In this document: positions 1 to 64,000 of the stretch, in pieces | Layout of the letters: each line of letters begins with the position of its first letter | How positions within the stretch are numbered: the stretch's first letter is position 1 | Source: Minisyncoccota bacterium | Lineage (GTDB): Bacteria; Patescibacteriota; Minisyncoccia; Phycocordibacterales; Phycocordibacteraceae | Length of the DNA: 64,000 nucleotides | Assembly (NCBI GenBank): GCA_035547315.1 | Contig: DASZVH010000004.1 | Coordinates: 12,107 to 76,106 of the forward strand | Direction: 5' to 3' | Translations under genes and position numbers: made by a program | Notes under the pieces: model-generated | Told to the model about the DNA's origin: nothing | The model's database searches: none | Seen by the model: only the letters and a program-made list of their open reading frames with translations

Positions 1-35
1 AGCAGCTGGCCGGAGGCGCTGGGGAACGCCGAAGC

Positions 36-710
36 GTGGCGGTGTTCGACATCGACGGGACGGTATTCCGCTCCTCGCTCCTCATAGAGCTCGTCGAGCA
101 TTTGATCGAGCGGGGCATCTTCCCGCCCGAGGCCCGGCAGGAATATGAAGAGGAGCGCCGCAAGTGGCTCGATAGGAAGGGAGATTACCCGGCCTACATC
201 GAGAAGGTCGTGCAAGTCTTCGCGAAGCAAGTGAAGGGCAAGCCCTATGAGGAAGTGGCGAACTTGGCGGGCGAGGTCATCGAGGAGAAGCGCGATAGGG
301 TATATCGCTACACCCGCGATCTGATCAAGAAGTTGAAGCGCGAGGGGTACTTTTTGCTCGCGATCTCGCACTCGCCCAAATTCATCGCGGACGGCTTCGC
401 CTACGAGCAAGGCTTCGACAAGACCTACGGCACCTTCTACACTTCGGGCGCCTCGGGCAACTTCACGGGGAAGATCGAGGACGAGGAGCTTATCTTCAAC
501 AAAGCGGCAGTGCTCACGCGCGCGGCGCGCAAAGAGGAGCTCTCGCTCGAGGAGGCGATCGCGGTGGGGGACACCGAGAGCGACATCCCGATGCTCGAGA
601 TGGTGGCGAGGCCTATCGCCTTCAACCCGAACGCCGCGCTCTATGCGCACGCCAAGAAGCGCGGCTGGGAGATCGTCGTCGAGCGCAAGGATGTTATATA
701 TAAATTCTAA
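36..710 (+). CDS. HAD-superfamily hydrolase (HAD-IB, phosphoserine phosphatase-like)
   Basis: N-terminal FDIDGT (DxDGT) motif and a C-terminal GDTESD acid motif. Starts at GTG 36. The frame is open to the window edge, so the true start could lie upstream. Confidence 0.55.
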   Translation: MAVFDIDGTVFRSSLLIELVEHLIERGIFPPEARQEYEEERRKWLDRKGDYPAYIEKVVQVFAKQVKGKPYEEVANLAGEVIEEKRDRVYRYTRDLIKKLKREGYFLLAISHSPKFIADGFAYEQGFDKTYGTFYTSGASGNFTGKIEDEELIFNKAAVLTRAARKEELSLEEAIAVGDTESDIPMLEMVARPIAFNPNAALYAHAKKRGWEIVVERKDVIYKF

Positions 711-711
711 T

Positions 712-1134
712 ATGGAGCCTCGACATCTTGCGAGTGCCGCTAAGATATTAGAAGAAATTCATTACCTTACGATCGCGACCGTGTGTGAAGACGGGCAGCC
801 ATGGAACTCTCCGGTCTCGGCTACCTCGACGGATGATTTAGTTTTCGAATGGGGTTCAAGTCCAGAAAATGTTCACTCGCGTAACATTCGCCGAGATGGC
901 CGCGCTTTTGCGGTAGTTTACGACTCAAAGGCTCCGGAAGGTACGGGTGAAGGAATATATATGCGCGGCCAAGCGGAAGAGATTGGTGCAGAAAATCACG
1001 CGGTCAATAAGTACCGATTTACTCCCGAAGAGGTTTGGATTAATGATGAGGCGAAACGGGGAAATGGTAGCTATAAGCACGATATCCGGGTCGCGCTTGA
1101 TTTGGAGGCTCTCAGGAAAGCCCTGCGGGCATGA
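712..1134 (+). CDS. pyridoxamine 5'-phosphate oxidase-like FMN-binding protein (general stress protein 26 family)
   Basis: Internal ATG at 712 (residue 24 of the 643 ORF). Matches the PNPOx-like split-barrel signature (HYLTIATVCEDGQPWNSPV...FEW...R). Lower-GC patch. Stop overlaps the next gene as ATGA. Confidence 0.5.
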   Translation: MEPRHLASAAKILEEIHYLTIATVCEDGQPWNSPVSATSTDDLVFEWGSSPENVHSRNIRRDGRAFAVVYDSKAPEGTGEGIYMRGQAEEIGAENHAVNKYRFTPEEVWINDEAKRGNGSYKHDIRVALDLEALRKALRA

Positions 1135-2015
1135 CTCAGTCAGAGTTCAAACGAGTCGTTTGGAGATATTACAAAAACTACGGCCGGCATGAGTTGCCGT
1201 GGCGGAAGACGAAGGACCCGTACAAGATTTTGGTGAGCGAGGTGATGCTGCAGCAGACGCAGGTAGAACGGGTAATCCCATTCTACGCCGAGTTTACGAG
1301 GCGTTTCCCGACGGCACGCAAACTCGCAGCAGCACCCTTGGGCGAGGTGCTCGCCACTTGGCAGGGCCTGGGCTACAACAGGAGAGCGAAGATGCTCCGG
1401 CAGGCGGCCAAAGAAATCGTGGAGAAGCACGGCGGCAGATTCCCGAGGTCGGCAGCGGAGCTTGAAGAGTTGCCCGGGATCGGGCACTACACGGCAAACG
1501 CGGTAGCGGCTTTTGCCTTCAATAAAGACGCGGTATTTGTCGAGACCAATATCCGCACGGCGATCTTGCACGGCTTTTTCTCGACCCGCACCTCGACCGG
1601 GCCCCCGACTCGGGGCGCTCCGGCCGCTAGGCCAATTCTACCCCTCGCTGGTGGCCCGGCCTCGATGCGGGTCTCCGATCGCGAGATTCTGCAGGTGCTC
1701 AAAAGGATGCTACCGAGAGGGAAGAGCCGGCAGTGGAACCTCGCGCTCATGGACTATGGCGCGCACCTCAAAAAAAGCGGCGTGAAGCTGAACGCCAAGA
1801 GCAAGCACTACGCGAAGCAATCAAAGTTCGCGGGCTCCAATCGGCAAGCGCGCGGGGCGATACTGAAAGAGCTCGCACGCGGCTCGGCTGCCGAGCCGCG
1901 CGTGCTCGGACTCTTGGGCGACAATCGCCGCGCGCAGCTCGCGAGCGCGCTCACGGCGCTCCAAAAAGAGGGCCTCATACAAAAACGCGGCAAGGTTTTC
2001 ACCTTGCCGCGTTGA
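1131..2015 (+). CDS. HhH-GPD DNA glycosylase (MutY/endonuclease III-like), no Fe-S cluster cysteines
   Basis: N-terminus LPWRKTKDPYKILVSEVMLQQTQVERV is MutY/Nth-like. HhH motif LPGIGHYTANAVAAF is present. The 4Cys cluster is absent. A low-complexity Pro/Gly/Arg insert sits before a ...W.LALMDYGA segment. Confidence 0.6.
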   Translation: MTQSEFKRVVWRYYKNYGRHELPWRKTKDPYKILVSEVMLQQTQVERVIPFYAEFTRRFPTARKLAAAPLGEVLATWQGLGYNRRAKMLRQAAKEIVEKHGGRFPRSAAELEELPGIGHYTANAVAAFAFNKDAVFVETNIRTAILHGFFSTRTSTGPPTRGAPAARPILPLAGGPASMRVSDREILQVLKRMLPRGKSRQWNLALMDYGAHLKKSGVKLNAKSKHYAKQSKFAGSNRQARGAILKELARGSAAEPRVLGLLGDNRRAQLASALTALQKEGLIQKRGKVFTLPR

Positions 2016-2027
2016 ACCCGAGAGAGC

Positions 2028-2360
2028 TTAAACGAATTTCAGGAAGCCCGCATGAAGGGATGCGTCCCAAAACATAAATACACGGCGTGGGCTGTGGTCC
2101 CACATATCCTGGAAACTCCTTTCTCTGTCCGGCTTAATTTTTGAGGCGAGGCCTTCGATGTTCCATTGGTCGCGACCTTTTTCTTTGGACTGCACGCTGG
2201 TAACTCCCACGTCCCATTCAGACCGGTCATCGTCCGCAAGCTCGATATGTATCGGTGGGCAATTCTTCTCGCGTCGCCCAAACAAAGCGCAGGCCAGAGT
2301 TACCAGATCGGGACCTTTTATCACTACATAGTGAACGTTATCTCGGGCGGCCATTTCCAC
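2028..2360 (-). CDS. hypothetical protein (low-GC patch)
   Basis: 110 aa ORF in a ~50% GC patch. No recognisable motif. Confidence 0.25.
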   Translation of the reverse strand: MEMAARDNVHYVVIKGPDLVTLACALFGRREKNCPPIHIELADDDRSEWDVGVTSVQSKEKGRDQWNIEGLASKIKPDRERSFQDMWDHSPRRVFMFWDASLHAGFLKFV

Positions 2361-2422
2361 CTACTTTGTTGAGACCTTTGTTTAGGGACAAAGACCAAGA
2401 AACCCGGCGACCATCCTAACAC

Positions 2423-2456
2423 AAAACCGCCGCGGCCGGAGGCCGCGGCGGTTTTA
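2423..2456 (-). terminator. rho-independent terminator (perfect palindrome, bidirectional)
   Basis: aaaaCCGCCGCGGCCggaGGCCGCGGCGGtttt lies 14 nt downstream of the rnj stop. It separates rnj from the 2028-2360 gene. Confidence 0.7.
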
Positions 2457-2469
2457 TTGCTTTCTCGGA

Positions 2470-4401
2470 TTACATCCCGATGAGGACGGGGATGACCATC
2501 GGCGCCTTGTTGGTCCGCTGGAAGAGAAAGCCCGCCATCGTGTCGGAGAGGTTGTCCTTCACGTAGTCGAGGTCGATCGGGTTCATGTTCCGGGTCGAGT
2601 CCTCGATGCTTTTCTTGATGAGAACGCGCGCCTCGTTGAGGAGATTCTGGCTCTCGCGCAGGTAGACGAAGCCGCGCGAGATGATGTCCGGCGACTTGCG
2701 CAGCTTGCCCGTCTTCATGTTGACGTTCGCGATGATGACGAACATGCCGTCCTTGGCGAGCGCCTGGCGGTCGCGCATCACGACCTCCTGGAGGTCGCCG
2801 ATCGAGAAGCCGTCCACCACCAGGGGCGCCGCGGGCACCTTCTGCTTGTGGACCTCGAGCCGCTCGCCGTCCACGATATCGATGACGCTGCCATTGTCGC
2901 CGAGCACGATCGACTCGCGCGGCCGGCCCGCCTGCTCGACCGCCTTGGCGTGCGAGTAGGTCATCGAGTAGTAGCCGTACCCGGGCATGAAGAACTTGCT
3001 ATTGATCTGCTTGTTCATCCAGACCAGCTCGCCCGTATTGCCGTGGCCGGTCGAGTGGACGTCCGAGGAGCGGTAGTGGATGACCGCCACCTTGTTGCGA
3101 TAGAGATTGTCCTTGAGCTTCTGCACCGAGATCTCGTTGCCGGGGATGACCGAAGAGGAGAGGACGATGGTGTCGCGCTCGGTGAACTGGATGTATTTGT
3201 GCTGCTTGGTCGCGATGCGCATCAAAGCGGCGAACTCCTCGCCCTGCGCGCCGGTCGCGAGCACGAGGATCTTCTCGGGCGGGTAGTTGCCGATCTCCTG
3301 CGTCGGGATGAAGACGCCCTTCTCGACCTCGAGGAGGCCCGCCTTCTGCGCGATCTCGATGTTGGTCTTGATAGAGCGGCCCTCGGTGACCACTTTCTTG
3401 CCGTATTTCTCCGCGGCTTTGATGATGGCGACCATGCGCTCGAATTGGGAAGCGAACGTACCGATGATGAGGCGGCCCTTGACCGTCTTGATGATCTCTT
3501 CCAAGGTCTCCTGCACCCGCTTCTCCGGCATGGAGAAGCCGTCGCGCTCGGCGTTGGTCGAGTCGGCGACGAAGAAGAGGTTCTTGTCCGCGCCGAGGGC
3601 GCCCCACGTCGCCACTTCCCGCGGAGTGGGCACGCCGTCCTCGTGCTCGAGCTTGAGATCGCCCGAGATGACGACATTGCCGTAGGCCGTCTCAAGCGAG
3701 ATGCCCATCGAGTCGGGGATCGAGTGCGTGACCTGGAAAAACTTGACCTTGGTGTTGCCGATCGTCATGCGCTGGCCGATCTCGACGACGTTGAGGATCG
3801 GCTTGGGGATGTCGGGATATTCCTCCTGGCGCTTGGCGATCATGATCGCGCTCGTCTTCATCGTGTAGATGGGCGGATTGCCGATGCGCGGAAGGATGAA
3901 GGGCAGGCCGCCGATATGGTCGAGGTGGCCGTGCGTGATGAAGATGCCCTTGATGCGTTCCTTGTTGTGCTCCAAGTATTTGGAATTGGGGAGCGTATAG
4001 TCGGCGCCCGGCGCGTCGCCCTCCTCCTTGAAGTGGAAGCCGACGTCGGAGACGAAGATGTCGCCGTTGAGGTCGACCGCGAGCATGTTGCGGCCGACCT
4101 CCTCGACGCCGCCCAAGGGGACGATGCGCACGACGTTTTCGGCGGGCGCCGCGGGGTAGTACTCGGCTTGCTGCTGCTTGCGCGGGTTGGCGCCGGGGCG
4201 GCGCAGGATGCGCTGGATCTTGCGGGTCGCGGCGCCCGGGCGGCGCCCGCCCCGGCCGCGCCCGCCACGGCGCTCGCGCTCGGGCCGCGAGCGGTCGCGA
4301 CCGCCGGAGCCGGGGCCGAAGGGCCGCGGGCCGGGCGTGCGCGAGGGCGCCGCCGAGGGGCGCGGCGCGGGAGCGGGTGCTGGAGCGGGTGCGGGAGTCA
4401 T
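2470..4401 (-). CDS. rnj: ribonuclease J (metallo-beta-lactamase/beta-CASP) with an N-terminal low-complexity extension
   Basis: HGHLDHIGG motif and beta-CASP/RMMBL architecture over its length. About 90 aa N-terminal PAPAPAPAP / RGGRGRGGRR segment. Confidence 0.85.
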   Translation of the reverse strand: MTPAPAPAPAPAPRPSAAPSRTPGPRPFGPGSGGRDRSRPERERRGGRGRGGRRPGAATRKIQRILRRPGANPRKQQQAEYYPAAPAENVVRIVPLGGVEEVGRNMLAVDLNGDIFVSDVGFHFKEEGDAPGADYTLPNSKYLEHNKERIKGIFITHGHLDHIGGLPFILPRIGNPPIYTMKTSAIMIAKRQEEYPDIPKPILNVVEIGQRMTIGNTKVKFFQVTHSIPDSMGISLETAYGNVVISGDLKLEHEDGVPTPREVATWGALGADKNLFFVADSTNAERDGFSMPEKRVQETLEEIIKTVKGRLIIGTFASQFERMVAIIKAAEKYGKKVVTEGRSIKTNIEIAQKAGLLEVEKGVFIPTQEIGNYPPEKILVLATGAQGEEFAALMRIATKQHKYIQFTERDTIVLSSSVIPGNEISVQKLKDNLYRNKVAVIHYRSSDVHSTGHGNTGELVWMNKQINSKFFMPGYGYYSMTYSHAKAVEQAGRPRESIVLGDNGSVIDIVDGERLEVHKQKVPAAPLVVDGFSIGDLQEVVMRDRQALAKDGMFVIIANVNMKTGKLRKSPDIISRGFVYLRESQNLLNEARVLIKKSIEDSTRNMNPIDLDYVKDNLSDTMAGFLFQRTNKAPMVIPVLIGM

Positions 4402-4443
4402 AAACAGTCGTAAGTTAGAAGTTGTAAGTTATGAGTCGTTAGT

Positions 4444-6183
4444 TCATTTGGAAGATGTCGCCAGAAACGGCCAAACGGCTTCCGTACGTAAATACCAATC
4501 GGCGGCGGAGGCGAAGCGGTCCGCGGGCACCGAGATCTGCGGCAGCGCGACCCCCTCGAGGCGCGCGGGCACCGCGTAGAGGAACTCGGGCGCGTAGACG
4601 AAGGCGGCGGGGTAGGCGGCGGCGATGCGGCTCTCGATCTGCGCCAGGTCGTCGAGCCGCTGCTGCGCGTCGTCGTTGCTGCGAGCGTCTTCGAGCAGGG
4701 CGTCGGTGGTCGAGTCGGCGTAGTCGGCGATGTTGAGGCCCGGGTCGCTCTTCTGCGTCGAGTCCCAGAAGGGGTAGAGGTCGTCGCCGCTGCCGATCAC
4801 CATGCCGAAGAGGAGCGCGTCATATTTGCGGGGCTTGATGACGTTCTGGGTGAGGTCGCCCGGCTCGTAGAGCTCGACGTCGGTCGCGATGCCGAGCTTC
4901 TCCCACTCGCTCTCCACCGCGACCGCGACGCTCTTCAGCTCCGGGACGTTCGAGGTCTTGATCGCGAGCGCGCCGAGCGTGAGCTTGGCCGCGGCGTTCA
5001 CCCACTCGCGCCGATCGCCGTCGTAGCTCCAGCCCGCCCGCGCGAGCACCTGCGCCGCCGCGGCTATCGGGTCCGCCGTTTGCGGCACCGGCGTCTCCGC
5101 GATGCCGGAGCCCGGCGGGACGGGGCCCATGATGGCGGTCGCGTAGCCTCCGAGCGAGTCCGCGACGATCGCCGAGCGGTCGAGCGCGAGCGAGAGCGCC
5201 TCGCGCACTTCCGGCCGCGCGAGCACGGCGTTGTCGCCGGGATTGAAGAAGACGCCGAAGACGCGCGAGTAGGGGGCGGTGAGGGTCTTCCCGCCCGCGT
5301 CGGCGGCCGGGATGCCGTACGCGCTCTCGACGGCGCCCGCGGCGAGCGCTCGCGCGAGGTCCTCTTGCTGGTCGTAGAAGACGAAGCGGATCGAGTCGAG
5401 ATACGGGCGGCCGAGGACGTAGTCCGGATTCGCCACCAGCGTATAGCTCTGGATCAGCCCCGAGGCGTTGCGCACCACCCGGCCGACCTTGAAGGGCCCC
5501 GCCGCGACCGGCTGTATCGCCAGGTTGGAGAAGGGGAATTGCGCGTCCGAGACGCCCTGCCAGAGGCGCGCCGGCAGGATGCCGAGCGTCGTGTCCTCGA
5601 GGAAGGGCGCGTAGGGCTTGGCGAGCGTGAAGGAGACCGTATGCGCGTCGAGTGCGGCCGCCGCCACGCCCGACCAATCCGCGTACTCGGGAGACTTCAG
5701 CGCCGGATCCTGCGCCTTCTCCACCGTAAAGACGACGTCCTGCGCAGTCACCGGCGTCCCGTCGGAGAAGGTCGCGTCCGGCCGCAAGGTGAAGGTGTAG
5801 GTCTTGCCGTCGGGCGAGACCGTGTAGCTTGAGGCGAGGACCGGCACGAGGTCGCCGGATCCATTGCGGCCCATGAGGCCCGCGTAGGTGAGCGCGGCGA
5901 GGTCGCGGTCGGCGTCGGAGACCGCCAACAGCGGGTTGACGAACTGCGGCGAGCCGAGCTCGCCCTCAGTGAGCGTTCCGCCCTCGGCGGGAACGCGCAC
6001 CAGGAGCCGCGCCTCGAGGGCGTGGAAGGCGAGAATGGCCGCCGCGGCGACCAGGGCGAGCAGGCAGTAGCCGACGAGCTTATCGCCCGGCGGCAGGGCT
6101 TTCAAAGAACGCTCGAAACGCTCGAAGACGGCGACCGCGCGGGAGCGCGTCAGCTTCTCCCACAGCGACGCCGGGTCCGTCAC
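4444..6183 (-). CDS. ABC transporter substrate-binding protein, family 5 (peptide/nickel type), membrane-anchored
   Basis: The track ORF (to 6597) overlaps secG in another frame. The start was re-placed at GTG 6183, which overlaps the secG stop as GTGA. N-terminal TM helix followed by an SBP_bac_5-like body. Confidence 0.65.
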   Translation of the reverse strand: MTDPASLWEKLTRSRAVAVFERFERSLKALPPGDKLVGYCLLALVAAAAILAFHALEARLLVRVPAEGGTLTEGELGSPQFVNPLLAVSDADRDLAALTYAGLMGRNGSGDLVPVLASSYTVSPDGKTYTFTLRPDATFSDGTPVTAQDVVFTVEKAQDPALKSPEYADWSGVAAAALDAHTVSFTLAKPYAPFLEDTTLGILPARLWQGVSDAQFPFSNLAIQPVAAGPFKVGRVVRNASGLIQSYTLVANPDYVLGRPYLDSIRFVFYDQQEDLARALAAGAVESAYGIPAADAGGKTLTAPYSRVFGVFFNPGDNAVLARPEVREALSLALDRSAIVADSLGGYATAIMGPVPPGSGIAETPVPQTADPIAAAAQVLARAGWSYDGDRREWVNAAAKLTLGALAIKTSNVPELKSVAVAVESEWEKLGIATDVELYEPGDLTQNVIKPRKYDALLFGMVIGSGDDLYPFWDSTQKSDPGLNIADYADSTTDALLEDARSNDDAQQRLDDLAQIESRIAAAYPAAFVYAPEFLYAVPARLEGVALPQISVPADRFASAADWYLRTEAVWPFLATSSK

Positions 6184-6419
6184 GATCCTAAAAGAAGGAA
6201 GTTCGCGATAGCGGCAAGGACGAGAAGTAGGGCGACGGCTATGGTCGCGTTGAACAGGAACTTCTCCGCGCCGCGGCGCTTGTAGAAGGTAGAGGCGAAG
6301 TTGTCTCCCCCGAACGCTCCCCCGAGAGTCGCGCCGCGCTGCTGGAGCACGACACCGAGGATGAGCAGGAAGGAGAAGACGATCTCCGCGTACGGCAATG
6401 CCGATACGAGTGCTTCCAT
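6180..6419 (-). CDS. secG: preprotein translocase subunit SecG
   Basis: 79 aa starting MEALVSALPYAEIVF..., with the LQQ..GGAFGG signature and two TM helices. Confidence 0.65.
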   Translation of the reverse strand: MEALVSALPYAEIVFSFLLILGVVLQQRGATLGGAFGGDNFASTFYKRRGAEKFLFNATIAVALLLVLAAIANFLLLGS

Positions 6420-6485
6420 CTTTAGTCCCGAGCTTACCACGGCGGTGGTCGGCGATGCAAGATGCTAAGTTCAAAGAGCCATTTG

Positions 6486-6518
6486 AGAAAAGCCGCCAGA
6501 GATTTGTTCTGGCGGCCT
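6486..6518 (-). terminator. stem-loop upstream of secG (second hairpin in series)
   Basis: GCCGCCAG-agatttgtt-CTGGCGGC, followed on the minus strand by ttttctc. Confidence 0.4.
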
Positions 6519-6610
6519 TCCCAACATTCTCCCTCGTACGAGCGCGAGGGCGAAGCCAACTGTCCCTCCAGCATACTCCCGCTGCATGAATAGTCAATGA
6601 GCGCCGTGCA

Positions 6611-6652
6611 TAAAGAAAACCGGCGCGGCAGGGGTTGGCCTGCGCGCGCCGG
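6611..6652 (-). terminator. rho-independent terminator of the 6659-6934 gene
   Basis: CCGGCGCGGCAGG-ggttgg-CCTGCGCGCGCCGG, followed on the minus strand by gttttcttt. Confidence 0.55.
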
Positions 6653-6658
6653 TGGGGG

Positions 6659-6934
6659 TCATTTCTCGATGATTCCGAGTTCTCGCGCTCGATCGACGAT
6701 CAAGGCAAGTTGCGGCATGAATTGCCAGATCAGTCCGGCGGCATCTTCAATGTCCGTTGTTATGTACGCGAGGTCCCCCTCAGTTTTGGCTAATGCCAAG
6801 GCTTTTTTGAGAGCGACGATGTCGTCCTCTTCATTATCGGACGACATCCAAGGCAAGAAAGCTTTTCTGACTTTGCTCGACGCATCTTTGTGATAGGGAT
6901 TCATTCCCAATCTCCATATGGAACCCAAACGCAC
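6659..6934 (-). CDS. hypothetical small protein (low-GC patch)
   Basis: 91 aa ORF in a ~48% GC patch with its own terminator. No motif recognised. Confidence 0.3.
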   Translation of the reverse strand: MRLGSIWRLGMNPYHKDASSKVRKAFLPWMSSDNEEDDIVALKKALALAKTEGDLAYITTDIEDAAGLIWQFMPQLALIVDRARELGIIEK

Positions 6935-7000
6935 AATATCTTACATAGGCTCTAGTGTCAAGTTGTCGGCGGCTTCATGATTCCGTATAGTGGCGGCACT

Positions 7001-7321
7001 ATGGCAAAAGAAAATAATAATAAGAAGCTTTCGATCAGGCCGCTCGGCGACCGGGTCGTCGTGAAGCCGGATGAAAAAGAGGGAGAGAAGAAGCTCGCCT
7101 CGGGCATCATCATCCCCGAGACCGCGGATAAGGAGAAACCGATGACGGGGAAGGTGGTCGCGGTGGGCCCCGGCCGCTATGAGGACGGGAAATTGGTCCC
7201 GATGGGGGTGAAGACGGGCGACGAAGTGCTCTTCGGGAAGTACTCGCACGAAGCGGTGAAGGTCGGCGGCGAGGAGTACTACCTCATCTCAGAGAACAAC
7301 ATTTTGGCGATTATCAACTGA
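7001..7321 (+). CDS. groES: co-chaperonin GroES
   Basis: [23 protein letters not shown]...[16 protein letters not shown] hexamer lies 10 nt upstream of the ATG. Confidence 0.9.
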
Positions 7322-7335
7322 AACCTGATCCCTAA

Positions 7336-8991
<1,656 letters not shown>

Positions 8992-9007
8992 GATACATAC
9001 CGCAATA

Positions 9008-9037
9008 GCAGCGCGGCCCCCCGGGGGCCGCGCTGCT
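9008..9037 (+). terminator. GC-rich perfect-palindrome hairpin after groEL
   Basis: agcaGCGCGGCCCCccgGGGGCCGCGCtgct. No T-run follows, so it may be a terminator, an RNA-stability element or a protein-binding site. Confidence 0.4.
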
Positions 9038-9048
9038 ATACTGCCCGC

Positions 9049-9210
9049 ATGAGCACCAAGGGCGCGGTGTGGGCGGGCCTTTTCATCGGCTCGACCGCCG
9101 GCGGCCTCCTCCCCTCGCTCTGGGGCGGAGGCGCCTTCGCCTCCATGCTCTGGTCGACGCTCGGCGCCGTCGCCGGCATCTGGGCGGGCTTCAAGCTCGC
9201 GCAAGGATAG
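9049..9210 (+). CDS. small hydrophobic Gly-rich membrane protein (53 aa; below the ORF-track size cutoff)
   Basis: MSTKGAVWAGLFIGSTAGGLLPSLWGGGAFASMLWSTLGAVAGIWAGFKLAQG. A TATACT hexamer lies 7 nt upstream of the ATG. Confidence 0.3.
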   Translation: MSTKGAVWAGLFIGSTAGGLLPSLWGGGAFASMLWSTLGAVAGIWAGFKLAQG

Positions 9211-9230
9211 CGGTTTGCTAAGATTGCCGG

Positions 9231-9788
9231 ATGCAACCCGCCGCCATCGTCGGCCTCGCCTGGCTCGTGTTCATCGCGGTGTGGTTCGTCTCGGCGCTCT
9301 CCGCCAAGCGCACGCTCGTGCGCCACACGGTCGGCTGGTGGATCCGCATCGTCGTCATCGTCGCCGCGGTCGTGCTCGCATCGAATCTTGGCAGAGATTG
9401 GATGCGGCTCCTCTTCATCCCCTGGGCGAGCGCGCCCCTCGCCTGGCTCGGGGCGGCGCTCGCGGTCGCGGGCGTCGCGCTCGCGATCTGGGCGCGTGTC
9501 TACCTGGGGCGCAACTGGGGTATGCCGCAAGCGGTCAAAGAGGATCCGGAGCTGGTTACTACCGGGCCCTACGCGTTGGTCCGCCACCCCATCTACACGG
9601 GTATGCTCCTCGCGATGACGGGCTCGGCGCTCTCGGCCGGCCTCTGGTGGGCGATCGTGCTCGTCGGGGCGGGCTCCTACTTCATCCTGAGCGCACACAA
9701 AGAGGAGGCGCTTATGCTCGCGACCTTTCCCGACGCCTACCGCGCCTACCGCGCCCGCACCAAGATGCTCGTACCGTTTATTTTCTGA
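9231..9788 (+). CDS. isoprenylcysteine carboxyl methyltransferase-family membrane methyltransferase (ICMT/PEMT-like)
   Basis: Multi-TM protein with RHPIYTG and EE motifs. Confidence 0.6.
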   Translation: MQPAAIVGLAWLVFIAVWFVSALSAKRTLVRHTVGWWIRIVVIVAAVVLASNLGRDWMRLLFIPWASAPLAWLGAALAVAGVALAIWARVYLGRNWGMPQAVKEDPELVTTGPYALVRHPIYTGMLLAMTGSALSAGLWWAIVLVGAGSYFILSAHKEEALMLATFPDAYRAYRARTKMLVPFIF

Positions 9789-9794
9789 TCGGAG

Positions 9795-9885
9795 CGGAAG
9801 GGGAGGGATTCGAACCCTCGATACGGCTATTACCCCGTATAGCGGATTAGCAATCCGCCGCTTTCAGCCACTCAGCCACCCTTCC
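9795..9885 (-). tRNA. tRNA-Ser (GCT)
   Basis: Cloverleaf with anticodon loop TTGCTAA, a long variable arm, T-loop TTCGAAT and discriminator G. CCA is not encoded. Confidence 0.8.
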
Positions 9886-9907
9886 AATGTGAAGCACCTT
9901 AGCAGAT

Positions 9908-10522
9908 TTAATGGGCGAGCGCGATGGCGAGGATGCGCGCGGCGCCGGCGGCACGGAGCGCCGAGGTGGCGGCGCGGAGGGTGGCGCCGGTGGTGAGGAC
10001 GTCGTCTACTACTATATATAAGAGGGCGGGATCGGGCGCGGCGTTTTCCGCACAGCGAAAGGCGCCGCGCATGTTCTGCTTGCGCCTCCAGCGGGGGAGC
10101 GAGACCTGCGAGCGCGTCTCGCGGGTGCGCGCGAGGAGCGCCGTCTCAAGCGGGATGGTAAGCGCCTGGCCAGCCCGTCGCGCCACTTCCTCCGCCTGGT
10201 TGTAGCCGCGCTCCCTGCGCCGCGCTTTCCCGAGCGGCAGGGGCAGGAGCCGCGCTCTCTTGAGCGGCTCGTCGCGCAGGTATTCGGCGAGCGCCTCGGC
10301 GAGGAGCGAGAAGGCGCGTTCGCTCCCGCGATACTTCGCCTCGTGGATGGCGGCGCGCACGCGCGAGTCCGCGTAGCGCATCAAGACGACCGCGCTCTCG
10401 CCCCCGCCGAGCGGCGCGAGCTCCGGCTCGAGCAGGGGGAGCAGCCCTTCCGCGGGGAGTCCGCGCAGCGCGCGTTCGTCGTCGCGCGCGGGGAAGAGGA
10501 GATCGAGGAGGCGCGCGAGCAT
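9908..10522 (-). CDS. comFC: ComFC-like phosphoribosyltransferase (competence protein), no N-terminal zinc finger
   Basis: The C-terminal 204 aa of a spurious 717 aa antisense ORF. PRTase motif IVVDDVLTTGATL and RRERGYNQAE are present. Start ATG 10522 has a TAGAAT hexamer 8 nt upstream. Confidence 0.6.
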   Translation of the reverse strand: MLARLLDLLFPARDDERALRGLPAEGLLPLLEPELAPLGGGESAVVLMRYADSRVRAAIHEAKYRGSERAFSLLAEALAEYLRDEPLKRARLLPLPLGKARRRERGYNQAEEVARRAGQALTIPLETALLARTRETRSQVSLPRWRRKQNMRGAFRCAENAAPDPALLYIVVDDVLTTGATLRAATSALRAAGAARILAIALAH

Positions 10523-10573
10523 GTCTCGATATTCTAGCGCTCCGGCTGACCGCCTGCTGCTATACTCTATTTC

Positions 10574-11659
10574 ATGGCGTTCTTCTCCGGCATCTTCGGC
10601 GGCGGCGAGAAAAAGGGCGGCAGCGTGCTCGGCGTCGATATCGGCTCCTCCTCGCTCAAGGTGGTGCAGCTGCGGCAGGCCGCCGGCAAGGCCGTGCTCG
10701 AGACCTACGGCGAGCTCGCGCTCGGCCCCTATGCCGGCAAAGCGGTCGGGCTCGCGACCGAACTCTCCGCCGACGCGGTCGCCGCGACGCTCAAGGACCT
10801 GGTGCGCGAGGCCTCCGTTACCACCAAGGAGTGCGGCGTCTCGATACCCTTCGCCCGTTCGCTCCTGACCTTGGTCGAGCTTCCCAAGGGCAAGAACCGC
10901 GAGGAGCAGAAGACCATCATCGAGCTCGAGGCGCGCAAGTATATCCCGGTGCCGATCAACGAGGTGCAGCTCGACTGGTTCGTCGTGCCCGAGGAGGGGC
11001 GCAGGGGCGCGGCGGAGAACAACCGGGTAGAGGTGCTCCTCGTCGCGGTGCACAACGACGAACTCAAGCTCCTCGACGCGGCGGTCAAGGGCGCGGATCT
11101 CCACGCCAAGTTCTTCGAGATCGAGATATTCTCGACCATCCGCGCGGTCGTAGACGAGCCGGTCAAGCCGGTCATGGTGCTCGATATCGGCGCCGCGACC
11201 ACCAAAGCCTACGTCGTCGAGCACGGCGTCGTCGCGCTCTCGCATACGATCCCGCACGGCGGGCAGGACGCGACCCGCGCGATCGCGACCGAGTCGGGAG
11301 TGCCGCTCGCGCGCGCCGAGCAGCTCAAGAAGGAGGCCGGGCTCGGCGACGGGCAGGGCGTGAAGCAATCGCTCGAGCTCATCTTCTCGGGCATCTTCGC
11401 CGAGGCGAAGCGCGTGTTCCTCCAATACGAGACGCAGCGCAGCAAGACGATCGCGCGCGTGGTGCTCACCGGCGGCGGCGGCGTGACCAAGGCGCTCGAG
11501 CAATACGCGCAAGGGCTCTTCGAGGTGCCGGTCAAAGTCGCCGACCCCTTCGCCAAGACGGAGACGCCCGCTTTCATGCGGCCGGTCTTGGAGGCCATCG
11601 GGCCCGAGTTCGCGGTCGCGGTAGGGATCGCGCTGCGCCTCCTCGAGGAGAGCCGCTAG
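10574..11659 (+). CDS. pilM: type IV pilus assembly protein PilM (actin-like ATPase)
   Basis: GVDIGSSSLKVV ... VLDIGAATT ... LTGGGG actin-fold motifs. A TATACT hexamer lies 8 nt upstream of the ATG. Confidence 0.85.
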   Translation: MAFFSGIFGGGEKKGGSVLGVDIGSSSLKVVQLRQAAGKAVLETYGELALGPYAGKAVGLATELSADAVAATLKDLVREASVTTKECGVSIPFARSLLTLVELPKGKNREEQKTIIELEARKYIPVPINEVQLDWFVVPEEGRRGAAENNRVEVLLVAVHNDELKLLDAAVKGADLHAKFFEIEIFSTIRAVVDEPVKPVMVLDIGAATTKAYVVEHGVVALSHTIPHGGQDATRAIATESGVPLARAEQLKKEAGLGDGQGVKQSLELIFSGIFAEAKRVFLQYETQRSKTIARVVLTGGGGVTKALEQYAQGLFEVPVKVADPFAKTETPAFMRPVLEAIGPEFAVAVGIALRLLEESR

Positions 11660-11723
11660 CCCGCGAGGTTGTACACAGCGCGCGGCCGCTCCCGCGCGCC
11701 GCGCCTGTATACTGTCTAATGAA

Positions 11724-12389
11724 ATGGCTCTCCCGCCGACCATACCGACCTCGTTCGTGCCCCGGCCCGGCGCCGCGCCGCGCGCCGCGCGCGGCGGCGG
11801 CCTCTCAAGCGCGTTCCTCTTCCTCTCGCTCGCCGTCTTCGTCCTCGCTCTCGTGCTGGCGGCAGGCGTCTTCCTCGATGGCCGGTATCTGGCGGGGCAG
11901 GTCGCGAGCAAGGACGTCGCGCTCAAGACCGCGCAGGCGCAGATCGACCAGACCACGGTCGCGAGCTTCATCGCCCTGCAGCAGCAGCTCATCCAGGGCG
12001 AGACGCTCCTTGACGACCACACCGCCCTCTCCCAGTTCCTCGACGCGCTCGGGCTGCTCACGATACAGGACGTCCGCTTCAGTCAGCTCTCGGTGACGGT
12101 CAACGACGACCACTCCGCGACCGTTTCGCTCGCCGGCACGGCCGCCTCCTTCAACGCGCTCGCGGCCGAGAGCGCGGCGCTTGCGACCGAGTCGCGCATC
12201 AAGGACGCCGTCTTCTCCGGCATCGCCATCAATAAGAACGGCGTCGGCTTCTCGCTCTCGGCGACGCTCGACCCGTCTTTGGTCGAGATGCCGGCGACGG
12301 GCTTCTCCGCCGCCGATGCGCCCGCGCCCGCGCCCGCGCAGAGCTCGGGCGGCGAGAGCGCGACGAGCACCGCCACCACCACGCCATGA
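11724..12389 (+). CDS. pilN: type IV pilus assembly protein PilN-like
   Basis: Single N-terminal TM helix, a coiled-coil region and an Ala/Ser-rich tail. Position matches pilN. Confidence 0.5.
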   Translation: MALPPTIPTSFVPRPGAAPRAARGGGLSSAFLFLSLAVFVLALVLAAGVFLDGRYLAGQVASKDVALKTAQAQIDQTTVASFIALQQQLIQGETLLDDHTALSQFLDALGLLTIQDVRFSQLSVTVNDDHSATVSLAGTAASFNALAAESAALATESRIKDAVFSGIAINKNGVGFSLSATLDPSLVEMPATGFSAADAPAPAPAQSSGGESATSTATTTP

Positions 12390-12928
12390 CCCGCCTTCTC
12401 CCGCTGATCCTTCTCGCCGCCGCCGCCGGTATCTTCTTCGGCTATGTGAGCCCGCAGTACGAGGGCCCGATCGCCGCGGCCAAGAGCACCATCGCCGCCG
12501 ACAACCAGGCGCTCGCCGCCGCCGCCGCCTATACCGCCAAGGAGAACCAGCTCGCCGCGGCGCGCGACCAGATCGCGCCGGACGATCTCGCGCGGCTCAC
12601 CGCGCTCCTGCCCACCTCGGTCAACAACGTCCAGGCTATCCTCGACCTCGACAACCTCGCGGTGCGTTCCGGCTTCCCGCTTGCCGCCATCAACGTGGTC
12701 TCGGGCGGCAGCGCGGGCACGGTGCAGGGCATCACGGAAGACCAGAGTGTCGGCTCGGTCGATCTCTCGATCTCCGGCAGCGGGAGCTATGCCGTCTTCC
12801 GCACCTTCCTCGCGGGGGTCGAGCGGAGCGTCCGCCTCCTCGATGTCCGCACGCTCTCGATCACGAGCGCGGACTCGGGCATCTACTCCTACTCCATGAC
12901 GCTGCGCCTCTACTGGCTCAAATCCTAA
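12386..12928 (+). CDS. pilO: type IV pilus assembly protein PilO-like
   Basis: N-terminal TM helix plus coiled coil. ATGA overlap with pilN. Confidence 0.45.
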   Translation: MTRLLPLILLAAAAGIFFGYVSPQYEGPIAAAKSTIAADNQALAAAAAYTAKENQLAAARDQIAPDDLARLTALLPTSVNNVQAILDLDNLAVRSGFPLAAINVVSGGSAGTVQGITEDQSVGSVDLSISGSGSYAVFRTFLAGVERSVRLLDVRTLSITSADSGIYSYSMTLRLYWLKS

Positions 12929-12932
12929 CGCC

Positions 12933-13232
12933 ATGAACCTCTTTTCCAAAGGCAACCTCAAGAACACGCTCGGCGCGGTCGGCGTGCTCGTGATCCTCGG
13001 CGTCCTCTATTGGTACTTCTTCGGCGGCTCCTCTACGCCCCCGCCGCCGGTCTCCGAGACGCTGCCGGCGAGCGACGCCGCACAGGAGTTCCTCGACCTG
13101 GCGGGCGAGCTCGCCACGGTCTCCTTCGACCCGACGATCTTCTCCGACCCGCGCTTTTCCTCGCTCGTCGACATCTCGACGGCGGTTATCCCCGAGGCCG
13201 AGGGCCGGCCCGACCCCTTCGCGCCGCTCTAA
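12933..13232 (+). CDS. small membrane-anchored pilus-operon protein (PilP-like?)
   Basis: 99 aa with an N-terminal TM helix and a Pro-rich linker. Placed by position in the operon. Confidence 0.3.
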   Translation: MNLFSKGNLKNTLGAVGVLVILGVLYWYFFGGSSTPPPPVSETLPASDAAQEFLDLAGELATVSFDPTIFSDPRFSSLVDISTAVIPEAEGRPDPFAPL

Positions 13233-13251
13233 GCCTCGGCGCGCTCTCCCG

Positions 13252-15006
<1,755 letters not shown>

Positions 15007-15008
15007 CC

Positions 15009-15410
15009 ATGGCCCGCATCTACCTCACCGACGACGACCGCTTCCTGCTCGATCTCTACGCGCTCAAGTTCAAGAACGCGGGGCACGACGTCTCCACCTT
15101 CTCCTCCGGCGAAGAGCTTATCGACGCCCTGGGGAAGAAGGGCGCGCCCGACGCGCTGCTGCTCGACGTCATCATGCCCGGGCTCTCGGGCTTCGAGACC
15201 CTGGAGAAGATCCGCCAGGAAAAGCTCGCCGGGAGCGCCAAGATAATCATCCTTACCAACCAGGCGCAGGGCGCCGATGTCGAGAAGGCAAAGAGCCTCG
15301 GGACCGCGGGCTATATCGTCAAGGCCTCCGCGATACCCTCCGAGGTCCTGGCCGAGACCGAGCGCATCCTCGCCGGCTCGAACGCCCCCTCCCTAATCCC
15401 CGCACCATGA
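15009..15410 (+). CDS. stand-alone response-regulator receiver domain (CheY/PilH-like)
   Basis: Receiver (REC) fold, DDD...D...T...K, 133 aa. Confidence 0.7.
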   Translation: MARIYLTDDDRFLLDLYALKFKNAGHDVSTFSSGEELIDALGKKGAPDALLLDVIMPGLSGFETLEKIRQEKLAGSAKIIILTNQAQGADVEKAKSLGTAGYIVKASAIPSEVLAETERILAGSNAPSLIPAP

Positions 15411-16465
15411 TCGACCCGGCTCTTTCCAAACTCTTCGACGCGCTCGTCTCCGAGAACGGCTCCGACCTCCACCTCTCGCCCGGCGTCCCGCCCATCATCC
15501 GGGTCTCGGGCTCTCTGCTGCCCCTGGTGCAGGAAGGCGTGCTCACGCCTGCCAAGACGGCCGCGATGCTCAAGTCCATAGCGCCGGAGAATCGCTGGGC
15601 CGACTTCGAGCATAATCAGACGCTCGACTTCTCCTACGCGCACGGCGAGGGCGCGCGGTTGCGCGTCAACGGCTATGTCGTCGGCGGCAGCGTGGTCGCC
15701 GCGATGCGGCTCATCCCGCGCGAGATACGCACCTTCGCCGAGCTCAACCTGCCGCCCGTGCTCGAGACCTTCGCGGGCCGCGAGCAGGGCTTTTTCCTCG
15801 CGGTGGGGCCGGTGGGGCAGGGCAAGTCGACCACGCTCGCCGCGATGATCGACCGCATCAACGAGAGCCGCGCCGAGCATATCCTTACGATCGAGGACCC
15901 CGTCGAGTACCTCTTCACTCCCAAGAAGTCGCTCATCCACCAGCGCGAGGTGCACGTGGACACGCCCTCGTTCTCCGCGGCGCTCGCCTCGGCCTTCCGC
16001 GAGGACGTAGACGTCATCATGGTCGGCGAGATGCGCGACTACGAGACCATCAGCAACGCGGTGACCGCCGCCGAGACCGGGCACTTGGTGCTCTCCACGC
16101 TCCACACCAACTCCGCCGCGCAGACCATCGACCGCATCATCGACATGTTCCCTGCCGAGCAGCAGGCGCAGGTGCGGGTGCAGCTCTCGGGATCGCTCGC
16201 GGGCATCTTCTCCCAGCGGCTCATCCCGCGCATCTCGGGCGGCCTCATCCCCGCGTATGAGCTCCTCATCAACAACAACGCGGTCGCCAACCTCATCCGC
16301 GCCTCCCGCACCCACGAGATCGCAGCGGTGGTGCAGACCAGCTCGCAAGAGGGGATGATCGACATGGACCGCTCCCTGGCCGAGCTCGTTCGCCGCGGCG
16401 AGGTGACCACCGAGGCCGCCTATGAGCACGCCAACGACCCCAAGACCTTCGAGCGCTACCTGTGA
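15407..16465 (+). CDS. pilT: twitching-motility ATPase PilT
   Basis: Internal start at ATG 15407 (ATGA overlap). Walker A GPVGQGKST and AIRNLIRE-like motifs. Confidence 0.9.
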   Translation: MIDPALSKLFDALVSENGSDLHLSPGVPPIIRVSGSLLPLVQEGVLTPAKTAAMLKSIAPENRWADFEHNQTLDFSYAHGEGARLRVNGYVVGGSVVAAMRLIPREIRTFAELNLPPVLETFAGREQGFFLAVGPVGQGKSTTLAAMIDRINESRAEHILTIEDPVEYLFTPKKSLIHQREVHVDTPSFSAALASAFREDVDVIMVGEMRDYETISNAVTAAETGHLVLSTLHTNSAAQTIDRIIDMFPAEQQAQVRVQLSGSLAGIFSQRLIPRISGGLIPAYELLINNNAVANLIRASRTHEIAAVVQTSSQEGMIDMDRSLAELVRRGEVTTEAAYEHANDPKTFERYL

Positions 16466-16520
16466 ACAGGCGTCAGGGATCAGGTTTCAGGTGTTAGGAT
16501 TAAGCTGACCCCTGACTCCT

Positions 16521-17729
16521 ATGTTATTCACCTACCGAGCGATCGACCAGGACGGCCACGAGCGCGAGGGCACCATCGAAGCGCTCTCGCAGGACGCGGC
16601 GGTCTCCGAGCTGCAGCGCCGCGCGCTGGTCATCACCGCCCTGAGCGAGGCCAAGGCCGCGGGCTCTATCCTCGAGCTCGAGATACCGCTCTTCGACAGA
16701 ATCAGCAACCGCGACATCGTCATCCTCTCGCGCCAGATCGCGACCCTTTTCGAGGCGCAGGTCAACGCGCTGCGAGTCTTCCGCCTGCTTGCGGCCGAGG
16801 TCGAGGGCAAGAGCTTGGCGCGCACGCTCTCGCAGGTCGCCGACGACCTGCAGGGCGGCAGCCCCATCAGCAAGGCGCTCGCCAAGCACCCCAAGGCCTT
16901 CAGCGCCTTCTACGTCAACATGGTCCGCGCCGGCGAGGAGAGCGGGAAGCTCTCGCAGACGTTCGGCTATCTCGCCGACTACCTCGACCGCACGTACGAC
17001 ATCATCTCCAAGGCGGAGAACGCGCTCATCTACCCGGCCTTCGTCATCGCGGTCTTTATCGGCGTGATGGCCCTCATGCTCACCGTCGTCATCCCCAAGA
17101 TCGCGGCGACCCTGCTCGACGCGGGGCAGCAGCTCCCGATCTACACCCGTATCGTCATCGGGGTCTCCGAATTCTTCGTCAACTACGGCTTCTTCGTCCT
17201 GCTCGCGCTCATCGCGCTCGGCTTCTATGTCTGGCGGCTTTCCAAGAGCTCCTCCGGCCGCGCGGTGCTCGATGGCGCGAAGCTCTCGGTGCCCTATATC
17301 GGCGACCTCTACAAGAAGCTCTATCTCGCGCGCATCGCGGACAACCTCTCGACCATGTTCGTCTCGGGCGTCGCGGTGGTCGAGGGCATCAGCATCACCG
17401 CCAACGTGGTCGAGAACGAAATCTACGCCGAGGCGCTCCGCGAGACCGCCGAGGCGGTCAGGGGCGGCTCCTCGATCTCGGAGGCGCTCGGCGCGCACCC
17501 GCAGATCCCGGGCATCATGGTCGCGATGGTCAAGGTGGGCGAGGAGACGGGCGAGCTCGGCAAGATCCTCGAGACGCTCGCCAAGTTCTACGAGCGCGAG
17601 GTCTCCAACGCGGTGGATACGCTGGTCGGCCTTATCGAGCCGGTGATGATCGTGCTCCTCGGCGCCGGCGTGGGCGTCTTGATCGCGGCGGTCCTCCTGC
17701 CGATCTACAACCTCGCCGGCGCCATCTAG
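16521..17729 (+). CDS. pilC: type IV pilus platform protein PilC (GspF family)
   Basis: Two T2SF repeats and 3-4 TM segments. Confidence 0.85.
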   Translation: MLFTYRAIDQDGHEREGTIEALSQDAAVSELQRRALVITALSEAKAAGSILELEIPLFDRISNRDIVILSRQIATLFEAQVNALRVFRLLAAEVEGKSLARTLSQVADDLQGGSPISKALAKHPKAFSAFYVNMVRAGEESGKLSQTFGYLADYLDRTYDIISKAENALIYPAFVIAVFIGVMALMLTVVIPKIAATLLDAGQQLPIYTRIVIGVSEFFVNYGFFVLLALIALGFYVWRLSKSSSGRAVLDGAKLSVPYIGDLYKKLYLARIADNLSTMFVSGVAVVEGISITANVVENEIYAEALRETAEAVRGGSSISEALGAHPQIPGIMVAMVKVGEETGELGKILETLAKFYEREVSNAVDTLVGLIEPVMIVLLGAGVGVLIAAVLLPIYNLAGAI

Positions 17730-17800
17730 TTATCCACAGATGGCGCGCGGTCGCGCCCAACACGGCGTATACTATCCCCATTAACCCCGATAATTTATTT

Positions 17801-18241
17801 ATGTACAAACTTCGCTCTCGCGGCTTTACGCTCATCGAGCTCCTCGTCGTGATCGCCATCATCGGCATCCTCTCGGCGGTCGTGCTCGCCTCGCTCTCCA
17901 CGGCCCGCACCAAAGGCCAAGATGCGGCTATCCAGTCCGACCTCAACTCGATCCAGACCGAGGCCGAGATTTACTACAACGGTACCGGCGCCAATACCTA
18001 TGGCAGCACCGTCGCCACATGTACGGGCGGCATGTTTGCTGGAGATACTTCTATCAAGAATGCACTCACGGGCATCGCAAGCAACAACGGCGGCTCGGGC
18101 AATCAAGCGTGCGATAGCAGCGGCCAAGCATACGCGGTAAAAGCGAAATCTGCCACCAACTCGAGCTCGGTGTTCTATTGCGTCGATTCGACCGGGTTCT
18201 CCGGCACGACGACCACCATGACTGCCGCTACGAATTGCTAA
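17801..18241 (+). CDS. pilA: type IV major pilin (class III signal peptide)
   Basis: MYKLRSRG|FTLIELLVVIAIIGIL prepilin motif. C-terminal Cys pair FYCVDSTG...C. A TATACT hexamer lies 28 nt upstream. Confidence 0.8.
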   Translation: MYKLRSRGFTLIELLVVIAIIGILSAVVLASLSTARTKGQDAAIQSDLNSIQTEAEIYYNGTGANTYGSTVATCTGGMFAGDTSIKNALTGIASNNGGSGNQACDSSGQAYAVKAKSATNSSSVFYCVDSTGFSGTTTTMTAATNC

Positions 18242-18278
18242 AGTACGCTAGAAACCGCTCATCGTCCGGATGAACGCG

Positions 18279-18311
18279 GAAAACGGCCCCGGAGGGGGCC
18301 GTTTTCCGTTT
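18279..18311 (+). terminator. rho-independent terminator after the first pilin
   Basis: GGCCCCggagGGGGCC followed by gttttccgttt. Confidence 0.7.
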
Positions 18312-18362
18312 CTCCACAGGCGCCGATTTCTCCGGCGATTCCCGTGCTAGAATTAATAAAGT

Positions 18363-18887
18363 ATGCGTACTTCATTCCAAAGAGGCTTCACCTTGATCGA
18401 GCTCCTCGTCGTCATTGCAATAATCGGTATCCTTTCGGCGGTCGTGCTCGCCTCGCTCAGTACCGCCCGCAGTAAGGGCAAGGACGCGGCCGCGATGCAG
18501 GCGCTCGAGGGCGCCCGCGCCCAGGCCGAGCTCTATTACTACGCCAACGGCAACAGCTACAATAACGTCTGCGGCCAGACCGCCGTCGGCGGGGTCAAGA
18601 CGGTCGGCGCTCAGGTGCTCTCCGCCGCGCGGGCCGAGGGCTATGCCTTCGACAATTCCGTCAACGGCTCCGGCGACTGGAACAATCACCAGGTAAACAA
18701 CACCAACAAGCCCGTAACCTGCAACGACAGCGGCCAGTCGAGCCCCAAGAACCCCAACGCCTGGGCGGCGGCTATCTATCTCTCCAACGGCACCTTCTTC
18801 TGCACCGACTCGACCGGGCTCGCGACCACGACCACGACCTCGGCCTATCAGATCACGGACAATCACGACAACGATTGCTCGCCCTAA
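18363..18887 (+). CDS. type IV pilin, second paralogue
   Basis: RG|FTLIELLVVIAIIGIL motif. C-terminal FFCTDSTG...DC disulfide loop. A TAGAAT hexamer lies ~10 nt upstream. Confidence 0.8.
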   Translation: MRTSFQRGFTLIELLVVIAIIGILSAVVLASLSTARSKGKDAAAMQALEGARAQAELYYYANGNSYNNVCGQTAVGGVKTVGAQVLSAARAEGYAFDNSVNGSGDWNNHQVNNTNKPVTCNDSGQSSPKNPNAWAAAIYLSNGTFFCTDSTGLATTTTTSAYQITDNHDNDCSP

Positions 18888-18896
18888 CGTCCCCGA

Positions 18897-19664
18897 ATGA
18901 CGCCCCTCCTCTGCGCGCTCTTCTTCTGCCTCGGGGCGCTCCTCGCGAGCTTTGCTGGACTCCTCGCCGCGCGCCTCTACACCGGAGAGCCGATCGCGGC
19001 CGGCCGCTCGCGCTGCGACGCGTGCGGCGCGGCTCTCTCGGCGCCCGCGCTCGTCCCGCTCGCCGGCTGGGCGCTCTCGGCCGGCCGCGCGCGCTGCTGC
19101 GGCGCGCGCATCTCCGCCGCCTCCGCCGTCGGCGAGCTCGCACTTGGAACCCTCTTCCTCTTCTCTTATCTCAAGCTCGGGCTCTCCTGGCCGCTCACGC
19201 TCCTGCTGCCGGCGCTCGTCCTCCTCTACGCGCTCGTGCGGTACGACCTCGCGCACCAGATATTGCCGCCCGTGCTGCTCGCTCCCTTGGGCGCGCTGTC
19301 GCTCGGCTACGCCGCGCTTGCCGCGCCCTCGGCCGCCGCATTCCTCTCCGCGCTCATCGTCGCCGCGGCGGAGGGCGTGCTGCTCCTCGCGCTCTCCCTT
19401 CTCTCCCGCGGGCGGCTGATGGGTCTCGCCGACGCGCCGCTGATCGCCGCGCTCGCGCTCGTGGCCGCCCCGCGCGCACTCGCGGGCTTTGCCTTCTCTT
19501 TCTGGATCGGCGCCCTCATCGGGATAATCCTCGTGCTCGCGGGGCGGGGAAGGGTTAGAATGAAGAGCGAGGTGCCGCTTGCCCCCTTCCTCGCCGCCGG
19601 CTTCCTCCTCGCTTATTTCATCCCATGGGACCCCTTCGCCGCGCTCATCGCCCTGATCGGCTAG
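18897..19664 (+). CDS. pilD: prepilin peptidase PilD (A24 family)
   Basis: N-terminal CDAC...CCGAR zinc-binding tetracysteine. Polytopic, with conserved Asp in MGLADAPL. Confidence 0.7.
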   Translation: MTPLLCALFFCLGALLASFAGLLAARLYTGEPIAAGRSRCDACGAALSAPALVPLAGWALSAGRARCCGARISAASAVGELALGTLFLFSYLKLGLSWPLTLLLPALVLLYALVRYDLAHQILPPVLLAPLGALSLGYAALAAPSAAAFLSALIVAAAEGVLLLALSLLSRGRLMGLADAPLIAALALVAAPRALAGFAFSFWIGALIGIILVLAGRGRVRMKSEVPLAPFLAAGFLLAYFIPWDPFAALIALIG

Positions 19665-20317
19665 CCGTCGCGCGCGCGCGCGGCTTCACGCTGATCGAGA
19701 TGCTCGTCTCGCTCGCCATCCTGACCATCATCGCGGTCATCGTGCTCACGAGCCATGCCTCCTTTACCAACTCGCTCATCGTGACCAACGCTGCCTACGA
19801 CGTCGCGCTCTCGCTGCGCCAGGCCGAAAGCTTCGGCGTCTCGAGCCGCAACTCCGGCGCCATCGCCAACGCCGGCTACGGCATCGACTTCTCCACCGCC
19901 AACCTCTCTTCCTATGTACTTTTCGTGGACAATCACCCAAACAACTGCGGCCCCGGCTCGCTCCCCAGCTGCAAGCCCGGTAACGGCGTCTATAACGCGG
20001 GCGCCGATGGCCTCGTCTCTACCTACACCATCAACGCGGGCATCGGCGTTTCCAAGCTCTGCGTCTACCGCGGCGGGAGCTCGTATTGCTCGGGCGGCGG
20101 GAGCAACCTCTTCGCGCTCGATATCGTCTTCACGCGCCCCAACACCGCCGCCAACATCGCTTTCCTCAAGAATGCCGCGCTCTATCCAGGCGACCAGGGC
20201 CCCGGCGACCCGCTCACGGGCGCCTGCATCACGCTCTCAACGCCCGACGGCACGAGCCAGCGCGGCATCTCCGTCTCTTCGGTGGGGCAGGTGAGCCCGG
20301 TCGCTTCCTGCCCATGA
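19625..20317 (+). CDS. minor pilin / pseudopilin
   Basis: ...ARARG|FTLIEMLVSLAIL motif. Long (20 aa) leader if ATG 19625 is the true start. Overlaps the pilD 3' end by 40 nt. Confidence 0.55.
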   Translation: MGPLRRAHRPDRLAVARARGFTLIEMLVSLAILTIIAVIVLTSHASFTNSLIVTNAAYDVALSLRQAESFGVSSRNSGAIANAGYGIDFSTANLSSYVLFVDNHPNNCGPGSLPSCKPGNGVYNAGADGLVSTYTINAGIGVSKLCVYRGGSSYCSGGGSNLFALDIVFTRPNTAANIAFLKNAALYPGDQGPGDPLTGACITLSTPDGTSQRGISVSSVGQVSPVASCP

Positions 20318-20880
20318 CCAAGCCTTCCGCCGCCGGCTTCACCCTGATCGAGATGCTCGTCTCGCTTGCGCTCTTCGCGCTCGTGATGCTCATGGTCTCC
20401 TCCGCCTACCTCATCATTATCGCGGCCAATCGCCAGGCGCAGGCGGTGGCCTCCGCCACCAATAACCTCGCCTTCGCACTCGAGACCATGACCCGCGAGA
20501 TCCGGACCGGCGGCGGCTACAATTGCGGCAGCAGCACGGGCGGAGATTGTCCAAGCCCCAAGCCGAGCTTCTATTTCACCGACGCGGGCGACAACTACGT
20601 CTCCTACGGCCTCGTCTCCACAGGCTCGGGCACCCACGGGCTCGCCGAGTGCGTGAGCCAGAGCGACTTCTGCGCCCCGGCCACACTGCTTACCGACTCC
20701 TCCGTCAACATCACGGCGCTCCAGTTCTCCGTCCAGGGCACCCGCACCTACTCGGGCTCCGGAGACATCATCCAGCCGCAGGTGCTCATGACACTCTCCG
20801 GCACCGTCTCGGCGGGAGCGCAAAAGACGGTGCCCTTCACCGTCGAGACGGGCGCGACCATGCGCGGCACCGACCTATGA
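20314..20880 (+). CDS. minor pilin / pseudopilin
   Basis: MTKPSAAG|FTLIEMLVSLALF. ATGA overlap. Confidence 0.6.
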   Translation: MTKPSAAGFTLIEMLVSLALFALVMLMVSSAYLIIIAANRQAQAVASATNNLAFALETMTREIRTGGGYNCGSSTGGDCPSPKPSFYFTDAGDNYVSYGLVSTGSGTHGLAECVSQSDFCAPATLLTDSSVNITALQFSVQGTRTYSGSGDIIQPQVLMTLSGTVSAGAQKTVPFTVETGATMRGTDL

Positions 20881-21535
20881 ACATGAAAGAAGTCATACGA
20901 TATGAGTCGGAAGAGGCAAGGAATCGACGCGCCGCGTACGACGCATCGCGTACGGCTGGATTCACGCTCGTCGAGACCATGGTCGCGATCGCGATACTCA
21001 CCGTCGCGATCGCGGGGCCACTGCTCACGGCCGAGCGCGCAGCCGCCGCCGCCTATGCCGCCAAGAACGAGCTCATCGCCTCCTATCTCGCCCAGGAGGG
21101 GATCGAGTATGTGCGGGCGATGCGCGACGACACCTATCTGGCCGATTACGCCTCTGAGTCAACGGAACCGGGGCTCTCGGAGCTCGCCTGGAGCGATTTC
21201 CTCTCGAGCAACGCCAATACCTCGATCAAGCAGTGCGCCGCCAACGGCAAGGGCTGCGCCTACGATCCAGAGGGCGTGGGCATGTGCACCGGCAACCTCC
21301 TCAACTGCTCGATGATCGCCTGCAGCAAGAAGTACTGCACCGACTACCCGCTCTACCTCACCGCAGGCGGTTTCTATACCCCGCAGGGCACGAGCATCGG
21401 CGCTGCACTGACCCCCTTCTCCCGCCAGATCACCTTCCGGGCCGCGGACCCCCAGTCTGAGGAGGTGGTATCGACCGTCGCTTGGAGCACGGACGGCGTG
21501 CCCTATACGGTAACCGTCACCGACACCCTTACGCC

Positions 21536-21545
<10 letters not shown>
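20877..21545 (+). CDS. minor pilin / pseudopilin (27 aa leader)
   Basis: MNMKEV...SRTAG|FTLVETMVAIAIL. ATGA overlap. Cys-rich C-terminus. Confidence 0.5.
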
Positions 21546-24000
<2,455 letters not shown>

Positions 24001-24013
24001 TAGAGTGAGCGGC

Positions 24014-24307
24014 ATGGCGACGAAGGATGAGGTCAAGAAACTCGCGGCCTTGGCGCGGGTGGAGGTCAAAGAGGAGGATCTCGACACATTCGTCGAGGGG
24101 TTCGACGCCATTCTCGCGTATGTCGGCCAGCTCGACTCGCTCGAGCTCCCGGCCGATTTGAAGGGCGAGGCGCCGAAGCTCCGCAACGTTTTCCGCGCCG
24201 ACGAGAACCCGACTCCGTCCGGCACGTACACCGAGAGGCTCGTGGCGGCATTTCCCGAGAAAGAGGGGGACTACTTGAAGGTCAAGCAGATCATCGCGCA
24301 TGACTGA
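24014..24307 (+). CDS. gatC: Asp/Glu-tRNA amidotransferase subunit C
   Basis: 97 aa GatC-like (ARVEV...EEDL...). Internal ATG at 24014. Confidence 0.75.
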   Translation: MATKDEVKKLAALARVEVKEEDLDTFVEGFDAILAYVGQLDSLELPADLKGEAPKLRNVFRADENPTPSGTYTERLVAAFPEKEGDYLKVKQIIAHD

Positions 24308-24391
24308 CTCCAGCCGGCATATTGCTTGCAGCATGCGCTCCGGGCCGCTCGGCCGAGTCTTACGTGCTGCGCGCAACATGCCGGCTTCCGT

Positions 24392-25813
24392 ATGAAACTC
24401 AACGAACTCACGATCGCGGAAGCGGGGCGCAAATTGCGCACGAAGGAGATTGGCGTCCGCGAGCTCTGGGACGCCTGCGCAGCGGCGGCAAAGGAGAAGA
24501 ACGGGGAGCTGAACGCTTACCTCGAGATTTTCCCGCGCGATGATGCGGCGATCGAGGCGGCGCAAAAGCGCATCGATGCGGGCGACGCGCCGCCCTTGTG
24601 CGGCATCCCGCTCGCGATCAAGGACAACATCTTGATAGAGGGCAAGATCGCGAGCGCGGCCTCGAAGATGCTCGAGAATTATCGCGCGAGCTACGACGCG
24701 ACGATCATCAGGAAGCTTAAAGAGGCCGGCGCGCTCTTCCTCGGCCGCACCAACATGGACGAGTTCGCGATGGGCTCCTCAACCGAGCACTCGGCCTACG
24801 GTGCGGTCAAGAATCCGCTCGACCCGGCGCGCACCCCGGGCGGCTCCTCGGGCGGTTCCGCAGCAGCGGTTGCGGCCCACATGGCGCTCGGTGCGCTCGG
24901 CTCCGACACAGGCGGCTCCATCCGCCAGCCCGCCGCGCACACTGGCCTCGCGGGCCTCAAGCCCACCTATGGCGCGGTCTCGCGCGCGGGGCTCATCGCG
25001 CTCGGCTCCTCACTCGACCAGATCGGCCCCCTCGCCAAGAGCGTCGAAGACGCGCGGCTCATCCACGAGGCAATCGCGGGGCATGATCCGATGGATTCGA
25101 CGACGCTCCCCGAGGGTTTATATAAGAATGAGAAAGTCAGCGGGAAGTTCCGCGTCGGCGTCCCCCGGCATCTCCTCAAAGAGGGTATCGAGCCGGACGT
25201 GCTCGCCGCCTTCGATGCGACCATGGAGAAGTTGAGGGCGGCGGGACACGAAGTCGTCGAGGTGGAGCTCCCGACCTCGCCGTACGCGCTCGCGGCGTAT
25301 TACGTCGTCATGCCCGCCGAGGCCTCGACCAACCTCGCGCGTCTCGACGGCATCCGCTATGGCCGCGCCGCGCGCGGAGCGACGCTCCTCGAGGACTATG
25401 TAAAAAGCCGCACCGAGGGCTTCGGCGCAGAGACTATCCGGCGCATATTGCTCGGCACCTTCGTGCTCTCGGCTGGCTACATAGACGCCTACTACCGCAA
25501 AGCGCAGGGCGCGCGCGAGCTCTTGCGGAGGGAATACGACGCGGCGTTCGCCGCATGCGACGTGGTCGCCTTCCCGACTACGCCCGCGCCCGCCTTCAAG
25601 GCGGGGGAGAAGAGCGGAGACCCGGTCGTGATGTATCTCGAAGATATCTTCACGGTCACGGCCGATCTTACCGGCATGCCGGCAATCTCCGTGCCGATGG
25701 GGCAAGTCGAGCGTGAAGGGAAGGCGCTTCCGGTCGGCATCCACTTCACCGCGCCCATGCAGGCGGAGGAGCGCTTGTTCACAATCGGGCAGGCGGTAGA
25801 GAAAGCGCGCTAA
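24392..25813 (+). CDS. gatA: Asp/Glu-tRNA amidotransferase subunit A (amidase signature)
   Basis: GGSSGGSAAAVAA amidase-signature motif. 473 aa. No gatB follows. Confidence 0.9.
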   Translation: MKLNELTIAEAGRKLRTKEIGVRELWDACAAAAKEKNGELNAYLEIFPRDDAAIEAAQKRIDAGDAPPLCGIPLAIKDNILIEGKIASAASKMLENYRASYDATIIRKLKEAGALFLGRTNMDEFAMGSSTEHSAYGAVKNPLDPARTPGGSSGGSAAAVAAHMALGALGSDTGGSIRQPAAHTGLAGLKPTYGAVSRAGLIALGSSLDQIGPLAKSVEDARLIHEAIAGHDPMDSTTLPEGLYKNEKVSGKFRVGVPRHLLKEGIEPDVLAAFDATMEKLRAAGHEVVEVELPTSPYALAAYYVVMPAEASTNLARLDGIRYGRAARGATLLEDYVKSRTEGFGAETIRRILLGTFVLSAGYIDAYYRKAQGARELLRREYDAAFAACDVVAFPTTPAPAFKAGEKSGDPVVMYLEDIFTVTADLTGMPAISVPMGQVEREGKALPVGIHFTAPMQAEERLFTIGQAVEKAR

Positions 25814-25822
25814 GATACGCGC

Positions 25823-26401
25823 ATGGGGACGTCGCCTAACCAGGTCAACGTCGAGTATTTCTTCCGCCTCGTCTACGAGTGCTTTACCGGCGCGTGCACC
25901 GTCGGCGGTACCGCGGGGCTCTTGGCCTTTTTCGCGCACCTCTGGCTCTGGATCACGATCCTCGGCTACTTGGCCGCGTTCGTCGGCCTCGGCTTCGTGA
26001 TCTATTGCAGCATGCGGATCTTCCAGCTCCGGCGCGCCGAGGAGGAGAAGTACGCCCCCTTCAACCTCGCGCCCGAGGACGAGCTCGCCAACCCGCGCTT
26101 CGCGCGCATCCAGGAGCTCCTTGCCGGCCCGAGCCAGAGCCAGTGGCGCGAGGCGATCCTCGAGGCGGACATCATGCTCTCCGATGCGCTCTCGCGCAAG
26201 GGCTTCGGCGGCGCCTCGATCGCCGACCAGCTGCAGCAGCTCGACGGGCGCGACTTCGCCTCGTTGAATGACGCCTGGGAGGCGCACCGGGTCCGCAACG
26301 CCATCGCGCACCAGGGCTCCGCCTTCGACCTCTCGCACACGCTCGCCAAGCGCACGCTCGACCGCTACGAACGCGCCCTCGAAGAGTTCGGCGCGCTCTA
26401 A
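25823..26401 (+). CDS. membrane-anchored protein with a C-terminal HEPN-like RNxxAH motif
   Basis: Two N-terminal TM helices. The C-terminus ...WEAHRVRNAIAHQG fits the HEPN Rx4-6H signature (DUF4145-like). A TAAGAT hexamer lies 6 nt upstream. Confidence 0.4.
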   Translation: MGTSPNQVNVEYFFRLVYECFTGACTVGGTAGLLAFFAHLWLWITILGYLAAFVGLGFVIYCSMRIFQLRRAEEEKYAPFNLAPEDELANPRFARIQELLAGPSQSQWREAILEADIMLSDALSRKGFGGASIADQLQQLDGRDFASLNDAWEAHRVRNAIAHQGSAFDLSHTLAKRTLDRYERALEEFGAL

Positions 26402-26476
26402 GCTTCCTTTCCGGGCAGACCGCGCGCGAGAAGCCGATGACTTTGCGCGCTTTTGCGGAAAGGTATATGCTCGGAG

Positions 26477-26547
26477 AGCGGGGTAGAGTAATGGTAATTC
26501 GCGAGGCTCATAACCTCGAGATGCGGGTTCAAGTCCCGCCCCCGCAA
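26477..26547 (+). tRNA. tRNA-Met (CAT), initiator-like
   Basis: Anticodon loop CTCATAA. The 3' end ...CCCCGCAA and acceptor GCGGGG resemble bacterial tRNA-fMet, with an unpaired 1:72 position. Short D-arm. Boundaries are +/-1 nt. Confidence 0.55.
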
Positions 26548-26700
26548 CACGAGTGGACACCTTGAAAGTGTCCGGCCCCCTCAAAACTGGATGCGCCGCG
26601 CCGCTCTCCCTTTTCCCTACCTTGCTTTGCCCATCTACGCGATAGCATTGACGCACGTCATCTAGCGGTTGAATCCCTAGGCGGTGCTATACTTGCGGCT

Positions 26701-27120
26701 ATGTACGATGAGAACGGCCCAGGCACGCCGCCTCTTGGCCACCTCCCGCACTACTACGGTGACCGGGTCCGCGAACTCTTTGTCGCGGGCGCCCTCATCT
26801 CGTTTATCGCCATACCCATCTGGGGCAATATCCTGCCCTTTGGCGTAGGCACCCAGATCGGGGCGGGGCTCCTCCTCGTCATCCTTGCTGGTCTCACCGA
26901 CCCAAAGAACAAAGGCGTCATGCTCCTCAATGCGCTCTACGCCGGCATAAGCGTGCTCCTCCTTGAGTCGGCCGCTATCGGGATGCAGGCTGCCGAGTCT
27001 TGGCAGCTTTTTCTCGTGCGCGAGGTCTCCGCGCTTGTGCTCCTTATCGCGCTCTACTTTGCGATCAAGACCGCGCGAGCGATGTCCTTGGGCGAGATCC
27101 CTCCCGAGTCGAAGTCTTGA
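26701..27120 (+). CDS. polytopic membrane protein, function unknown
   Basis: 139 aa with 3-4 TM helices. A TATACT hexamer lies 13 nt upstream. The overlapping 313 aa minus-strand ORF is judged antisense. Confidence 0.4.
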   Translation: MYDENGPGTPPLGHLPHYYGDRVRELFVAGALISFIAIPIWGNILPFGVGTQIGAGLLLVILAGLTDPKNKGVMLLNALYAGISVLLLESAAIGMQAAESWQLFLVREVSALVLLIALYFAIKTARAMSLGEIPPESKS

Positions 27121-27168
27121 CACACCGCTGAGCTTGCACCCTGATTTGTGCGTCTGTATGATGGATGC

Positions 27169-27753
27169 ATGAAGAGTCGCTCTCTCCCCATCATGCTTCC
27201 TGAGATCGCGGCCGAAGCGGCCGCGCATCTGCTGCCGCCTCCGGCGCGCACGCTCCGCTATGTGGGCTCGGTTACTCGGCAGGCGAGCGAGCGAGCCCTC
27301 AAAGAGATAGAAAAACTTATAGCCAAGGATCCGCTCGCGGAGGTCGGCCTCTTTATTTCTTCGCCCGGCGGTACCACGGGCGCGGCGATGAGCTTCTTCG
27401 ACACGGTGCGGCAGGTGCTCAAGCCTGCGCTCGTGACGATCGGCTCGGGCGACGTCGACTCCTCGGGCGTGATCATCCTCCTCGCGGGCGATCGGCGCTA
27501 TCTTACCAAGAACACGACCATGCTCTTGCATTCGGCTGGCCGCTATTTCAGCAACCAGCGCTACACCGTCAAAGAGATGGAGGCGATGCTCGCCGAGGAC
27601 CGCCTGAAGGACGCCCAATACGCGGCGCTCCTCGCGGAACGCTCGCGCGGGGGGCTCTCTACAGAGAAAGCGCTCGCGCTTATGGAGGCGCAGACAGTAC
27701 TCTCTCCTGCGCGTGCGGTCGAACTCGGGCTCGCCGACGCCGTCTTGCGTTGA
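27169..27753 (+). CDS. ClpP/S14-family serine peptidase-like protein
   Basis: ISSPGG and TIGSGDVDSSGVIILLAGD resemble the ClpP/TepA core. No ATPase partner is adjacent. Confidence 0.45.
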   Translation: MKSRSLPIMLPEIAAEAAAHLLPPPARTLRYVGSVTRQASERALKEIEKLIAKDPLAEVGLFISSPGGTTGAAMSFFDTVRQVLKPALVTIGSGDVDSSGVIILLAGDRRYLTKNTTMLLHSAGRYFSNQRYTVKEMEAMLAEDRLKDAQYAALLAERSRGGLSTEKALALMEAQTVLSPARAVELGLADAVLR

Positions 27754-27830
27754 CGCGCTTAACTAGGCCTTAACGGGCGCGCGCCTATACTCGGCTTCGG
27801 TCGAGATTACGAGCAGCGTAACGCAATCGT

Positions 27831-28064
27831 ATGGCGAGCAACAGCAACGACGGGCGCGGATTCGCCGGCATGGATCCGGATCGGCAGCGGCAGATCGCCT
27901 CCAAGGGCGGCAAGGCCGCGCACGAGAAGGGCACCGCGCACGAGTTCGACTCGCGCGAGGCCGCGGAAGCCGGCCGCAGGGGCGGCAAAGCATCGCACAG
28001 CTCGGATGGCCGGAACAACCGCGCCTCGGGTCGCGAGCGCGACAATCAAGGCCGCTTCGAGTAG
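27831..28064 (+). CDS. KGG-repeat stress-induced protein (YciG-like)
   Basis: Repeated GGKAxHxxG/KGG motifs (QRQIASKGGKAAHEKG, EAGRRGGKASH). A TATACT hexamer lies 41 nt upstream. Confidence 0.55.
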   Translation: MASNSNDGRGFAGMDPDRQRQIASKGGKAAHEKGTAHEFDSREAAEAGRRGGKASHSSDGRNNRASGRERDNQGRFE

Positions 28065-28271
28065 CGGAGGCGGGAGGGGGAGTCGCCGGGCCGCGCGCCC
28101 GGGGCTCCCTTCCCCTGTTCTCCAGAGGGGCGAGAATGGCCGTTTTTCTTGCTGCCGCGCTTGAAAATCTCCGCGCGCGGGTCATAAAGTCGCTATCCAC
28201 TTCCCCCGCATGGACGGAGGAGTAGAATGGGGAGACCCCTTTACCAACCCGCTCGCTAAGCCGCCTCCGCC

Positions 28272-31136
28272 ATGCTCGAAATCAAGAAAAGAAACGGTAC
28301 GATCGTCTCCTTCGACCCCGCGAAGATACCGGCGGCGATGGAGAAAGCGTTTATCGCCTCTTCTTGGCCGTATTCCCCTGAGCTCCTCGAGCGAATGACC
28401 AAGGAGATCGTGCGGCGGCTCGACGAGCGCTTCACGGAGCAGATACCGACGGTGGAGAACGTCCAGGATTTCGTCGAGCTCGAGCTCATGGGCAACGGCT
28501 TCCTCGAGGTCGCGAAACACTATATCGTCTACCGCTACGAGCACGCCAAGATCCGCCAGGAGGAGAAGCAGGAATTCCTCGAGAAGGCGCAGATCGAGGG
28601 CTTCTCCATCACCACCAAGAGCGGCAAGAAGGAGCGCTTCGACGAGGCGAAGGTTCGCGAGACGCTGGCGCACCACGCGCGCGGGTTCGAGAGCGTCATC
28701 GACCTCAACGCCGCTCTGGAGGAGCTCAAGTTCAATCTCTATGAGGGCATCACTACCGAAGAAGTCGCGCGCGCGATGATTCTCGTCGTGCGTGCGGGCA
28801 TCGAGCGCGATCCGGCCTACTCCAAAGTCGCCGCGCGTATGCTGCGCGCCAAGCTCTATCGCGACGTCTTCGGCGAGAACTACGACCCGAAGAAGCTCAA
28901 AGAGGAGCATGCGCGCGTCTTCGCGCGCAACATCAAGGACGCGGTCGAGCGCGAGCTCCTCGATGCGCGGATGCTCGACTTCGATCTCCCCGCGCTCGCC
29001 GCCGCCTTCGCCCTCGAGAACGACGACCTCTTTGAGTACATGGGCCTCGAGATCCTCATCTCGCGCTACATGCTGGAGGATCCGGCGACCCACAAGCCGC
29101 TCGAGACTCCGCAGATGTTCTGGATGCGCATCGCGATGGGCCTCTCGCTCAACGAGCCGGCGGCCACGCGCGATCGGGTCGCGCGCGAATTCTACGACGT
29201 GCTCTCCAATTTCTATTACACGCCCGGCGGCCGCACGCTCTTCCAGGCCGGAGCCAAGAAGGCGCAGCTCTCCAACTGCTTCCTCAACACCGTCCCCGAC
29301 TCCCTCGACGGCATCTTCAAGGCCATCTCAGACAACGCGCAATACCTCAAGTGGTCGGGCGGCACGGGGACCGACTGGACCCCGCTTAGGGCCACGGGCG
29401 CGATGATCAAGGGCACCGGCGTCCCCAGCCAGGGCATCGTCCCCTTCCTCAAGATCGCCAACGACGTGAACCTCGCGATCAACCGCTCGGGGAAGCGCCG
29501 CGGCGCCGGCTGCGTCTACCTCGAGACCTGGCACATGGATATCGAGGATTTCCTCGAGCTCCGGAAGAACACGGGCGACGAGCGACGCCGCACCCACGAC
29601 ATCAACACCGCCAACTGGATCCCGGACCTCTTCATGAAGCGGGTGCGCGAGGGCGGGGCATGGACGCTCTTCTCTCCGGACGAGGTGCCCGATCTCCACG
29701 AGATCTACGGCGCGGCCTTCGAGAAGAAGTATCTCGAGTACGAGAAGATGGCGGACGAGGGGAAGATCTCGCTCTATAAGCGCGTCAGCGCCGCCGACCT
29801 CTGGAAGAAGATGCTCGCGATGCTCTTTGAGACGGGGCATCCGTGGATCACCTGGAAGGATCCGAGCAACGTCCGCAGCCCGCAGGATCATGCCGGCGTC
29901 ATCCACAACAGCAATCTCTGCACCGAGATCACCCTCAACACCGGCCCGGGCGAGACCGCCGTGTGCACGATCGGCTCCTTGAACTTCGCCAAGTTCGTCG
30001 TCGAGGAGGGCGGCGGCGTCCGGTTCGACGCGGAGCTCGTGGGGCGGGTGACCAAGGTTGCGATGCGCATGCTCGACAACGTCATCGACCTCAACTACTA
30101 TCCGACCGAAGACGCCAAGCGCGGCAACCTGCGCCACCGCCCCGTGGGGCTCGGCATCCGCGGCTACCACGACGCGCTCTACCGCCTCGGCATCCACTTC
30201 GACTCCAAAGAGGCGCTCGACTTCGCCGACGAGTCCATGGAGATCGTCGCGTACAACGCCATCCTCGCCTCAAGCGAGCTCGCCAAGGAGAAGGGCACCT
30301 ACGAGACCTACAAAGGCAGCAAGTGGGAGCGCGGCATCTTCCCGCAAGACACGATCAAGCTCCTCGAGGCCGAGCGCGGCGAGGAGGTCGCCGTGCCCGC
30401 GGAGGGCAAGCTCGACTGGGCGCCGGTCCGCGCGCACGTGAAGCAGTACGGCATGAGGAACAGCAACACCATGGCGATCGCGCCCACCGCCTCGACCGCC
30501 AATCTGGTCGGCTGCATCCCCTGCGTCGAGCCCATCTATAAGAACATCTACGTGAAGAGCAACAAGGAAGGCGAATACGTCGTCCTCAATAAGTATTTGG
30601 TCGAGGATCTGAAAAAGCTCGGCCTCTGGGACGCCGGCATGCTCAACAAGCTCAAGTATTATGACGGGAGCGTCCAAGAAATCGGCAATATCCCGCAGGA
30701 GCTGAAACGCAAATACAAGGAGGTGTTCGAAATCGACGGCCGCTGGCTCATCGAGGCCGCCGCGCGCCGCGGCCGCTGGATGGACCAGTCGCAGTCCCTC
30801 AATATCTTCTATTCCGGCACCTCCGGCCGCGAGCTCTCGGAGCTCTACTTTCTCGCCTGGGAGCGCGGCCTCAAGACCACCTACTACCTGCGCACCCTGG
30901 GCGCCTCCCAGGTAGAGAAGGCCTCGGTTTCGACCAGCGAGTTCGGCGCCACCCACCAGCGCGAGAGAGGCGGCGTGATCGAGGAGGCCGTTACCGTGAG
31001 CGAGGTCGTGGCCGAGGCGGTACCGGCCATGGCCGCCGCGCCGGCCGCCGCCGCCGCGGGCAAGTTCGACGACGCCTACCTCGCCCGGGTCGCCGCCGGC
31101 GAGGAGGTCGGCATTTGCGAGAGCTGCGAGGCGTAA
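28272..31136 (+). CDS. nrdA: ribonucleotide reductase class I alpha subunit with N-terminal ATP-cone
   Basis: ATP-cone (MLEIKKRNGTIVSFD), active-site SNLCTEI and a C-terminal CESCEA tail. Confidence 0.9.
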   Translation: MLEIKKRNGTIVSFDPAKIPAAMEKAFIASSWPYSPELLERMTKEIVRRLDERFTEQIPTVENVQDFVELELMGNGFLEVAKHYIVYRYEHAKIRQEEKQEFLEKAQIEGFSITTKSGKKERFDEAKVRETLAHHARGFESVIDLNAALEELKFNLYEGITTEEVARAMILVVRAGIERDPAYSKVAARMLRAKLYRDVFGENYDPKKLKEEHARVFARNIKDAVERELLDARMLDFDLPALAAAFALENDDLFEYMGLEILISRYMLEDPATHKPLETPQMFWMRIAMGLSLNEPAATRDRVAREFYDVLSNFYYTPGGRTLFQAGAKKAQLSNCFLNTVPDSLDGIFKAISDNAQYLKWSGGTGTDWTPLRATGAMIKGTGVPSQGIVPFLKIANDVNLAINRSGKRRGAGCVYLETWHMDIEDFLELRKNTGDERRRTHDINTANWIPDLFMKRVREGGAWTLFSPDEVPDLHEIYGAAFEKKYLEYEKMADEGKISLYKRVSAADLWKKMLAMLFETGHPWITWKDPSNVRSPQDHAGVIHNSNLCTEITLNTGPGETAVCTIGSLNFAKFVVEEGGGVRFDAELVGRVTKVAMRMLDNVIDLNYYPTEDAKRGNLRHRPVGLGIRGYHDALYRLGIHFDSKEALDFADESMEIVAYNAILASSELAKEKGTYETYKGSKWERGIFPQDTIKLLEAERGEEVAVPAEGKLDWAPVRAHVKQYGMRNSNTMAIAPTASTANLVGCIPCVEPIYKNIYVKSNKEGEYVVLNKYLVEDLKKLGLWDAGMLNKLKYYDGSVQEIGNIPQELKRKYKEVFEIDGRWLIEAAARRGRWMDQSQSLNIFYSGTSGRELSELYFLAWERGLKTTYYLRTLGASQVEKASVSTSEFGATHQRERGGVIEEAVTVSEVVAEAVPAMAAAPAAAAAGKFDDAYLARVAAGEEVGICESCEA

Positions 31137-31147
31137 TCCAAGCGCGT

Positions 31148-32182
31148 ATGCCCATCAATAAAGGAGCCTCGTTCGTAGACATCAACAAGCGCCGCATCAT
31201 CAACGGCGGCGACGCCGACGTGATGCAGCTCTACCCGATGCGGCACACCTTCGCCTGGGAGGCCTATAACGTCGGCAACGCCAATCACTGGCTCCCGACC
31301 GAGATCTCGATGCAGCGCGACATCGAGCAGTGGAAGAGCTCCTCCGTGCTCTCCGCCGACGAGCGCAAAGCCTTCGAGACGGTGCTCGGCTTCTTCACCA
31401 CCGCGGACTCCATCGCGGCTAATAATGTGGTGCTCGCCCTCTACAAGCACATCACGAGCCCCGAGTGCCGCATGTATCTCCTGCGCCAGGGCTACGAGGA
31501 GGCCGTGCACACGCACGCCTATCAATACATCGTCGAGTCCTTGGGCATGGACGAGTCGCGCATCTTCAATATGTATCGCGAGGTGGACGCCATCTACCAG
31601 AAGGACAACCTCGTCCTCTCGCTTAACGAGGGCATCTTCGACCCCAATTTCAAGACTGGCACCCTGGAGAACGACCAGAAATTCCTCGAGAACCTCTGCG
31701 TCTTCTCGCTCATCATGGAGGGCATCTTCTTCTACTCCTCCTTCGCGGTCATGTTCGGCTTCCAAAGGCAGAATAAGCTCACCGGCAGCGCCGAGCAGAT
31801 CCAGTACATCATGCGCGACGAGTCGCAGCACCTCAACTTCGGCATCAATATGATCAACGCGATCAAGGAGGAGCAGCCGGAATTGTGGACCAAGGAGTTC
31901 CAAGAGCGGATCATCGGCCTCGTGAAGCGCGCGGTCAATCTCGAGTACACCTTCGCCACCACCGTCTTCCCGCGCGGCATCTTCGGCATGAACGCCGCGG
32001 GCTTCAGGCAGTATATCGAGCACATCGCGGATCGGCGCCTCGAGCGCGTCGGGCTTCCGCTCCAGTACAAGGTGGAGAATCCCTTCCCCTGGATGAGCGA
32101 GGCCGTAGACCTCAACAAGGAGAAGAATTTCTTCGAGACGCGGGTCACCGAGTATAAGACCGGCGGCACCCTCTCCTGGTAG
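31148..32182 (+). CDS. nrdB: ribonucleotide reductase class I beta subunit (R2)
   Basis: Di-iron ligands EEAVHTHAY and RDESQHLNF, plus a radical-site FYSSF. Confidence 0.9.
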   Translation: MPINKGASFVDINKRRIINGGDADVMQLYPMRHTFAWEAYNVGNANHWLPTEISMQRDIEQWKSSSVLSADERKAFETVLGFFTTADSIAANNVVLALYKHITSPECRMYLLRQGYEEAVHTHAYQYIVESLGMDESRIFNMYREVDAIYQKDNLVLSLNEGIFDPNFKTGTLENDQKFLENLCVFSLIMEGIFFYSSFAVMFGFQRQNKLTGSAEQIQYIMRDESQHLNFGINMINAIKEEQPELWTKEFQERIIGLVKRAVNLEYTFATTVFPRGIFGMNAAGFRQYIEHIADRRLERVGLPLQYKVENPFPWMSEAVDLNKEKNFFETRVTEYKTGGTLSW

Positions 32183-32236
32183 TGGTAGCGCTCGGGCTTA
32201 ACGCGGCGTTCATAGCGCGCGCGCTATCGTGCGCGC

Positions 32237-32422
32237 ATGGCACCTACCACACGCAGGAACAGGAAGAAAAGCGGCCGCGGCTTCGCCGCGATGGACCCGG
32301 AACGCCAGCGGCAGATCGCCTCGATGGGCGGCAAGAGTCAGGGACAGCGCAATAACCCGGGCAATTTCGCTAATAACCCTGAGCGCGCCGCGGCCGCCGG
32401 CCGCAAGGGCGGCCGCGCATAG
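32237..32422 (+). CDS. KGG-repeat stress protein, second paralogue
   Basis: GFAAMDPERQRQIASMGGKS ... AAGRKGGRA, homologous to the 27831 gene. Confidence 0.5.
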   Translation: MAPTTRRNRKKSGRGFAAMDPERQRQIASMGGKSQGQRNNPGNFANNPERAAAAGRKGGRA

Positions 32423-32456
32423 GCACCCCAGCCTTCATGTGGTATGATTACCCCAC

Positions 32457-34004
32457 ATGAGCGTTGCAGCGCCTCCCGCCAAGCGGAAGACGGTAGTTTC
32501 AAGTTCGCCCACATCGGTCGCACGCTTCTTTAGGCGCCTCTCCACTTATCGAAGCGAAGATTGGTCGCGCGTCGAGCGGGCGAGTCGCGTATCTCTTTTC
32601 AAGCGAATGGCCGAGGAGGTGCCCGCATATCGGGCATTTCTCCGTACTCATGCGGTGAAGCCTGATCACATCCATACGTCCGATGACCTCTCGCTCGTAC
32701 CGGCAGTCACGAAGACGAACTACCTGCGTATCAACGAGCTCAAGGACCTTTCCTGGAAAGGCTCGACCCGCGCACCTTCCGTGCTGACTTCTACTTCAGG
32801 GTCGACAGGCAAGCCGACCTATTTCGCGCGGTCGCATATGGTCGATGAGCATTCCTCATACATCCACGAGATGCTCTTCCGCGCCAGTTCCCTGAAGGCG
32901 ACCGAATCAACATTGGTCATCGTCTGCTTCGGCATGGGCGTTTGGATCGGCGGCCTCATCACCTATCAGGCCTTCGAGCTGATGGCGCGCCGCGGGTATC
33001 CCTTCTCTATTATTACGCCCGGCATCAATAAGGCGGAGATCATAAAGGCGCTTAAGGATCTCGCGCCGCAATACGAGCAGCTTATCCTCACTGGCTATCC
33101 GCCGTTCCTCAAAGACGTGATTGACGAGGCGGTCGCGCAGGGGATCTCCTTCGACCGGCATCGGGTGAAGCTTCTCTTCGCCGCGGAGGCGTTCACCGAG
33201 CATTTTCGCGAGCATGTGGGGAAGCGGGCCAATGTCGGCAATCTCCTCACCGACGCGATCAACATCTATGGCAGCGCCGACTTGGGCACCATGGCCTTCG
33301 AGACGCCGCTCTCGATACTCGCGCGCCGGCTGGCAACGAGGAATACGAAGCTCTTTGCAGATCTTTTCCGCGGCACGACCAAAACGCCGACTCTGGCGCA
33401 GTTTATCCCCGATTTCGTATCATTCGAGGCTCCTAACGGCGAGATCCTCGTTACGGGCGAGAGCTCGCTCCCCCTGATGCGCTACTCGATCGGCGATCAT
33501 GGCGGCGTTTATACCTTTACCGAACTCCTCGAGCGCTTCGCAGCGCACGGTATCGACCTCAAGAAAGAGGCAAAAGCGGCAGGCCTCGGCCCCTCTATCT
33601 ATGAGCTCCCCTTCGTCTATGTCTACGAGCGCATTGACCTCTCGACCACGCTCTACGGCCTCCAGATCTATCCGGAGACGGTTAAGGAGGTTTTATTCGA
33701 CAAGCGCTTCTCTCCTCACCTTACCGGTAAGCTCACGCTCATCACCAAGTTCGACGAGAACCACGACCAATACCTCGAGATCAATATCGAGAAAAAGCCC
33801 AAGGCTGAGGTCAACAAGGTTTTCACCGCAGAACTCACCGCCGAGATCGTGAAGAACTTGCGCGAGAAAAACTCCGAGTTCCACGAGCTCTCCGACTTCC
33901 TGGGGAAGCGTGCGGAGCCCCAGCTCGTCTTCTGGAACTACGAGGACCCGCTCTATTTCCGCCCCGGCATCAAGCAGCCCTGGGTCGTGCGCCCCGCCAC
34001 GTAA
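32457..34004 (+). CDS. PaaK-like adenylate-forming enzyme (phenylacetate-CoA ligase / F390-synthetase family)
   Basis: P-loop TSTSGSTGKPTYF (ANL superfamily, PaaK-type GKPT). 515 aa. GC is ~10 points below the surrounding sequence. Confidence 0.55.
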   Translation: MSVAAPPAKRKTVVSSSPTSVARFFRRLSTYRSEDWSRVERASRVSLFKRMAEEVPAYRAFLRTHAVKPDHIHTSDDLSLVPAVTKTNYLRINELKDLSWKGSTRAPSVLTSTSGSTGKPTYFARSHMVDEHSSYIHEMLFRASSLKATESTLVIVCFGMGVWIGGLITYQAFELMARRGYPFSIITPGINKAEIIKALKDLAPQYEQLILTGYPPFLKDVIDEAVAQGISFDRHRVKLLFAAEAFTEHFREHVGKRANVGNLLTDAINIYGSADLGTMAFETPLSILARRLATRNTKLFADLFRGTTKTPTLAQFIPDFVSFEAPNGEILVTGESSLPLMRYSIGDHGGVYTFTELLERFAAHGIDLKKEAKAAGLGPSIYELPFVYVYERIDLSTTLYGLQIYPETVKEVLFDKRFSPHLTGKLTLITKFDENHDQYLEINIEKKPKAEVNKVFTAELTAEIVKNLREKNSEFHELSDFLGKRAEPQLVFWNYEDPLYFRPGIKQPWVVRPAT

Positions 34005-34025
34005 GCGCGTGCTAAACTTTGCGTA

Positions 34026-35045
34026 ATGTTCGGCTCCGCCGCTGAGTTTCTCGCTGCGTTTCCTTTTGAAGAGCCGCTTGGCGAACAGGTGAGCGCGCTC
34101 CTTGCGGGCGCGACGCGGGCGCCCTCCACCCACAACAGCCAGCCCTGGCGCTTTAAGATAGAGGCGCAGAGCGTGCGCATCTTTCGCGATACGAGCGTAA
34201 AGCTGCCGTACTCCGACCCGGTGAGCCGCTATGCGCATGTAAGCATCGGCTTCCTGCTCCAGCATCTTGCGGTGCTCGCGGATGCGCTCGGCATGGAGCC
34301 GCGCTTTGAGCTCGTGTGCCGCGAGGAGGAGATCGCGCGCGTCACCCTTGCTCCCGCAAAAGAGGGCAGCGCGCTCTCGCCGCTTGCCGAGGCCATCTTC
34401 ACCCGCAGGAACCGCCGCGGCGTCTTCACTGCCGCGAGCATCCCTGCGGAAATACTCGAGGCTGCGCAGGCAAACGACGCCTCGGCTCGCCTCGGGGTGG
34501 CGCCGGAGCTTCACGTCGAGAGCGACAGCGCGAAAGCTCGCGAGATAGGCGAGCTCACTTTCAAGAACATGGTGGCAGTCTATGAGCGGCCGGAATTCCG
34601 CGCGGAAATGTCCCGTTGGATCGCGCCTACCGGCTCGGGCCGCCTTACGGGCCTTCCCGGCTACTCGCTTAACCTGCCGATGCCGCTCACTTGGCTCTTG
34701 CCGCCCCTCATCAAGCACTTCAATATGGGAAAGCTTCCGGGCGCCGGCTCACGCGCGGCCATAGCCTCCGCCCCCGCGCTCTTTGGCTTTGCGAGCGCGG
34801 AGGAGCCGCGCGGGTGGGTGGCGGTGGGCTACGCCGCTTCCTACGCTGCACTCACGCTCGTCTCGCACGGGTACGACTACTCGGTCTTCGTCGCGACGAT
34901 CGAATACCCAGAGACACGCGCTCGGGTAGGTCAACTTCTCGGGCTCTCAATGCCGCTCCAATTCTTCTTCGTCGCAGGTAAACTCCCCGGTTCCGTTTCT
35001 TGGATGACGCCGCGGCTTCCGTTATCGGATAAAATAATGCCATGA
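34026..35045 (+). CDS. nitroreductase-family / SagB-type FMN-dependent dehydrogenase-like protein
   Basis: RAPSTHNSQPWRF nitroreductase signature. Extended 339 aa, longer than classic NfsA/B. Confidence 0.55.
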   Translation: MFGSAAEFLAAFPFEEPLGEQVSALLAGATRAPSTHNSQPWRFKIEAQSVRIFRDTSVKLPYSDPVSRYAHVSIGFLLQHLAVLADALGMEPRFELVCREEEIARVTLAPAKEGSALSPLAEAIFTRRNRRGVFTAASIPAEILEAAQANDASARLGVAPELHVESDSAKAREIGELTFKNMVAVYERPEFRAEMSRWIAPTGSGRLTGLPGYSLNLPMPLTWLLPPLIKHFNMGKLPGAGSRAAIASAPALFGFASAEEPRGWVAVGYAASYAALTLVSHGYDYSVFVATIEYPETRARVGQLLGLSMPLQFFFVAGKLPGSVSWMTPRLPLSDKIMP

Positions 35046-36079
35046 CTCTGCGACTCCTCGACCCGAATATTGCTGCCGATGCAGCTGAAATCGCAGACTT
35101 TCGAGCCGGAGGATGGTTTTTTGTCGATACATACGATGAACAGCTTGCCGAGCTGCGCCAGATTCGGGATCCGAAATCGATAGGGAAGGAATCTGCCCCG
35201 CTTGCCGCAGATCCAGGCGAGCGGATCGCTGTCTATGACTGGCGCAAGGCTCTTGTTCGGATCGTGGGCCCCGAGGCGTATCGAGAATTGCGAACTAATC
35301 GTAACCGCGACCTCCTCACGAGCGAGGAGCAAGAACGCTTCGGTGCTGCGCGAATCGGTTTCGCCGGGCTCAACGTCGGCAATCCGGGAGCAGTTGCAAT
35401 TGCGCTCGAGGGCGGGGCCTCCTCGATGAAGCTCGCAGACTTCGATCCGCTCTCGCTCACCAATCTGAATCGTTTTCGCGCAGGCCTGCCCGACCTCGGC
35501 GTCAACAAAGCTACTCTTACCGCGCGCCAGATCCTCGAAGTGGACCCGTATTACGAGCTTGAGCTTTATGAAAAGGGGTTGGCACCTGATACCGTCGAGC
35601 CGTTCCTTACGGCGCCCAAACTCGACCTCCTGGTCGAAGAGATGGATGCGCTCCCGCTTAAGCTCTCGGTCCGTGAAGTGGCTAAGAAAGCAGGCATTCC
35701 GGTCATAATGGTGACGGGCAATAGCGAGGGCGTGCTGCTCGACGTCGAGCGCTACGACACAGAGCCCGACTTGCCGCTCTTGAATGGCCTTATGGAGGAG
35801 CGTGTCCTTAGCGCTATCCGCGAACCCAAAGGCCTGATGATTCCCGCGGAAAAGGTGGCGCTCGCGCGCGACTTCATGGGCATCAAGTATCTCGACTCGC
35901 GCCTTGTCGATTCCTTCGCTAAGTTCGGCACCGAGCTCGTAGGCATCCCCCAGCTCGCGGAATCTTCTTTCATGCGCGGTGCGGCGCTCTGCTTCGCCGC
36001 TAAAGCCATCATCCTCGGGCGGCCGCTCCCGTCTGGGCGATATAGCTTCTCCTTCGCCGAACAATTAAAGCCCGTATAG
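35042..36079 (+). CDS. ThiF/MoeB/E1-like protein with a degenerate nucleotide-binding loop
   Basis: GFAGLNVGNPGAVAIALEGGASSMKLADFDPLSLTNLNRF aligns to the E1 Rossmann core and DFD..SNLNRQ. The GxGxxG loop is degenerate. About 100 aa N-terminal extension. ATGA overlap. Confidence 0.5.
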   Translation: MTLRLLDPNIAADAAEIADFRAGGWFFVDTYDEQLAELRQIRDPKSIGKESAPLAADPGERIAVYDWRKALVRIVGPEAYRELRTNRNRDLLTSEEQERFGAARIGFAGLNVGNPGAVAIALEGGASSMKLADFDPLSLTNLNRFRAGLPDLGVNKATLTARQILEVDPYYELELYEKGLAPDTVEPFLTAPKLDLLVEEMDALPLKLSVREVAKKAGIPVIMVTGNSEGVLLDVERYDTEPDLPLLNGLMEERVLSAIREPKGLMIPAEKVALARDFMGIKYLDSRLVDSFAKFGTELVGIPQLAESSFMRGAALCFAAKAIILGRPLPSGRYSFSFAEQLKPV

Positions 36080-36081
36080 AG

Positions 36082-37650
36082 ATGGAAGGCATACTCAACA
36101 TTGATCTGCTTTGGGTCGGACTCGCGGTAGCGGGGGCGGGCACGCTCGGCTTCACCATCTACTTTTCCGACCAGGAGAGCGCGACCGCGAAGGCGTTCCT
36201 CCTTTTCACTTCAGCAAGCATCTTCTGGAGTATCGCCAACTTCGCGAGCGCGCGCGTGAGCGACCCGACGGCCGTATTGTGGCTCATCCGGCTCGTTCTT
36301 TTCTGCGCCTCTTGGCACGCGTTCTCGTTCTTCCTCCTCGCGTATCAATTTCCCGAGCGTGCGGCACGGATCAGCAAGCGCCTCTTCTTCGCGCTTCTTT
36401 CTTGGACCGCGGTCGTCTCGATCGTCGTGCTTACGCCAGTCGTCTACGAGGCCGTCCTCGCCGTCTCGCCGTCCGTGAAAACGCAAACCGGCCCCGGCAT
36501 CGCTCTATTCGGCCTTACAGTCCTCTCGTATATCGGCGCTGGTCTTTATCAGCTCACGCGAAAATTCTTCCGCTCCGGCGGAGCCGAACGGCACCAGATG
36601 GAGGCGGTACTTACCGGCACTGCGCTTACGTTCGTATTCCTTATCGTCTTCGATTTCCTCTTTCCGGCGTTCTTCGACATTCCGACTCTGGTTCCCTATG
36701 GCGGGCTCTTCCTTCTCCCGTTCATCATGGGGGTTTCTTATGCCATCCTCCATTATCGGCTCTTCAATCTGCGGGTCGCGCTCTTCGGTCTCCTGACCTT
36801 CCTTCTTGCGACCGCGACGTTCTTCGACATCCTTCTCTCCGATACCGCCTGGTTGGTGCTCTATCGCGTCGTCGAGCTCGGGCTCGTCCTTACCGCCGGC
36901 ATCTGGCTTATCAAGAGCATGGTGCGCGAGTTCGAGCTCGAGCGAGAGCTCCAAGAGACCAACGCGCGGCAGGAGGGGCTTATCCACTTCATCGGGCATG
37001 AGGTGAAGGGCTTCCTCACCAAGGCGCAGGGCGTCTTCTCGCTCATGAGCGAGGGGGAGCTGGGGCCCGTGCCGGAGTCTATGCGTCCCTTCGTCGAGCG
37101 CGGGCTCGCGGATACCAAAGACGGCGTGGCGAGCGTCTCCGACATCCTCAAGGCGAGCAATTTGAAGAAGGGCACGGTGAATTATGAAAAAAAGCCCCTC
37201 GATCTCGCCGCACTCGTCAAAGAAACAGTAGAGAAAGAGAAGCCGACCGCAGAAAGGAAGAAGCTCGCGCTCCTCCTCGATATCGAGGGTGAAGGGTACC
37301 AGATGACCGGCGACGGCCCGCAAATAGCCGACCATGTGCTGCGGAATCTCATTGAGAACTCGATCAACTACACGCCCACAGGCTCGATCCACGTCTCGCT
37401 TAAGAAAGCGCCGGGTAAGTATGTCTTTGCGGTCTCGGACACCGGCATCGGTATAAGCGCGGAGGATAAAGCGCGGCTTTTCACCGAGGGCGGGCACGGC
37501 AAAGATTCGCAGAAGGTGAATGTCCACTCGACCGGCTACGGGCTCTTCATTGCCAAACAGATCGTCGAGGCGCACGGCGGCAGCATCTCCGCCTCATCCG
37601 AGGGCCCCGGCACGGGCTCGACCTTCACCGCCGAGTTCCCGGCGGGATAA
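36082..37650 (+). CDS. membrane sensor histidine kinase (7TM N-domain + HisKA + HATPase_c)
   Basis: H-box FIGHEVKG, N-box NLIENSINYT, G1 DTGIGI and G2 GYGLFIAKQ. No cognate response regulator is adjacent. Confidence 0.8.
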   Translation: MEGILNIDLLWVGLAVAGAGTLGFTIYFSDQESATAKAFLLFTSASIFWSIANFASARVSDPTAVLWLIRLVLFCASWHAFSFFLLAYQFPERAARISKRLFFALLSWTAVVSIVVLTPVVYEAVLAVSPSVKTQTGPGIALFGLTVLSYIGAGLYQLTRKFFRSGGAERHQMEAVLTGTALTFVFLIVFDFLFPAFFDIPTLVPYGGLFLLPFIMGVSYAILHYRLFNLRVALFGLLTFLLATATFFDILLSDTAWLVLYRVVELGLVLTAGIWLIKSMVREFELERELQETNARQEGLIHFIGHEVKGFLTKAQGVFSLMSEGELGPVPESMRPFVERGLADTKDGVASVSDILKASNLKKGTVNYEKKPLDLAALVKETVEKEKPTAERKKLALLLDIEGEGYQMTGDGPQIADHVLRNLIENSINYTPTGSIHVSLKKAPGKYVFAVSDTGIGISAEDKARLFTEGGHGKDSQKVNVHSTGYGLFIAKQIVEAHGGSISASSEGPGTGSTFTAEFPAG

Positions 37651-38994
37651 TCAGCCGAGGGCTCGTGCAAGCTCGGCAGGAGGGAGCTCTTTCTGCTCGC
37701 CAGTGGCAAGATCGCGCAGGACGACGACGCCTTTGGCGAAGTGCTCCTGCATCGCGATAAGCGCGTAGGGGAAGCCCTTTTTATTTGCGAAGGCGAGCTG
37801 CTTATCAAGCGGCTTCTCCTCGAGATAGATCTCGGCAGCGACCCCTGCGGCGCGCAACTCCTTTGCATAATTCAAATACTCCGCGAGGCGCTCGCGCTCT
37901 GCGGTGGTCACGAGTACTTTGGCGGGCGTCTGCGCCTTGGCCTCGACGATGCCGGCCTTGATAAGTCGGGCAAGGAGGCGGGAAACGCCTATGGAAATGC
38001 CGACGCCCGGGTACGCCTCTTTGGTGTAGGCGCTCGCGAGGCCATCGTAGCGGCCGCCCGAGGCGATCGAGCCAAGGTCAGGATGTTCATCGAGCGCAGT
38101 CTCGAAGACCGAACCGGTGTAGTAGGAGAGGCCGCGCGCGATCGAGAGGTCGATGGTGTAGCGCTCAGGCGGCACGCCCATGCTCTCTACGCCTTTGATG
38201 ACCTCCTTCAGCTCCGCAAGCCCTTCTTTGCCTTCGTCGTCGAGCCCGGCGCCTTCGAGGAAGGCGAGCGTTTCGACTGCCGAGCGCTTAGCAGGGAGAA
38301 ACTCGAGCAGCTCTTTTGCGCGCTCCTGCTGCATCCCGTGCGCGACAAGCGCGAGCGCGGTCTTCTCCTTGCCGGCCTTCTCCAAGCGGTCTATCGCGCG
38401 CATCAATTCCGGCATGGCGGCGTCTTCGCCGCCCATGTGGCGGATGATCGCCGCGAGCACCTTGCGGTTGTTGATGCGCACCGTGAAGGGGCCGAAGTCG
38501 AGCTCGGCGAAGATGCCGGCGATGACGGCGACCATCTCGGCGTCGTGGAGCAGCGAGAGCGCGCCGTGGCCGACCGCGTCGATGTCGGCCTGGAGGAACT
38601 CGCGATAGCGGCCGTCCTTCGCCCGCTCGCCGCGCAGCACCTTCCCGATGGCGGAGCGCCGGAAGGGGAAGGGGAGCTCGCGCGCGTGCGTCGCGACGTA
38701 TCGCGCCAAGGGGACGGTGTGGTCGAAGCGCAGCGCCAAGTCCTTTTCATCCGAGGCGCCTTCTTCCGGATTCAAGAGCCGGAGGCCGTAGATCTGATTA
38801 GCGATCTCGCCTTCGTTCTTCGCAGCCAAGACTTCGGGCCGCTCGACGAGCGGGGTCTCGAGCGGGGCGTAGCCGGCCGCCGCAAAATGCTTGCGGATGA
38901 CCGCGAGCATTCGCTCCTGCGCAATCGCCTCCGCCGGCCCCAGCGTGGGGAAGCCGCTTATGTCCTCGAGGAGGCGCTTAGGGAAATCAGCCAT
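37651..38994 (-). CDS. hisS: histidyl-tRNA synthetase
   Basis: Class II motifs including GGRYDGL. 447 aa. A TATAGT hexamer lies 9 nt upstream of the ATG. Confidence 0.9.
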   Translation of the reverse strand: MADFPKRLLEDISGFPTLGPAEAIAQERMLAVIRKHFAAAGYAPLETPLVERPEVLAAKNEGEIANQIYGLRLLNPEEGASDEKDLALRFDHTVPLARYVATHARELPFPFRRSAIGKVLRGERAKDGRYREFLQADIDAVGHGALSLLHDAEMVAVIAGIFAELDFGPFTVRINNRKVLAAIIRHMGGEDAAMPELMRAIDRLEKAGKEKTALALVAHGMQQERAKELLEFLPAKRSAVETLAFLEGAGLDDEGKEGLAELKEVIKGVESMGVPPERYTIDLSIARGLSYYTGSVFETALDEHPDLGSIASGGRYDGLASAYTKEAYPGVGISIGVSRLLARLIKAGIVEAKAQTPAKVLVTTAERERLAEYLNYAKELRAAGVAAEIYLEEKPLDKQLAFANKKGFPYALIAMQEHFAKGVVVLRDLATGEQKELPPAELARALG

Positions 38995-39096
38995 TGGTCT
39001 TTACTATAGCGTACGTTAGTCGGGGTATGGAGGCATACCCCTTCCTCGCTCGCTCACTTTGCAAAATCATGATAATTTTGCAAAGTTCACTCGCTC

Positions 39097-39170
39097 GTCG
39101 GGGTAGCTCAGTTGGTAAGAGCGTGGCATTCATAACGCCAAGGTCGTGGGTTCGACTCCCACCCTCGACA
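39097..39170 (+). tRNA. tRNA with CAT anticodon (elongator Met or Ile2)
   Basis: Cloverleaf: acceptor GTCGGGG/CCTCGAC, D-arm GCTCAGTTGGTAAGAGC, anticodon loop TTCATAA, T-loop TTCGACT. Overlaps a spurious track ORF. Confidence 0.7.
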
Positions 39171-39178
39171 CTGCAATT

Positions 39179-39363
39179 TTCCTCAGGATTTGGTAGGATG
39201 CGTTCACGCTTGCGGTAGTAAGCCCGCAGACGGGCTTGCTCCCGCTGCGTTCGGAAAAACCAGAAGCAAGCTTCTGATTTTCCTCACTTGCGGGAGTAAG
39301 TAGGCTTTCTCCCGCTGCGTTCGCTCGGAAAGAAAGAAAACGCCTTTCTTTCCTCACTCACTT
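39179..39363 (+). repeat. 2.5 tandem structured repeats, each ending in a copy of the tRNA-Asp 5' end
   Basis: Units are ~75 nt: CTCCCGCTGCGTTCG...(internal palindrome)...TTCCTCACT(CAC)TTGCGGGAGTA. The last unit runs directly into the tRNA-Asp acceptor stem. Confidence 0.6.
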
Positions 39364-39437
39364 GCGGGAGTAGCTCAATTGGTTAGAGCGCCGCCCTGTC
39401 ACGGCGGAGGTTGCGGGTTCAAGTCCCGTCTCTCGCG
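39364..39437 (+). tRNA. tRNA-Asp (GTC)
   Basis: Acceptor GCGGGAG, anticodon loop CTGTCAC, T-loop TTCAAGT and discriminator G. Confidence 0.85.
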
Positions 39438-39819
39438 CACCATAGGACGAATGGAGCGCAAAGCTTCATTTTGTCTTGCAGTTTCTTCGTTTATCTCCAG
39501 TTCTAACGAACGATACCGTTCTTCGATCGCGGGATAATCAGAAACCGTCTTCGTGTGCCAGTGCCTTTTCAATCAAGATTTTGACCCGCCGATCGTAATC
39601 CTTGGGAGGCTTCTTTTCCCGTCCAGTGGCTTGTCCGCGCATTACTGAGATTGTCTGTCATTCCTCGCCCTTAGGCAAACTCGCCCGGTTCGCGTAAAAA
39701 GCTAGCGCCAGCGCGAGTTTATGTTCAGGTCGCAGCTTTCCTCGACTTTTCGCCAAACTCGCGCCACCGACGAGCCGGTGCGACCTGGTGCGAGTAGGTT
39801 ACTGCACTGGTGCAGTAAA

Positions 39820-40179
39820 TCATCCAATTTTCCCAAATCGCGCGTCATTGATCATCTGTTCCCATGACGCGAAATAGAGCGGTGTGATGCGAGATGCAAT
39901 CCCCATGCCACTCGTGAAGATCGAGAAGTGCTGGATCTTTGCCTGCCGCTCCCTCGCGCCTTGATTGTAGAGAACGTAGAGATGATCCACTCCATTGCCG
40001 ACGCCTTTTTTCGAGTTCACACTCGTGATGTCGGCGAGCGGAATGTCGAGTACTTTTGTGCCGTCCTTTTTCTCAAACGATAGGCTCGTTCGCGTGAGCA
40101 CTAAACTTCCGTTTTTGCGACGTAGAAAACCGCCGAGATAGGTGAGCTTATTCTCTTTCTTGAGTATCTGATCCGCCAT
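39820..40179 (-). CDS. hypothetical protein (low-GC patch)
   Basis: 119 aa. A perfect 9 bp inverted repeat (TTACTGCAC/GTGCAGTAA) sits at its stop. Confidence 0.3.
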   Translation of the reverse strand: MADQILKKENKLTYLGGFLRRKNGSLVLTRTSLSFEKKDGTKVLDIPLADITSVNSKKGVGNGVDHLYVLYNQGARERQAKIQHFSIFTSGMGIASRITPLYFASWEQMINDARFGKIG

Positions 40180-40746
40180 AATTGCGTGTTAGTGAGTAAA
40201 CACGGCGGGTACCACAAAACCCGCCACTAGGGTGGGGCTTGCGCCCCCATACCGGTTTCCCGATACGGCCAATCACGACGAGCCCTAATGACGGGTTTTC
40301 TGGTCGTGATTGGACTTCTGAACCATGCCAGCAACTCACGTCGCTGGTTTAGGCCCCGCTGCTTTCGCAGCTCTTTTATTCTACAGTGGTGGTTCCAGTC
40401 AAAGTGCCAGTATTGTCTTAAGGAAGGCCACCGAGTAATCGGCGGCCTTTATGCAACTTCGGCCATGCCGGTCCGGTACTATAAACATATGAATAAATTC
40501 ACTGACCTAGTGCTGATTATCGGCTTCTTAGCGGTCGACTTCCTCTTTTTCCATGACCTCTTTAAGGCGGGGGAGATAATTACCTTGCCGCAGTACCTTA
40601 CCGGCCTTCTCTCGATTATCGTGATCCTCCGCGCGCTCTGGTCGCTCTTTGGCGCTGAGTCCGCCGCGCGCCTCGCGTAACTCTTCCCCAACATCCGCTC
40701 ATAGCGCCCCGCGTGCGGGGCACTGCGAGCTATACTAGAGAGCACG

Positions 40747-41079
40747 ATGAACATCGGGCAGCAGCACATCCATGCGAGGCGGCGACTCTTCAAACATCTT
40801 GAGCCGTTCCCCTCCAAGCACTTTGGCAAGCGCATCCTCGACTACGTTATCTATGTTGCTGCGATCGCGCAGCCTCTTGCGCTTGTCCCGCAAGCGCTCC
40901 TGGTGCTTGACGACGGCAGCGCCTCGGGCGCCTCTCCGCTTACCTGGGGCCTTCTTGGCATTATCGGCATCATGTGGGTCTTCTACGGCATCGTGCATAA
41001 AGAGAAGCCGATTGTCCTCTCCAACACGCTCTCGGTTGTGCTCGACTTCACGATCGTCTACGGAATCCTCCGCCACTAG
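40747..41079 (+). CDS. SemiSWEET / PQ-loop sugar transporter family protein
   Basis: AIAQPLALVPQALLV (PQ motif) and WVFYGIVHKEKPIVLSNTLSVVLDFTIVYGIL match the three-TM SemiSWEET pattern. An N-terminal extension is possible. Confidence 0.55.
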   Translation: MNIGQQHIHARRRLFKHLEPFPSKHFGKRILDYVIYVAAIAQPLALVPQALLVLDDGSASGASPLTWGLLGIIGIMWVFYGIVHKEKPIVLSNTLSVVLDFTIVYGILRH

Positions 41080-41137
41080 CGAGAGGGCGCGCGTGCATGT
41101 TAGTATCGCTTTTGCGCCGATCTAGCGCACATTTGTT

Positions 41138-41210
41138 GCCGATGTAGCTCAGTTGGTAGAGCAGCTCCATGGTAAGGAGCAGGTCGCCAGTTCGATCCTG
41201 GCCATCGGCT
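41138..41210 (+). tRNA. tRNA-Thr (GGT)
   Basis: Anticodon loop ATGGTAA, T-loop TTCGATC and acceptor GCCGATG/CATCGGC. Confidence 0.85.
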
Positions 41211-41235
41211 CACGAGTAAGGTATAAAAATCGTAC

Positions 41236-41308
41236 GCCGGAGTAGCTCAGTTGGTAGAGCGAGGGTATCGTAAACCCTAGGTCGTCGGTTCAATCCCGAC
41301 CTCCGGCT
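41236..41308 (+). tRNA. tRNA-Thr (CGT)
   Basis: Anticodon loop ATCGTAA, T-loop TTCAATC and acceptor GCCGGAG/CTCCGGC. Confidence 0.85.
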
Positions 41309-41309
41309 C

Positions 41310-42173
41310 ATGGAGAAAGAGGCGCGACTGGCGGAATTGGAAGCGGCGATGGCCTCGCCGGAGTTCTGGAATGATAAAGAGGAGGCGCAAAAGCTCGTGC
41401 GCGAATATCAGCAGCTCAAGGAGGGCGCGGGCGGCGGGCACGAGGGCGGCGGCGCGACCTTGGCGATACTTGCGGGCGCGGGCGGCGACGACGCGGAGGA
41501 CTTCGCCGCGATGCTCGCCAAGATGTACAAAGGCTACGCGGCCGCAAAAGGCTGGAGCTTGAAGCAGCTCGACGACACGCCCTCCTCGGCTGGGTACCGC
41601 AGCGTGCTTTTTGAGATAACCGGAGCGGGGGCGTACAGCCGGTTGAAGCACGAGGCCGGCGTCCACCGGCTGGTGCGCATCTCGCCTTTCAACGCGCAGG
41701 GGAAGCGGCAGACAAGCTTCGCGCTCGTGGAGGTGCTCCCCATACTCGCGCCCTCCGAGAAGATAGAGCTGAAGCCGGAGGAGCTCGACATACAATTCGC
41801 CAAAGCCGGCGGCGCGGGCGGCCAGAACGTTAATAAAAGAGAGACAGCGGTGCGCATCGTCCACAAGCCGACCAATATTTCGGTACATGTCTCCTCGGAG
41901 AGAAGCCAGGCGGCGAACAAGGAGAAAGCGCACGAGCTCCTCGCTGCGAAATTATTTGCGCAGCAGGAGGAAGAGGCGAAGGCCCTCAAGGAGGGGCGCA
42001 GCATCGCCAAGACGACCGCCAACGAGTGGGGCAGCCAGATCCGCTCCTATGTCCTCCACCCCTATAAAATGGTCAAGGATCACCGCACCGGCCACGAGTC
42101 CGGCAACCCCGAGAAGGTCCTCGCCGGCGACCTCGATGGCTTCATCGACGCCGCTGCGGCAGAGCGGGTATAA
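41310..42173 (+). CDS. prfB: peptide chain release factor 2 with truncated domain 1, no programmed frameshift
   Basis: SPF tripeptide and GGQ (AGGAGGQNVNK) motifs. Only 287 aa. The ATG lies 2 nt after tRNA-Thr. The domain-1 helical bundle is reduced to ~EGAGGGHE. Confidence 0.8.
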   Translation: MEKEARLAELEAAMASPEFWNDKEEAQKLVREYQQLKEGAGGGHEGGGATLAILAGAGGDDAEDFAAMLAKMYKGYAAAKGWSLKQLDDTPSSAGYRSVLFEITGAGAYSRLKHEAGVHRLVRISPFNAQGKRQTSFALVEVLPILAPSEKIELKPEELDIQFAKAGGAGGQNVNKRETAVRIVHKPTNISVHVSSERSQAANKEKAHELLAAKLFAQQEEEAKALKEGRSIAKTTANEWGSQIRSYVLHPYKMVKDHRTGHESGNPEKVLAGDLDGFIDAAAAERV

Positions 42174-42317
42174 TCAAGACACGATGGAGACCCGGATCGT
42201 CAATGGTCGCATTACGCTCGATTTGAAGCCCGCGCTCGGCAACCGCTCGCGCGGCGTGGAGGATGCCGCGATTCGGGAGAAGATCCGCTCGATCGTGGCG
42301 AAGGTAGTCGCATAGCT

Positions 42318-42629
42318 ATGGCGGTCTCGCGCGAACGATGGTCGGCGATGACGCTCGAGGAGCAGCTCGGCAATATCGGGAGCGAGGTCGGCCGTGCGGC
42401 GAAGTGGCAGGGGAAAGACGACGCGGCATTCTGGGGCGCGGTCACACGCGCGCTCGAGCTTCTCTGCCTCACGCAGCTTGACGCGCGCTGGCGCGCGCGC
42501 CGCGCGGAGCTCAATCGCGCGCAGGAGGCCTTTTGCGACGCCGTCCTCGGCGGCGCGCACTATCGGAGCACGCTCCCGGATCTCGAACGGTATTACGCGC
42601 AATTCGCGCTCCTTGCGCGCGCGCACTAA
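42318..42629 (+). CDS. hypothetical protein
   Basis: 103 aa helical ORF. A 43 aa ORF (42184-42315) lies immediately upstream. Confidence 0.3.
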   Translation: MAVSRERWSAMTLEEQLGNIGSEVGRAAKWQGKDDAAFWGAVTRALELLCLTQLDARWRARRAELNRAQEAFCDAVLGGAHYRSTLPDLERYYAQFALLARAH

Positions 42630-42660
42630 GAAAACCGGCGCTCGCGAGGAGCGCCGGTTG

Positions 42661-43290
42661 TCAGCGGCGGGCGAAGCGGCGAATAAACGCCTCCCGGCCC
42701 ATCCATGCGTCGGTGAGCGGGCGGTAGCGCGTGAAAAGCTGCCGCACGCCCTGCCGATGGTAGAGGATGATGTACCCTTCCTGAAAGAATTGGAAGAGCC
42801 ACGCGTGGAGCCGGGAGCCGCGCCCCTCGCGGAAGGGCCGCAGCGAGAAGCCGAGCCCCGCGATCTCCTCCTCGAGGATAGTCTGGCAGCGGACGGCCGC
42901 CAGCTCGGGGCGCTCGGCGAGCCATGCGGCGATCGCGTGCAGATCCCGGACGATCCGCGGCGCGAAGAGGCCGCCGCCGCGCCCGCGCCGCGCGAGCCGC
43001 GCGCTCGCGATGTGTACCTCGAGGATGAGCGCCCCGGGCGCGAGCCGCACTCCATCGAGCGGGAGCGCGGGGCCCGCGTAGCGCGCGCAGTCGCCCTGGA
43101 CGAGCCCCGCGCGCGTCGGCGGCGCTTCCCAGCCGCGCGCGCGGGCGCGCAGGCGGGTGAGCGCGCGCTCGGCCGAGCCGTAAGCGAGCCAGGTCGCCCA
43201 GGTGAGCGGATAGAGCGCCCAGAGTCCGAGCCAGGCGGCGCGCCGGAGCAGCGAGGGCGTCGCCCGCGCCATAACGGCTTGTGTTGCCAT
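42661..43290 (-). CDS. hypothetical membrane-anchored protein
   Basis: Start re-placed at ATG 43290 (MATQAVMARATPSLL...). It has a GGAG 7 nt upstream, one of the few SD-like sites in the window. Confidence 0.35.
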   Translation of the reverse strand: MATQAVMARATPSLLRRAAWLGLWALYPLTWATWLAYGSAERALTRLRARARGWEAPPTRAGLVQGDCARYAGPALPLDGVRLAPGALILEVHIASARLARRGRGGGLFAPRIVRDLHAIAAWLAERPELAAVRCQTILEEEIAGLGFSLRPFREGRGSRLHAWLFQFFQEGYIILYHRQGVRQLFTRYRPLTDAWMGREAFIRRFARR

Positions 43291-43433
43291 GCTGTTTCTC
43301 CGATACGTTCGTTTCCGTTCGTGAAAATACCGCTTTCCTCCGCGGCGGTCAAACGGGGCTAGGTATGCAAATCCCACTATCCAGTCGATTGCCTCGACAC
43401 CGCGCGAGCCCTCGGGGTACAATAGCTCCCGTT

Positions 43434-44111
43434 GTGATTTATTTCGACAAGGTGGCGAAACGATATGGCGAGGCGGCAGCGCTCGAGGACATCACCCTCT
43501 CTATCGCCCCCAAGGAGTTCGTCTCTATCGTCGGCCACTCGGGCGCCGGCAAGACCACGCTCTTGAAGCTCCTCCTGGCCGAAGAGCGCCCATCCGAGGG
43601 CTCCGTCTTCTTCGAGTCGATCGATATCAACGACCTGCCGCTCTCCGCGCTCCACCACTACCGCCGCAAGATTGGCATGGTCTTCCAGGACTTCAAGCTC
43701 ATTCCCAACAAGACCGCCTATGAGAACATCGCCTTCGCGATGGAGGCGGCCGGCCGCACCGACGGCGAGATCGCCTCGGACGTCCCCTATATCCTCGAGC
43801 TGGTGAATCTCGCCGAGAAGGCGCACAACTTCCCCGATCAGCTCTCGGGCGGGGAGAAGCAGCGCGTCGCTATAGGCCGGGCGATCATCAACCAGCCGGA
43901 GATCATCGTCGCCGACGAGCCCACCGGCAACCTCGACCCGATCAACACCTTCGAGGTCGTCGAGATCTTGAAGAAGATCAACCAGCTCGGCACCACGGTG
44001 GTGATCACCTCGCACAACCGCGGCGTGGTCGAGGCGGTCGGCGGCCGCGTGGTGACCATGGACCGCGGCCGGATCGTCCGCGACGACGCGGGCGGCGAAT
44101 ACATGCTTTAA
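43434..44111 (+). CDS. ftsE: cell-division ABC ATPase FtsE
   Basis: Walker [10 protein letters not shown], signature LSGGEKQR and Walker B. Start set at GTG 43434 ([11 protein letters not shown]). A TACAAT hexamer lies 11 nt upstream. Confidence 0.85.
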
Positions 44112-44118
44112 TCGGCGT

Positions 44119-45045
44119 ATGGACGCGATGACGATCAGAAGGATGCTGGCCTCGGGAGCGAAGAATTTCGCCCGCGGCGGGGCCGTCTCGGTGGCGACCG
44201 TCCTCATCATGACCGTGACGCTCGCGATCATCGGCGTGCTCATCTTCGTCTCCGCGCTGCTCAACTACTCGCTCGCCGCCATCAGGGACAAAGTGGACGT
44301 CTCCGTCTACTTCGTCACCACCGCCTCGGACTCCGACATCCAATCCTTCGTGAACAAGGTCGAGGCGCTCCCGCAGGTCGCCTCCACTACGTACACCACC
44401 CGCGACGAGGCGCTCGTGCAGTTCCAGGCCCGCCACGCCTCCGACGAGCTCACGCTCCAGGCGCTCTCCGAGCTGGGGGAGAACCCGCTCGACGCCTCGC
44501 TCGAGATCGAGGCCAAAGACCCCTCGCAGTATGAAAACATCGTCACCACGCTCGAGGACACTCCGGCGCTTTCGGCCGCGGGCTCCTCGATCATCGACCG
44601 CATCAACTATCAGGAGAACAAGCAGGTCATCGACAAGCTCTCGGGCGCGATCGACGCCACCAAGGAGATCGGCTTCGCGGTGGTGCTTGTCTTCGCCATC
44701 GCCTCCATCCTGATCGCCTTCGCCACCATCCGGCTCGCGATCTACACCGCCAAGGACGAGATCGGCGTCATGCGGCTGGTGGGCGCGAGCAACGCCTATA
44801 TCCGCGGGCCGTTCGTCGTCGTGGGCGTGATCACCGGCATCCTCGCCGCGCTCATCGTGCTCCTCTTGCTGTACCCGGCGGCCTGGTACGCGGCGCATCT
44901 CTCGCGCGCGTGGCTCGGGGGCTTCGACCTCTTCTCCTACTACGGCAGCCACTTTATCGAGATCTTCTGCATCATCGTGGGCTCGGGCATCGTGCTCGGG
45001 GGCGCGGCATCGGTGCTCGCTATCCGACGCTATCTCAAGATCTAG
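44119..45045 (+). CDS. ftsX: cell-division permease FtsX
   Basis: Four TM helices with an FtsX extracellular domain. A TTTAAT hexamer lies 8 nt upstream. Confidence 0.85.
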   Translation: MDAMTIRRMLASGAKNFARGGAVSVATVLIMTVTLAIIGVLIFVSALLNYSLAAIRDKVDVSVYFVTTASDSDIQSFVNKVEALPQVASTTYTTRDEALVQFQARHASDELTLQALSELGENPLDASLEIEAKDPSQYENIVTTLEDTPALSAAGSSIIDRINYQENKQVIDKLSGAIDATKEIGFAVVLVFAIASILIAFATIRLAIYTAKDEIGVMRLVGASNAYIRGPFVVVGVITGILAALIVLLLLYPAAWYAAHLSRAWLGGFDLFSYYGSHFIEIFCIIVGSGIVLGGAASVLAIRRYLKI

Positions 45046-45046
45046 T

Positions 45047-46702
45047 ATGGCCAAGGAAGGACACAAATATATATTCGTCTTGGGCGGGGTGATGAGCGGC
45101 GTGGGGAAGGGCGTCGTCACCTCTTCGATCGGGCTCTTGCTCCAGCAGAAGGGTTATCCGGTGAATCTCGTGAAAATCGACCCCTATTTGAACGTCGATG
45201 CCGGGACCATGAACCCGACCGAGCACGGCGAGGTGTTCGTGCTCACCTCCGGCCTCGAGACGGACCAGGACATGGGCAACTACGAGCGCTTCCTCGGCCG
45301 CGACCTCACCAACGAGGACTACATGACCTCGGGCATGGTCTACCAATCGGTCATCAACCGCGAGCGCAGCCTGGGCTACGGCGGCAAGTTCGTCGAGGCG
45401 ATCCCGCACGTGCGCGACGAGATCATCGCGCGCATGGAGGCCGCGGCGGAGTACAACGGGAGCAAGATCTCGGTCCTCGAGATCGGCGGCACCGTGGGCG
45501 ACTTCCAGAACGCGCTCTACATAGACGCGGCGCGCACGCTCAAGATGAAATATCCGGACGACGTCCTTTTCGTCATGGTCTCGTATCTCCCCGTGCCGGG
45601 CACCATCGGCGAGATGAAAACGCGCCCGACCCAGCACGCGGTGCGCGAATTGAACTCCTACGGCGTGCAGCCCGATTTCCTCATCGCGCGCTCGACCCAC
45701 GCGCTCGACGACAAGCGCAAGGAGAAGCTCGCGATCTGGTGCAATATCCGCAAGGATCACGTGATCTCCGCGCCCGACATCGCGAGCATCTACGAGGCGC
45801 CCTTGAACTTCGAGAAGGATAAGCTCGGAGACATGCTGCTCGACGCCTTGAAGCTCCCCGAGAAGCGCAAGGCCTCGCTCGCCAAGTGGGCGAATTTCGT
45901 CAAGCGTGCGACCAACGGCAAGGCGCCGCCGGTCGACATCGCGATCGTCGGCAAATATTTCGATACGGGCGACTTCGTCCTCTCGGACGCCTATCTCTCC
46001 GTCATCGAGGCGATCAAGTTCTCCGCCGCGGCCCTCGGCCGCCGCGCGCGCATCACCTGGGTCAATTCCAAGGATTTCGAAAAGGGCAAGGCCAAAGTCG
46101 CGATGCTCGCGAAGTTCGACGGCATCATCGTGCCGGGCGGCTTCGGCGAGACGGGGATCGAGGGCAAGATCAAGGCGATCGAGTACGCGCGCGAGCACAA
46201 GATTCCCTACTTCGGCCTCTGCTACGGCATGCAGCTCATGGTGGTGGAATATGCGCGGCACGTGCTCGGCCGCAAGGAGGCGCACACCACCGAGATCAAG
46301 AAGGGCGCCAAGGACCCGGTCGTGGACGTCATGCTCGAGCAGAAACAGCACCTCGAGGGCGGCAAATACGGCGGCACGATGCGGCTCGGCACCTACCCGG
46401 CGCACTTGAAGAAGGGCTCGATCGCGCGCGGCGCTTACAAGGCCGAGATGGTGCAGGAGCGCCACCGCCACCGCTACGAGATCAATAACGCCTACGTGAA
46501 GCAGCTTGAGGAGGCGGGGCTCATCTTCTCCGGCACCTCGCCCGACCGCTCGCTTATGGAGATCGCGGAATTGCCCAAGAGCAAGCACCCCTTCATGCTC
46601 GGCACGCAGTTCCACCCCGAGCTCCAGGCGCGCCCGCTTGCCCCTCATCCTTTGTTCACCGCCTTCCTCGCGGCCGCTGTCAACAAGCACAAGCGCCGCT
46701 AA
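45047..46702 (+). CDS. pyrG: CTP synthase
   Basis: Synthase domain plus a GATase domain (GLCYGMQ). 551 aa. Confidence 0.95.
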   Translation: MAKEGHKYIFVLGGVMSGVGKGVVTSSIGLLLQQKGYPVNLVKIDPYLNVDAGTMNPTEHGEVFVLTSGLETDQDMGNYERFLGRDLTNEDYMTSGMVYQSVINRERSLGYGGKFVEAIPHVRDEIIARMEAAAEYNGSKISVLEIGGTVGDFQNALYIDAARTLKMKYPDDVLFVMVSYLPVPGTIGEMKTRPTQHAVRELNSYGVQPDFLIARSTHALDDKRKEKLAIWCNIRKDHVISAPDIASIYEAPLNFEKDKLGDMLLDALKLPEKRKASLAKWANFVKRATNGKAPPVDIAIVGKYFDTGDFVLSDAYLSVIEAIKFSAAALGRRARITWVNSKDFEKGKAKVAMLAKFDGIIVPGGFGETGIEGKIKAIEYAREHKIPYFGLCYGMQLMVVEYARHVLGRKEAHTTEIKKGAKDPVVDVMLEQKQHLEGGKYGGTMRLGTYPAHLKKGSIARGAYKAEMVQERHRHRYEINNAYVKQLEEAGLIFSGTSPDRSLMEIAELPKSKHPFMLGTQFHPELQARPLAPHPLFTAFLAAAVNKHKRR

Positions 46703-46741
46703 TTCATTTCTTCTTCGAGCGTCTGCTATAGTATCCGCACT

Positions 46742-47548
46742 GTGGCGAATATGATCGAGGTGGGGAAGCTCGAGAAGAGCTTCGGCGAGTTTAAAGCCGT
46801 CAAAGGCATCTCTTTCTCGGTGCCGGAGGGCGGGATCTTCGCCTTCCTCGGCCCCAACGGCGCGGGCAAATCGACCACGATCAAGATGCTCACGACCCTG
46901 CTTCACCCCACGGGCGGCTCGATTAAGATCAACGGACACGATCCGGTCAAAGATGCCGACGCCGTGCGCCACTCCTTCGGCATCGTCTTCCAGGACCCAT
47001 CGCTCGACGACGACCTCACCGCCTTCGAGAACATGGAGTTCCATGGCATCCTCTACGGCTTGCCGCGCGAGCTGCGCAGAAAGCGGATCGCCGAGCTGCT
47101 CGCGTTCGTCGAGCTTGAAGGGCGCAAGAATAATTACGTGCGCGAGTTCTCGGGCGGCATGAAGCGCCGGCTCGAGATCGCACGCGGGCTCCTGCACCAC
47201 CCCAAGATCATCTTCCTCGACGAGCCGACCTTGGGGCTCGACCCGCAGACGCGCAATCACCTCTGGGAGTATTTGAAGAAGCTCAATAAAGACGAGGGGA
47301 TCACTGTCTTCTTTACCACGCACTACATGGACGAGGCTGACAGGATCGCCGAGCGTATCGCTATTATCGATCACGGCGCTATCATCGCGGAGGGCTCTGG
47401 CGCGGAGCTCAAAGCGGAGACCGGGAAAGCGACCCTCGAAGAGGCTTTCCTTGCGCTTACGGGCCACAAAATCCGCGAGGAGGAGGCGGGCGCGGTTGAT
47501 CAGCTGCGGCAGATGGGCCGGATCTGGGGCGGAGGTAACCGCCGATAA
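46742..47548 (+). CDS. ABC transporter ATP-binding protein (ABC-2/DrrA-like)
   Basis: Walker A GPNGAGKST, signature FSGGMKRR and Walker B. Alternative ATG at 46751. A TATAGT hexamer lies upstream. Confidence 0.8.
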   Translation: MANMIEVGKLEKSFGEFKAVKGISFSVPEGGIFAFLGPNGAGKSTTIKMLTTLLHPTGGSIKINGHDPVKDADAVRHSFGIVFQDPSLDDDLTAFENMEFHGILYGLPRELRRKRIAELLAFVELEGRKNNYVREFSGGMKRRLEIARGLLHHPKIIFLDEPTLGLDPQTRNHLWEYLKKLNKDEGITVFFTTHYMDEADRIAERIAIIDHGAIIAEGSGAELKAETGKATLEEAFLALTGHKIREEEAGAVDQLRQMGRIWGGGNRR

Positions 47549-47555
47549 CATTTCT

Positions 47556-48302
47556 ATGAACGGCGTCTATATCATGTGGCTGCGGGAGGTGAAGAAGTTC
47601 ATGCGGAGCAAGTCCCGCATCGTGGGCGCCTTGGGCCAGCCTATCTTCTACCTGCTCGCCTTGGGGTATGGCTTGGGCTCAGTCTTTCGGGCGGCGGGAC
47701 AGGGCAACTATATCGAGTTCCTCGTGCCGGGCATTATCGGCATGACGCTTATCTTCACCTCCATATTCAACGGCATGTCGGTCATCTGGGATCGGCAGTT
47801 TGGCTTCCTCAAGGAGACGCTGGTCGCGCCCGTGTCGCGCATCTCGATCATGTTCGGCCGCACGGCGGGCGGCGCGACGGTGGCGATGGCGCAGGGAATC
47901 ATCGTCTTGGCGCTCACCTTCGTCTTCGGCTTTACGCCCACCCACTGGCTCAATATCATCCCCGCGATCGGCGTGATGCTCCTGATCGGCCTCCTTTTCT
48001 CCTCGCTCGGCATCATGGTTGCCTCGCTCTTGAAAGACATGCAGGGTTTCCAGCTCATCATGAATTTCCTGGTTATGCCGATGTTCTTCCTTTCGGGCTC
48101 GCTCTTCCCGCTCACTGGCATCCCGTTCCTCCTCTCGTTTCTCGCGAAGATCGACCCCCTCTCCTACGGCATCGACGCAATGCGCGCGCTCCTTATCAAT
48201 CAAGGGCACTTCGCACTCTCGCTTGACCTTGGCGTGCTGGCGGCACTCACGATCCTTTTCCTCGGGCTCGGCTCCTACTTCTTCTCCAAGATCGAGGCTT
48301 AG
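47556..48302 (+). CDS. ABC-2 family transporter permease
   Basis: Six-TM ABC-2 membrane domain. Alternative start at 47574. Confidence 0.7.
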   Translation: MNGVYIMWLREVKKFMRSKSRIVGALGQPIFYLLALGYGLGSVFRAAGQGNYIEFLVPGIIGMTLIFTSIFNGMSVIWDRQFGFLKETLVAPVSRISIMFGRTAGGATVAMAQGIIVLALTFVFGFTPTHWLNIIPAIGVMLLIGLLFSSLGIMVASLLKDMQGFQLIMNFLVMPMFFLSGSLFPLTGIPFLLSFLAKIDPLSYGIDAMRALLINQGHFALSLDLGVLAALTILFLGLGSYFFSKIEA

Positions 48303-49057
48303 CCGAGCTTCTTCAACTCCTCGGTGAGCAGGTCTACGTATCTATAGAAATCGGGCGCGCGTGGGTCGCGCGGGCGGGGGAGCTCTATCGTGATCGTCTT
48401 CTTGACCTCGCCCGGATGCGCACTCATGAGCACGACCTCGTCTGAGAGCTCGACCGAATCCGGGATCAGATGATTGACCATCAAAATCGTCATGCCGTAT
48501 TGCCGCCAGAGCTTCAGGAGGTCGTGCTTCAAGTCCTCGGCGGTAATCGTGTCGAGATTGGAGAACGGCTCGTCGAGGATGAGGAGGTCGGGCTCTATCG
48601 CCAAGGCGCGCGCGAGCCCGACGCGCTGCTTCTGCCCGCCCGAGAGCTCGGCGGGGTAGTGATGCTCCAGATGCGCGAGGCCGACCTCCGCGAGCTTCTC
48701 GCGCGCCTTCTTGAGCCGTGCGGCCCGCTCCACCCCGCTCATCTTGAGGCCGAAGGCGACGTTCTCGAGCGCGGTCGCCCAGGGGAAGAGCGCGTAGTTC
48801 TGGAAGACCATGCCGGGGCGAGAGAAGTTGCGCACGATATGCCCGCCGCGCGCGCGCATAAAGCCGAGCAACACGCGCAGCAGCGTCGACTTGCCCGCGC
48901 CCGAGGGGCCCGAGAGCGAGACGAAGGAACCCTTCGCTGCGCTCAGGGTGATATCGCGCAGCGCGAGCACGCTCTTATCGCGCTCGTCGTCGAAGCGCGC
49001 GGAGACGCGCGAGAGGGCGAAGGCGGTCGTAGCGTCGGCGCTCATATCACTCTGCAT
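48299..49057 (-). CDS. ABC transporter ATP-binding protein (NitT/TauT family)
   Basis: Walker A GPSGAGKST, signature LSGGQKQR and Walker B ILDEP. Start re-placed at ATG 49057 or 49045. Overlaps the permease stop. Confidence 0.8.
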   Translation of the reverse strand: MQSDMSADATTAFALSRVSARFDDERDKSVLALRDITLSAAKGSFVSLSGPSGAGKSTLLRVLLGFMRARGGHIVRNFSRPGMVFQNYALFPWATALENVAFGLKMSGVERAARLKKAREKLAEVGLAHLEHHYPAELSGGQKQRVGLARALAIEPDLLILDEPFSNLDTITAEDLKHDLLKLWRQYGMTILMVNHLIPDSVELSDEVVLMSAHPGEVKKTITIELPRPRDPRAPDFYRYVDLLTEELKKLG

Positions 49058-49796
49058 AATGCCTCGCGCTGTCGGAGAGCAGGGGCGCCCAGAGCAGGCG
49101 ATTGGCGGCGAAGACGACCGCGAGGATGCCGAGGATCCCCGCAAAGAGCGCGGGCGTCACCCCCACCGAGCCCGCGGCATTGATGAAGCCGCCGATGCCG
49201 CCGACGCCCCCGATGATCTCGGCGCCGATCACGCTCTCCCAGCCTATCGCGAGCCCGACCACCGAGCCGGTGATGATGGCGGGGAAGGAGAGCGGCGCGA
49301 GATAGCTGCCGATGCGGCGCCAGCCGCGCGCGCCGAAAATGGTCGCCGCGTCGTTGAGATCCTCATGCGCGCTCTTGATCGCGGTCAGGACGGCGAAGAG
49401 GATCGGCCACATCACGCCGGTCGCGGTGAAGAGGATGATCATGAAGTCGCTGTAGCCCCAGAAGTAGACGAAGATCGGCAGAACCGCGAAGGAGGGGACA
49501 TTCTGCAGCAGGTCGAAGAGGGGGAAGAGGCCGGAGGCGAGCTTGGTCCAGCCAATCCCAAGCGCGATGCCCGCGCCGAGCGCGAGGCCGATCACATAGC
49601 CGCCCGCAAGCCGGTACGTGCTTTGCCAGAGCCCGAGCGCGAGCGCCTGCCAGGCCACGCCGGCGAAGTAGCCGGCCGCGCCGAGGATAAGGGCGAGCGC
49701 GAGGAGCGTCAGGAGCAGGAGGGCGGAGTGCTTGGCGCGCCGCCGGTGCGCGTGGTGCCAGGCTCTCGTTGGGGTGTGGCCGACGCTGCGAATCAT
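49047..49796 (-). CDS. ABC transporter permease (BPD_transp_1, SsuC/TauC-like)
   Basis: Polytopic. A TATACT hexamer on the minus strand lies 11 nt upstream of the ATG. Confidence 0.75.
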   Translation of the reverse strand: MIRSVGHTPTRAWHHAHRRRAKHSALLLLTLLALALILGAAGYFAGVAWQALALGLWQSTYRLAGGYVIGLALGAGIALGIGWTKLASGLFPLFDLLQNVPSFAVLPIFVYFWGYSDFMIILFTATGVMWPILFAVLTAIKSAHEDLNDAATIFGARGWRRIGSYLAPLSFPAIITGSVVGLAIGWESVIGAEIIGGVGGIGGFINAAGSVGVTPALFAGILGILAVVFAANRLLWAPLLSDSARHYAE

Positions 49797-49846
49797 GCTG
49801 TTTTATAGTATAGTGCACCCGCGCCACGCTCCTGCGTGGCGCACCT

Positions 49847-49920
49847 TGCCGGGTCGTCTAATGGTAGGACAACAGACTCTGGATCTGTTTATCTTGGTTC
49901 GAGTCCAAGCCCGGCAGCCA
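49847..49920 (+). tRNA. tRNA-Gln (CTG) with encoded CCA
   Basis: Acceptor TGCCGGG/CCCGGCA, anticodon loop CTCTGGA, T-loop TTCGAGT. Preceded by a 9 bp perfect palindrome (GCGCCACGC/GCGTGGCGC). Confidence 0.85.
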
Positions 49921-49994
49921 ATCAGGACATCGTACGGATGACCTAGAGGGGTCAATTCCTTTACTAAACCTTCTGGACATGTTTGCATTTAGCT

Positions 49995-51047
49995 ATGAAG
50001 GAGAAATCTCTGCCTAAACCGAATACGCAGGCCCTAAGTTGGTTTTATGGTGAGAGCAAGAAAGGGAATCTTATACTTGATCCCAAGTACCAAAGGAATC
50101 CGATTTGGTCCATTGGCCAGAAGTGTTTTCTGATAGATAGCTTGATTTCCGGGTCGCCCATTCCACAGGTCTTTATTAACATTAAAACAAAGACTGTTAG
50201 TAAAGTCCGACAAACCGACTATGAAGTAGTTGATGGACAACAACGGCTGCGCGCGATTTTGGAGTTCATGGAAGATCAGTACCCTTTAATCAAAACAACT
50301 GCCAAGTCCTACCCCGTTTCCGGCATCTATGCGCCACACATTGGCAAAAAATATTCCGAGTTACCCTCCGAATTACAGGATGCGATTTGGAACTATCCTC
50401 TTGCTGTTCAAGAGTTACGAGATTGGACGGATGTCGAAATAAGAGCCCTTTTTAGACGGCTCAATTATGTTGTAGAAAAATTGAACAAACAGGAATTACG
50501 CCACTCTCAGTACTTTGGTGAATTTGTTATTGCGGCAGAAGAGTTAAGCAAGGATCCTTTTTGGGATGAAATTGATTTCTTTTCCCGCCATGATTCGCAA
50601 CGAATGAAAGACGTGGAATTTGTTAGCGAGCTGCTCGTCCTTCTCATGGATGGCCCCCAAGAAGGGCAGTCTACTCTGGATAGATTTTATGCTGATTACG
50701 ATGTTCTTTTTCCGAAGAAAAAGAATTATCTGTCAAAATTTCATCAAACCCTCCGCTCCTTAAAATCAATAGAGACGTACCTGGCCAGCAGTCGCTTTGT
50801 AAAGAAAGCGGACTTTTACGCTCTATTTGGGGCTGTGTCGAGTTTAAATGAGCTTGTCAAACAAGCAGTCAACCTTTCTTACGCTGAGAACGAGCTAAGC
50901 AAATTTGAAAATCAACTTTCAAAATCTCCCGAAAGTCTGACGGGAAAAGTATTGAAATATTACAATACTGTCATCGAAGGTCCTGCAAAGAAAGCTAAAC
51001 GGGAAGAGCGCATCAAAATACTTTCAGGCTTGGTAGCTAAAGATTGA
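49995..51047 (+). CDS. DUF262 (ParB-like nuclease domain, DGQQR motif) protein
   Basis: YQRNPIWS...VVDGQQRLRAI signature of the DUF262/GmrSD N-terminal domain. ATG at 49995 (the track starts at TTG 49983). Confidence 0.75.
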   Translation: MKEKSLPKPNTQALSWFYGESKKGNLILDPKYQRNPIWSIGQKCFLIDSLISGSPIPQVFINIKTKTVSKVRQTDYEVVDGQQRLRAILEFMEDQYPLIKTTAKSYPVSGIYAPHIGKKYSELPSELQDAIWNYPLAVQELRDWTDVEIRALFRRLNYVVEKLNKQELRHSQYFGEFVIAAEELSKDPFWDEIDFFSRHDSQRMKDVEFVSELLVLLMDGPQEGQSTLDRFYADYDVLFPKKKNYLSKFHQTLRSLKSIETYLASSRFVKKADFYALFGAVSSLNELVKQAVNLSYAENELSKFENQLSKSPESLTGKVLKYYNTVIEGPAKKAKREERIKILSGLVAKD

Positions 51048-51742
51048 AATGGATGGCAACTACTACGGCAAAAAAAGTTGTCAACAAATTTACCAGCCGG
51101 CTCACTAAGGTTGGAGGATACTACGGCGAGCTGATATTAGCCGTTAACTTAAAGAGGCATCAGGCAGCTTTAGAGACTATGTTGGCTGAACAGTTCGTAT
51201 TCAATATTGTGGTGTTTTGGGAGGTGTTTCTTAACGAACTTCTGCTCACTTATCTTGTTGCGTCTCCAAAAAGGTTTCTTTCCAATCTCAAAGACAGGAT
51301 GGGCCAGTCTGTAAAAGAGCGATATGGAGGCGGGGCTGCCCAAATGCTCAAATTTAATTCTCCTAGATCAATCTCACTGGCAAAGGCCGCTGCACTTGCT
51401 GACCCAAAAGATTTTAATCTAACCGCAGAGTCTGCTGATCAGCTTACGAAACGAGCCAATGACTTGCTCGAAGCGAAATTCGCTAAACCCTTTACCCTAG
51501 ATCCCGATGATGCTCAATTTTTGGATTATTTGGTTTGTCTTAGAAATTTTCTTGCACACAGAAGTACATCTTCTAGAAATAAATTGAGAATAGCAGTGTC
51601 TGCACTCCAAAATTCGAACAACGATCTGAACGGCTCCATTTCAAACATAGGAACTTATCTGAAGACCACTAACACGTCAAACAAGACCCGAGCCTTGATA
51701 ATTTCAGAGCGTATGGTCCAAATAGCAAATAAGCTGGTTTAA
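51044..51742 (+). CDS. HEPN-like protein (RNxxAH motif)
   Basis: LVCLRNFLAHRS fits the Rx4-6H HEPN motif. ATGA overlap with the DUF262 gene. Confidence 0.45.
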   Translation: MKWMATTTAKKVVNKFTSRLTKVGGYYGELILAVNLKRHQAALETMLAEQFVFNIVVFWEVFLNELLLTYLVASPKRFLSNLKDRMGQSVKERYGGGAAQMLKFNSPRSISLAKAAALADPKDFNLTAESADQLTKRANDLLEAKFAKPFTLDPDDAQFLDYLVCLRNFLAHRSTSSRNKLRIAVSALQNSNNDLNGSISNIGTYLKTTNTSNKTRALIISERMVQIANKLV

Positions 51743-53079
51743 GAGTCCAGTATGACTTTTTTGTTTATGAGTGTAAGCCGGCTTCTAAATGACTGCATTA
51801 ACTCTCGCTTCTCCTCCAGTGAACCCTCCTTAAGAAGGTACTTCGCATAAGATCGTAAATCTGTTTTGCTCTGAGCATCGATTTGGTCTGCGCCGATGCC
51901 GAGCACTTTATTGCGGAAGTGATTGAAGCGCCCCATTTCTTTCTCAAGCTTCTGTTTAATGCCGAGAGTATTGAGATCCAACTTATCCACGATCTCTAAA
52001 AGCTGAGCAATCAACTCTTCTTCCCGTAGGTATGTGTTCTTGCAATTCTTGTCATAGAACCTCGTGCAGCCGTAGTAGATATACTTTGCTGTAGTCCCAT
52101 CCGCCAGACCCTTGAACTTCTCTTCAGCTGTTACACCGGAATTGCACAATCCGCATTTCATCAAGCGTGTGAAGGCGAATTCTTTGTACATCTGGCCATG
52201 TGGTTTGTGCGAGTCCAATTTTTCCTGAACCTTCTTGTAAAGTTCTTGGCTGATCAAAGGCTCGTGCCGGCCCACGTACCACTTGCCACTTTTCTTTGGG
52301 TACTCAATGAGACCACAGTAGAACGGGTTACGTAAGACCGTATGGATATTGCTCAACGAGAAGGGCTTCCCATTTCGAGTTTGAAACTTCACCTCGTCCT
52401 TTAACCACCGAAAGAGGCGTCTGCCACTCCACTTTTCGTAGGCAACCTTTTCGAACATCAATCGGATAATGTGAGCCCGCTGCGGATCGAGAACAACGTG
52501 GCATTTCATTGTTCGATCCGGATGGTTGATATAGCCAGTGGGCGCTACGCTCGGCCATAGGCCCATTTCGATGCGGGTGCGGAGACCGCGCTTCACGTTC
52601 ATGCTCTTGTTGTCGTTCTCGAGCTTCGCTTGCGAGCACAGGATCATCAGCAAGAATTTCTCACTGGGATTGTTTGTAAATTTCTGGCCGTATGTCCTCA
52701 CCTCAACTAGTTTTTTCTGGTCCATCAAGTCAACGATCGAGCCAAGATCGCCGGCGTTTCTTGAAAGGCGATCCGGATGCCATGCGAGTATGGCGTTGAA
52801 CTTGCCCTCCTTCAGTTCACGGATAAGCTCATTAAAAACTGGTCGTTGGGCAGTGTCCTTGGCCGAGTGAGATTCGCGCTTTATTTCGCTCACAGTCAAC
52901 CCGTCTCTCTGGGCGAGAGTCAGCATCTCTTTTATTTGGGAGTCTATCGAGAGTGCCTGCTTTTCGTCGGATTCGGTCGATTTTCGTGCATACAGGCAGT
53001 ATTTAAGGGGAACGACCTCTACAGGCGCTTGGGCGCCCGTTTGGCCTGCGTATAGTCCCACTTCCGGCATACAGCACAC
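51739..53079 (-). CDS. large serine recombinase (resolvase N-domain + recombinase domain + Zn ribbon)
   Basis: YARKSTESDEKQALSIDSQ catalytic region, DRLSRN motif and a C-terminal CGLCNSG...YYGC...C zinc ribbon. Exact start uncertain. Confidence 0.85.
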   Translation of the reverse strand: MCCMPEVGLYAGQTGAQAPVEVVPLKYCLYARKSTESDEKQALSIDSQIKEMLTLAQRDGLTVSEIKRESHSAKDTAQRPVFNELIRELKEGKFNAILAWHPDRLSRNAGDLGSIVDLMDQKKLVEVRTYGQKFTNNPSEKFLLMILCSQAKLENDNKSMNVKRGLRTRIEMGLWPSVAPTGYINHPDRTMKCHVVLDPQRAHIIRLMFEKVAYEKWSGRRLFRWLKDEVKFQTRNGKPFSLSNIHTVLRNPFYCGLIEYPKKSGKWYVGRHEPLISQELYKKVQEKLDSHKPHGQMYKEFAFTRLMKCGLCNSGVTAEEKFKGLADGTTAKYIYYGCTRFYDKNCKNTYLREEELIAQLLEIVDKLDLNTLGIKQKLEKEMGRFNHFRNKVLGIGADQIDAQSKTDLRSYAKYLLKEGSLEEKRELMQSFRSRLTLINKKVILDS

Positions 53080-53185
53080 ATACAGCCCGGAAGCCGTTCA
53101 GAAGTCTAGTGCCCTGAAAGGGGATAACTACACCCCACTTATCTCGCAATAGCCATAGAGACCGATTTGCGATAGTCTTGGATTA

Positions 53186-54049
53186 ATGCCTAAGAAGAAA
53201 AGGACTAGGAGACTGCGTGGAAGTGATTTCTTGATGAGATGGTCTCAGGGAGCATGGAGCGAGGACCAACTCGTGGATGCAGTAAACGCGACCCAAAAGT
53301 TTTTTGCGTTGCCGTATGGTCCTAGCGGTACAGCGCCAGACGATGATCCGGTGGCCTATGAGAAATACTTTGAAAGATTAGACGCAGCCGGTCTTGGTTC
53401 GATCAAGCGACCAGACCTCCTTATTTTCCCGGAGTCGGCTCGCAGCAAGGTTAATAGTATGGTTGAGCCTCTTGGTGGTGTCGCGGAACTGCCTTTTCAC
53501 ACGGAAGATGAGGAGCACATAAAAGCACTCCTTTCTTTGGCAATCATGGCAGTCGAATGCGAGAACAGCTTATGGAAGGCGAAACAGATGCCGAACTACA
53601 CCTACACCCTCAAGCCACAGAAGAGGCTTGGAGGTAAGCCCGGTTTAGCTAAAAATGCAGTGCTTCCTACGATCATCATGAAAGACGAGGATAGAGGCCC
53701 GCTCACAGAATGGCAAAAACGAAATCCGAAACTCCCGCTCCATATTTGGCATGCGTTTTTTGACGAAGCATACGGCATTTCGTTTGCCGATATGAATCGG
53801 CTTATTGACGATGGGACCATCGAGCCTTCTGTTCAAGAGTTTTCAAACGCAGGACAGCCCTCGACAAAGAAAACTCTATACAAAGCGCATTATTACCTTG
53901 GCTATCCGCTCGCGACCTCAACGCAGGACCCGGCGCTAAAAGCTCAAACTATAGTGGATAAGAATGGCCACATTTACCCTTACGTTACCTTCTCTGGAGG
54001 CAAGATGGCTCTCCGGGATGATGCTGTGAGGGTTTTGGAGAGTCTGTAG
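53186..54049 (+). CDS. hypothetical protein, candidate restriction endonuclease
   Basis: 287 aa with no family match. Lies 20 nt upstream of, and co-oriented with, the methyltransferase. Contains PD...E.K-like residues (RPDLLIFPE...ECENSLWKAK). Confidence 0.3.
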   Translation: MPKKKRTRRLRGSDFLMRWSQGAWSEDQLVDAVNATQKFFALPYGPSGTAPDDDPVAYEKYFERLDAAGLGSIKRPDLLIFPESARSKVNSMVEPLGGVAELPFHTEDEEHIKALLSLAIMAVECENSLWKAKQMPNYTYTLKPQKRLGGKPGLAKNAVLPTIIMKDEDRGPLTEWQKRNPKLPLHIWHAFFDEAYGISFADMNRLIDDGTIEPSVQEFSNAGQPSTKKTLYKAHYYLGYPLATSTQDPALKAQTIVDKNGHIYPYVTFSGGKMALRDDAVRVLESL

Positions 54050-54069
54050 GAGGAAGGTAAAATAAAGGG

Positions 54070-55566
54070 GTGAAAACCCGAGAACAATTAAGAGAGAAGG
54101 GACAATTCTGGACGCCGAACTGGATAGCTCAGAGCATGGTTAGTTATGCTTTGGGGAATGGCTCGAATCAACTTTTTGATCCCGCTCATGGGCTTGGTGC
54201 GTTTTTTGTCGCAGCAAAGGAACTGAGCAAGAAGTTTAAAAGAAGAATAACCTTCTTTGGTACTGACATAGACTCTGATCTAGTGTCTGAAATTAAAGAA
54301 CAAGGGATTCTTGAAGCCAAGGATTTAAAGAATCTACGAGTTGCTGACTTTGTAGATATTGCTTCCCAAAAGAAATACAAGTCCATAGTCGTAAATCCTC
54401 CATATATCCGCCATCACCGCATTCCTCTTGAAAAGAAACTGGCTCTGAAGAGAATCGCTCTACAACATCTTGGTCGTGAATTAGATGGCAGAGCAGGCCT
54501 CCATGTGTACTTTTTAATACTAAGTCTACTTGCACTTGAAAAAGACGGAAGGTTATCTTTCATTGTTTCCTCTGATATATGCGAAGGGGTATTTGCGAAT
54601 CCACTTTGGCAGTGGATCGGAAAGAACTATCAAATAGAAGCAGTTCTGACTTTCAGTGGTAAAGCTAGTCCATTTCCGGGTGTAGATACAAACCCAATTA
54701 TTTTCTTCATTAGAAACGCAAAACCAAAAGCAGTTCTTTCGTGGGCTCGAGCGAATGGAATAAATCCCGAGTCTATCAATAAATGGGTTGATTCTGGTTT
54801 TAAAACATCTCTAGCGGATGGATCAGATTTATTAGTGTTTGAACGTTCACTGAATGAGGCGCTTACCACGGGCCTTTCTCGACTTCCACAGACCGAAGAA
54901 CACAAATTCACTCTAGGAGATTTTGTGTATGCGATGCGAGGCATTGCTACTGGGAATAATGAATTCTTTTTGCTGGATCAAGAGACCGTTGATAGATTCG
55001 GAATTCCTCAAACGTATTTAGTTCCAGCAATTGCTCGAACACGAGATGTCGCAGGAGATATGGTTGATGAGTCTACTTTTACAGCTATTGTCGAAAAAGG
55101 AAGACCACATTACCTACTTTATATTGATGCTGACAGCCTAGATGGCCTTCCAAAACCGATAAGAAATTATATTGCCCACGGAGAAGAACTTGGAGTACAC
55201 AAGACCGCACTAATCTCTGCCCGAAGGGTCTGGTTCAAAATGGAAAAAAGAAATCCACCGCCGATCCTTTTTGCCTACTTAGGAAGGAGAAGTTCAAGAT
55301 TTATCGTCAACAAAGCCGGAGCGCTGCCTCTCAATGGTTTTCTCTGCATCTATCCTAAGGACACTGAAGCATCATACTTAAATAAACTAATACAGATAAT
55401 TAATCGCGAAGAGGTATTAAAGAACCTGTTCCTGGTCGGCAAATCATACGGATCCGATGCAGTAAAAGTAGAGCCTCGTGCGATAGAGCGATTGCCCATT
55501 CCGGAGAAGCTTCTCAAGGAAGTAGGACTTATACCCCCTAGGAAGGGTCAGCTAGCTTTAGTTTGA
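54070..55566 (+). CDS. N6-adenine DNA methyltransferase (gamma-class, Eco57I/TaqI-like) with C-terminal target-recognition domain
   Basis: GQFWTP N-terminus, motif I FDPAHGLGAFF and motif IV VVNPPY. 498 aa. Confidence 0.8.
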   Translation: MKTREQLREKGQFWTPNWIAQSMVSYALGNGSNQLFDPAHGLGAFFVAAKELSKKFKRRITFFGTDIDSDLVSEIKEQGILEAKDLKNLRVADFVDIASQKKYKSIVVNPPYIRHHRIPLEKKLALKRIALQHLGRELDGRAGLHVYFLILSLLALEKDGRLSFIVSSDICEGVFANPLWQWIGKNYQIEAVLTFSGKASPFPGVDTNPIIFFIRNAKPKAVLSWARANGINPESINKWVDSGFKTSLADGSDLLVFERSLNEALTTGLSRLPQTEEHKFTLGDFVYAMRGIATGNNEFFLLDQETVDRFGIPQTYLVPAIARTRDVAGDMVDESTFTAIVEKGRPHYLLYIDADSLDGLPKPIRNYIAHGEELGVHKTALISARRVWFKMEKRNPPPILFAYLGRRSSRFIVNKAGALPLNGFLCIYPKDTEASYLNKLIQIINREEVLKNLFLVGKSYGSDAVKVEPRAIERLPIPEKLLKEVGLIPPRKGQLALV

Positions 55567-55567
55567 T

Positions 55568-55822
55568 TTAGAGAAAATAGCCAACGCTTTTACTGTAGAG
55601 CTTTGCGAGTTTATTGAGCCAGATGGCCTCTACTCGCAATTCTCCAAGTTCGATTTTTGAAACCCAGGACTGGGAGCACCCGAGCTTTTCAGCCACCTCT
55701 GCCTGTGTCAGCCCGGCTTCTATCCGAGCTTTCTTTAGCCGCTTCACAAACCCAGCTCGTTCATCGGTATGAATAGATTTCTTCATACCTATAAGGCTGT
55801 ATTCCGTTATGGGATATTCCAA
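55568..55822 (-). CDS. XRE-family helix-turn-helix transcriptional regulator
   Basis: LTQAEVAEKLGCSQSWVSKIELGE Cro/C1-type HTH. Could be the controller of the adjacent restriction-modification genes or the island repressor. Confidence 0.7.
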   Translation of the reverse strand: MEYPITEYSLIGMKKSIHTDERAGFVKRLKKARIEAGLTQAEVAEKLGCSQSWVSKIELGELRVEAIWLNKLAKLYSKSVGYFL

Positions 55823-55937
55823 AGTGGAATATTTATGCTACGATAGGGCCACTTAGTCCATAAGGGGACAACCGACTACGAGGAAGTCCAGGACGAAGGT
55901 AAGTTATAGAAGTTTTATTTATAAGATAACGAAATAT

Positions 55938-56228
55938 ATGGCTCGTAAACCAAAGCCTCAGTGCCCAAATTGTAAGCAGTACAGGTTGGACGAAAAGCGT
56001 GGTATCTGGCTGCTACTCGCATCAGGGTGCTTTTTCGGTCCGCTCATGGTCGCCAGTGTCTTGTTTATTACAATCATCGGTATCCCGATTGCCTTGTTCT
56101 TTCTGGGTCTCTACATCATCACGATCCCACTCGGCATTATTGCTATAATCGTGGCGTTTCGTACTCACGGCTACCGGTGTAGAAATTGCCACTGGGTTGG
56201 CGATAACCCAATCATTGAATCGGCATGA
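55938..56228 (+). CDS. small membrane protein with split zinc ribbon (CPNC ... CRNC)
   Basis: 96 aa with two TM helices flanked by CxxC pairs. Confidence 0.4.
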   Translation: MARKPKPQCPNCKQYRLDEKRGIWLLLASGCFFGPLMVASVLFITIIGIPIALFFLGLYIITIPLGIIAIIVAFRTHGYRCRNCHWVGDNPIIESA

Positions 56229-56340
56229 GGCATGGCAATTCTGTCGTCACAAAGCGCTCGTGAGCTTCAAAGAATAATCAAAGAGGCTACGGAGCGCGAT
56301 GTGTCGCTCGGAGAAGCCTATGCGATTTGGGGATACCTAA

Positions 56341-57060
56341 TCAAACTCCTGCAGTTGTTGTGGAAGGTAGAACACCGCGATGAGGTACCCATACCGCCAC
56401 AACAGATGTCATTGTTTGGTCGGTTCGGAAACGCAAGTGCGGATCACAGGAGTCGTAAAAGATATTCTCGGAGTTAGGGATAGAGAATGCTTCTTTGGTT
56501 TTGCCTTCTCGATCCCATCGTTCTTTAAATTCAAGCAAGGTCTCTTCTGGGTCCGTGGGATGTTCGAGTTCGTGCATTTCTTTCAGCTCCCTATTTTCAT
56601 TCTTGACTTTAGCAAGCAGGTCAACGATATCTCTGAGGTGGAAAAGGCCCTCGGTTTGTTCCGGTTCAGGAAGATTGAGTACCAGAAAACGGATATCGTT
56701 CGGGTGAAGAAGGAGCCGAGGTTTCTCAACCTCCTGTTCTTTTGGAAAATTATGAAAATACTGCAGCCACAACTTCTGGCTTGCCGAATTACCTTGCACC
56801 GCACTACGCAAAATACTTTCAATTACGAAGCTGGTCTTTTCGAAAGCCCACTCTTTTCGTAAGGCTGTCACGCGAGACTGGAAGTCGGAGCGTTTTTTCC
56901 AGGCAGTTGGCGTGTTAATGCTGATTCCGTAGTATTCAGAAAATTGCTGCTGGGTTTCAATCCCGAGCCGGTGACGCTCGGAAGGGGGCATGGAGGTCCA
57001 GAGGATAAACTCCTCATAGACGCCATCTTTTTTCACACCTCGATTTTCACGGTTGTTCAT
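56341..57060 (-). CDS. hypothetical phage-like protein (N-terminal HTH, terminase-small-subunit-like)
   Basis: ETQQQFSEYYGISINTPTAWKKR resembles terS/Nu1-type HTH segments. 239 aa, low GC. Confidence 0.3.
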   Translation of the reverse strand: MNNRENRGVKKDGVYEEFILWTSMPPSERHRLGIETQQQFSEYYGISINTPTAWKKRSDFQSRVTALRKEWAFEKTSFVIESILRSAVQGNSASQKLWLQYFHNFPKEQEVEKPRLLLHPNDIRFLVLNLPEPEQTEGLFHLRDIVDLLAKVKNENRELKEMHELEHPTDPEETLLEFKERWDREGKTKEAFSIPNSENIFYDSCDPHLRFRTDQTMTSVVAVWVPHRGVLPSTTTAGV

Positions 57061-57169
57061 GGTTGTGATCTGCTTAATCCCTTGAGAATCGCTTGGGATT
57101 AAGCGGTATCTTCAATATTACTCCCGGAAATACCTGTTGTGAGGCCCTCTCTCTGTGGACCAACGAAAA

Positions 57170-57360
57170 CCCGACCTAGACGGGTCGAGATCTTGGTCGG
57201 ATAGGCGGTAGAATAGCCTTACGACACCTCACATTACTTCGCACCGAACCAAAGTAGCCAGCAGTCTAGAAAAGTATCGAAGGACCTATACGGGTCAATA
57301 AATAAGCCATCGCGAAAATTAGTTCGAGATTTCTAGACCCATACCCGTCTAGGAAATCGA
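57170..57360. repeat. iteron-like repeats: three copies of GACCTA(G/T)ACGGGTC (one inverted) plus three TCTAGA palindromes
   Basis: Approximate positions 57172-57189, 57283-57296 and 57336-57353. Lies in the 350 nt non-coding region of the island. Coordinates +/-2 nt. Confidence 0.5.
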
Positions 57361-57378
57361 ACTTCTAGAAAATGTGTA

Positions 57379-57409
57379 AAGGGCCGACCCGGTTGGATCG
57401 GCCCTTTGC
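57379..57409 (-). terminator. rho-independent terminator after the 57413-57760 gene
   Basis: AAGGGCCGAcccggttggaTCGGCCCTTT. On the minus strand a T-rich tract (tttacacatttt) follows. Confidence 0.6.
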
Positions 57410-57412
57410 GCG

Positions 57413-57760
57413 TCATGCGCTCGCCATCGCTTTCGGCACCATCGCGCCCAGCTCATCGGGACTCATGCCGAGTTCCTCGGCGAGCTTGAGCGCGTTGACG
57501 AGCATCTTGGTAGTCGCGATACGAAGGTTCTCTTCGTTCATCGCGCCGCCGTGATCCTGCGCCTCCGTCTCTGTCGCGATCTTGCCAGCCGACTTGCTGA
57601 TGTGCTTCAGGCTGTGCGAGACGGCGAAGGCACGAACCTTCTCCGGAGTGCTCAGATCGACGTTCGGATAGTGCTGATTCGTGAAGGTGTACCTCGCGCC
57701 GATGAAGGCCATCAGGGAAGCGAGATTCGGTTCAGGCGTTCCGGTCATAATGACCTCCAT
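57413..57760 (-). CDS. hypothetical protein (possibly MazG-like NTP pyrophosphohydrolase fold)
   Basis: 115 aa all-helical with an acidic ETEAQDHGG segment. Weak similarity only. Confidence 0.25.
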   Translation of the reverse strand: MEVIMTGTPEPNLASLMAFIGARYTFTNQHYPNVDLSTPEKVRAFAVSHSLKHISKSAGKIATETEAQDHGGAMNEENLRIATTKMLVNALKLAEELGMSPDELGAMVPKAMASA

Positions 57761-58174
57761 GGTTGAGGGTGAACTTTAGCCTGACACATTCATACCTCAA
57801 TTTGCCCGACCTGTCTAAGGCTAGAACTCTTCCACATAGAGAATCCTGATATTCTAAGCCCTGTTCGGGGTTATTCTGCTCGCGCTTGCGGCCGGCATAG
57901 GCTTTCTCTGGGGTGACAAGCATGCACTCGATAAACTCACTATCGTTGAGATAACGCCCGATCAAATGGTACAAGCCATGAGTGCTGATAACTTCTATGG
58001 TTTCTGGCGCGAGAGTACTTTAGTCGCGTCGGGGACCGTGGCCGGCATCTCCCAACAAAATGGCGAAACGCTTATCCAACTCACAACCGAGCCCGGAAAG
58101 TCGCTTTAGATGAGTAGCTGAACAAGTGAAAGCGCGGGGTCCTTCGCCGCGTATAATAAATACTAGCGGCCTTC

Positions 58175-58726
58175 ATGAAAAAAGCTCTCCTTTCTTTTGG
58201 ACTCATTCTCGTATCAGGGGCATACGCCCTCTATCATGCAATGGGTGGCGCGGCAACAAATCCCGCTGTCACAGTACCCCCCGTGACATCTTCGCAGGTT
58301 CAGCCCATAACTATTACCAATACTTCTTCGCCAGCCGCCCCTCCACCACAAAACGCTACAGAAACGCCGATTCAAACGACCCAGACGGCTACACCTCCGC
58401 CGTCGGCCCCCACTCCGCAACCGCTCTCGGTACCCAAAGGTCAATATGCTGATGGTACGTACACCGGCAGCCCCGCCGACGCGTACTACGGCACCGTCGA
58501 AGTGCAAGCCGTTGTCTCGGGCGGCAAGCTTGCCGATGTTACTTTCCTTCAATACCCGAGCGACCGGAGCACGAGCCGCTATATCAATAGCCAAGCGATG
58601 CCACTCCTTATGCAGGAAGCCATTGCCGCGCAAAGCGCGAACGTGAGCGGCGTCTCGGGCGCGAGTGATACGAGCGCAGCGTTCCGCGAATCGCTCGCGA
58701 GTGCACTCGCACAGGCAAAAAACTAA
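58175..58726 (+). CDS. secreted FMN-binding domain protein (flavinylation substrate)
   Basis: Signal peptide, a Pro/Thr-rich linker and a C-terminal FMN_bind-like domain. It has VSGVSGASDTS, resembling the [S/T]GA[S/T] flavinylation motif. Confidence 0.6.
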   Translation: MKKALLSFGLILVSGAYALYHAMGGAATNPAVTVPPVTSSQVQPITITNTSSPAAPPPQNATETPIQTTQTATPPPSAPTPQPLSVPKGQYADGTYTGSPADAYYGTVEVQAVVSGGKLADVTFLQYPSDRSTSRYINSQAMPLLMQEAIAAQSANVSGVSGASDTSAAFRESLASALAQAKN

Positions 58727-58727
58727 C

Positions 58728-59468
58728 ATGCGTATCGAACGAATTATCATGGGCATGCCAGCGGCGATCGAACTCGTTGGTGCCGATTCTCGAGAACCGC
58801 ACGACCGCATCTTCGCGTTATGGGACGCGATCGATGTACGATTTAGCACCTACAAGCCCGAGAGCGAGACGAGCCGCATCAACCGCGGCGAGATTAACGA
58901 ACGCGATTATAGTCCCGAGATGCAGGAGATTATTGCTCTTACCGAAAAGACAAAGCGGGAGACGAATGGATACTTCGATGCGCGCCCCCATGACGGTTCG
59001 TTCGATCCCTCTGGCGTTGTGAAAGGATGGGCGCTTCGCGAGGCAGCGCACCGCGCAGAGGAACTTGGCTTTGATTCCTTCTATGTCGAAATCGGCGGCG
59101 ACATTCAAACTCGCGGCAAGGATGCGGCAGGACGAGATTGGACAATTGGCATTCGCAACCCATTCAACTATGATGAGATCGTTAAGGTGCTCTGTCCGCG
59201 CGGCGCGGGCATCGCCACCTCGGGAAACGCTGCGCGTGGCGCGCATATCTACAATCCGCACGATTCGAAAGTCGCACCCGCAGAACTGGCAAGCATAACC
59301 GTCCTCGGTCCAGACATCTTCGAGGCCGATCGTTTCGCAACCGCGGCGTTCGCAATGGGTGAGAAGGGCATCTATTTTATTGAAAGCATGGACAGTTTCG
59401 AGGCGTACGCAATTGCCCCAAGTGGTGTTGCCACGATGACTTCCGGGCTCTTCCGTTATCTTGCATGA
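58728..59468 (+). CDS. apbE: FAD:protein FMN transferase ApbE
   Basis: ApbE-family signature along its length (GAIEL..., GGD, DSFEAYA...). 246 aa. Confidence 0.8.
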   Translation: MRIERIIMGMPAAIELVGADSREPHDRIFALWDAIDVRFSTYKPESETSRINRGEINERDYSPEMQEIIALTEKTKRETNGYFDARPHDGSFDPSGVVKGWALREAAHRAEELGFDSFYVEIGGDIQTRGKDAAGRDWTIGIRNPFNYDEIVKVLCPRGAGIATSGNAARGAHIYNPHDSKVAPAELASITVLGPDIFEADRFATAAFAMGEKGIYFIESMDSFEAYAIAPSGVATMTSGLFRYLA

Positions 59469-60949
59469 TTCGTTTCGTCGACGACATCTTGAATAAGATC
59501 ACGATGTACCGCTTGGTGCTCTACTACCTTGCGGCGCTCGCACTCCTCGCGTTCATACTTGGACTCTTCGGAATTGTCCCTGTCGATCCCACTGCGCTCG
59601 CGTTTTCAATACTCCTCGTGACGATCGTGTGTTTGGCGACGAACTGGGTCTTTGCGCGCGTTTTTTCTGCGGAAACCAACATCGAATCGGCATACATAAC
59701 AGCCCTCATCCTTGTTCTCATTGTGCCGCCGGCCACCGCGGGCAATGTGGCGGGTGTCGGCCTTCTCGTCTTCGTCTCGGTCTGGGCGATGGCATCCAAA
59801 TACATTTTTGCGATCGGCAAAAAGCACGTCTTCAATCCTGCAGCGATCGCGATCGCGATCGCTGCGCTCGCGCTCAACCAGCCCGCGACCTGGTGGGTGG
59901 GCGGCAATCTTTGGCTCGCGCCCGTCGTTATCCTCGGTGGCCTGCTTGTCGTGCGCAAGATTCAGCGCTTTGATCTCGTCCTCTCCTTTATGGCGGTCGC
60001 GATTGTTGCAACCCTTGCAACCGCCCCTTCCGCCGACTATGGGGGCCTGCTCTCGCAGACACTTCTGCATTCCTCATTCTTTTTCCTCGCGTTCGTGATG
60101 CTAACCGAGCCACTTACTACGCCGCCCAATCGCTTGCTCCGCATGGCATACGGCACATTAGTTGGGCTACTTTTTGCACCAAATATCCACCTCGGCTCCT
60201 TCTACCTTACGCCTGAGCTCGCGCTCCTCGCTGGCAACATTTTCTCCTACGCCGTGAGCCCGAAGGGCCGCTACACACTCACGTTGGTTCGGGTTGAGCA
60301 AGCCGCGCGCGATGCGTACGATTTCGTGTTTACCCCTGATCGTGCTTTTACCTTCAAGCCCGGTCAATACATGGAATGGACGCTTAGTCATAAATATCCG
60401 GACGACCGCGGTAATCGGCGGTATTTCACGCTCGCCTCCTCGCCGACTGCTTCTGAAGTCCGTCTCGGCGTGAAGTTCTACAACCCCTCGAGCACGTTTA
60501 AGCGTGCCCTTGCCGCACTCACCGAAAGCAAAACAATCTCTGTGTCGCACCTCGCGGGCGGTTTCGTGCTCCCGCGTAAGAAAGAGACCAAGCTTGTTTT
60601 CATCGCGGGTGGGATCGGCATAACGCCCTTTCGCAGCATGATCGAATACCTCCTCGACTCACGCGAACGGCGGGACATCGTGCTTCTCTATTCGAACAAA
60701 GCCGAAGCCGATATAGCCTACAAACCGCTTCTCGATCGCGCACGGGCAGAACTTGGTATCCGAACCGTTTATGTGACCGGTACACCAATCGACGCAGCAC
60801 TCATTGCCTGCGAAATACCCGACTACCGCAATCGCTCGTTCTATATCTCGGGACCGCATGGGATGGTGGAGACATTCAAGGCCGCGCTGCGTCGTATGGG
60901 CGTGTCGTGGTTTAGAATAAAGAGTGATTTCTTCCCGGGCTTCGCCTAA
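59465..60949 (+). CDS. membrane oxidoreductase: NqrB/RnfD-like polytopic N-domain fused to an FNR-like FAD/NAD(P)-binding domain
   Basis: KHVFNPAAIA (NqrB/RnfD HxFNPA motif). The C-terminal domain has RRYFTLASSP (RxYS FAD site) and LVFIAGGIGITPFRSM (NAD site). ATGA overlap with apbE. Confidence 0.6.
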   Translation: MIRFVDDILNKITMYRLVLYYLAALALLAFILGLFGIVPVDPTALAFSILLVTIVCLATNWVFARVFSAETNIESAYITALILVLIVPPATAGNVAGVGLLVFVSVWAMASKYIFAIGKKHVFNPAAIAIAIAALALNQPATWWVGGNLWLAPVVILGGLLVVRKIQRFDLVLSFMAVAIVATLATAPSADYGGLLSQTLLHSSFFFLAFVMLTEPLTTPPNRLLRMAYGTLVGLLFAPNIHLGSFYLTPELALLAGNIFSYAVSPKGRYTLTLVRVEQAARDAYDFVFTPDRAFTFKPGQYMEWTLSHKYPDDRGNRRYFTLASSPTASEVRLGVKFYNPSSTFKRALAALTESKTISVSHLAGGFVLPRKKETKLVFIAGGIGITPFRSMIEYLLDSRERRDIVLLYSNKAEADIAYKPLLDRARAELGIRTVYVTGTPIDAALIACEIPDYRNRSFYISGPHGMVETFKAALRRMGVSWFRIKSDFFPGFA

Positions 60950-60953
60950 TGCT

Positions 60954-61535
60954 ATGAGCACCTACGAAAAAGTCGCAACTGCCATCATTGTCATCCTCGT
61001 CGCTATCGGCGTTGCCTTCTCCTATCACGAAATTACCGAGCCGCATGAAAATAACGGCGGCCCAGACTTTGACCACAGCATCGGCCAGAATTTCGAAATC
61101 GGACCCTTCGACACCATCTTGAGCCGTCGATCCTCGGGCGGTATCGAACAGAATTGCGCGCCATTGCAGTCAGTGATCCTCGGAGCACTGCATGATGTAA
61201 AAGAAAAGCTCGAGGCCGCAGGCACGTATCAGCGAAGCGCGGATGTTTTCGAGGTCAATCAAGACACGTTGCAATTCTTCTGCAATGCGCAAGCAGAGGT
61301 GACACTCATTGATGACACTGGAACGAAACTCGTGCTTGATAAGCCGCCCTTTACGCGCGGCATTCCAGCGGGCGGTACAGCTACGGACGTAGGCACTGAG
61401 GTGCGTATCGACGCGACAATTGTGCGTCCCGGGACCGTACCACCAACCATGCCGACAGTTTCCGTTGAAGAACTCATTCCAGATCGGTATCTCGAAGGGG
61501 CAGTATCGTCGAGTACCGAAGTGATTGGGGAGTGA
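60954..61535 (+). CDS. hypothetical membrane-anchored protein
   Basis: One N-terminal TM helix and a ~170 aa extracytoplasmic domain. No motif recognised. Confidence 0.35.
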   Translation: MSTYEKVATAIIVILVAIGVAFSYHEITEPHENNGGPDFDHSIGQNFEIGPFDTILSRRSSGGIEQNCAPLQSVILGALHDVKEKLEAAGTYQRSADVFEVNQDTLQFFCNAQAEVTLIDDTGTKLVLDKPPFTRGIPAGGTATDVGTEVRIDATIVRPGTVPPTMPTVSVEELIPDRYLEGAVSSSTEVIGE

Positions 61536-61564
61536 TCGCATAGGAACGTCTTCGGGGCCCTCTC

Positions 61565-61800
61565 TGGACTCGAACCGACTTTCCAGAGAATTTAAGAATC
61601 CTCCTTGAGCGTCTAAGCTATAATTCCGACGAGGGTTCGATTCGTAGAAGGGCAGCCAAGTCGAGCGCAACACATGCGCACGAGTTCGTCAAGGGTCTCG
61701 TGCGCGAGAACCCCGCACGAGACGCATCGCGTTTTTAAGTAAAGAGAAAACCGCCGCATCGAGAGCGTGCCCAGCGGGCGGCTTCTCGTACGCGACGGTC
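61565..61800 (+). ncRNA. candidate structured ncRNA; the 5' end resembles the tmRNA tRNA-like domain
   Basis: GGGGCCCTCTCTGGACTCGAACCGAC compared with E. coli ssrA 5' GGGGCUGAUUCUGGAUUCGACGGG. A GAAGGGCAGCCAAG segment resembles the SRP-RNA GGAAGCAGCCAAGG motif. No complementary 3' acceptor strand was found, so the assignment is tentative. Confidence 0.2.
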
Positions 61801-62071
61801 AGTGTATTTGCTTGGGGCAGCCGATTGGCATGGACGCACCCTGGGCGTAGACGCGCAACCAGAGATTCGAAATGCCTTTCCCGCGCAATTGCGGGAGAAC
61901 GCTGTTCTCGATCGCCTCGTTGAGCTTGAGGAGAATGTCACGGCACTGTGCAATGCGCCGATTATCCTTGCCGGGGCCGGTGTCGATTTCGACCGCCAGC
62001 CAACCTGAGTTGACGTCGAGCGGGCCTTGATTGCGCACCCGCAACTCGACATCCCGAAATTGCACCTTCAG
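61799..62071 (-). CDS. hypothetical protein (possible GTG start); conflicts with the ncRNA hypothesis
   Basis: The minus-strand frame reads protein-like (VQFRDVELRVRNQGPLDVNSGWLAVEIDTGPGKDNRRIAQ...) with GC3 ~72%. An AGGTG lies upstream of an alternative frame. Confidence 0.2.
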   Translation of the reverse strand: MKVQFRDVELRVRNQGPLDVNSGWLAVEIDTGPGKDNRRIAQCRDILLKLNEAIENSVLPQLRGKGISNLWLRVYAQGASMPIGCPKQIH

Positions 62072-62240
62072 GGAATATCGGCGCGGGCATCGCGATCGGG
62101 GTAGCGATAGGCGTCGCACTCGACGCCGGCGTGGCAAGGCGCCAGTAGCCGTTCTGAGCAAGGCTTAGCCTTGCTCAGGAAGAGGTCGGAGAAGATGCCG
62201 GGAATCGGCGGTGAAGGGGAGGCGGCGCTATACTGATGGC

Positions 62241-63308
62241 ATGCAATTCCTCGCTTCGCTTTTTGCCGGCATCGCGGCGCTTGTCGGTTCTTGGTTCTCT
62301 CGCCCGGCGCCGCAGGCGCCCGTCGCGGTGCCGGCACCGCAAGAAGCGCCGGCGAGCACGAGCACGGAAGCGGGCGCGAAGACGAACGCACCGGGGAGCG
62401 CGGCGCCCGCAGCGGGCGCCGCGTCCTCGACCCCGGCACCGGCAGCCGACGCGCTCCCCGCGGGCTCCGCCTGGCTCTCCGCGCTGCCGCTCGGGGATTA
62501 TCAGTATTCGACGAGCGGCCCCGCGGCGGGGAAGGTCTATCTCTGCCACATCGCTACCGGCGGCGGCGGCGCAAAGGGCAGCGCGAGCTGGATCTCGGGC
62601 GAGGAGTGGTACCCCGCCGAGAAAGTCGCGGTCGAGGGCGCGGCCTCCTGGCCGGACGCCTCCTACCATATGAGCATCTCCGGCTCGACCCGCACGATCA
62701 CGAGCAACGGCGAGCCGACCGACCATGCGACCGGCATCTTCCCGATACGGAAGTCCGACCCCGCGTACCAATTCGACGCGAACCCGAACACGATCACGCC
62801 GCAGAGCTACGACTTCTCCTTCCCGGCATACCCCTCCTTCGCCAGTTCGCCGCAGTGCATCTTCGGGGAGGTCGGCATCATGAACGACGGCGTGCCGCTC
62901 TTCGACGGCTTCGACGCCGAGTATCGCGACGCGCTCGCGCACGAGACCCAGGACGCATGGGAGGGGCACCCGGACGAGAGCGGCGTCTACCACAATCACG
63001 GCTTCGAGGCCGGGCCGGTCAAGGAGCCGGTCTCCACCGTGGTCGGCTTCGCCTTCGACGGGTTCCCCATCACGGGCTCGCTCCTCCCGAGCGGCGCATA
63101 CCTCCACACCGCCGACCTCGACGAGTGCCACGGCCTCACCTCGACCATCACCCTCGACGGCAAAGAGGTTACGACCTACCACTACGTGCTCACGCAGGAT
63201 TTCCCCTACTCCGTCTCCTGCTTCCGCGGCGCTTCCCATGAGCCCAAGCCGGGAGGCGGGCAAGAGGGCGCGCAGCAGCGCCCCGGGCAGCCCCCGCCGC
63301 CGCGGTAG
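62241..63308 (+). CDS. secreted YHYH-domain protein
   Basis: Signal/anchor MQFLASLFAGIAALVG, an Ala/Pro-rich linker and a C-terminal ...TTYHYVLTQDFPYSVSCFRG (YHYH motif). A TATACT hexamer lies 6 nt upstream of the ATG. Confidence 0.55.
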   Translation: MQFLASLFAGIAALVGSWFSRPAPQAPVAVPAPQEAPASTSTEAGAKTNAPGSAAPAAGAASSTPAPAADALPAGSAWLSALPLGDYQYSTSGPAAGKVYLCHIATGGGGAKGSASWISGEEWYPAEKVAVEGAASWPDASYHMSISGSTRTITSNGEPTDHATGIFPIRKSDPAYQFDANPNTITPQSYDFSFPAYPSFASSPQCIFGEVGIMNDGVPLFDGFDAEYRDALAHETQDAWEGHPDESGVYHNHGFEAGPVKEPVSTVVGFAFDGFPITGSLLPSGAYLHTADLDECHGLTSTITLDGKEVTTYHYVLTQDFPYSVSCFRGASHEPKPGGGQEGAQQRPGQPPPPR

Positions 63309-63359
63309 GGCCGGAGCCGTTTTGCTATACTGGGCGGGCTTATCGATAACTACACGCCT

Positions 63360-63695
63360 ATGCAGAAGTTCATGGTGCTCTATCTCGCCCCGGCGGCCGG
63401 AATGGCCGAGTGGATGCAGAAGCCGGAAACGGAGCGCAAAGAAGAGGAGCGGAAGATGAAAGCCGAGTGGGACTCCTGGATGGCCGCGCACGCGGCGATG
63501 ATCAAGGAGACCAGCGCGGCGGGTAAGACCACGCGCATCACCAAGCAAGGAGTGACGGACGCCGCCAACGACCTCATGCTCTACTCGATCGTCGAGGGCG
63601 ACTCGGCCGAGAGCATCGCCGAGCTCTTCAAGAGCCACCCGCACTTCGGCATCCCGGGTGCCTCCATCGAGGTGATGCCGGTGCGCCCGATGTAG
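63360..63695 (+). CDS. hypothetical protein
   Basis: 111 aa. A TATACT hexamer lies 27 nt upstream. Confidence 0.35.
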   Translation: MQKFMVLYLAPAAGMAEWMQKPETERKEEERKMKAEWDSWMAAHAAMIKETSAAGKTTRITKQGVTDAANDLMLYSIVEGDSAESIAELFKSHPHFGIPGASIEVMPVRPM

Positions 63696-63737
63696 CCACG
63701 CGGCTCGCGCGGCCCTTATCGATCTCACTCATTACCT

Positions 63738-63986
63738 ATGGCAGGTTTCGACTTCAACAAAGTGCCCAAGCTCATGGTCGACAGCGCGTCGATCAACTAC
63801 ACGCCGCAGCATTTCCTGCTCGCCTTCAGCTCCGGGCCGGCCGCGAGCGCGTATGTCCTCCCGCCGCCCTTGATGAAGGCGATGCTCGCCGCTTGGAGCG
63901 AGAAGGTCGCCGACTACGAGCGCCAGCACGGCCCGATCGACACCCGCGGCGCCGAGACCGGCATCCAGAGCCCGCTGCAGATGTAG
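63738..63986 (+). CDS. hypothetical small protein
   Basis: 82 aa (ASINYTPQHFLLAFS...). Possibly a DUF3467-like fold. Confidence 0.3.
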   Translation: MAGFDFNKVPKLMVDSASINYTPQHFLLAFSSGPAASAYVLPPPLMKAMLAAWSEKVADYERQHGPIDTRGAETGIQSPLQM

Positions 63987-64000
63987 CCGCGGCTCAGGCC

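Follow-up and report, generated by a model that had tools for sequence, protein, structure and literature searches.

Two adjacent genes, ORF1 and ORF2, probably constitute a PD-T4-2-like anti-phage cassette that is carried as cargo on a serine-recombinase island beside a tRNA-Gln gene. ORF1 encodes a DUF262 protein, and ORF2 a protein that we assign, from its sequence family and a structure model, to the RiboL-PSP type of HEPN proteins. Because the pair is related, though divergently, to PD-T4-2, a validated anti-phage system of E. coli, we regard it as real but largely ordinary; the architecture of a DUF262 gene with a HEPN gene was already known. For this particular pair a role in defence is suggested by analogy. 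The features discussed below are collected in Table 1, with positions counted in the whole 64,000-nucleotide stretch of DNA that was analysed (the window).

Table 1. Features of the gene pair and its surroundings, in window coordinates
Feature	Position	Strand	Basis or remark
tRNA-Gln(CTG)	49847..49920	+	ARAGORN; Rfam 62 bits; left island boundary
ORF1, DUF262 (ParB-like NTPase) with C-terminal helical NsnA-C/ParBDB-like region	49995..51047	+	350 aa
DUF262 motif I, QRNPIW (QRxxxW)	50091..50108	+	read from sequence
DUF262 motif II, DGQQR (within VVDGQQRL); nucleotide-binding/hydrolysis centre	50232..50246	+	read from sequence
DUF262 motif III, FRRLN (FxxxN)	50451..50465	+	read from sequence
Spacer between ORF1 and ORF2, 5 nt	51048..51052	+	ORF1 stop TGA 51045-51047; ORF2 start ATG 51053
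ORF2, all-alpha protein, assigned to RiboL-PSP-type HEPN	51053..51742	+	229 aa
HEPN motif R164-N-F-L-A-H169 (Rx4H, polar Asn after Arg; within CLRNFLAHR)	51542..51559	+
Large serine recombinase	51739..53079	-	Pfam Resolvase 2.1e-22, Recombinase 6.8e-18, Zn_ribbon_recom 1.1e-6
Type II R-M cargo	53186..55566	+	neighbour of the pair, outside it
AccI-like restriction endonuclease	53186-54049	+	Pfam RE_AccI 1.1e-14
Eco57I-like N6-adenine methyltransferase	54070-55566	+	Pfam M_Eco57I_C, Eco57I, N6_Mtase

ORF1 is a ParB/DUF262 NTPase with its three motifs intact and with no nuclease domain of its own. Residues 20-174 match Pfam GmrSD_N/DUF262 with an E-value of 1.5e-19, and nothing else in Pfam is matched at E≤0.1, DUF1524 and HNH included. 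The original prediction, which had described a DUF262 protein bearing DGQQR and lacking the fused DUF1524/HNH partner, was thus right about this gene. Motif I is named after the published definition (PMC12065111). Conservation is strict: Q33, R34 and W38 of this motif do not vary among 56 homologues and reach at least 97% conservation among 120, while D80-R84 of motif II and F153-N157 of motif III are invariant among the ORF1 homologues. In HEC-06, within the counterpart of motif II, the substitutions Q79A and R80A abolish defence (bioRxiv 10.1101/2024.01.29.577857). Position 331, an Asn in at least 90% of the family, is Ala in ORF1, a departure that counts against the favoured reading. In the AlphaFold model (pLDDT 84.9) the C-terminal half is all-helical; this region is like the ParBDB part of Menshen NsnA, which binds DNA. 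Among solved structures BrxU is the closest match (7p9k; Foldseek E 4.5e-4), ahead of ParB CTPases. The best PADLOC match is NsnA (5.9e-36, residues 20-343 against model positions 59-375 of 385), with PD-T4-2_A scoring below it (1.1e-23, model positions 48-344 of 363); phrog_2598 is matched at 2.7e-41. A search from the DUF262 side returned 633 matches at E≤1e-10, whose source labels cover at least eight phyla, CPR included. We predict that ORF1 is the sensor or regulator of the pair.

The assignment of ORF2 to the RiboL-PSP type of HEPN proteins is supported by the sequences of its relatives and by its model, the link to PF18735 being transitive and not direct. ORF2 itself has no match in Pfam (E≤1), PADLOC (E≤1) or NCBIfam, and it does not reach the PF18735 gathering threshold of 28.4 bits; of the Pfam and PADLOC check that had been proposed for both proteins, the part concerning ORF1 gave clear matches and the part concerning ORF2 no direct one. 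A search of PHROGs with ORF2 yielded nothing useful, a profile of 15 close homologues found nothing among PDB sequences, Foldseek returned no PDB structure below E=1 for the ORF2 model, and tblastn against phage genomes was likewise empty.

The motif LRNFLAH, which the original prediction had noticed in this ORF, is present within CLRNFLAHR. By our estimate an Rx4H pattern is expected about 0.3 times by chance in a 229-aa protein and is not significant alone; it becomes so because R164 and H169 are the sole invariant columns across 119 ORF2 relatives, some of them only 20-25% identical to ORF2. In the same alignment N165 is conserved to 91% and S171 to 99%. PF18735 HEPN_RiboL-PSP is matched at E≤1 by 47 of the 119 family members, and further members match HEPN_Apea, HEPN_Swt1 and HEPN_MAE_28990. 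Three proteins score above the PF18735 gathering threshold: the family members P0281 (34.6 bits) and P0283 (34.9 bits), and a homologue on a Pacificitalea plasmid (29.2 bits). When the ORF2 clade was aligned with the proteins that pass this threshold, hhalign gave a probability of 99.86% and an E-value of 5.7e-31 over 223 columns, with RNxxAH in register. In the AlphaFold model of ORF2 (pLDDT 87.6) the Rx4H motif ends a helix (residues 151-169) and is followed by a loop leading to helix 172-183; the definition of HEPN domains (PMC3710099) likewise has the motif close a long helix. The preceding long helix (residues 38-70) contains two further conserved residues, E57 (98%) and E46 (80%), neither of them in the typical Ex3[KR] context. 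The HEPN fold of the second protein, on which the original prediction had staked itself, has therefore held up in family matches, profile alignment and model. The HEPN side of the family comprises about 434 clusters at 50% identity. Among its distant PF18735-positive relatives, P0283 and the protein of Pacificitalea pDY25-G have no adjacent DUF262 gene.

Apart from the catalytic Arg and His of HEPN proteins, no residue of ORF2 is invariant; this argues for RNase activity, and we predict that ORF2 is the effector of the pair, presumably cleaving RNA. The same observation speaks against a DNA-targeting system akin to type IV restriction, in which the DUF262 protein would be a nuclease or recruiter that recognises modified DNA and ORF2 a non-catalytic specificity or regulatory subunit. 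Such a system would fit the occurrence of DUF262 as the N-domain of GmrSD, BrxU and SspE, which act on modified DNA, the rank of BrxU as the closest structural match to ORF1, and a weak PADLOC match to REase_II (8.8e-12). However, neither protein contains HNH/DUF1524 or another DNase domain, and in characterised relatives DUF262 is an NTPase or sensor and not a nuclease (PMC12065111; PMC10952713). We consider a DNA-targeting function quite improbable.

A second RNxxAH protein had been pointed out elsewhere in the window (25823-26401). The ORF and its motif, VRNAIAHQ, are there, but its HEPN nature found no support, as it has no Pfam match. Kinship with the ORF2 family was rejected: only an 11-residue motif aligns, with an hhalign probability of 0.85%.

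The two genes of the pair do not overlap. An ATGA overlap had been proposed, but a 5-nt spacer separates ORF1 from ORF2, and spacers of 4-16 nt are found at the other loci. The start of ORF2 at the Met of ATG 51053 agrees with all 14 aligned homologues and with the 229-aa NCBI gene model; the sole possible overlapping start is a TTG at 51044 (TTGA). Co-conservation of the pair, the other point that had been named as able to overturn the prediction, was borne out: in nine of nine independent loci the genes are adjacent, on the same strand and in the same order, with unrelated flanks. These loci span at least four named lineages and belong to Paceibacterota, another Patescibacteria MAG, Micropepsaceae, Acidobacteriota and Chloroflexi, together with metagenome contigs, and in each of the nine the gene downstream of DUF262 encodes a HEPN protein of 226-229 aa. 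The two genes move together between phyla as a compact cassette. Within the same loci the HEPN proteins share 37-54% identity and the DUF262 proteins 61-70%, so the HEPN protein evolves faster.

The rank of NsnA as the best PADLOC match of ORF1 could be taken to mean that the pair is a degenerate Menshen system, with an orphan NsnA that happens to lie by an unrelated gene; the ParB-fold CTPases among the structural matches of ORF1 could similarly suggest a ParB-like partition or maintenance function of a mobile element. Against the first, there is no NsnB or NsnC gene in the window or at any of the nine loci, ORF2 matches no NsnB or NsnC model, and the two-gene adjacency is conserved with the HEPN gene always downstream. 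Against the second, a ParA partner is lacking and most of the loci are chromosomal, without mobile-element genes alongside. Taken together, these possibilities are hardly credible.

In the window the pair lies in a low-GC stretch, an island that this Paceibacterota (CPR) genome gained by horizontal transfer. The GC content of this stretch is 42-50%, against 60-68% in most of the window, and it falls from 65% to 42% directly 3' of the tRNA-Gln(ctg) gene, where the stretch begins. At L012, a related locus from Patescibacteria, the same tRNA lies directly upstream of the copy of the pair. This tRNA gene is probably the integration site of the island. The serine recombinase gene is convergent with ORF2, the 3' ends of the two overlapping, and its product, which shares 56% identity with the recombinase of the L012 island, is probably the integrase. 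The two type II R-M genes that follow are recognised by PADLOC as REase_II and MTase_II (4.1e-52). The mobile island beside restriction-modification genes that the original prediction had described is accordingly evident in the low GC content, the tRNA, the recombinase and the AccI-like and Eco57I-like genes. R-M genes were absent beside the pair at four loci (L001, L008, L010 and L019). A search for direct repeats of att type, copying the 3' end of the tRNA, gave nothing above chance, and neither did one for promoters and terminators around the pair. A scan of the island with Rfam detected only the tRNA, so no known RNA antitoxin is encoded there.

The position of the pair at the end of a mobile island, beside the recombinase, and its travelling as a compact cassette would also suit a toxin-antitoxin or addiction module, with the HEPN protein as toxin and the DUF262 protein as its neutraliser, serving mainly to stabilise the integrative island; HEPN toxins do occur in HEPN-MNT and other toxin-antitoxin systems (PMC3710099). 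The partner of ORF2, however, is neither an MNT nor a small labile antitoxin but an NTPase of 350 aa whose catalytic motifs are strictly conserved, and the nearest tested system, PD-T4-2, is a phage defence system (PMC9519451). Furthermore, at one locus (L007) an intact HEPN gene accompanies a DUF262 gene that reads as frameshifted, a combination that would be lethal under a strict toxin-antitoxin scheme unless it reflects sequencing errors. We regard a module devoted mainly to island maintenance as unlikely. Toxin-antitoxin and abortive-infection roles are not mutually exclusive.

If the pair is an anti-phage cassette, as we favour, the following mechanism can be envisaged. The DUF262 protein would act as sensor and switch, binding DNA and recognising a phage-specific feature, such as modified or otherwise abnormal DNA. 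Binding and hydrolysis of NTP would change its conformation, as with DUF262 in GmrSD, BrxU and SspE, and in place of a fused HNH nuclease it would release or activate the separately encoded HEPN protein. The latter, which would probably work as a dimer, may cut RNA in a metal-independent manner, most likely at tRNA anticodon loops or in mRNA. Cleavage of these RNAs would halt translation, and the infection would be aborted.

The association of DUF262 with HEPN was predicted in 2013 (PMC3710099) and validated in 2022 as PD-T4-2 (PMC9519451), and nothing in our analysis overturns either report. What is added is the extension of the validated architecture to a large divergent clade and to CPR/Patescibacteria. 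The literature considered here contains no description of a mechanism for PD-T4-2, and this well-conserved pair suits the study of how a ParB-like NTPase switch would control a HEPN RNase in trans; its catalytic dyad and its three NTPase motifs, all invariant, offer targets for mutation. More generally, the pair shows that DUF262 sensors of the NsnA kind go with varied effectors, be it NsnB/C, a HEPN protein or a kinase. A stronger claim is that the clade is a distinct and widespread defence family overlooked by current detection tools, in which a sensor of NsnA type (DUF262+ParBDB) would dispense with the NsnB ATPase and act directly on an extended HEPN RNase of the RiboL-PSP type, controlling it. 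We find this possible and on balance doubtful. If true, it would document the swapping of effectors between the Menshen and PD-T4-2 lineages, and the window would provide a first example, in Patescibacteria, of such a defence system on a serine-recombinase island that targets tRNA-Gln.

Comparison with characterised systems places the pair more precisely. GmrSD, BrxU and SspE share with ORF1 the DUF262 NTPase domain with DGQQR. In each of them, however, one polypeptide also includes an HNH DNase acting on modified DNA, whereas ORF2 is a separate protein and a predicted RNase. Identification of the pair as a GmrSD-type enzyme was rejected on the ground that ORF1 has no DUF1524 domain. A HEPN-MNT toxin-antitoxin system was also rejected, as no NTase gene is adjacent and the partner is a DUF262 protein.

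With Menshen (NsnABC; Millman 2022; Li et al. 2025, PMC12065111) the pair has in common the architecture of NsnA, a ParB-DUF262 domain followed by a helical C-terminal region, and the proposed logic of a DUF262 sensor that would control a separate toxic effector. Unlike Menshen, it has neither the NsnB ATPase nor NsnC (an inactive PIN domain plus a nuclease), and its putative effector is a single HEPN protein. A Menshen identity was rejected given the absence of NsnB and NsnC and the presence downstream of a 229-aa HEPN gene and then the convergent recombinase.

RiboL-PSP-HEPN proteins (PF18735) were described by Anantharaman et al. in 2013 as occurring "in operon with ParB" and with a conserved Rx4-6H (PMC3710099). 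The ORF2 clade is homologous over its full length to members that pass the threshold of this family, but ORF2 lacks the fusion to endoRNase L-PSP and lies below detection by the Pfam model.

The closest counterpart is PD-T4-2, reported by Vassallo et al. (2022) from E. coli ECOR65 as "DUF262, HEPN" in that order; it confers protection from T4 on E. coli, in its native setting as well as in K12, and its B protein matched HEPN_RiboL-PSP at 97.8% in HHpred (PMC9519451). Our comparison with this system (ECOR65 contig QOYX01000002) was made through the models in PADLOC and the HHpred results tabulated in that publication. The differences are appreciable: the PADLOC model PD-T4-2_B is matched neither by ORF2 nor by any of its 119 relatives, so PADLOC would not call the locus PD-T4-2; the system spans 1540 bp, compared with 1748 bp for the pair; the HHpred matches of its B protein end at residue 163, whereas ORF2, at 229 aa, carries an additional helix at its N-terminus and an insert of about 80 residues; and its host is a gammaproteobacterium, that of the pair a CPR bacterium. 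On the other hand, neither system has DUF1524/HNH, and both consist of a DUF262 gene followed by a small gene of HEPN_RiboL-PSP type, adjacent and co-oriented.

Over most of the window the GC content is 60-68%, and it falls to 42-50% from about 49,921 to 57,000, the fall starting directly 3' of tRNA-Gln(CTG). The gene for the DUF262 protein (ORF1) and that for its partner with the LRNFLAH motif (ORF2) are the leading two genes of this low-GC stretch. The mobile-island context and the neighbouring restriction-modification (R-M) genes of the original prediction are indeed present there, and the coordinates and the DGQQR and LRNFLAH motifs of the pair had been given correctly. The context of the pair is mobile and horizontally acquired. 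No att-like repeat was found when one was sought in the window for the island boundary. The R-M genes are followed by a number of small ORFs (55938-57760) without family matches and then, up to 61535, by FMN_bind, ApbE and NQR/Rnf-like genes of intermediate GC content (55-56%). The two genes of the pair had been described as joined by an ATGA overlap, which is wrong: the TGA of ORF1 (51045-51047) and the ATG of ORF2 are separated by 5 nt (4-16 nt at other loci). This start agrees with where 14 homologues begin and with the 229-aa NCBI model.

Features of the low-GC stretch and the preceding tRNA gene (positions in the window)
Feature	Position	Strand	Remarks
tRNA-Gln(CTG)	49847-49920		immediately precedes GC fall
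ORF1	49995-51047		350 aa
ORF2	51053 (start ATG)-51742		229 aa
Large serine recombinase	51739-53079	minus, convergent	Resolvase, Recombinase and Zn_ribbon_recom domains
AccI-like restriction endonuclease	53186-54049
Eco57I-like N6-adenine methyltransferase	54070-55566
Small HTH protein	55568-55822	minus

Residues 20-174 of ORF1 match Pfam GmrSD_N/DUF262 (E 1.5e-19), and the protein also matches phrog_2598 (2.7e-41). The literature defines three DUF262 motifs (PMC12065111), and ORF1 has them all, as QRNPIW, DGQQR and FRRLN; 56 homologues show no variation in them, and across 120 their conservation is at least 97%. As had been predicted, there is no fusion to a DUF1524/HNH domain, none being found in the 350 residues. 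In the AlphaFold model (pLDDT 84.9) an alpha/beta N-domain precedes a C-terminal half made up of helices only; among solved structures, Foldseek ranks BrxU, a GmrSD-family enzyme, best (E 4.5e-4), followed by ParB CTPases. In PADLOC, ORF1 matches NsnA of the Menshen system over nearly its full length (5.9e-36) and PD-T4-2_A (1.1e-23). ORF1 is an intact, predicted ParB-type NTPase whose C-terminal region is helical and NsnA-C-like; that it is an orphan NsnA, or serves in partition, is less well supported. Residue 331 (window 50985-50987), in the C-terminal EGP-N-K..KR motif, is Ala, where no fewer than 90% of family members have Asn. Conservation in this large family is strong: there are 633 matches at E<=1e-10, the best 120 of them at 61-74% identity, and among the source labels are Patescibacteria, Verrucomicrobia, Elusimicrobiota, Nitrospiria, Acidobacteriota, Chloroflexi and a gammaproteobacterial symbiont.

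Direct searches of Pfam, PADLOC and NCBIfam with ORF2 gave no match, and a word-indexed search gave 15 relatives. An exhaustive profile search brought up 434 representative clusters at E<=1e-3, of which 295 reach E<=1e-10; among the matches listed, the complete family sequences are nearly all 220-250 aa long. Identity to ORF2 falls as low as 20-25% among the 119 full-length members that we aligned. R164 and H169 are the sole invariant residues of the alignment; conservation is 90% or more at N165, E57, D117, N122, S171 and R213. By chance alone, a protein as long as ORF2 should contain an Rx4H motif about 0.3 times (an estimate); the weight of the motif comes from its invariance across the family. 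When each of the 119 members was scanned against Pfam at E<=1, 47 matched HEPN_RiboL-PSP (PF18735; best 1.8e-8), 31 HEPN_Apea, 24 HEPN_Swt1 and 7 HEPN_MAE_28990, with DUF4145, pEK499_p136 and Abi_2 in smaller numbers. Against PF18735 (gathering score 28.4), two family members reach 34.6 bits (P0281) and 34.9 bits (P0283) over residues 12-172, and a Pacificitalea plasmid homologue, named "HEPN domain-containing protein" by NCBI, scores 29.2 bits. The HEPN fold proposed for ORF2 is upheld by hhalign, in which the profile of its 15 closest homologues aligns with the PF18735-matching proteins over 223 columns (probability 99.86%, E 5.7e-31) with RNxxAH in register, and by the all-alpha AlphaFold model (pLDDT 87.6, pTM 0.83). 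In that model helix 151-169 has Rx4H at its C-terminal end, just ahead of a loop, a predicted placement exactly that of the HEPN definition; the definition further asks that a polar residue follow the Arg and that helices 2 and 3 be separated by an insert (PMC3710099). ORF2 is therefore a HEPN protein whose catalytic dyad is invariant, and a predicted RNase; a DNA-targeting role for the pair, with ORF2 non-catalytic, is less well supported.

Co-conservation of the two genes, expected of a functional module, was found at nine independent loci: the window, L001-3 (groundwater metagenome), L004-5, L006 (Micropepsaceae), L007 (Acidobacteriota), L008-9, L010-11, L012-13 (Patescibacteria) and L019-20 (Chloroflexi). 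At each, a DUF262 gene is directly followed on the same strand by a 226-233-aa ORF2 homologue, and the flanking genes are unrelated from locus to locus. Adjacency of the two genes is obligatory across these loci. The DUF262 proteins are 61-70% identical to ORF1 and the partners 37-54% identical to ORF2, so the HEPN partner evolves faster. Most loci have no R-M genes beside the pair, and the R-M system of the window is therefore separate cargo.

A related island occurs in a Patescibacteria MAG (JAWVHH010000475.1; L012:4838-9955, set against window 49847-55566), the genome of a CPR relative whose CTP synthase is 73% identical. There too tRNA-Gln(CTG) lies directly upstream of the pair, within an island of 42-49% GC. 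The homologous serine recombinase is 56% identical, its called gene lacking the N-terminal ~118 aa, and the R-M genes differ (HNH and C5-methyltransferase). The comparison points to a family of islands targeting tRNA-Gln, in which the core of pair and recombinase is conserved and the R-M cargo can be exchanged.

In GmrSD, BrxU and SspE, DUF262 senses DNA and NTP hydrolysis switches the nuclease on, and HEPN defence RNases cut tRNA or mRNA. Drawing on both, we propose that ORF1 would sense phage DNA and then release or activate ORF2, probably a dimer, whose RNA cleavage would block translation and abort infection. An addiction or toxin-antitoxin function for the pair is less well supported. In an Acidobacteriota MAG (CAVUDA010000032.1; L007:4841-5964) an intact ORF2 homologue is preceded by a DUF262 gene that reads with several frameshifts and stops, owing either to decay into a pseudogene or to assembly errors; if real, an intact HEPN gene without its partner would argue against a strict toxin-antitoxin relationship.

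A second RNxxAH protein had been noted at 25823-26401 (+), between a gatA-like gene and tRNA-Met. Its motif (VRNAIAHQ) and hydrophobic N-terminus are present in the 192 residues, but a HEPN nature or kinship to ORF2 is not borne out, with no Pfam match and 11 columns aligned to the ORF2 family by hhalign (probability 0.85%). In an E. coli prophage (Escherichia phage vB_EcoM-689R6, ON470584.1, 35567-37278; L021:2450-4161), a 350-aa DUF262 protein (NsnA 8.5e-32, PD-T4-2_A 9.5e-14) is encoded between the integrase and host icd. It is followed after 8 nt by a 216-aa protein with ARNACAH at the equivalent position, without Pfam or PADLOC match and aligning to the ORF2 family at the motif only; these may be another unrecognised DUF262 and HEPN-like pair. 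On Asticcacaulis pASTEX02 (L022:2480-4622) the gene downstream of that for a 432-aa DUF262 protein encodes a protein kinase, and the two genes overlap. On Cupriavidus pENH92 (L015:3935-6057) the gene of a HEPN relative (29% identity to ORF2) overlaps the next gene, for a 472-aa hypothetical protein, and adjoins a possibly Gabija-like pair of AAA ATPase and helicase. In such more distant relatives both sensor and effector modules seem to have recombined with alternative partners.

Among known systems, Menshen was rejected for the pair, NsnB and NsnC being absent at every locus examined, as were a GmrSD-type enzyme, for want of an HNH domain, and HEPN-MNT. RiboL-PSP-HEPN "in operon with ParB" was listed by Anantharaman et al. 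2013 (PMC3710099). PD-T4-2 from E. coli ECOR65 comprises two CDS, "DUF262, HEPN", in 1540 bp (Vassallo et al. 2022, PMC9519451). By HHpred its B protein matches HEPN_RiboL-PSP (97.8%) and HEPN_MAE_28990 (96.9%); T4 plaquing returned when the system was deleted from ECOR65, and K12 was protected by the cloned genes (PMC9519451). The window pair has the same architecture, gene order and nearest HEPN family. However, ORF1 scores higher against NsnA (5.9e-36) than against PD-T4-2_A (1.1e-23), neither ORF2 nor any of 119 relatives matches PD-T4-2_B in PADLOC, and ORF2 is longer, at 229 aa. A separate, widespread subtype missed by current tools, an NsnA-like sensor plus extended HEPN, is a tentative reading to which we give rather less than even credence. 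The pair belongs, as a divergent member, to a kind of system that is known and validated already, PD-T4-2-like, and by analogy its predicted role is in defence.

Follow-up and report, generated by a model that had tools for sequence, protein, structure and literature searches.

An FMN_bind–ApbE–NqrB-like/FNR cassette in a Minisyncoccota genome and its probable place among the NQR/RNF-like electron-transfer systems

Layout and conservation of the cassette

The window analyzed here, a stretch of 64,000 nucleotides from a Minisyncoccota bacterium, carries three tightly packed open reading frames on its + strand that encode an FMN_bind protein, an ApbE and an NqrB-like/FNR fusion. Their coordinates, as proposed in a first-pass annotation of the same sequence, were confirmed except for the start of ApbE. 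The features of the locus are the following.

58175..58726, + strand: NqrC/RnfG-like putative flavinylation client (FMN_bind protein), 183 aa; Pfam PF04205 and PDB 8p2a match
58646..58666, + strand: predicted flavinylation motif S-G-V-S-G-A-S, client residues 158-164
58728..59468, + strand: short ApbE-type FAD:protein FMN transferase, 246 aa; Pfam PF02424 and PDB ApbE matches
59465..60949, + strand: fusion protein, 494 aa, NqrB/RnfD-like membrane domain plus FNR-type FAD/NAD(P)H domain
59465..60259, + strand: NqrB/RnfD-like membrane domain of the fusion, residues 1-265
60260..60949, + strand: FNR-type FAD/NAD(P)H-binding domain of the fusion, predicted cytoplasmic, residues about 266-494
60954..61535, + strand: downstream 193-aa open reading frame with an N-terminal membrane anchor

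The ApbE start was reassigned to an ATG at 58728, 1 nt past the FMN_bind stop, in place of a GTG at 58665. Initiation at this GTG, which might have provided a signal peptide, was rejected since the resulting extension is hydrophilic and overlaps the FMN_bind gene, and since homologues often carry stops just upstream. The ApbE stop and the fusion start overlap by 4 nt (ATGA), and the spacing of the three genes is operon-like. The FMN_bind and ApbE genes stand directly upstream of the fusion gene, a neighborhood in agreement with the NQR/RNF-like system described by Méheust et al. [2021, eLife 10:e66878 (PMC8238504)] and Huang et al. [2024, bioRxiv 10.1101/2024.03.13.584918 (PMC10979944)]. A search for att-like repeats of the 3′ end of tRNA-Gln that would bound an island with the cassette gave none.

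In a collection holding one genome per species, the fusion is encoded by no fewer than 589 genome stretches, and the 80 best-matching of these loci were compared with the window. An FMN_bind gene stands beside the fusion at 75 of the 80 and an ApbE gene lies within 6 kb at 71, the three genes being strongly co-conserved. Gene order is mostly FMN_bind-ApbE-fusion, and this across Patescibacteria, Alphaproteobacteria, Chloroflexia and Actinomycetota. The downstream 193-aa frame begins 4 nt after the fusion stop and is probably co-transcribed with the cassette; it has no Pfam match and only 10 database homologues, is present at 3 of the 80 related loci, and is lineage-specific, outside the conserved core. 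On these counts it was rejected as a conserved partner or acceptor, as was a YHYH protein (62211-63308) that is present at none of the 80 loci. No conserved terminal-acceptor gene was found beside the cassette across the 80 neighborhoods, recurrent neighbors being confined to subsets of loci and consisting of regulators and metal-homeostasis genes [OmpR-type response regulator and histidine kinase, about 23; ECF sigma factor, 15; PepSY, 12; P-type ATPase, 7; VIT1, 6; cytochrome b561, 6].

The FMN_bind client and the membrane-spanning fusion

The product of the first gene matched FMN_bind (PF04205) in Pfam with 23.9 bits over residues 104-178, and PDB 8p2a with an E value of 1.5e-12, its SGVSGAS aligning with DAVSGAT of 8p2a. 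The protein consists of MKK followed by a hydrophobic anchor helix (about 1-24; Kyte-Doolittle 15-residue mean 2.03), a Pro/Thr/Ser-rich linker (about 25-90) and the FMN_bind domain (about 95-180). From the MKK, anchor and P/T linker, the FMN_bind domain is predicted to lie outside the cell. Clients of ApbE carry the motif D-x-x-[S/T]-G-A-[S/T], the last residue of which is the acceptor, and mutation of its Asp to Ala in a tested client had minor effects only (PMC12052999). The core of this motif (SGAS) is present in the client, with Ser in place of the usual Asp at position 1, a replacement shared with its three closest relatives; Ser164, which is located 20 residues from the C-terminus, is the predicted FMN acceptor. 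[ST]GA[ST] was found in all 76 partner proteins [SGAT in 59, SGAS in 13, TGAT in 3 and TGAS in 1]. The first-pass description of a secreted FMN_bind client with an SGAS/T-type site is supported, for the site, by SGVSGAS at 158-164 and by the motif in every partner; the N-terminal anchor and the Pro/Thr-rich linker are what a domain outside the cell would be expected to have.

The anchor itself displays a motif, K-K-x-x-L-S...Y, that is kept in 63/76 partner proteins. In the description of the system by Huang et al., the two subunits associate so as to bring the covalent FMN of the client up to the flavin site of the NqrB-like domain; the conserved anchor-helix sequence would be compatible with packing against the fusion partner.

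In the third gene product, Pfam recognized NQR2_RnfD_RnfE (PF03116, 40.7 bits) and NAD_binding_1 (PF00175, 41.6 bits), and NCBIfam FNR-type models span residues about 270-490. An N-terminal PF03116 and a C-terminal PF00175 domain in one protein, an architecture previously called unusual, is what defines the NQR/RNF-like system in the literature. HxFNPA (121-126, here HVFNPA), WW (143-144) and TEPLTTPP (214-221) are invariant or nearly so in the membrane domain, while the FNR domain harbors RYFT (319-322), GGIGITP (382-388) and a conserved C-terminal DFFPGF. HxFNPA and GGIGITP had been read correctly before, but the 'RxYS' of that reading is R-x-F-T. Hydropathy and charge predict ten helices for the membrane domain in an N-in/C-in orientation, with all Lys and Arg residues in predicted inside loops, so that the FNR domain is predicted to be cytoplasmic. 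The orientation originally proposed, with FNR inside and FMN_bind outside, is supported to the extent that hydropathy and charge can predict it.

The membrane domain had also been proposed as a second ApbE client, a proposal that did not survive closer inspection. No [ST]GA[ST] motif was found in the fusion and, based on residue counts between shared motifs, about 75 residues of E. coli RsxD are missing from it where the SQAT (Thr187) segment sits. The only candidate hydroxyl residue is T142, in a conserved outer-loop 'PATWW'. It was rejected as a hidden equivalent of the RnfD/NqrB threonine: in a set of 148 family representatives (50% identity), Ser occupies the position in 74, Thr in 31 and Ile in 17, the others carrying Gly, Val, Leu or other residues (about 29% non-hydroxyl in all), and the surrounding sequence is no flavinylation motif. 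Judged by eye, 'PATWW' most plausibly matches 'MTSW' at the end of the RsxD FNPA helix rather than SQAT187; when the family was compared with RsxD by hhalign, the alignment was limited to the C-terminal half of the membrane domain, with 87% probability. The sequence evidence thus argues against flavinylation of the membrane domain itself, which is not a likely ApbE client. Huang et al. came to the same conclusion, finding no conservation of the threonine that is flavinylated in NqrB/RnfD (PMC10979944).

The missing region of the RsxD flavinylated threonine, together with the presence of homologues of only two of six subunits, could be taken as signs of a decaying, functionless remnant of an RNF/NQR operon. 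We see practically no chance of this. The open reading frames are intact and tightly coupled, the three-gene order recurs across phyla, identity is 60-79% across many Patescibacteria with many invariant positions, and the family comprises 696 clusters at 50% identity (E <= 1e-30). Such conservation effectively refutes the remnant reading.

Proposed electron route and the place of flavinylation

The cassette shares with the NQR/RNF-like system a PF03116+PF00175 fusion adjoining an FMN_bind gene and apbE, as well as a B/D flavinylation threonine that is not conserved. Its differences are not essential, the acceptor being Ser here instead of Thr and motif position 1 being Ser instead of Asp. We consider it probable that the cassette is a member of this bioinformatically defined, flavinylation-associated transmembrane electron-transfer system, and that it works by the mechanism proposed for it. 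The cassette is real, was read essentially correctly the first time and is already known; our analysis is a confirmation, not a discovery. Its occurrence had been described as unexpected in a reduced genome, but the system is common in bacteria with tiny genomes, most of its published occurrences are from Actinobacteria and the candidate phyla radiation, and fusion-encoding stretches number in the hundreds, as noted above. Of the 80 best-matching loci, 22 carry the label Alphaproteobacteria [Mesorhizobium, Kaistia and Devosia among them]; a text search of Méheust et al. and Huang et al. found no mention of this share.

The proposed role of the system is to pass NAD(P)H-derived electrons on to extracytosolic acceptors (PMC8238504, PMC10979944), and the direction suggested earlier from the sequence, with NAD(P)H as donor and an extracytosolic flavoprotein as recipient, equals this published model. 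To judge by the motif and by the conservation of gene order, ApbE would use FAD to link FMN to the client's Ser164 in a phosphoester bond. The motifs and fold of the fusion suggest that it oxidizes NAD(P)H at its cytoplasmic FAD-binding FNR domain. Electrons would then be carried across the membrane by the NqrB/RnfD-like domain, as homology and a published AlphaFold-multimer model of a Ktedonobacter homologue suggest; the carriers are probably flavins bound non-covalently, at the positions that riboflavin and FMN occupy in NqrB. The route would correspond to the Na+-NQR path, from the outer FMNs to the cytoplasmic side, run in reverse. From the covalent FMN of the outer subunit, electrons would finally reach a putative extracytosolic acceptor, for which Fe(III), soluble flavins or quinones and redox proteins are candidates. 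The papers found yielded no biochemical characterization of any member of the system, and donor, direction, membrane-domain cofactors and acceptor are consequently all inferred. If the published model is right, the cassette would provide bacteria devoid of a respiratory chain with a two-protein route from NAD(P)H to the outside, with possible uses in iron reduction and uptake, redox balancing in fermentation, or host-cell interaction.

The transferase itself raises one fresh question, that of where flavinylation takes place. The second gene product matched ApbE (PF02424) in Pfam with 129 bits and carries ATSG (TSG at 164-166), HIYNP (173-177) and EADRFAT (199-205); its ATSG, HIYNP and EADxxxT align with those of solved ApbEs and assign it to the ApbE family by its FAD, Mg2+ and catalytic-His motifs. 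The PDB ApbE matches leave about 55 residues of E. coli ApbE unaligned. An N-terminal lipoprotein signal or signal peptide is typical of the family, if not universal. Neither a signal peptide nor a lipobox was found in the cassette ApbE, be it in the window or at any of the 71 related loci with an ApbE. In all of them the protein opens directly on the first strand of the ApbE fold, with no room for a signal peptide, and at many loci an in-frame stop is located 1-7 codons upstream of the start. An ApbE that never carries an export signal is an awkward fit with a client flavinylated outside the cell. A text search of both descriptions of the system found no mention of a signal-less cassette ApbE (PMC8238504, PMC10979944).

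The cassette might still function as in the published model, with the signal-less ApbE flavinylating the C-terminal motif of the client in the cytoplasm, before or during its Sec-dependent export. Beyond the uniform lack of a signal at the 71 loci, this would agree with the ability of ApbE to modify 7-residue tags that are unstructured, most efficiently when these sit at the ends of a protein, and with the existence of cytoplasmic ApbEs in Klebsiella (PMC12052999), the clients themselves bearing apparent export or anchor signals. No precedent was found, however, for Sec export of a pre-flavinylated chain, and in Salmonella a cytosolic ApbE could not, according to a review, substitute for the periplasmic one; moreover, a second, exported ApbE may be encoded elsewhere in these genomes, of which the window and 6-kb flanks were examined. 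We therefore regard pre-export flavinylation as possible but well short of probable. Slightly less likely again is the broader proposal that the cassette forms, by this means, a self-contained system for an extracytosolic flavoprotein, in which neither FAD nor the transferase has to be exported. If true, this saving would account for the spread of the cassette among minimal-genome Patescibacteria. More speculative is the addition that the two-subunit complex also couples this electron flow to ion translocation.

Alternatively, the whole system could face the cytoplasm, with the FMN_bind domain inside the cell, flavinylated by the cytoplasmic ApbE and acting together with the FNR domain as a membrane-associated cytoplasmic reductase, much like the ApbE-dependent cytoplasmic fumarate reductase of Klebsiella. 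While ApbE is devoid of a signal peptide in every cassette examined, and cytoplasmic ApbE-client pairs are known, the client has the short positive N-terminus and hydrophobic helix of an N-in/C-out protein, followed by a long Pro/Thr/Ser-rich linker, and the N-termini of some alphaproteobacterial homologues (loci L028, L034 and L037) resemble cleavable signal peptides. In NQR and Rnf structures, the FMN-binding subunit is on the outer face. The FMN pocket of NqrB/RnfD is found on that same face, along with this subunit, in the solved complexes (PMC10979944), and the published multimer model docks the client there. We hold a cytoplasm-facing system to be very unlikely.

Comparison with other electron-transfer systems

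The locus differs from a canonical Rnf or Na+-NQR operon, which encodes six subunits. No significant homologue of E. coli RsxA, B, C, E or G was found by tblastn in the 64-kb window, and the NCBI name 'RnfABCDGE ... subunit D' given to the fusion is misleading because no other Rnf or Nqr subunit is detectable in the window. The covalent FMN borne by a threonine of the D/B subunit in the canonical complexes has no counterpart either, the motif and the surrounding stretch being absent from the fusion. Where Na+-NQR (NqrA-F) and Rnf (RnfA-E,G) assemble six polypeptides, the complex of the cassette would consist of two; it is devoid of the iron center of NqrD/E or RnfA/E, of NqrA and of RnfB/C, and its NqrF-like domain, which has no 2Fe-2S ferredoxin domain, is joined straight to the B/D-like domain. 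Electron flow through the cassette is presumed to be one-way outward, whereas it is semicircular in Na+-NQR and Rnf.

Because NqrB/RnfD belongs to ion-translocating complexes, the cassette could conceivably act as a minimal redox-driven ion pump, in which electron flow through the two-subunit complex drives the movement of Na+ or H+ and thereby lets a bacterium that has no respiratory chain energize its membrane. Given the absence from the window of the partner subunits of the NQR/Rnf membrane core (NqrD/E, RnfA/E) and the published view of a simple unidirectional electron transfer (PMC8238504), we deem this unlikely.

The first-pass annotation had likened the module to flavin-based extracellular electron transfer. 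The analogy stands as one of function: in the Listeria-type system, as in the NQR/RNF-like reading of the cassette, electrons pass from cytoplasmic NADH through a membrane step to an ApbE-flavinylated FMN_bind protein outside the cell. It does not extend to the components: out of the Listeria set of Ndh2, EetA, EetB, DmkA/B, FmnB and PplA, the parts recognized in the cassette are equivalents of ApbE and FMN_bind, with no Ndh2, EetA/B or demethylmenaquinone step among them. Further, PplA and FmnB of Listeria are lipoproteins, whereas the client of the cassette is helix-anchored and its ApbE has no export signal; and the membrane step is the quinone pool in Listeria, but an NqrB-like domain here. 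The transmembrane NAD(P)H oxidoreductases of the NOX/FRE/SpNOX type, finally, have an unrelated membrane domain: NOX relies on a 6-helix di-haem ferric-reductase domain, and the cassette on a 10-helix NqrB/RnfD fold, which presumably uses flavins.

Composition of the cassette

The compact module placed at 58175-60949 in the first-pass annotation was borne out, as three tightly packed plus-strand genes. Together with a fourth ORF, they are:

58175-58726, plus strand: gene 1, FMN_bind protein, 183 aa, C-terminal FMN_bind domain (Pfam PF04205)
58728-59468, plus strand: gene 2, ApbE, 246 aa (PF02424, 129 bits)
59465-60949, plus strand: gene 3, fusion protein, 494 aa (PF03116, NQR2_RnfD_RnfE; PF00175, NAD_binding_1)
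60954-61535, plus strand: fourth ORF, 193 aa, membrane-anchored, without a Pfam match, beginning 4 nt past gene 3

The FMN_bind protein opens with MKK and a hydrophobic helix, followed by a Pro/Thr/Ser-rich linker of ~65 residues. Its domain aligned with the solved covalent-FMN domain 8p2a (E 1.5e-12), and since SGVSGAS of the window protein sits opposite DAVSGAT of 8p2a, the predicted acceptor is Ser164. ApbE in fact starts with the ATG at 58728, a single base past the stop of gene 1, and its own stop overlaps the start of gene 3 in an ATGA. At the sequence level, the catalytic motifs of this short ApbE (~246 aa, with no aligned counterpart for ~55 residues of the E. coli enzyme) are intact, ATSG, HIYNP and EADxxxT of solved ApbEs all being kept, and the client carries an acceptor motif.

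In the fusion, HVFNPA (residues 121-126) and GGIGITP (382-388) were found as annotated, while the reported RxYS in fact reads RYFT (319-322), that is R-x-F-T. NCBIfam FNR-type models cover residues ~270-490. Fold comparison matched the N-terminal 265 residues to RnfD (8ahx_D, 21.9 over 242 aligned residues; 7zc6_D, 21.0) and NqrB (7xk3_B, 21.2), and the C-terminal half to a flavohaemoglobin FAD/NAD module (27.5), NqrF (7qty, 25.0) and the SpNOX dehydrogenase domain (23.8). Hydropathy revealed ten helices in the membrane domain, whose Lys and Arg residues are all confined to the N-terminus and every other loop (R3/K11/R16, R65, K112/K119/K120, R164/K165/R168, R223/R226 and K267/R269); by the positive-inside rule, the fusion is thus predicted to be N-in/C-in, with its FNR domain cytoplasmic. 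On sequence and fold, the FNR domain, which has motifs for FAD and NAD(P)H, sits where the NqrB/RnfD fold ends on the cytoplasmic side.

The further proposal that the NqrB-like domain is a second client of ApbE did not hold. No [ST]GA[ST] motif was present anywhere in the fusion. The flavinylated Thr187 of E. coli RsxD belongs to GISQATPLD, in a stretch of ~107 residues running from the FNPA helix to the GGVWLLWQK helix; the equivalent stretch of the window fusion has ~32 residues (...NQPATWWVGGN...), so that, by residue count, it lacks ~75 residues, the SQAT segment among them. The sole conserved hydroxyl residue in the stretch, T142, is variable: in a set of 148 representatives (50% identity), the residue is S in 74, T in 31, I in 17 and G, V, L or another in the rest, a pattern that does not fit a required acceptor, and the WW beside it is essentially invariant. 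Loss of the flavinylation site from the B/D-like subunit of the NQR/RNF-like family was described by Huang et al. 2024 (PMC10979944).

Conservation and genomic setting

Scanning a collection with a single genome for each species yielded at least 589 stretches encoding a relative of the fusion. Neighbourhoods were compared for the best 80 of these, with groups assigned by record title:

Named Patescibacteria (Paceibacterota, Saccharibacteria, Peregrinibacteria, Microgenomates and others): 40 loci
Alphaproteobacteria (Mesorhizobium, Kaistia, Devosia, Methylocapsa and others): 22 loci
Chloroflexia: 3 loci
Actinomycetota: 2 loci
Gammaproteobacteria: 1 locus
Unclassified: 12 loci

The fusion family comprises 696 clusters (50% identity, E <= 1e-30), with hundreds of homologues in Patescibacteria at 60-79% identity. 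The three genes are clearly co-conserved: in 75 of the 80 best loci the gene directly upstream of the fusion encodes an FMN_bind protein, an ApbE gene lies within 6 kb in 71, and the order FMN_bind-ApbE-fusion of the window is that of most. The acceptor motif is present in every one of the 76 partner FMN_bind proteins (75 loci and the window), as SGAT (59), SGAS (13), TGAT (3) or TGAS (1).

The cassette lies at the margin of a compositionally odd stretch, which is flanked by core sequence of GC 0.64-0.69. Directly after a tRNA-Gln gene, GC falls to 0.41-0.51 for ~7.5 kb (to 57400), the genes concerned being:

49847-49920: tRNA-Gln
49983-51047: GmrSD-type nuclease
51739-53079, minus strand: large serine recombinase
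53186-54049: AccI-like restriction endonuclease
54070-55566: Eco57I/N6-type methyltransferase
55568-55822, minus strand: XRE-type HTH protein

The region 49847-57400 has the appearance of an integrated island (defence or mobile); a search for an att-like repeat of the tRNA-Gln end found none. The cassette and the 193-aa ORF occupy 57.4-61.8 kb, at GC 0.53-0.58, and GC returns to 0.69 from ~62 kb. Because this composition is intermediate between that of the island and the 0.69 core, the cassette may have been acquired laterally. Recurrence of the four-gene block in the three closest relatives (L002-L004) and the 51-59% identity of alphaproteobacterial fusion homologues (Mesorhizobium, Kaistia, Devosia) to the window protein are compatible with such movement. 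The 193-aa ORF, with only 10 homologues in a collection of 5.8 billion proteins, follows the cassette only in these three relatives, and may encode a lineage-specific accessory or acceptor. For a Paceibacterota MAG, an overall GC of ~0.6-0.7, as in the window, seems high. Seven tRNA genes occur in the window (positions including 41138-41309, 39097-39438, 26477-26548 and 9794-9885), among them a tandem tRNA-Thr (GGT, CGT) and a tRNA-Met/tRNA-Asp pair.

Location of ApbE and its client

Judged by its sequence, the client seems to be exported, or else anchored so as to face outward. A K-K-x-x-L-S-(9 residues)-Y pattern marks the N-terminal helix of 63 of the 76 partner proteins (Ser and Tyr each in 60 of the 63), and this conservation argues for a membrane anchor that is retained and packs against a partner, and not for a generic signal that is cleaved off; the N-termini of some alphaproteobacterial clients resemble cleavable signal peptides. 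Neither an export signal nor a lipobox was found in the cassette ApbE of the window or of any of the 71 related loci with ApbE. Its N-terminus, M-[KR]-x-T-[RK]-I-x-M-G-M, is the first strand of the fold, and the reading frame is often closed by a stop 1-7 codons upstream of the start. ApbE localization was not found discussed in the text of PMC8238504 and PMC10979944. Cytoplasmic flavinylation of the motif at the client's C-terminus, preceding Sec export, is chemically conceivable given that ApbE modifies unstructured 7-residue tags, does so best at protein termini, and has cytoplasmic representatives (PMC12052999). We nevertheless regard this route as unlikely, no precedent for it having been found and a second, exported ApbE possibly being encoded elsewhere in cassette-bearing genomes. 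A cassette ApbE without a signal poses a concrete, testable question.

Proposed electron path and relation to the NQR/RNF-like system

In the proposed path, ApbE would place FMN on Ser164 of the client, NAD(P)H would reduce the FAD of the FNR domain, and electrons would cross the membrane via flavin(s) held non-covalently in the NqrB-like domain to the covalent FMN outside, which would pass them to some acceptor. The membrane leg would be the FMN-to-riboflavin leg of Na+-NQR, known from NQR structures, in reverse. No acceptor gene was kept with the cassette among the 80 best neighbourhoods, in which the recurrent neighbours were:

OmpR-type response regulator and histidine kinase: ~23 loci
ECF sigma factor: 15 loci, mostly Patescibacteria or unclassified
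PepSY: 12 loci
P-type ATPase: 7 loci
VIT1: 6 loci
Cytochrome b561: 6 loci

For some lineages, such neighbours are a hint of envelope or metal (iron) homeostasis, a metal/iron link having been suggested from VIT1 by Méheust et al. (PMC8238504); none was seen in the annotated part of the window. In Alphaproteobacteria (L013, L017, L019-L021, L024, L025, L027, L033, L037, L040 and L060), the flanks of the cassette encode an OmpR-type response regulator, a histidine kinase and a small PepSY protein, with subsets of the loci also having VIT1, cytochrome b561 or a P-type ATPase, which hints at a regulated metal or envelope-redox function there. Within the high-GC core, 0.7 kb downstream of the window cassette, lies a 365-aa YHYH protein (62211-63308; PF14240, 61.7 bits) with a hydrophobic N-terminus and an Ala/Pro-rich linker; it accompanies the cassette in none of the related loci.

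The window fusion has the same sequence (100% identity) as an NCBI record (P0001) that comes from a 'Candidatus Paceibacterota' MAG and is entitled 'RnfABCDGE type electron transport complex subunit D'. This name is misleading, since no other Rnf subunit was detectable in the 64-kb window; the protein so annotated is a fusion with an FNR domain. The cassette is real and was largely well read at first pass, yet its class is already known, and the surprise then expressed at the fusion and at its presence in a reduced genome was not upheld: both the class and its occurrence in the candidate phyla radiation had been published. Méheust et al. 2021 (PMC8238504) defined the NQR/RNF-like system as a PF03116+PF00175 fusion lying in a gene cluster associated with flavinylation, and Huang et al. 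2024 (PMC10979944), who built a model of the complex from Ktedonobacter, suggested that the B/D-like subunit's flavin pocket is sampled by the FMN held covalently on the C/G-like subunit. A search of the later literature turned up no biochemical study of this system. In every testable part, the window cassette agrees with the published definition of the NQR/RNF-like system.
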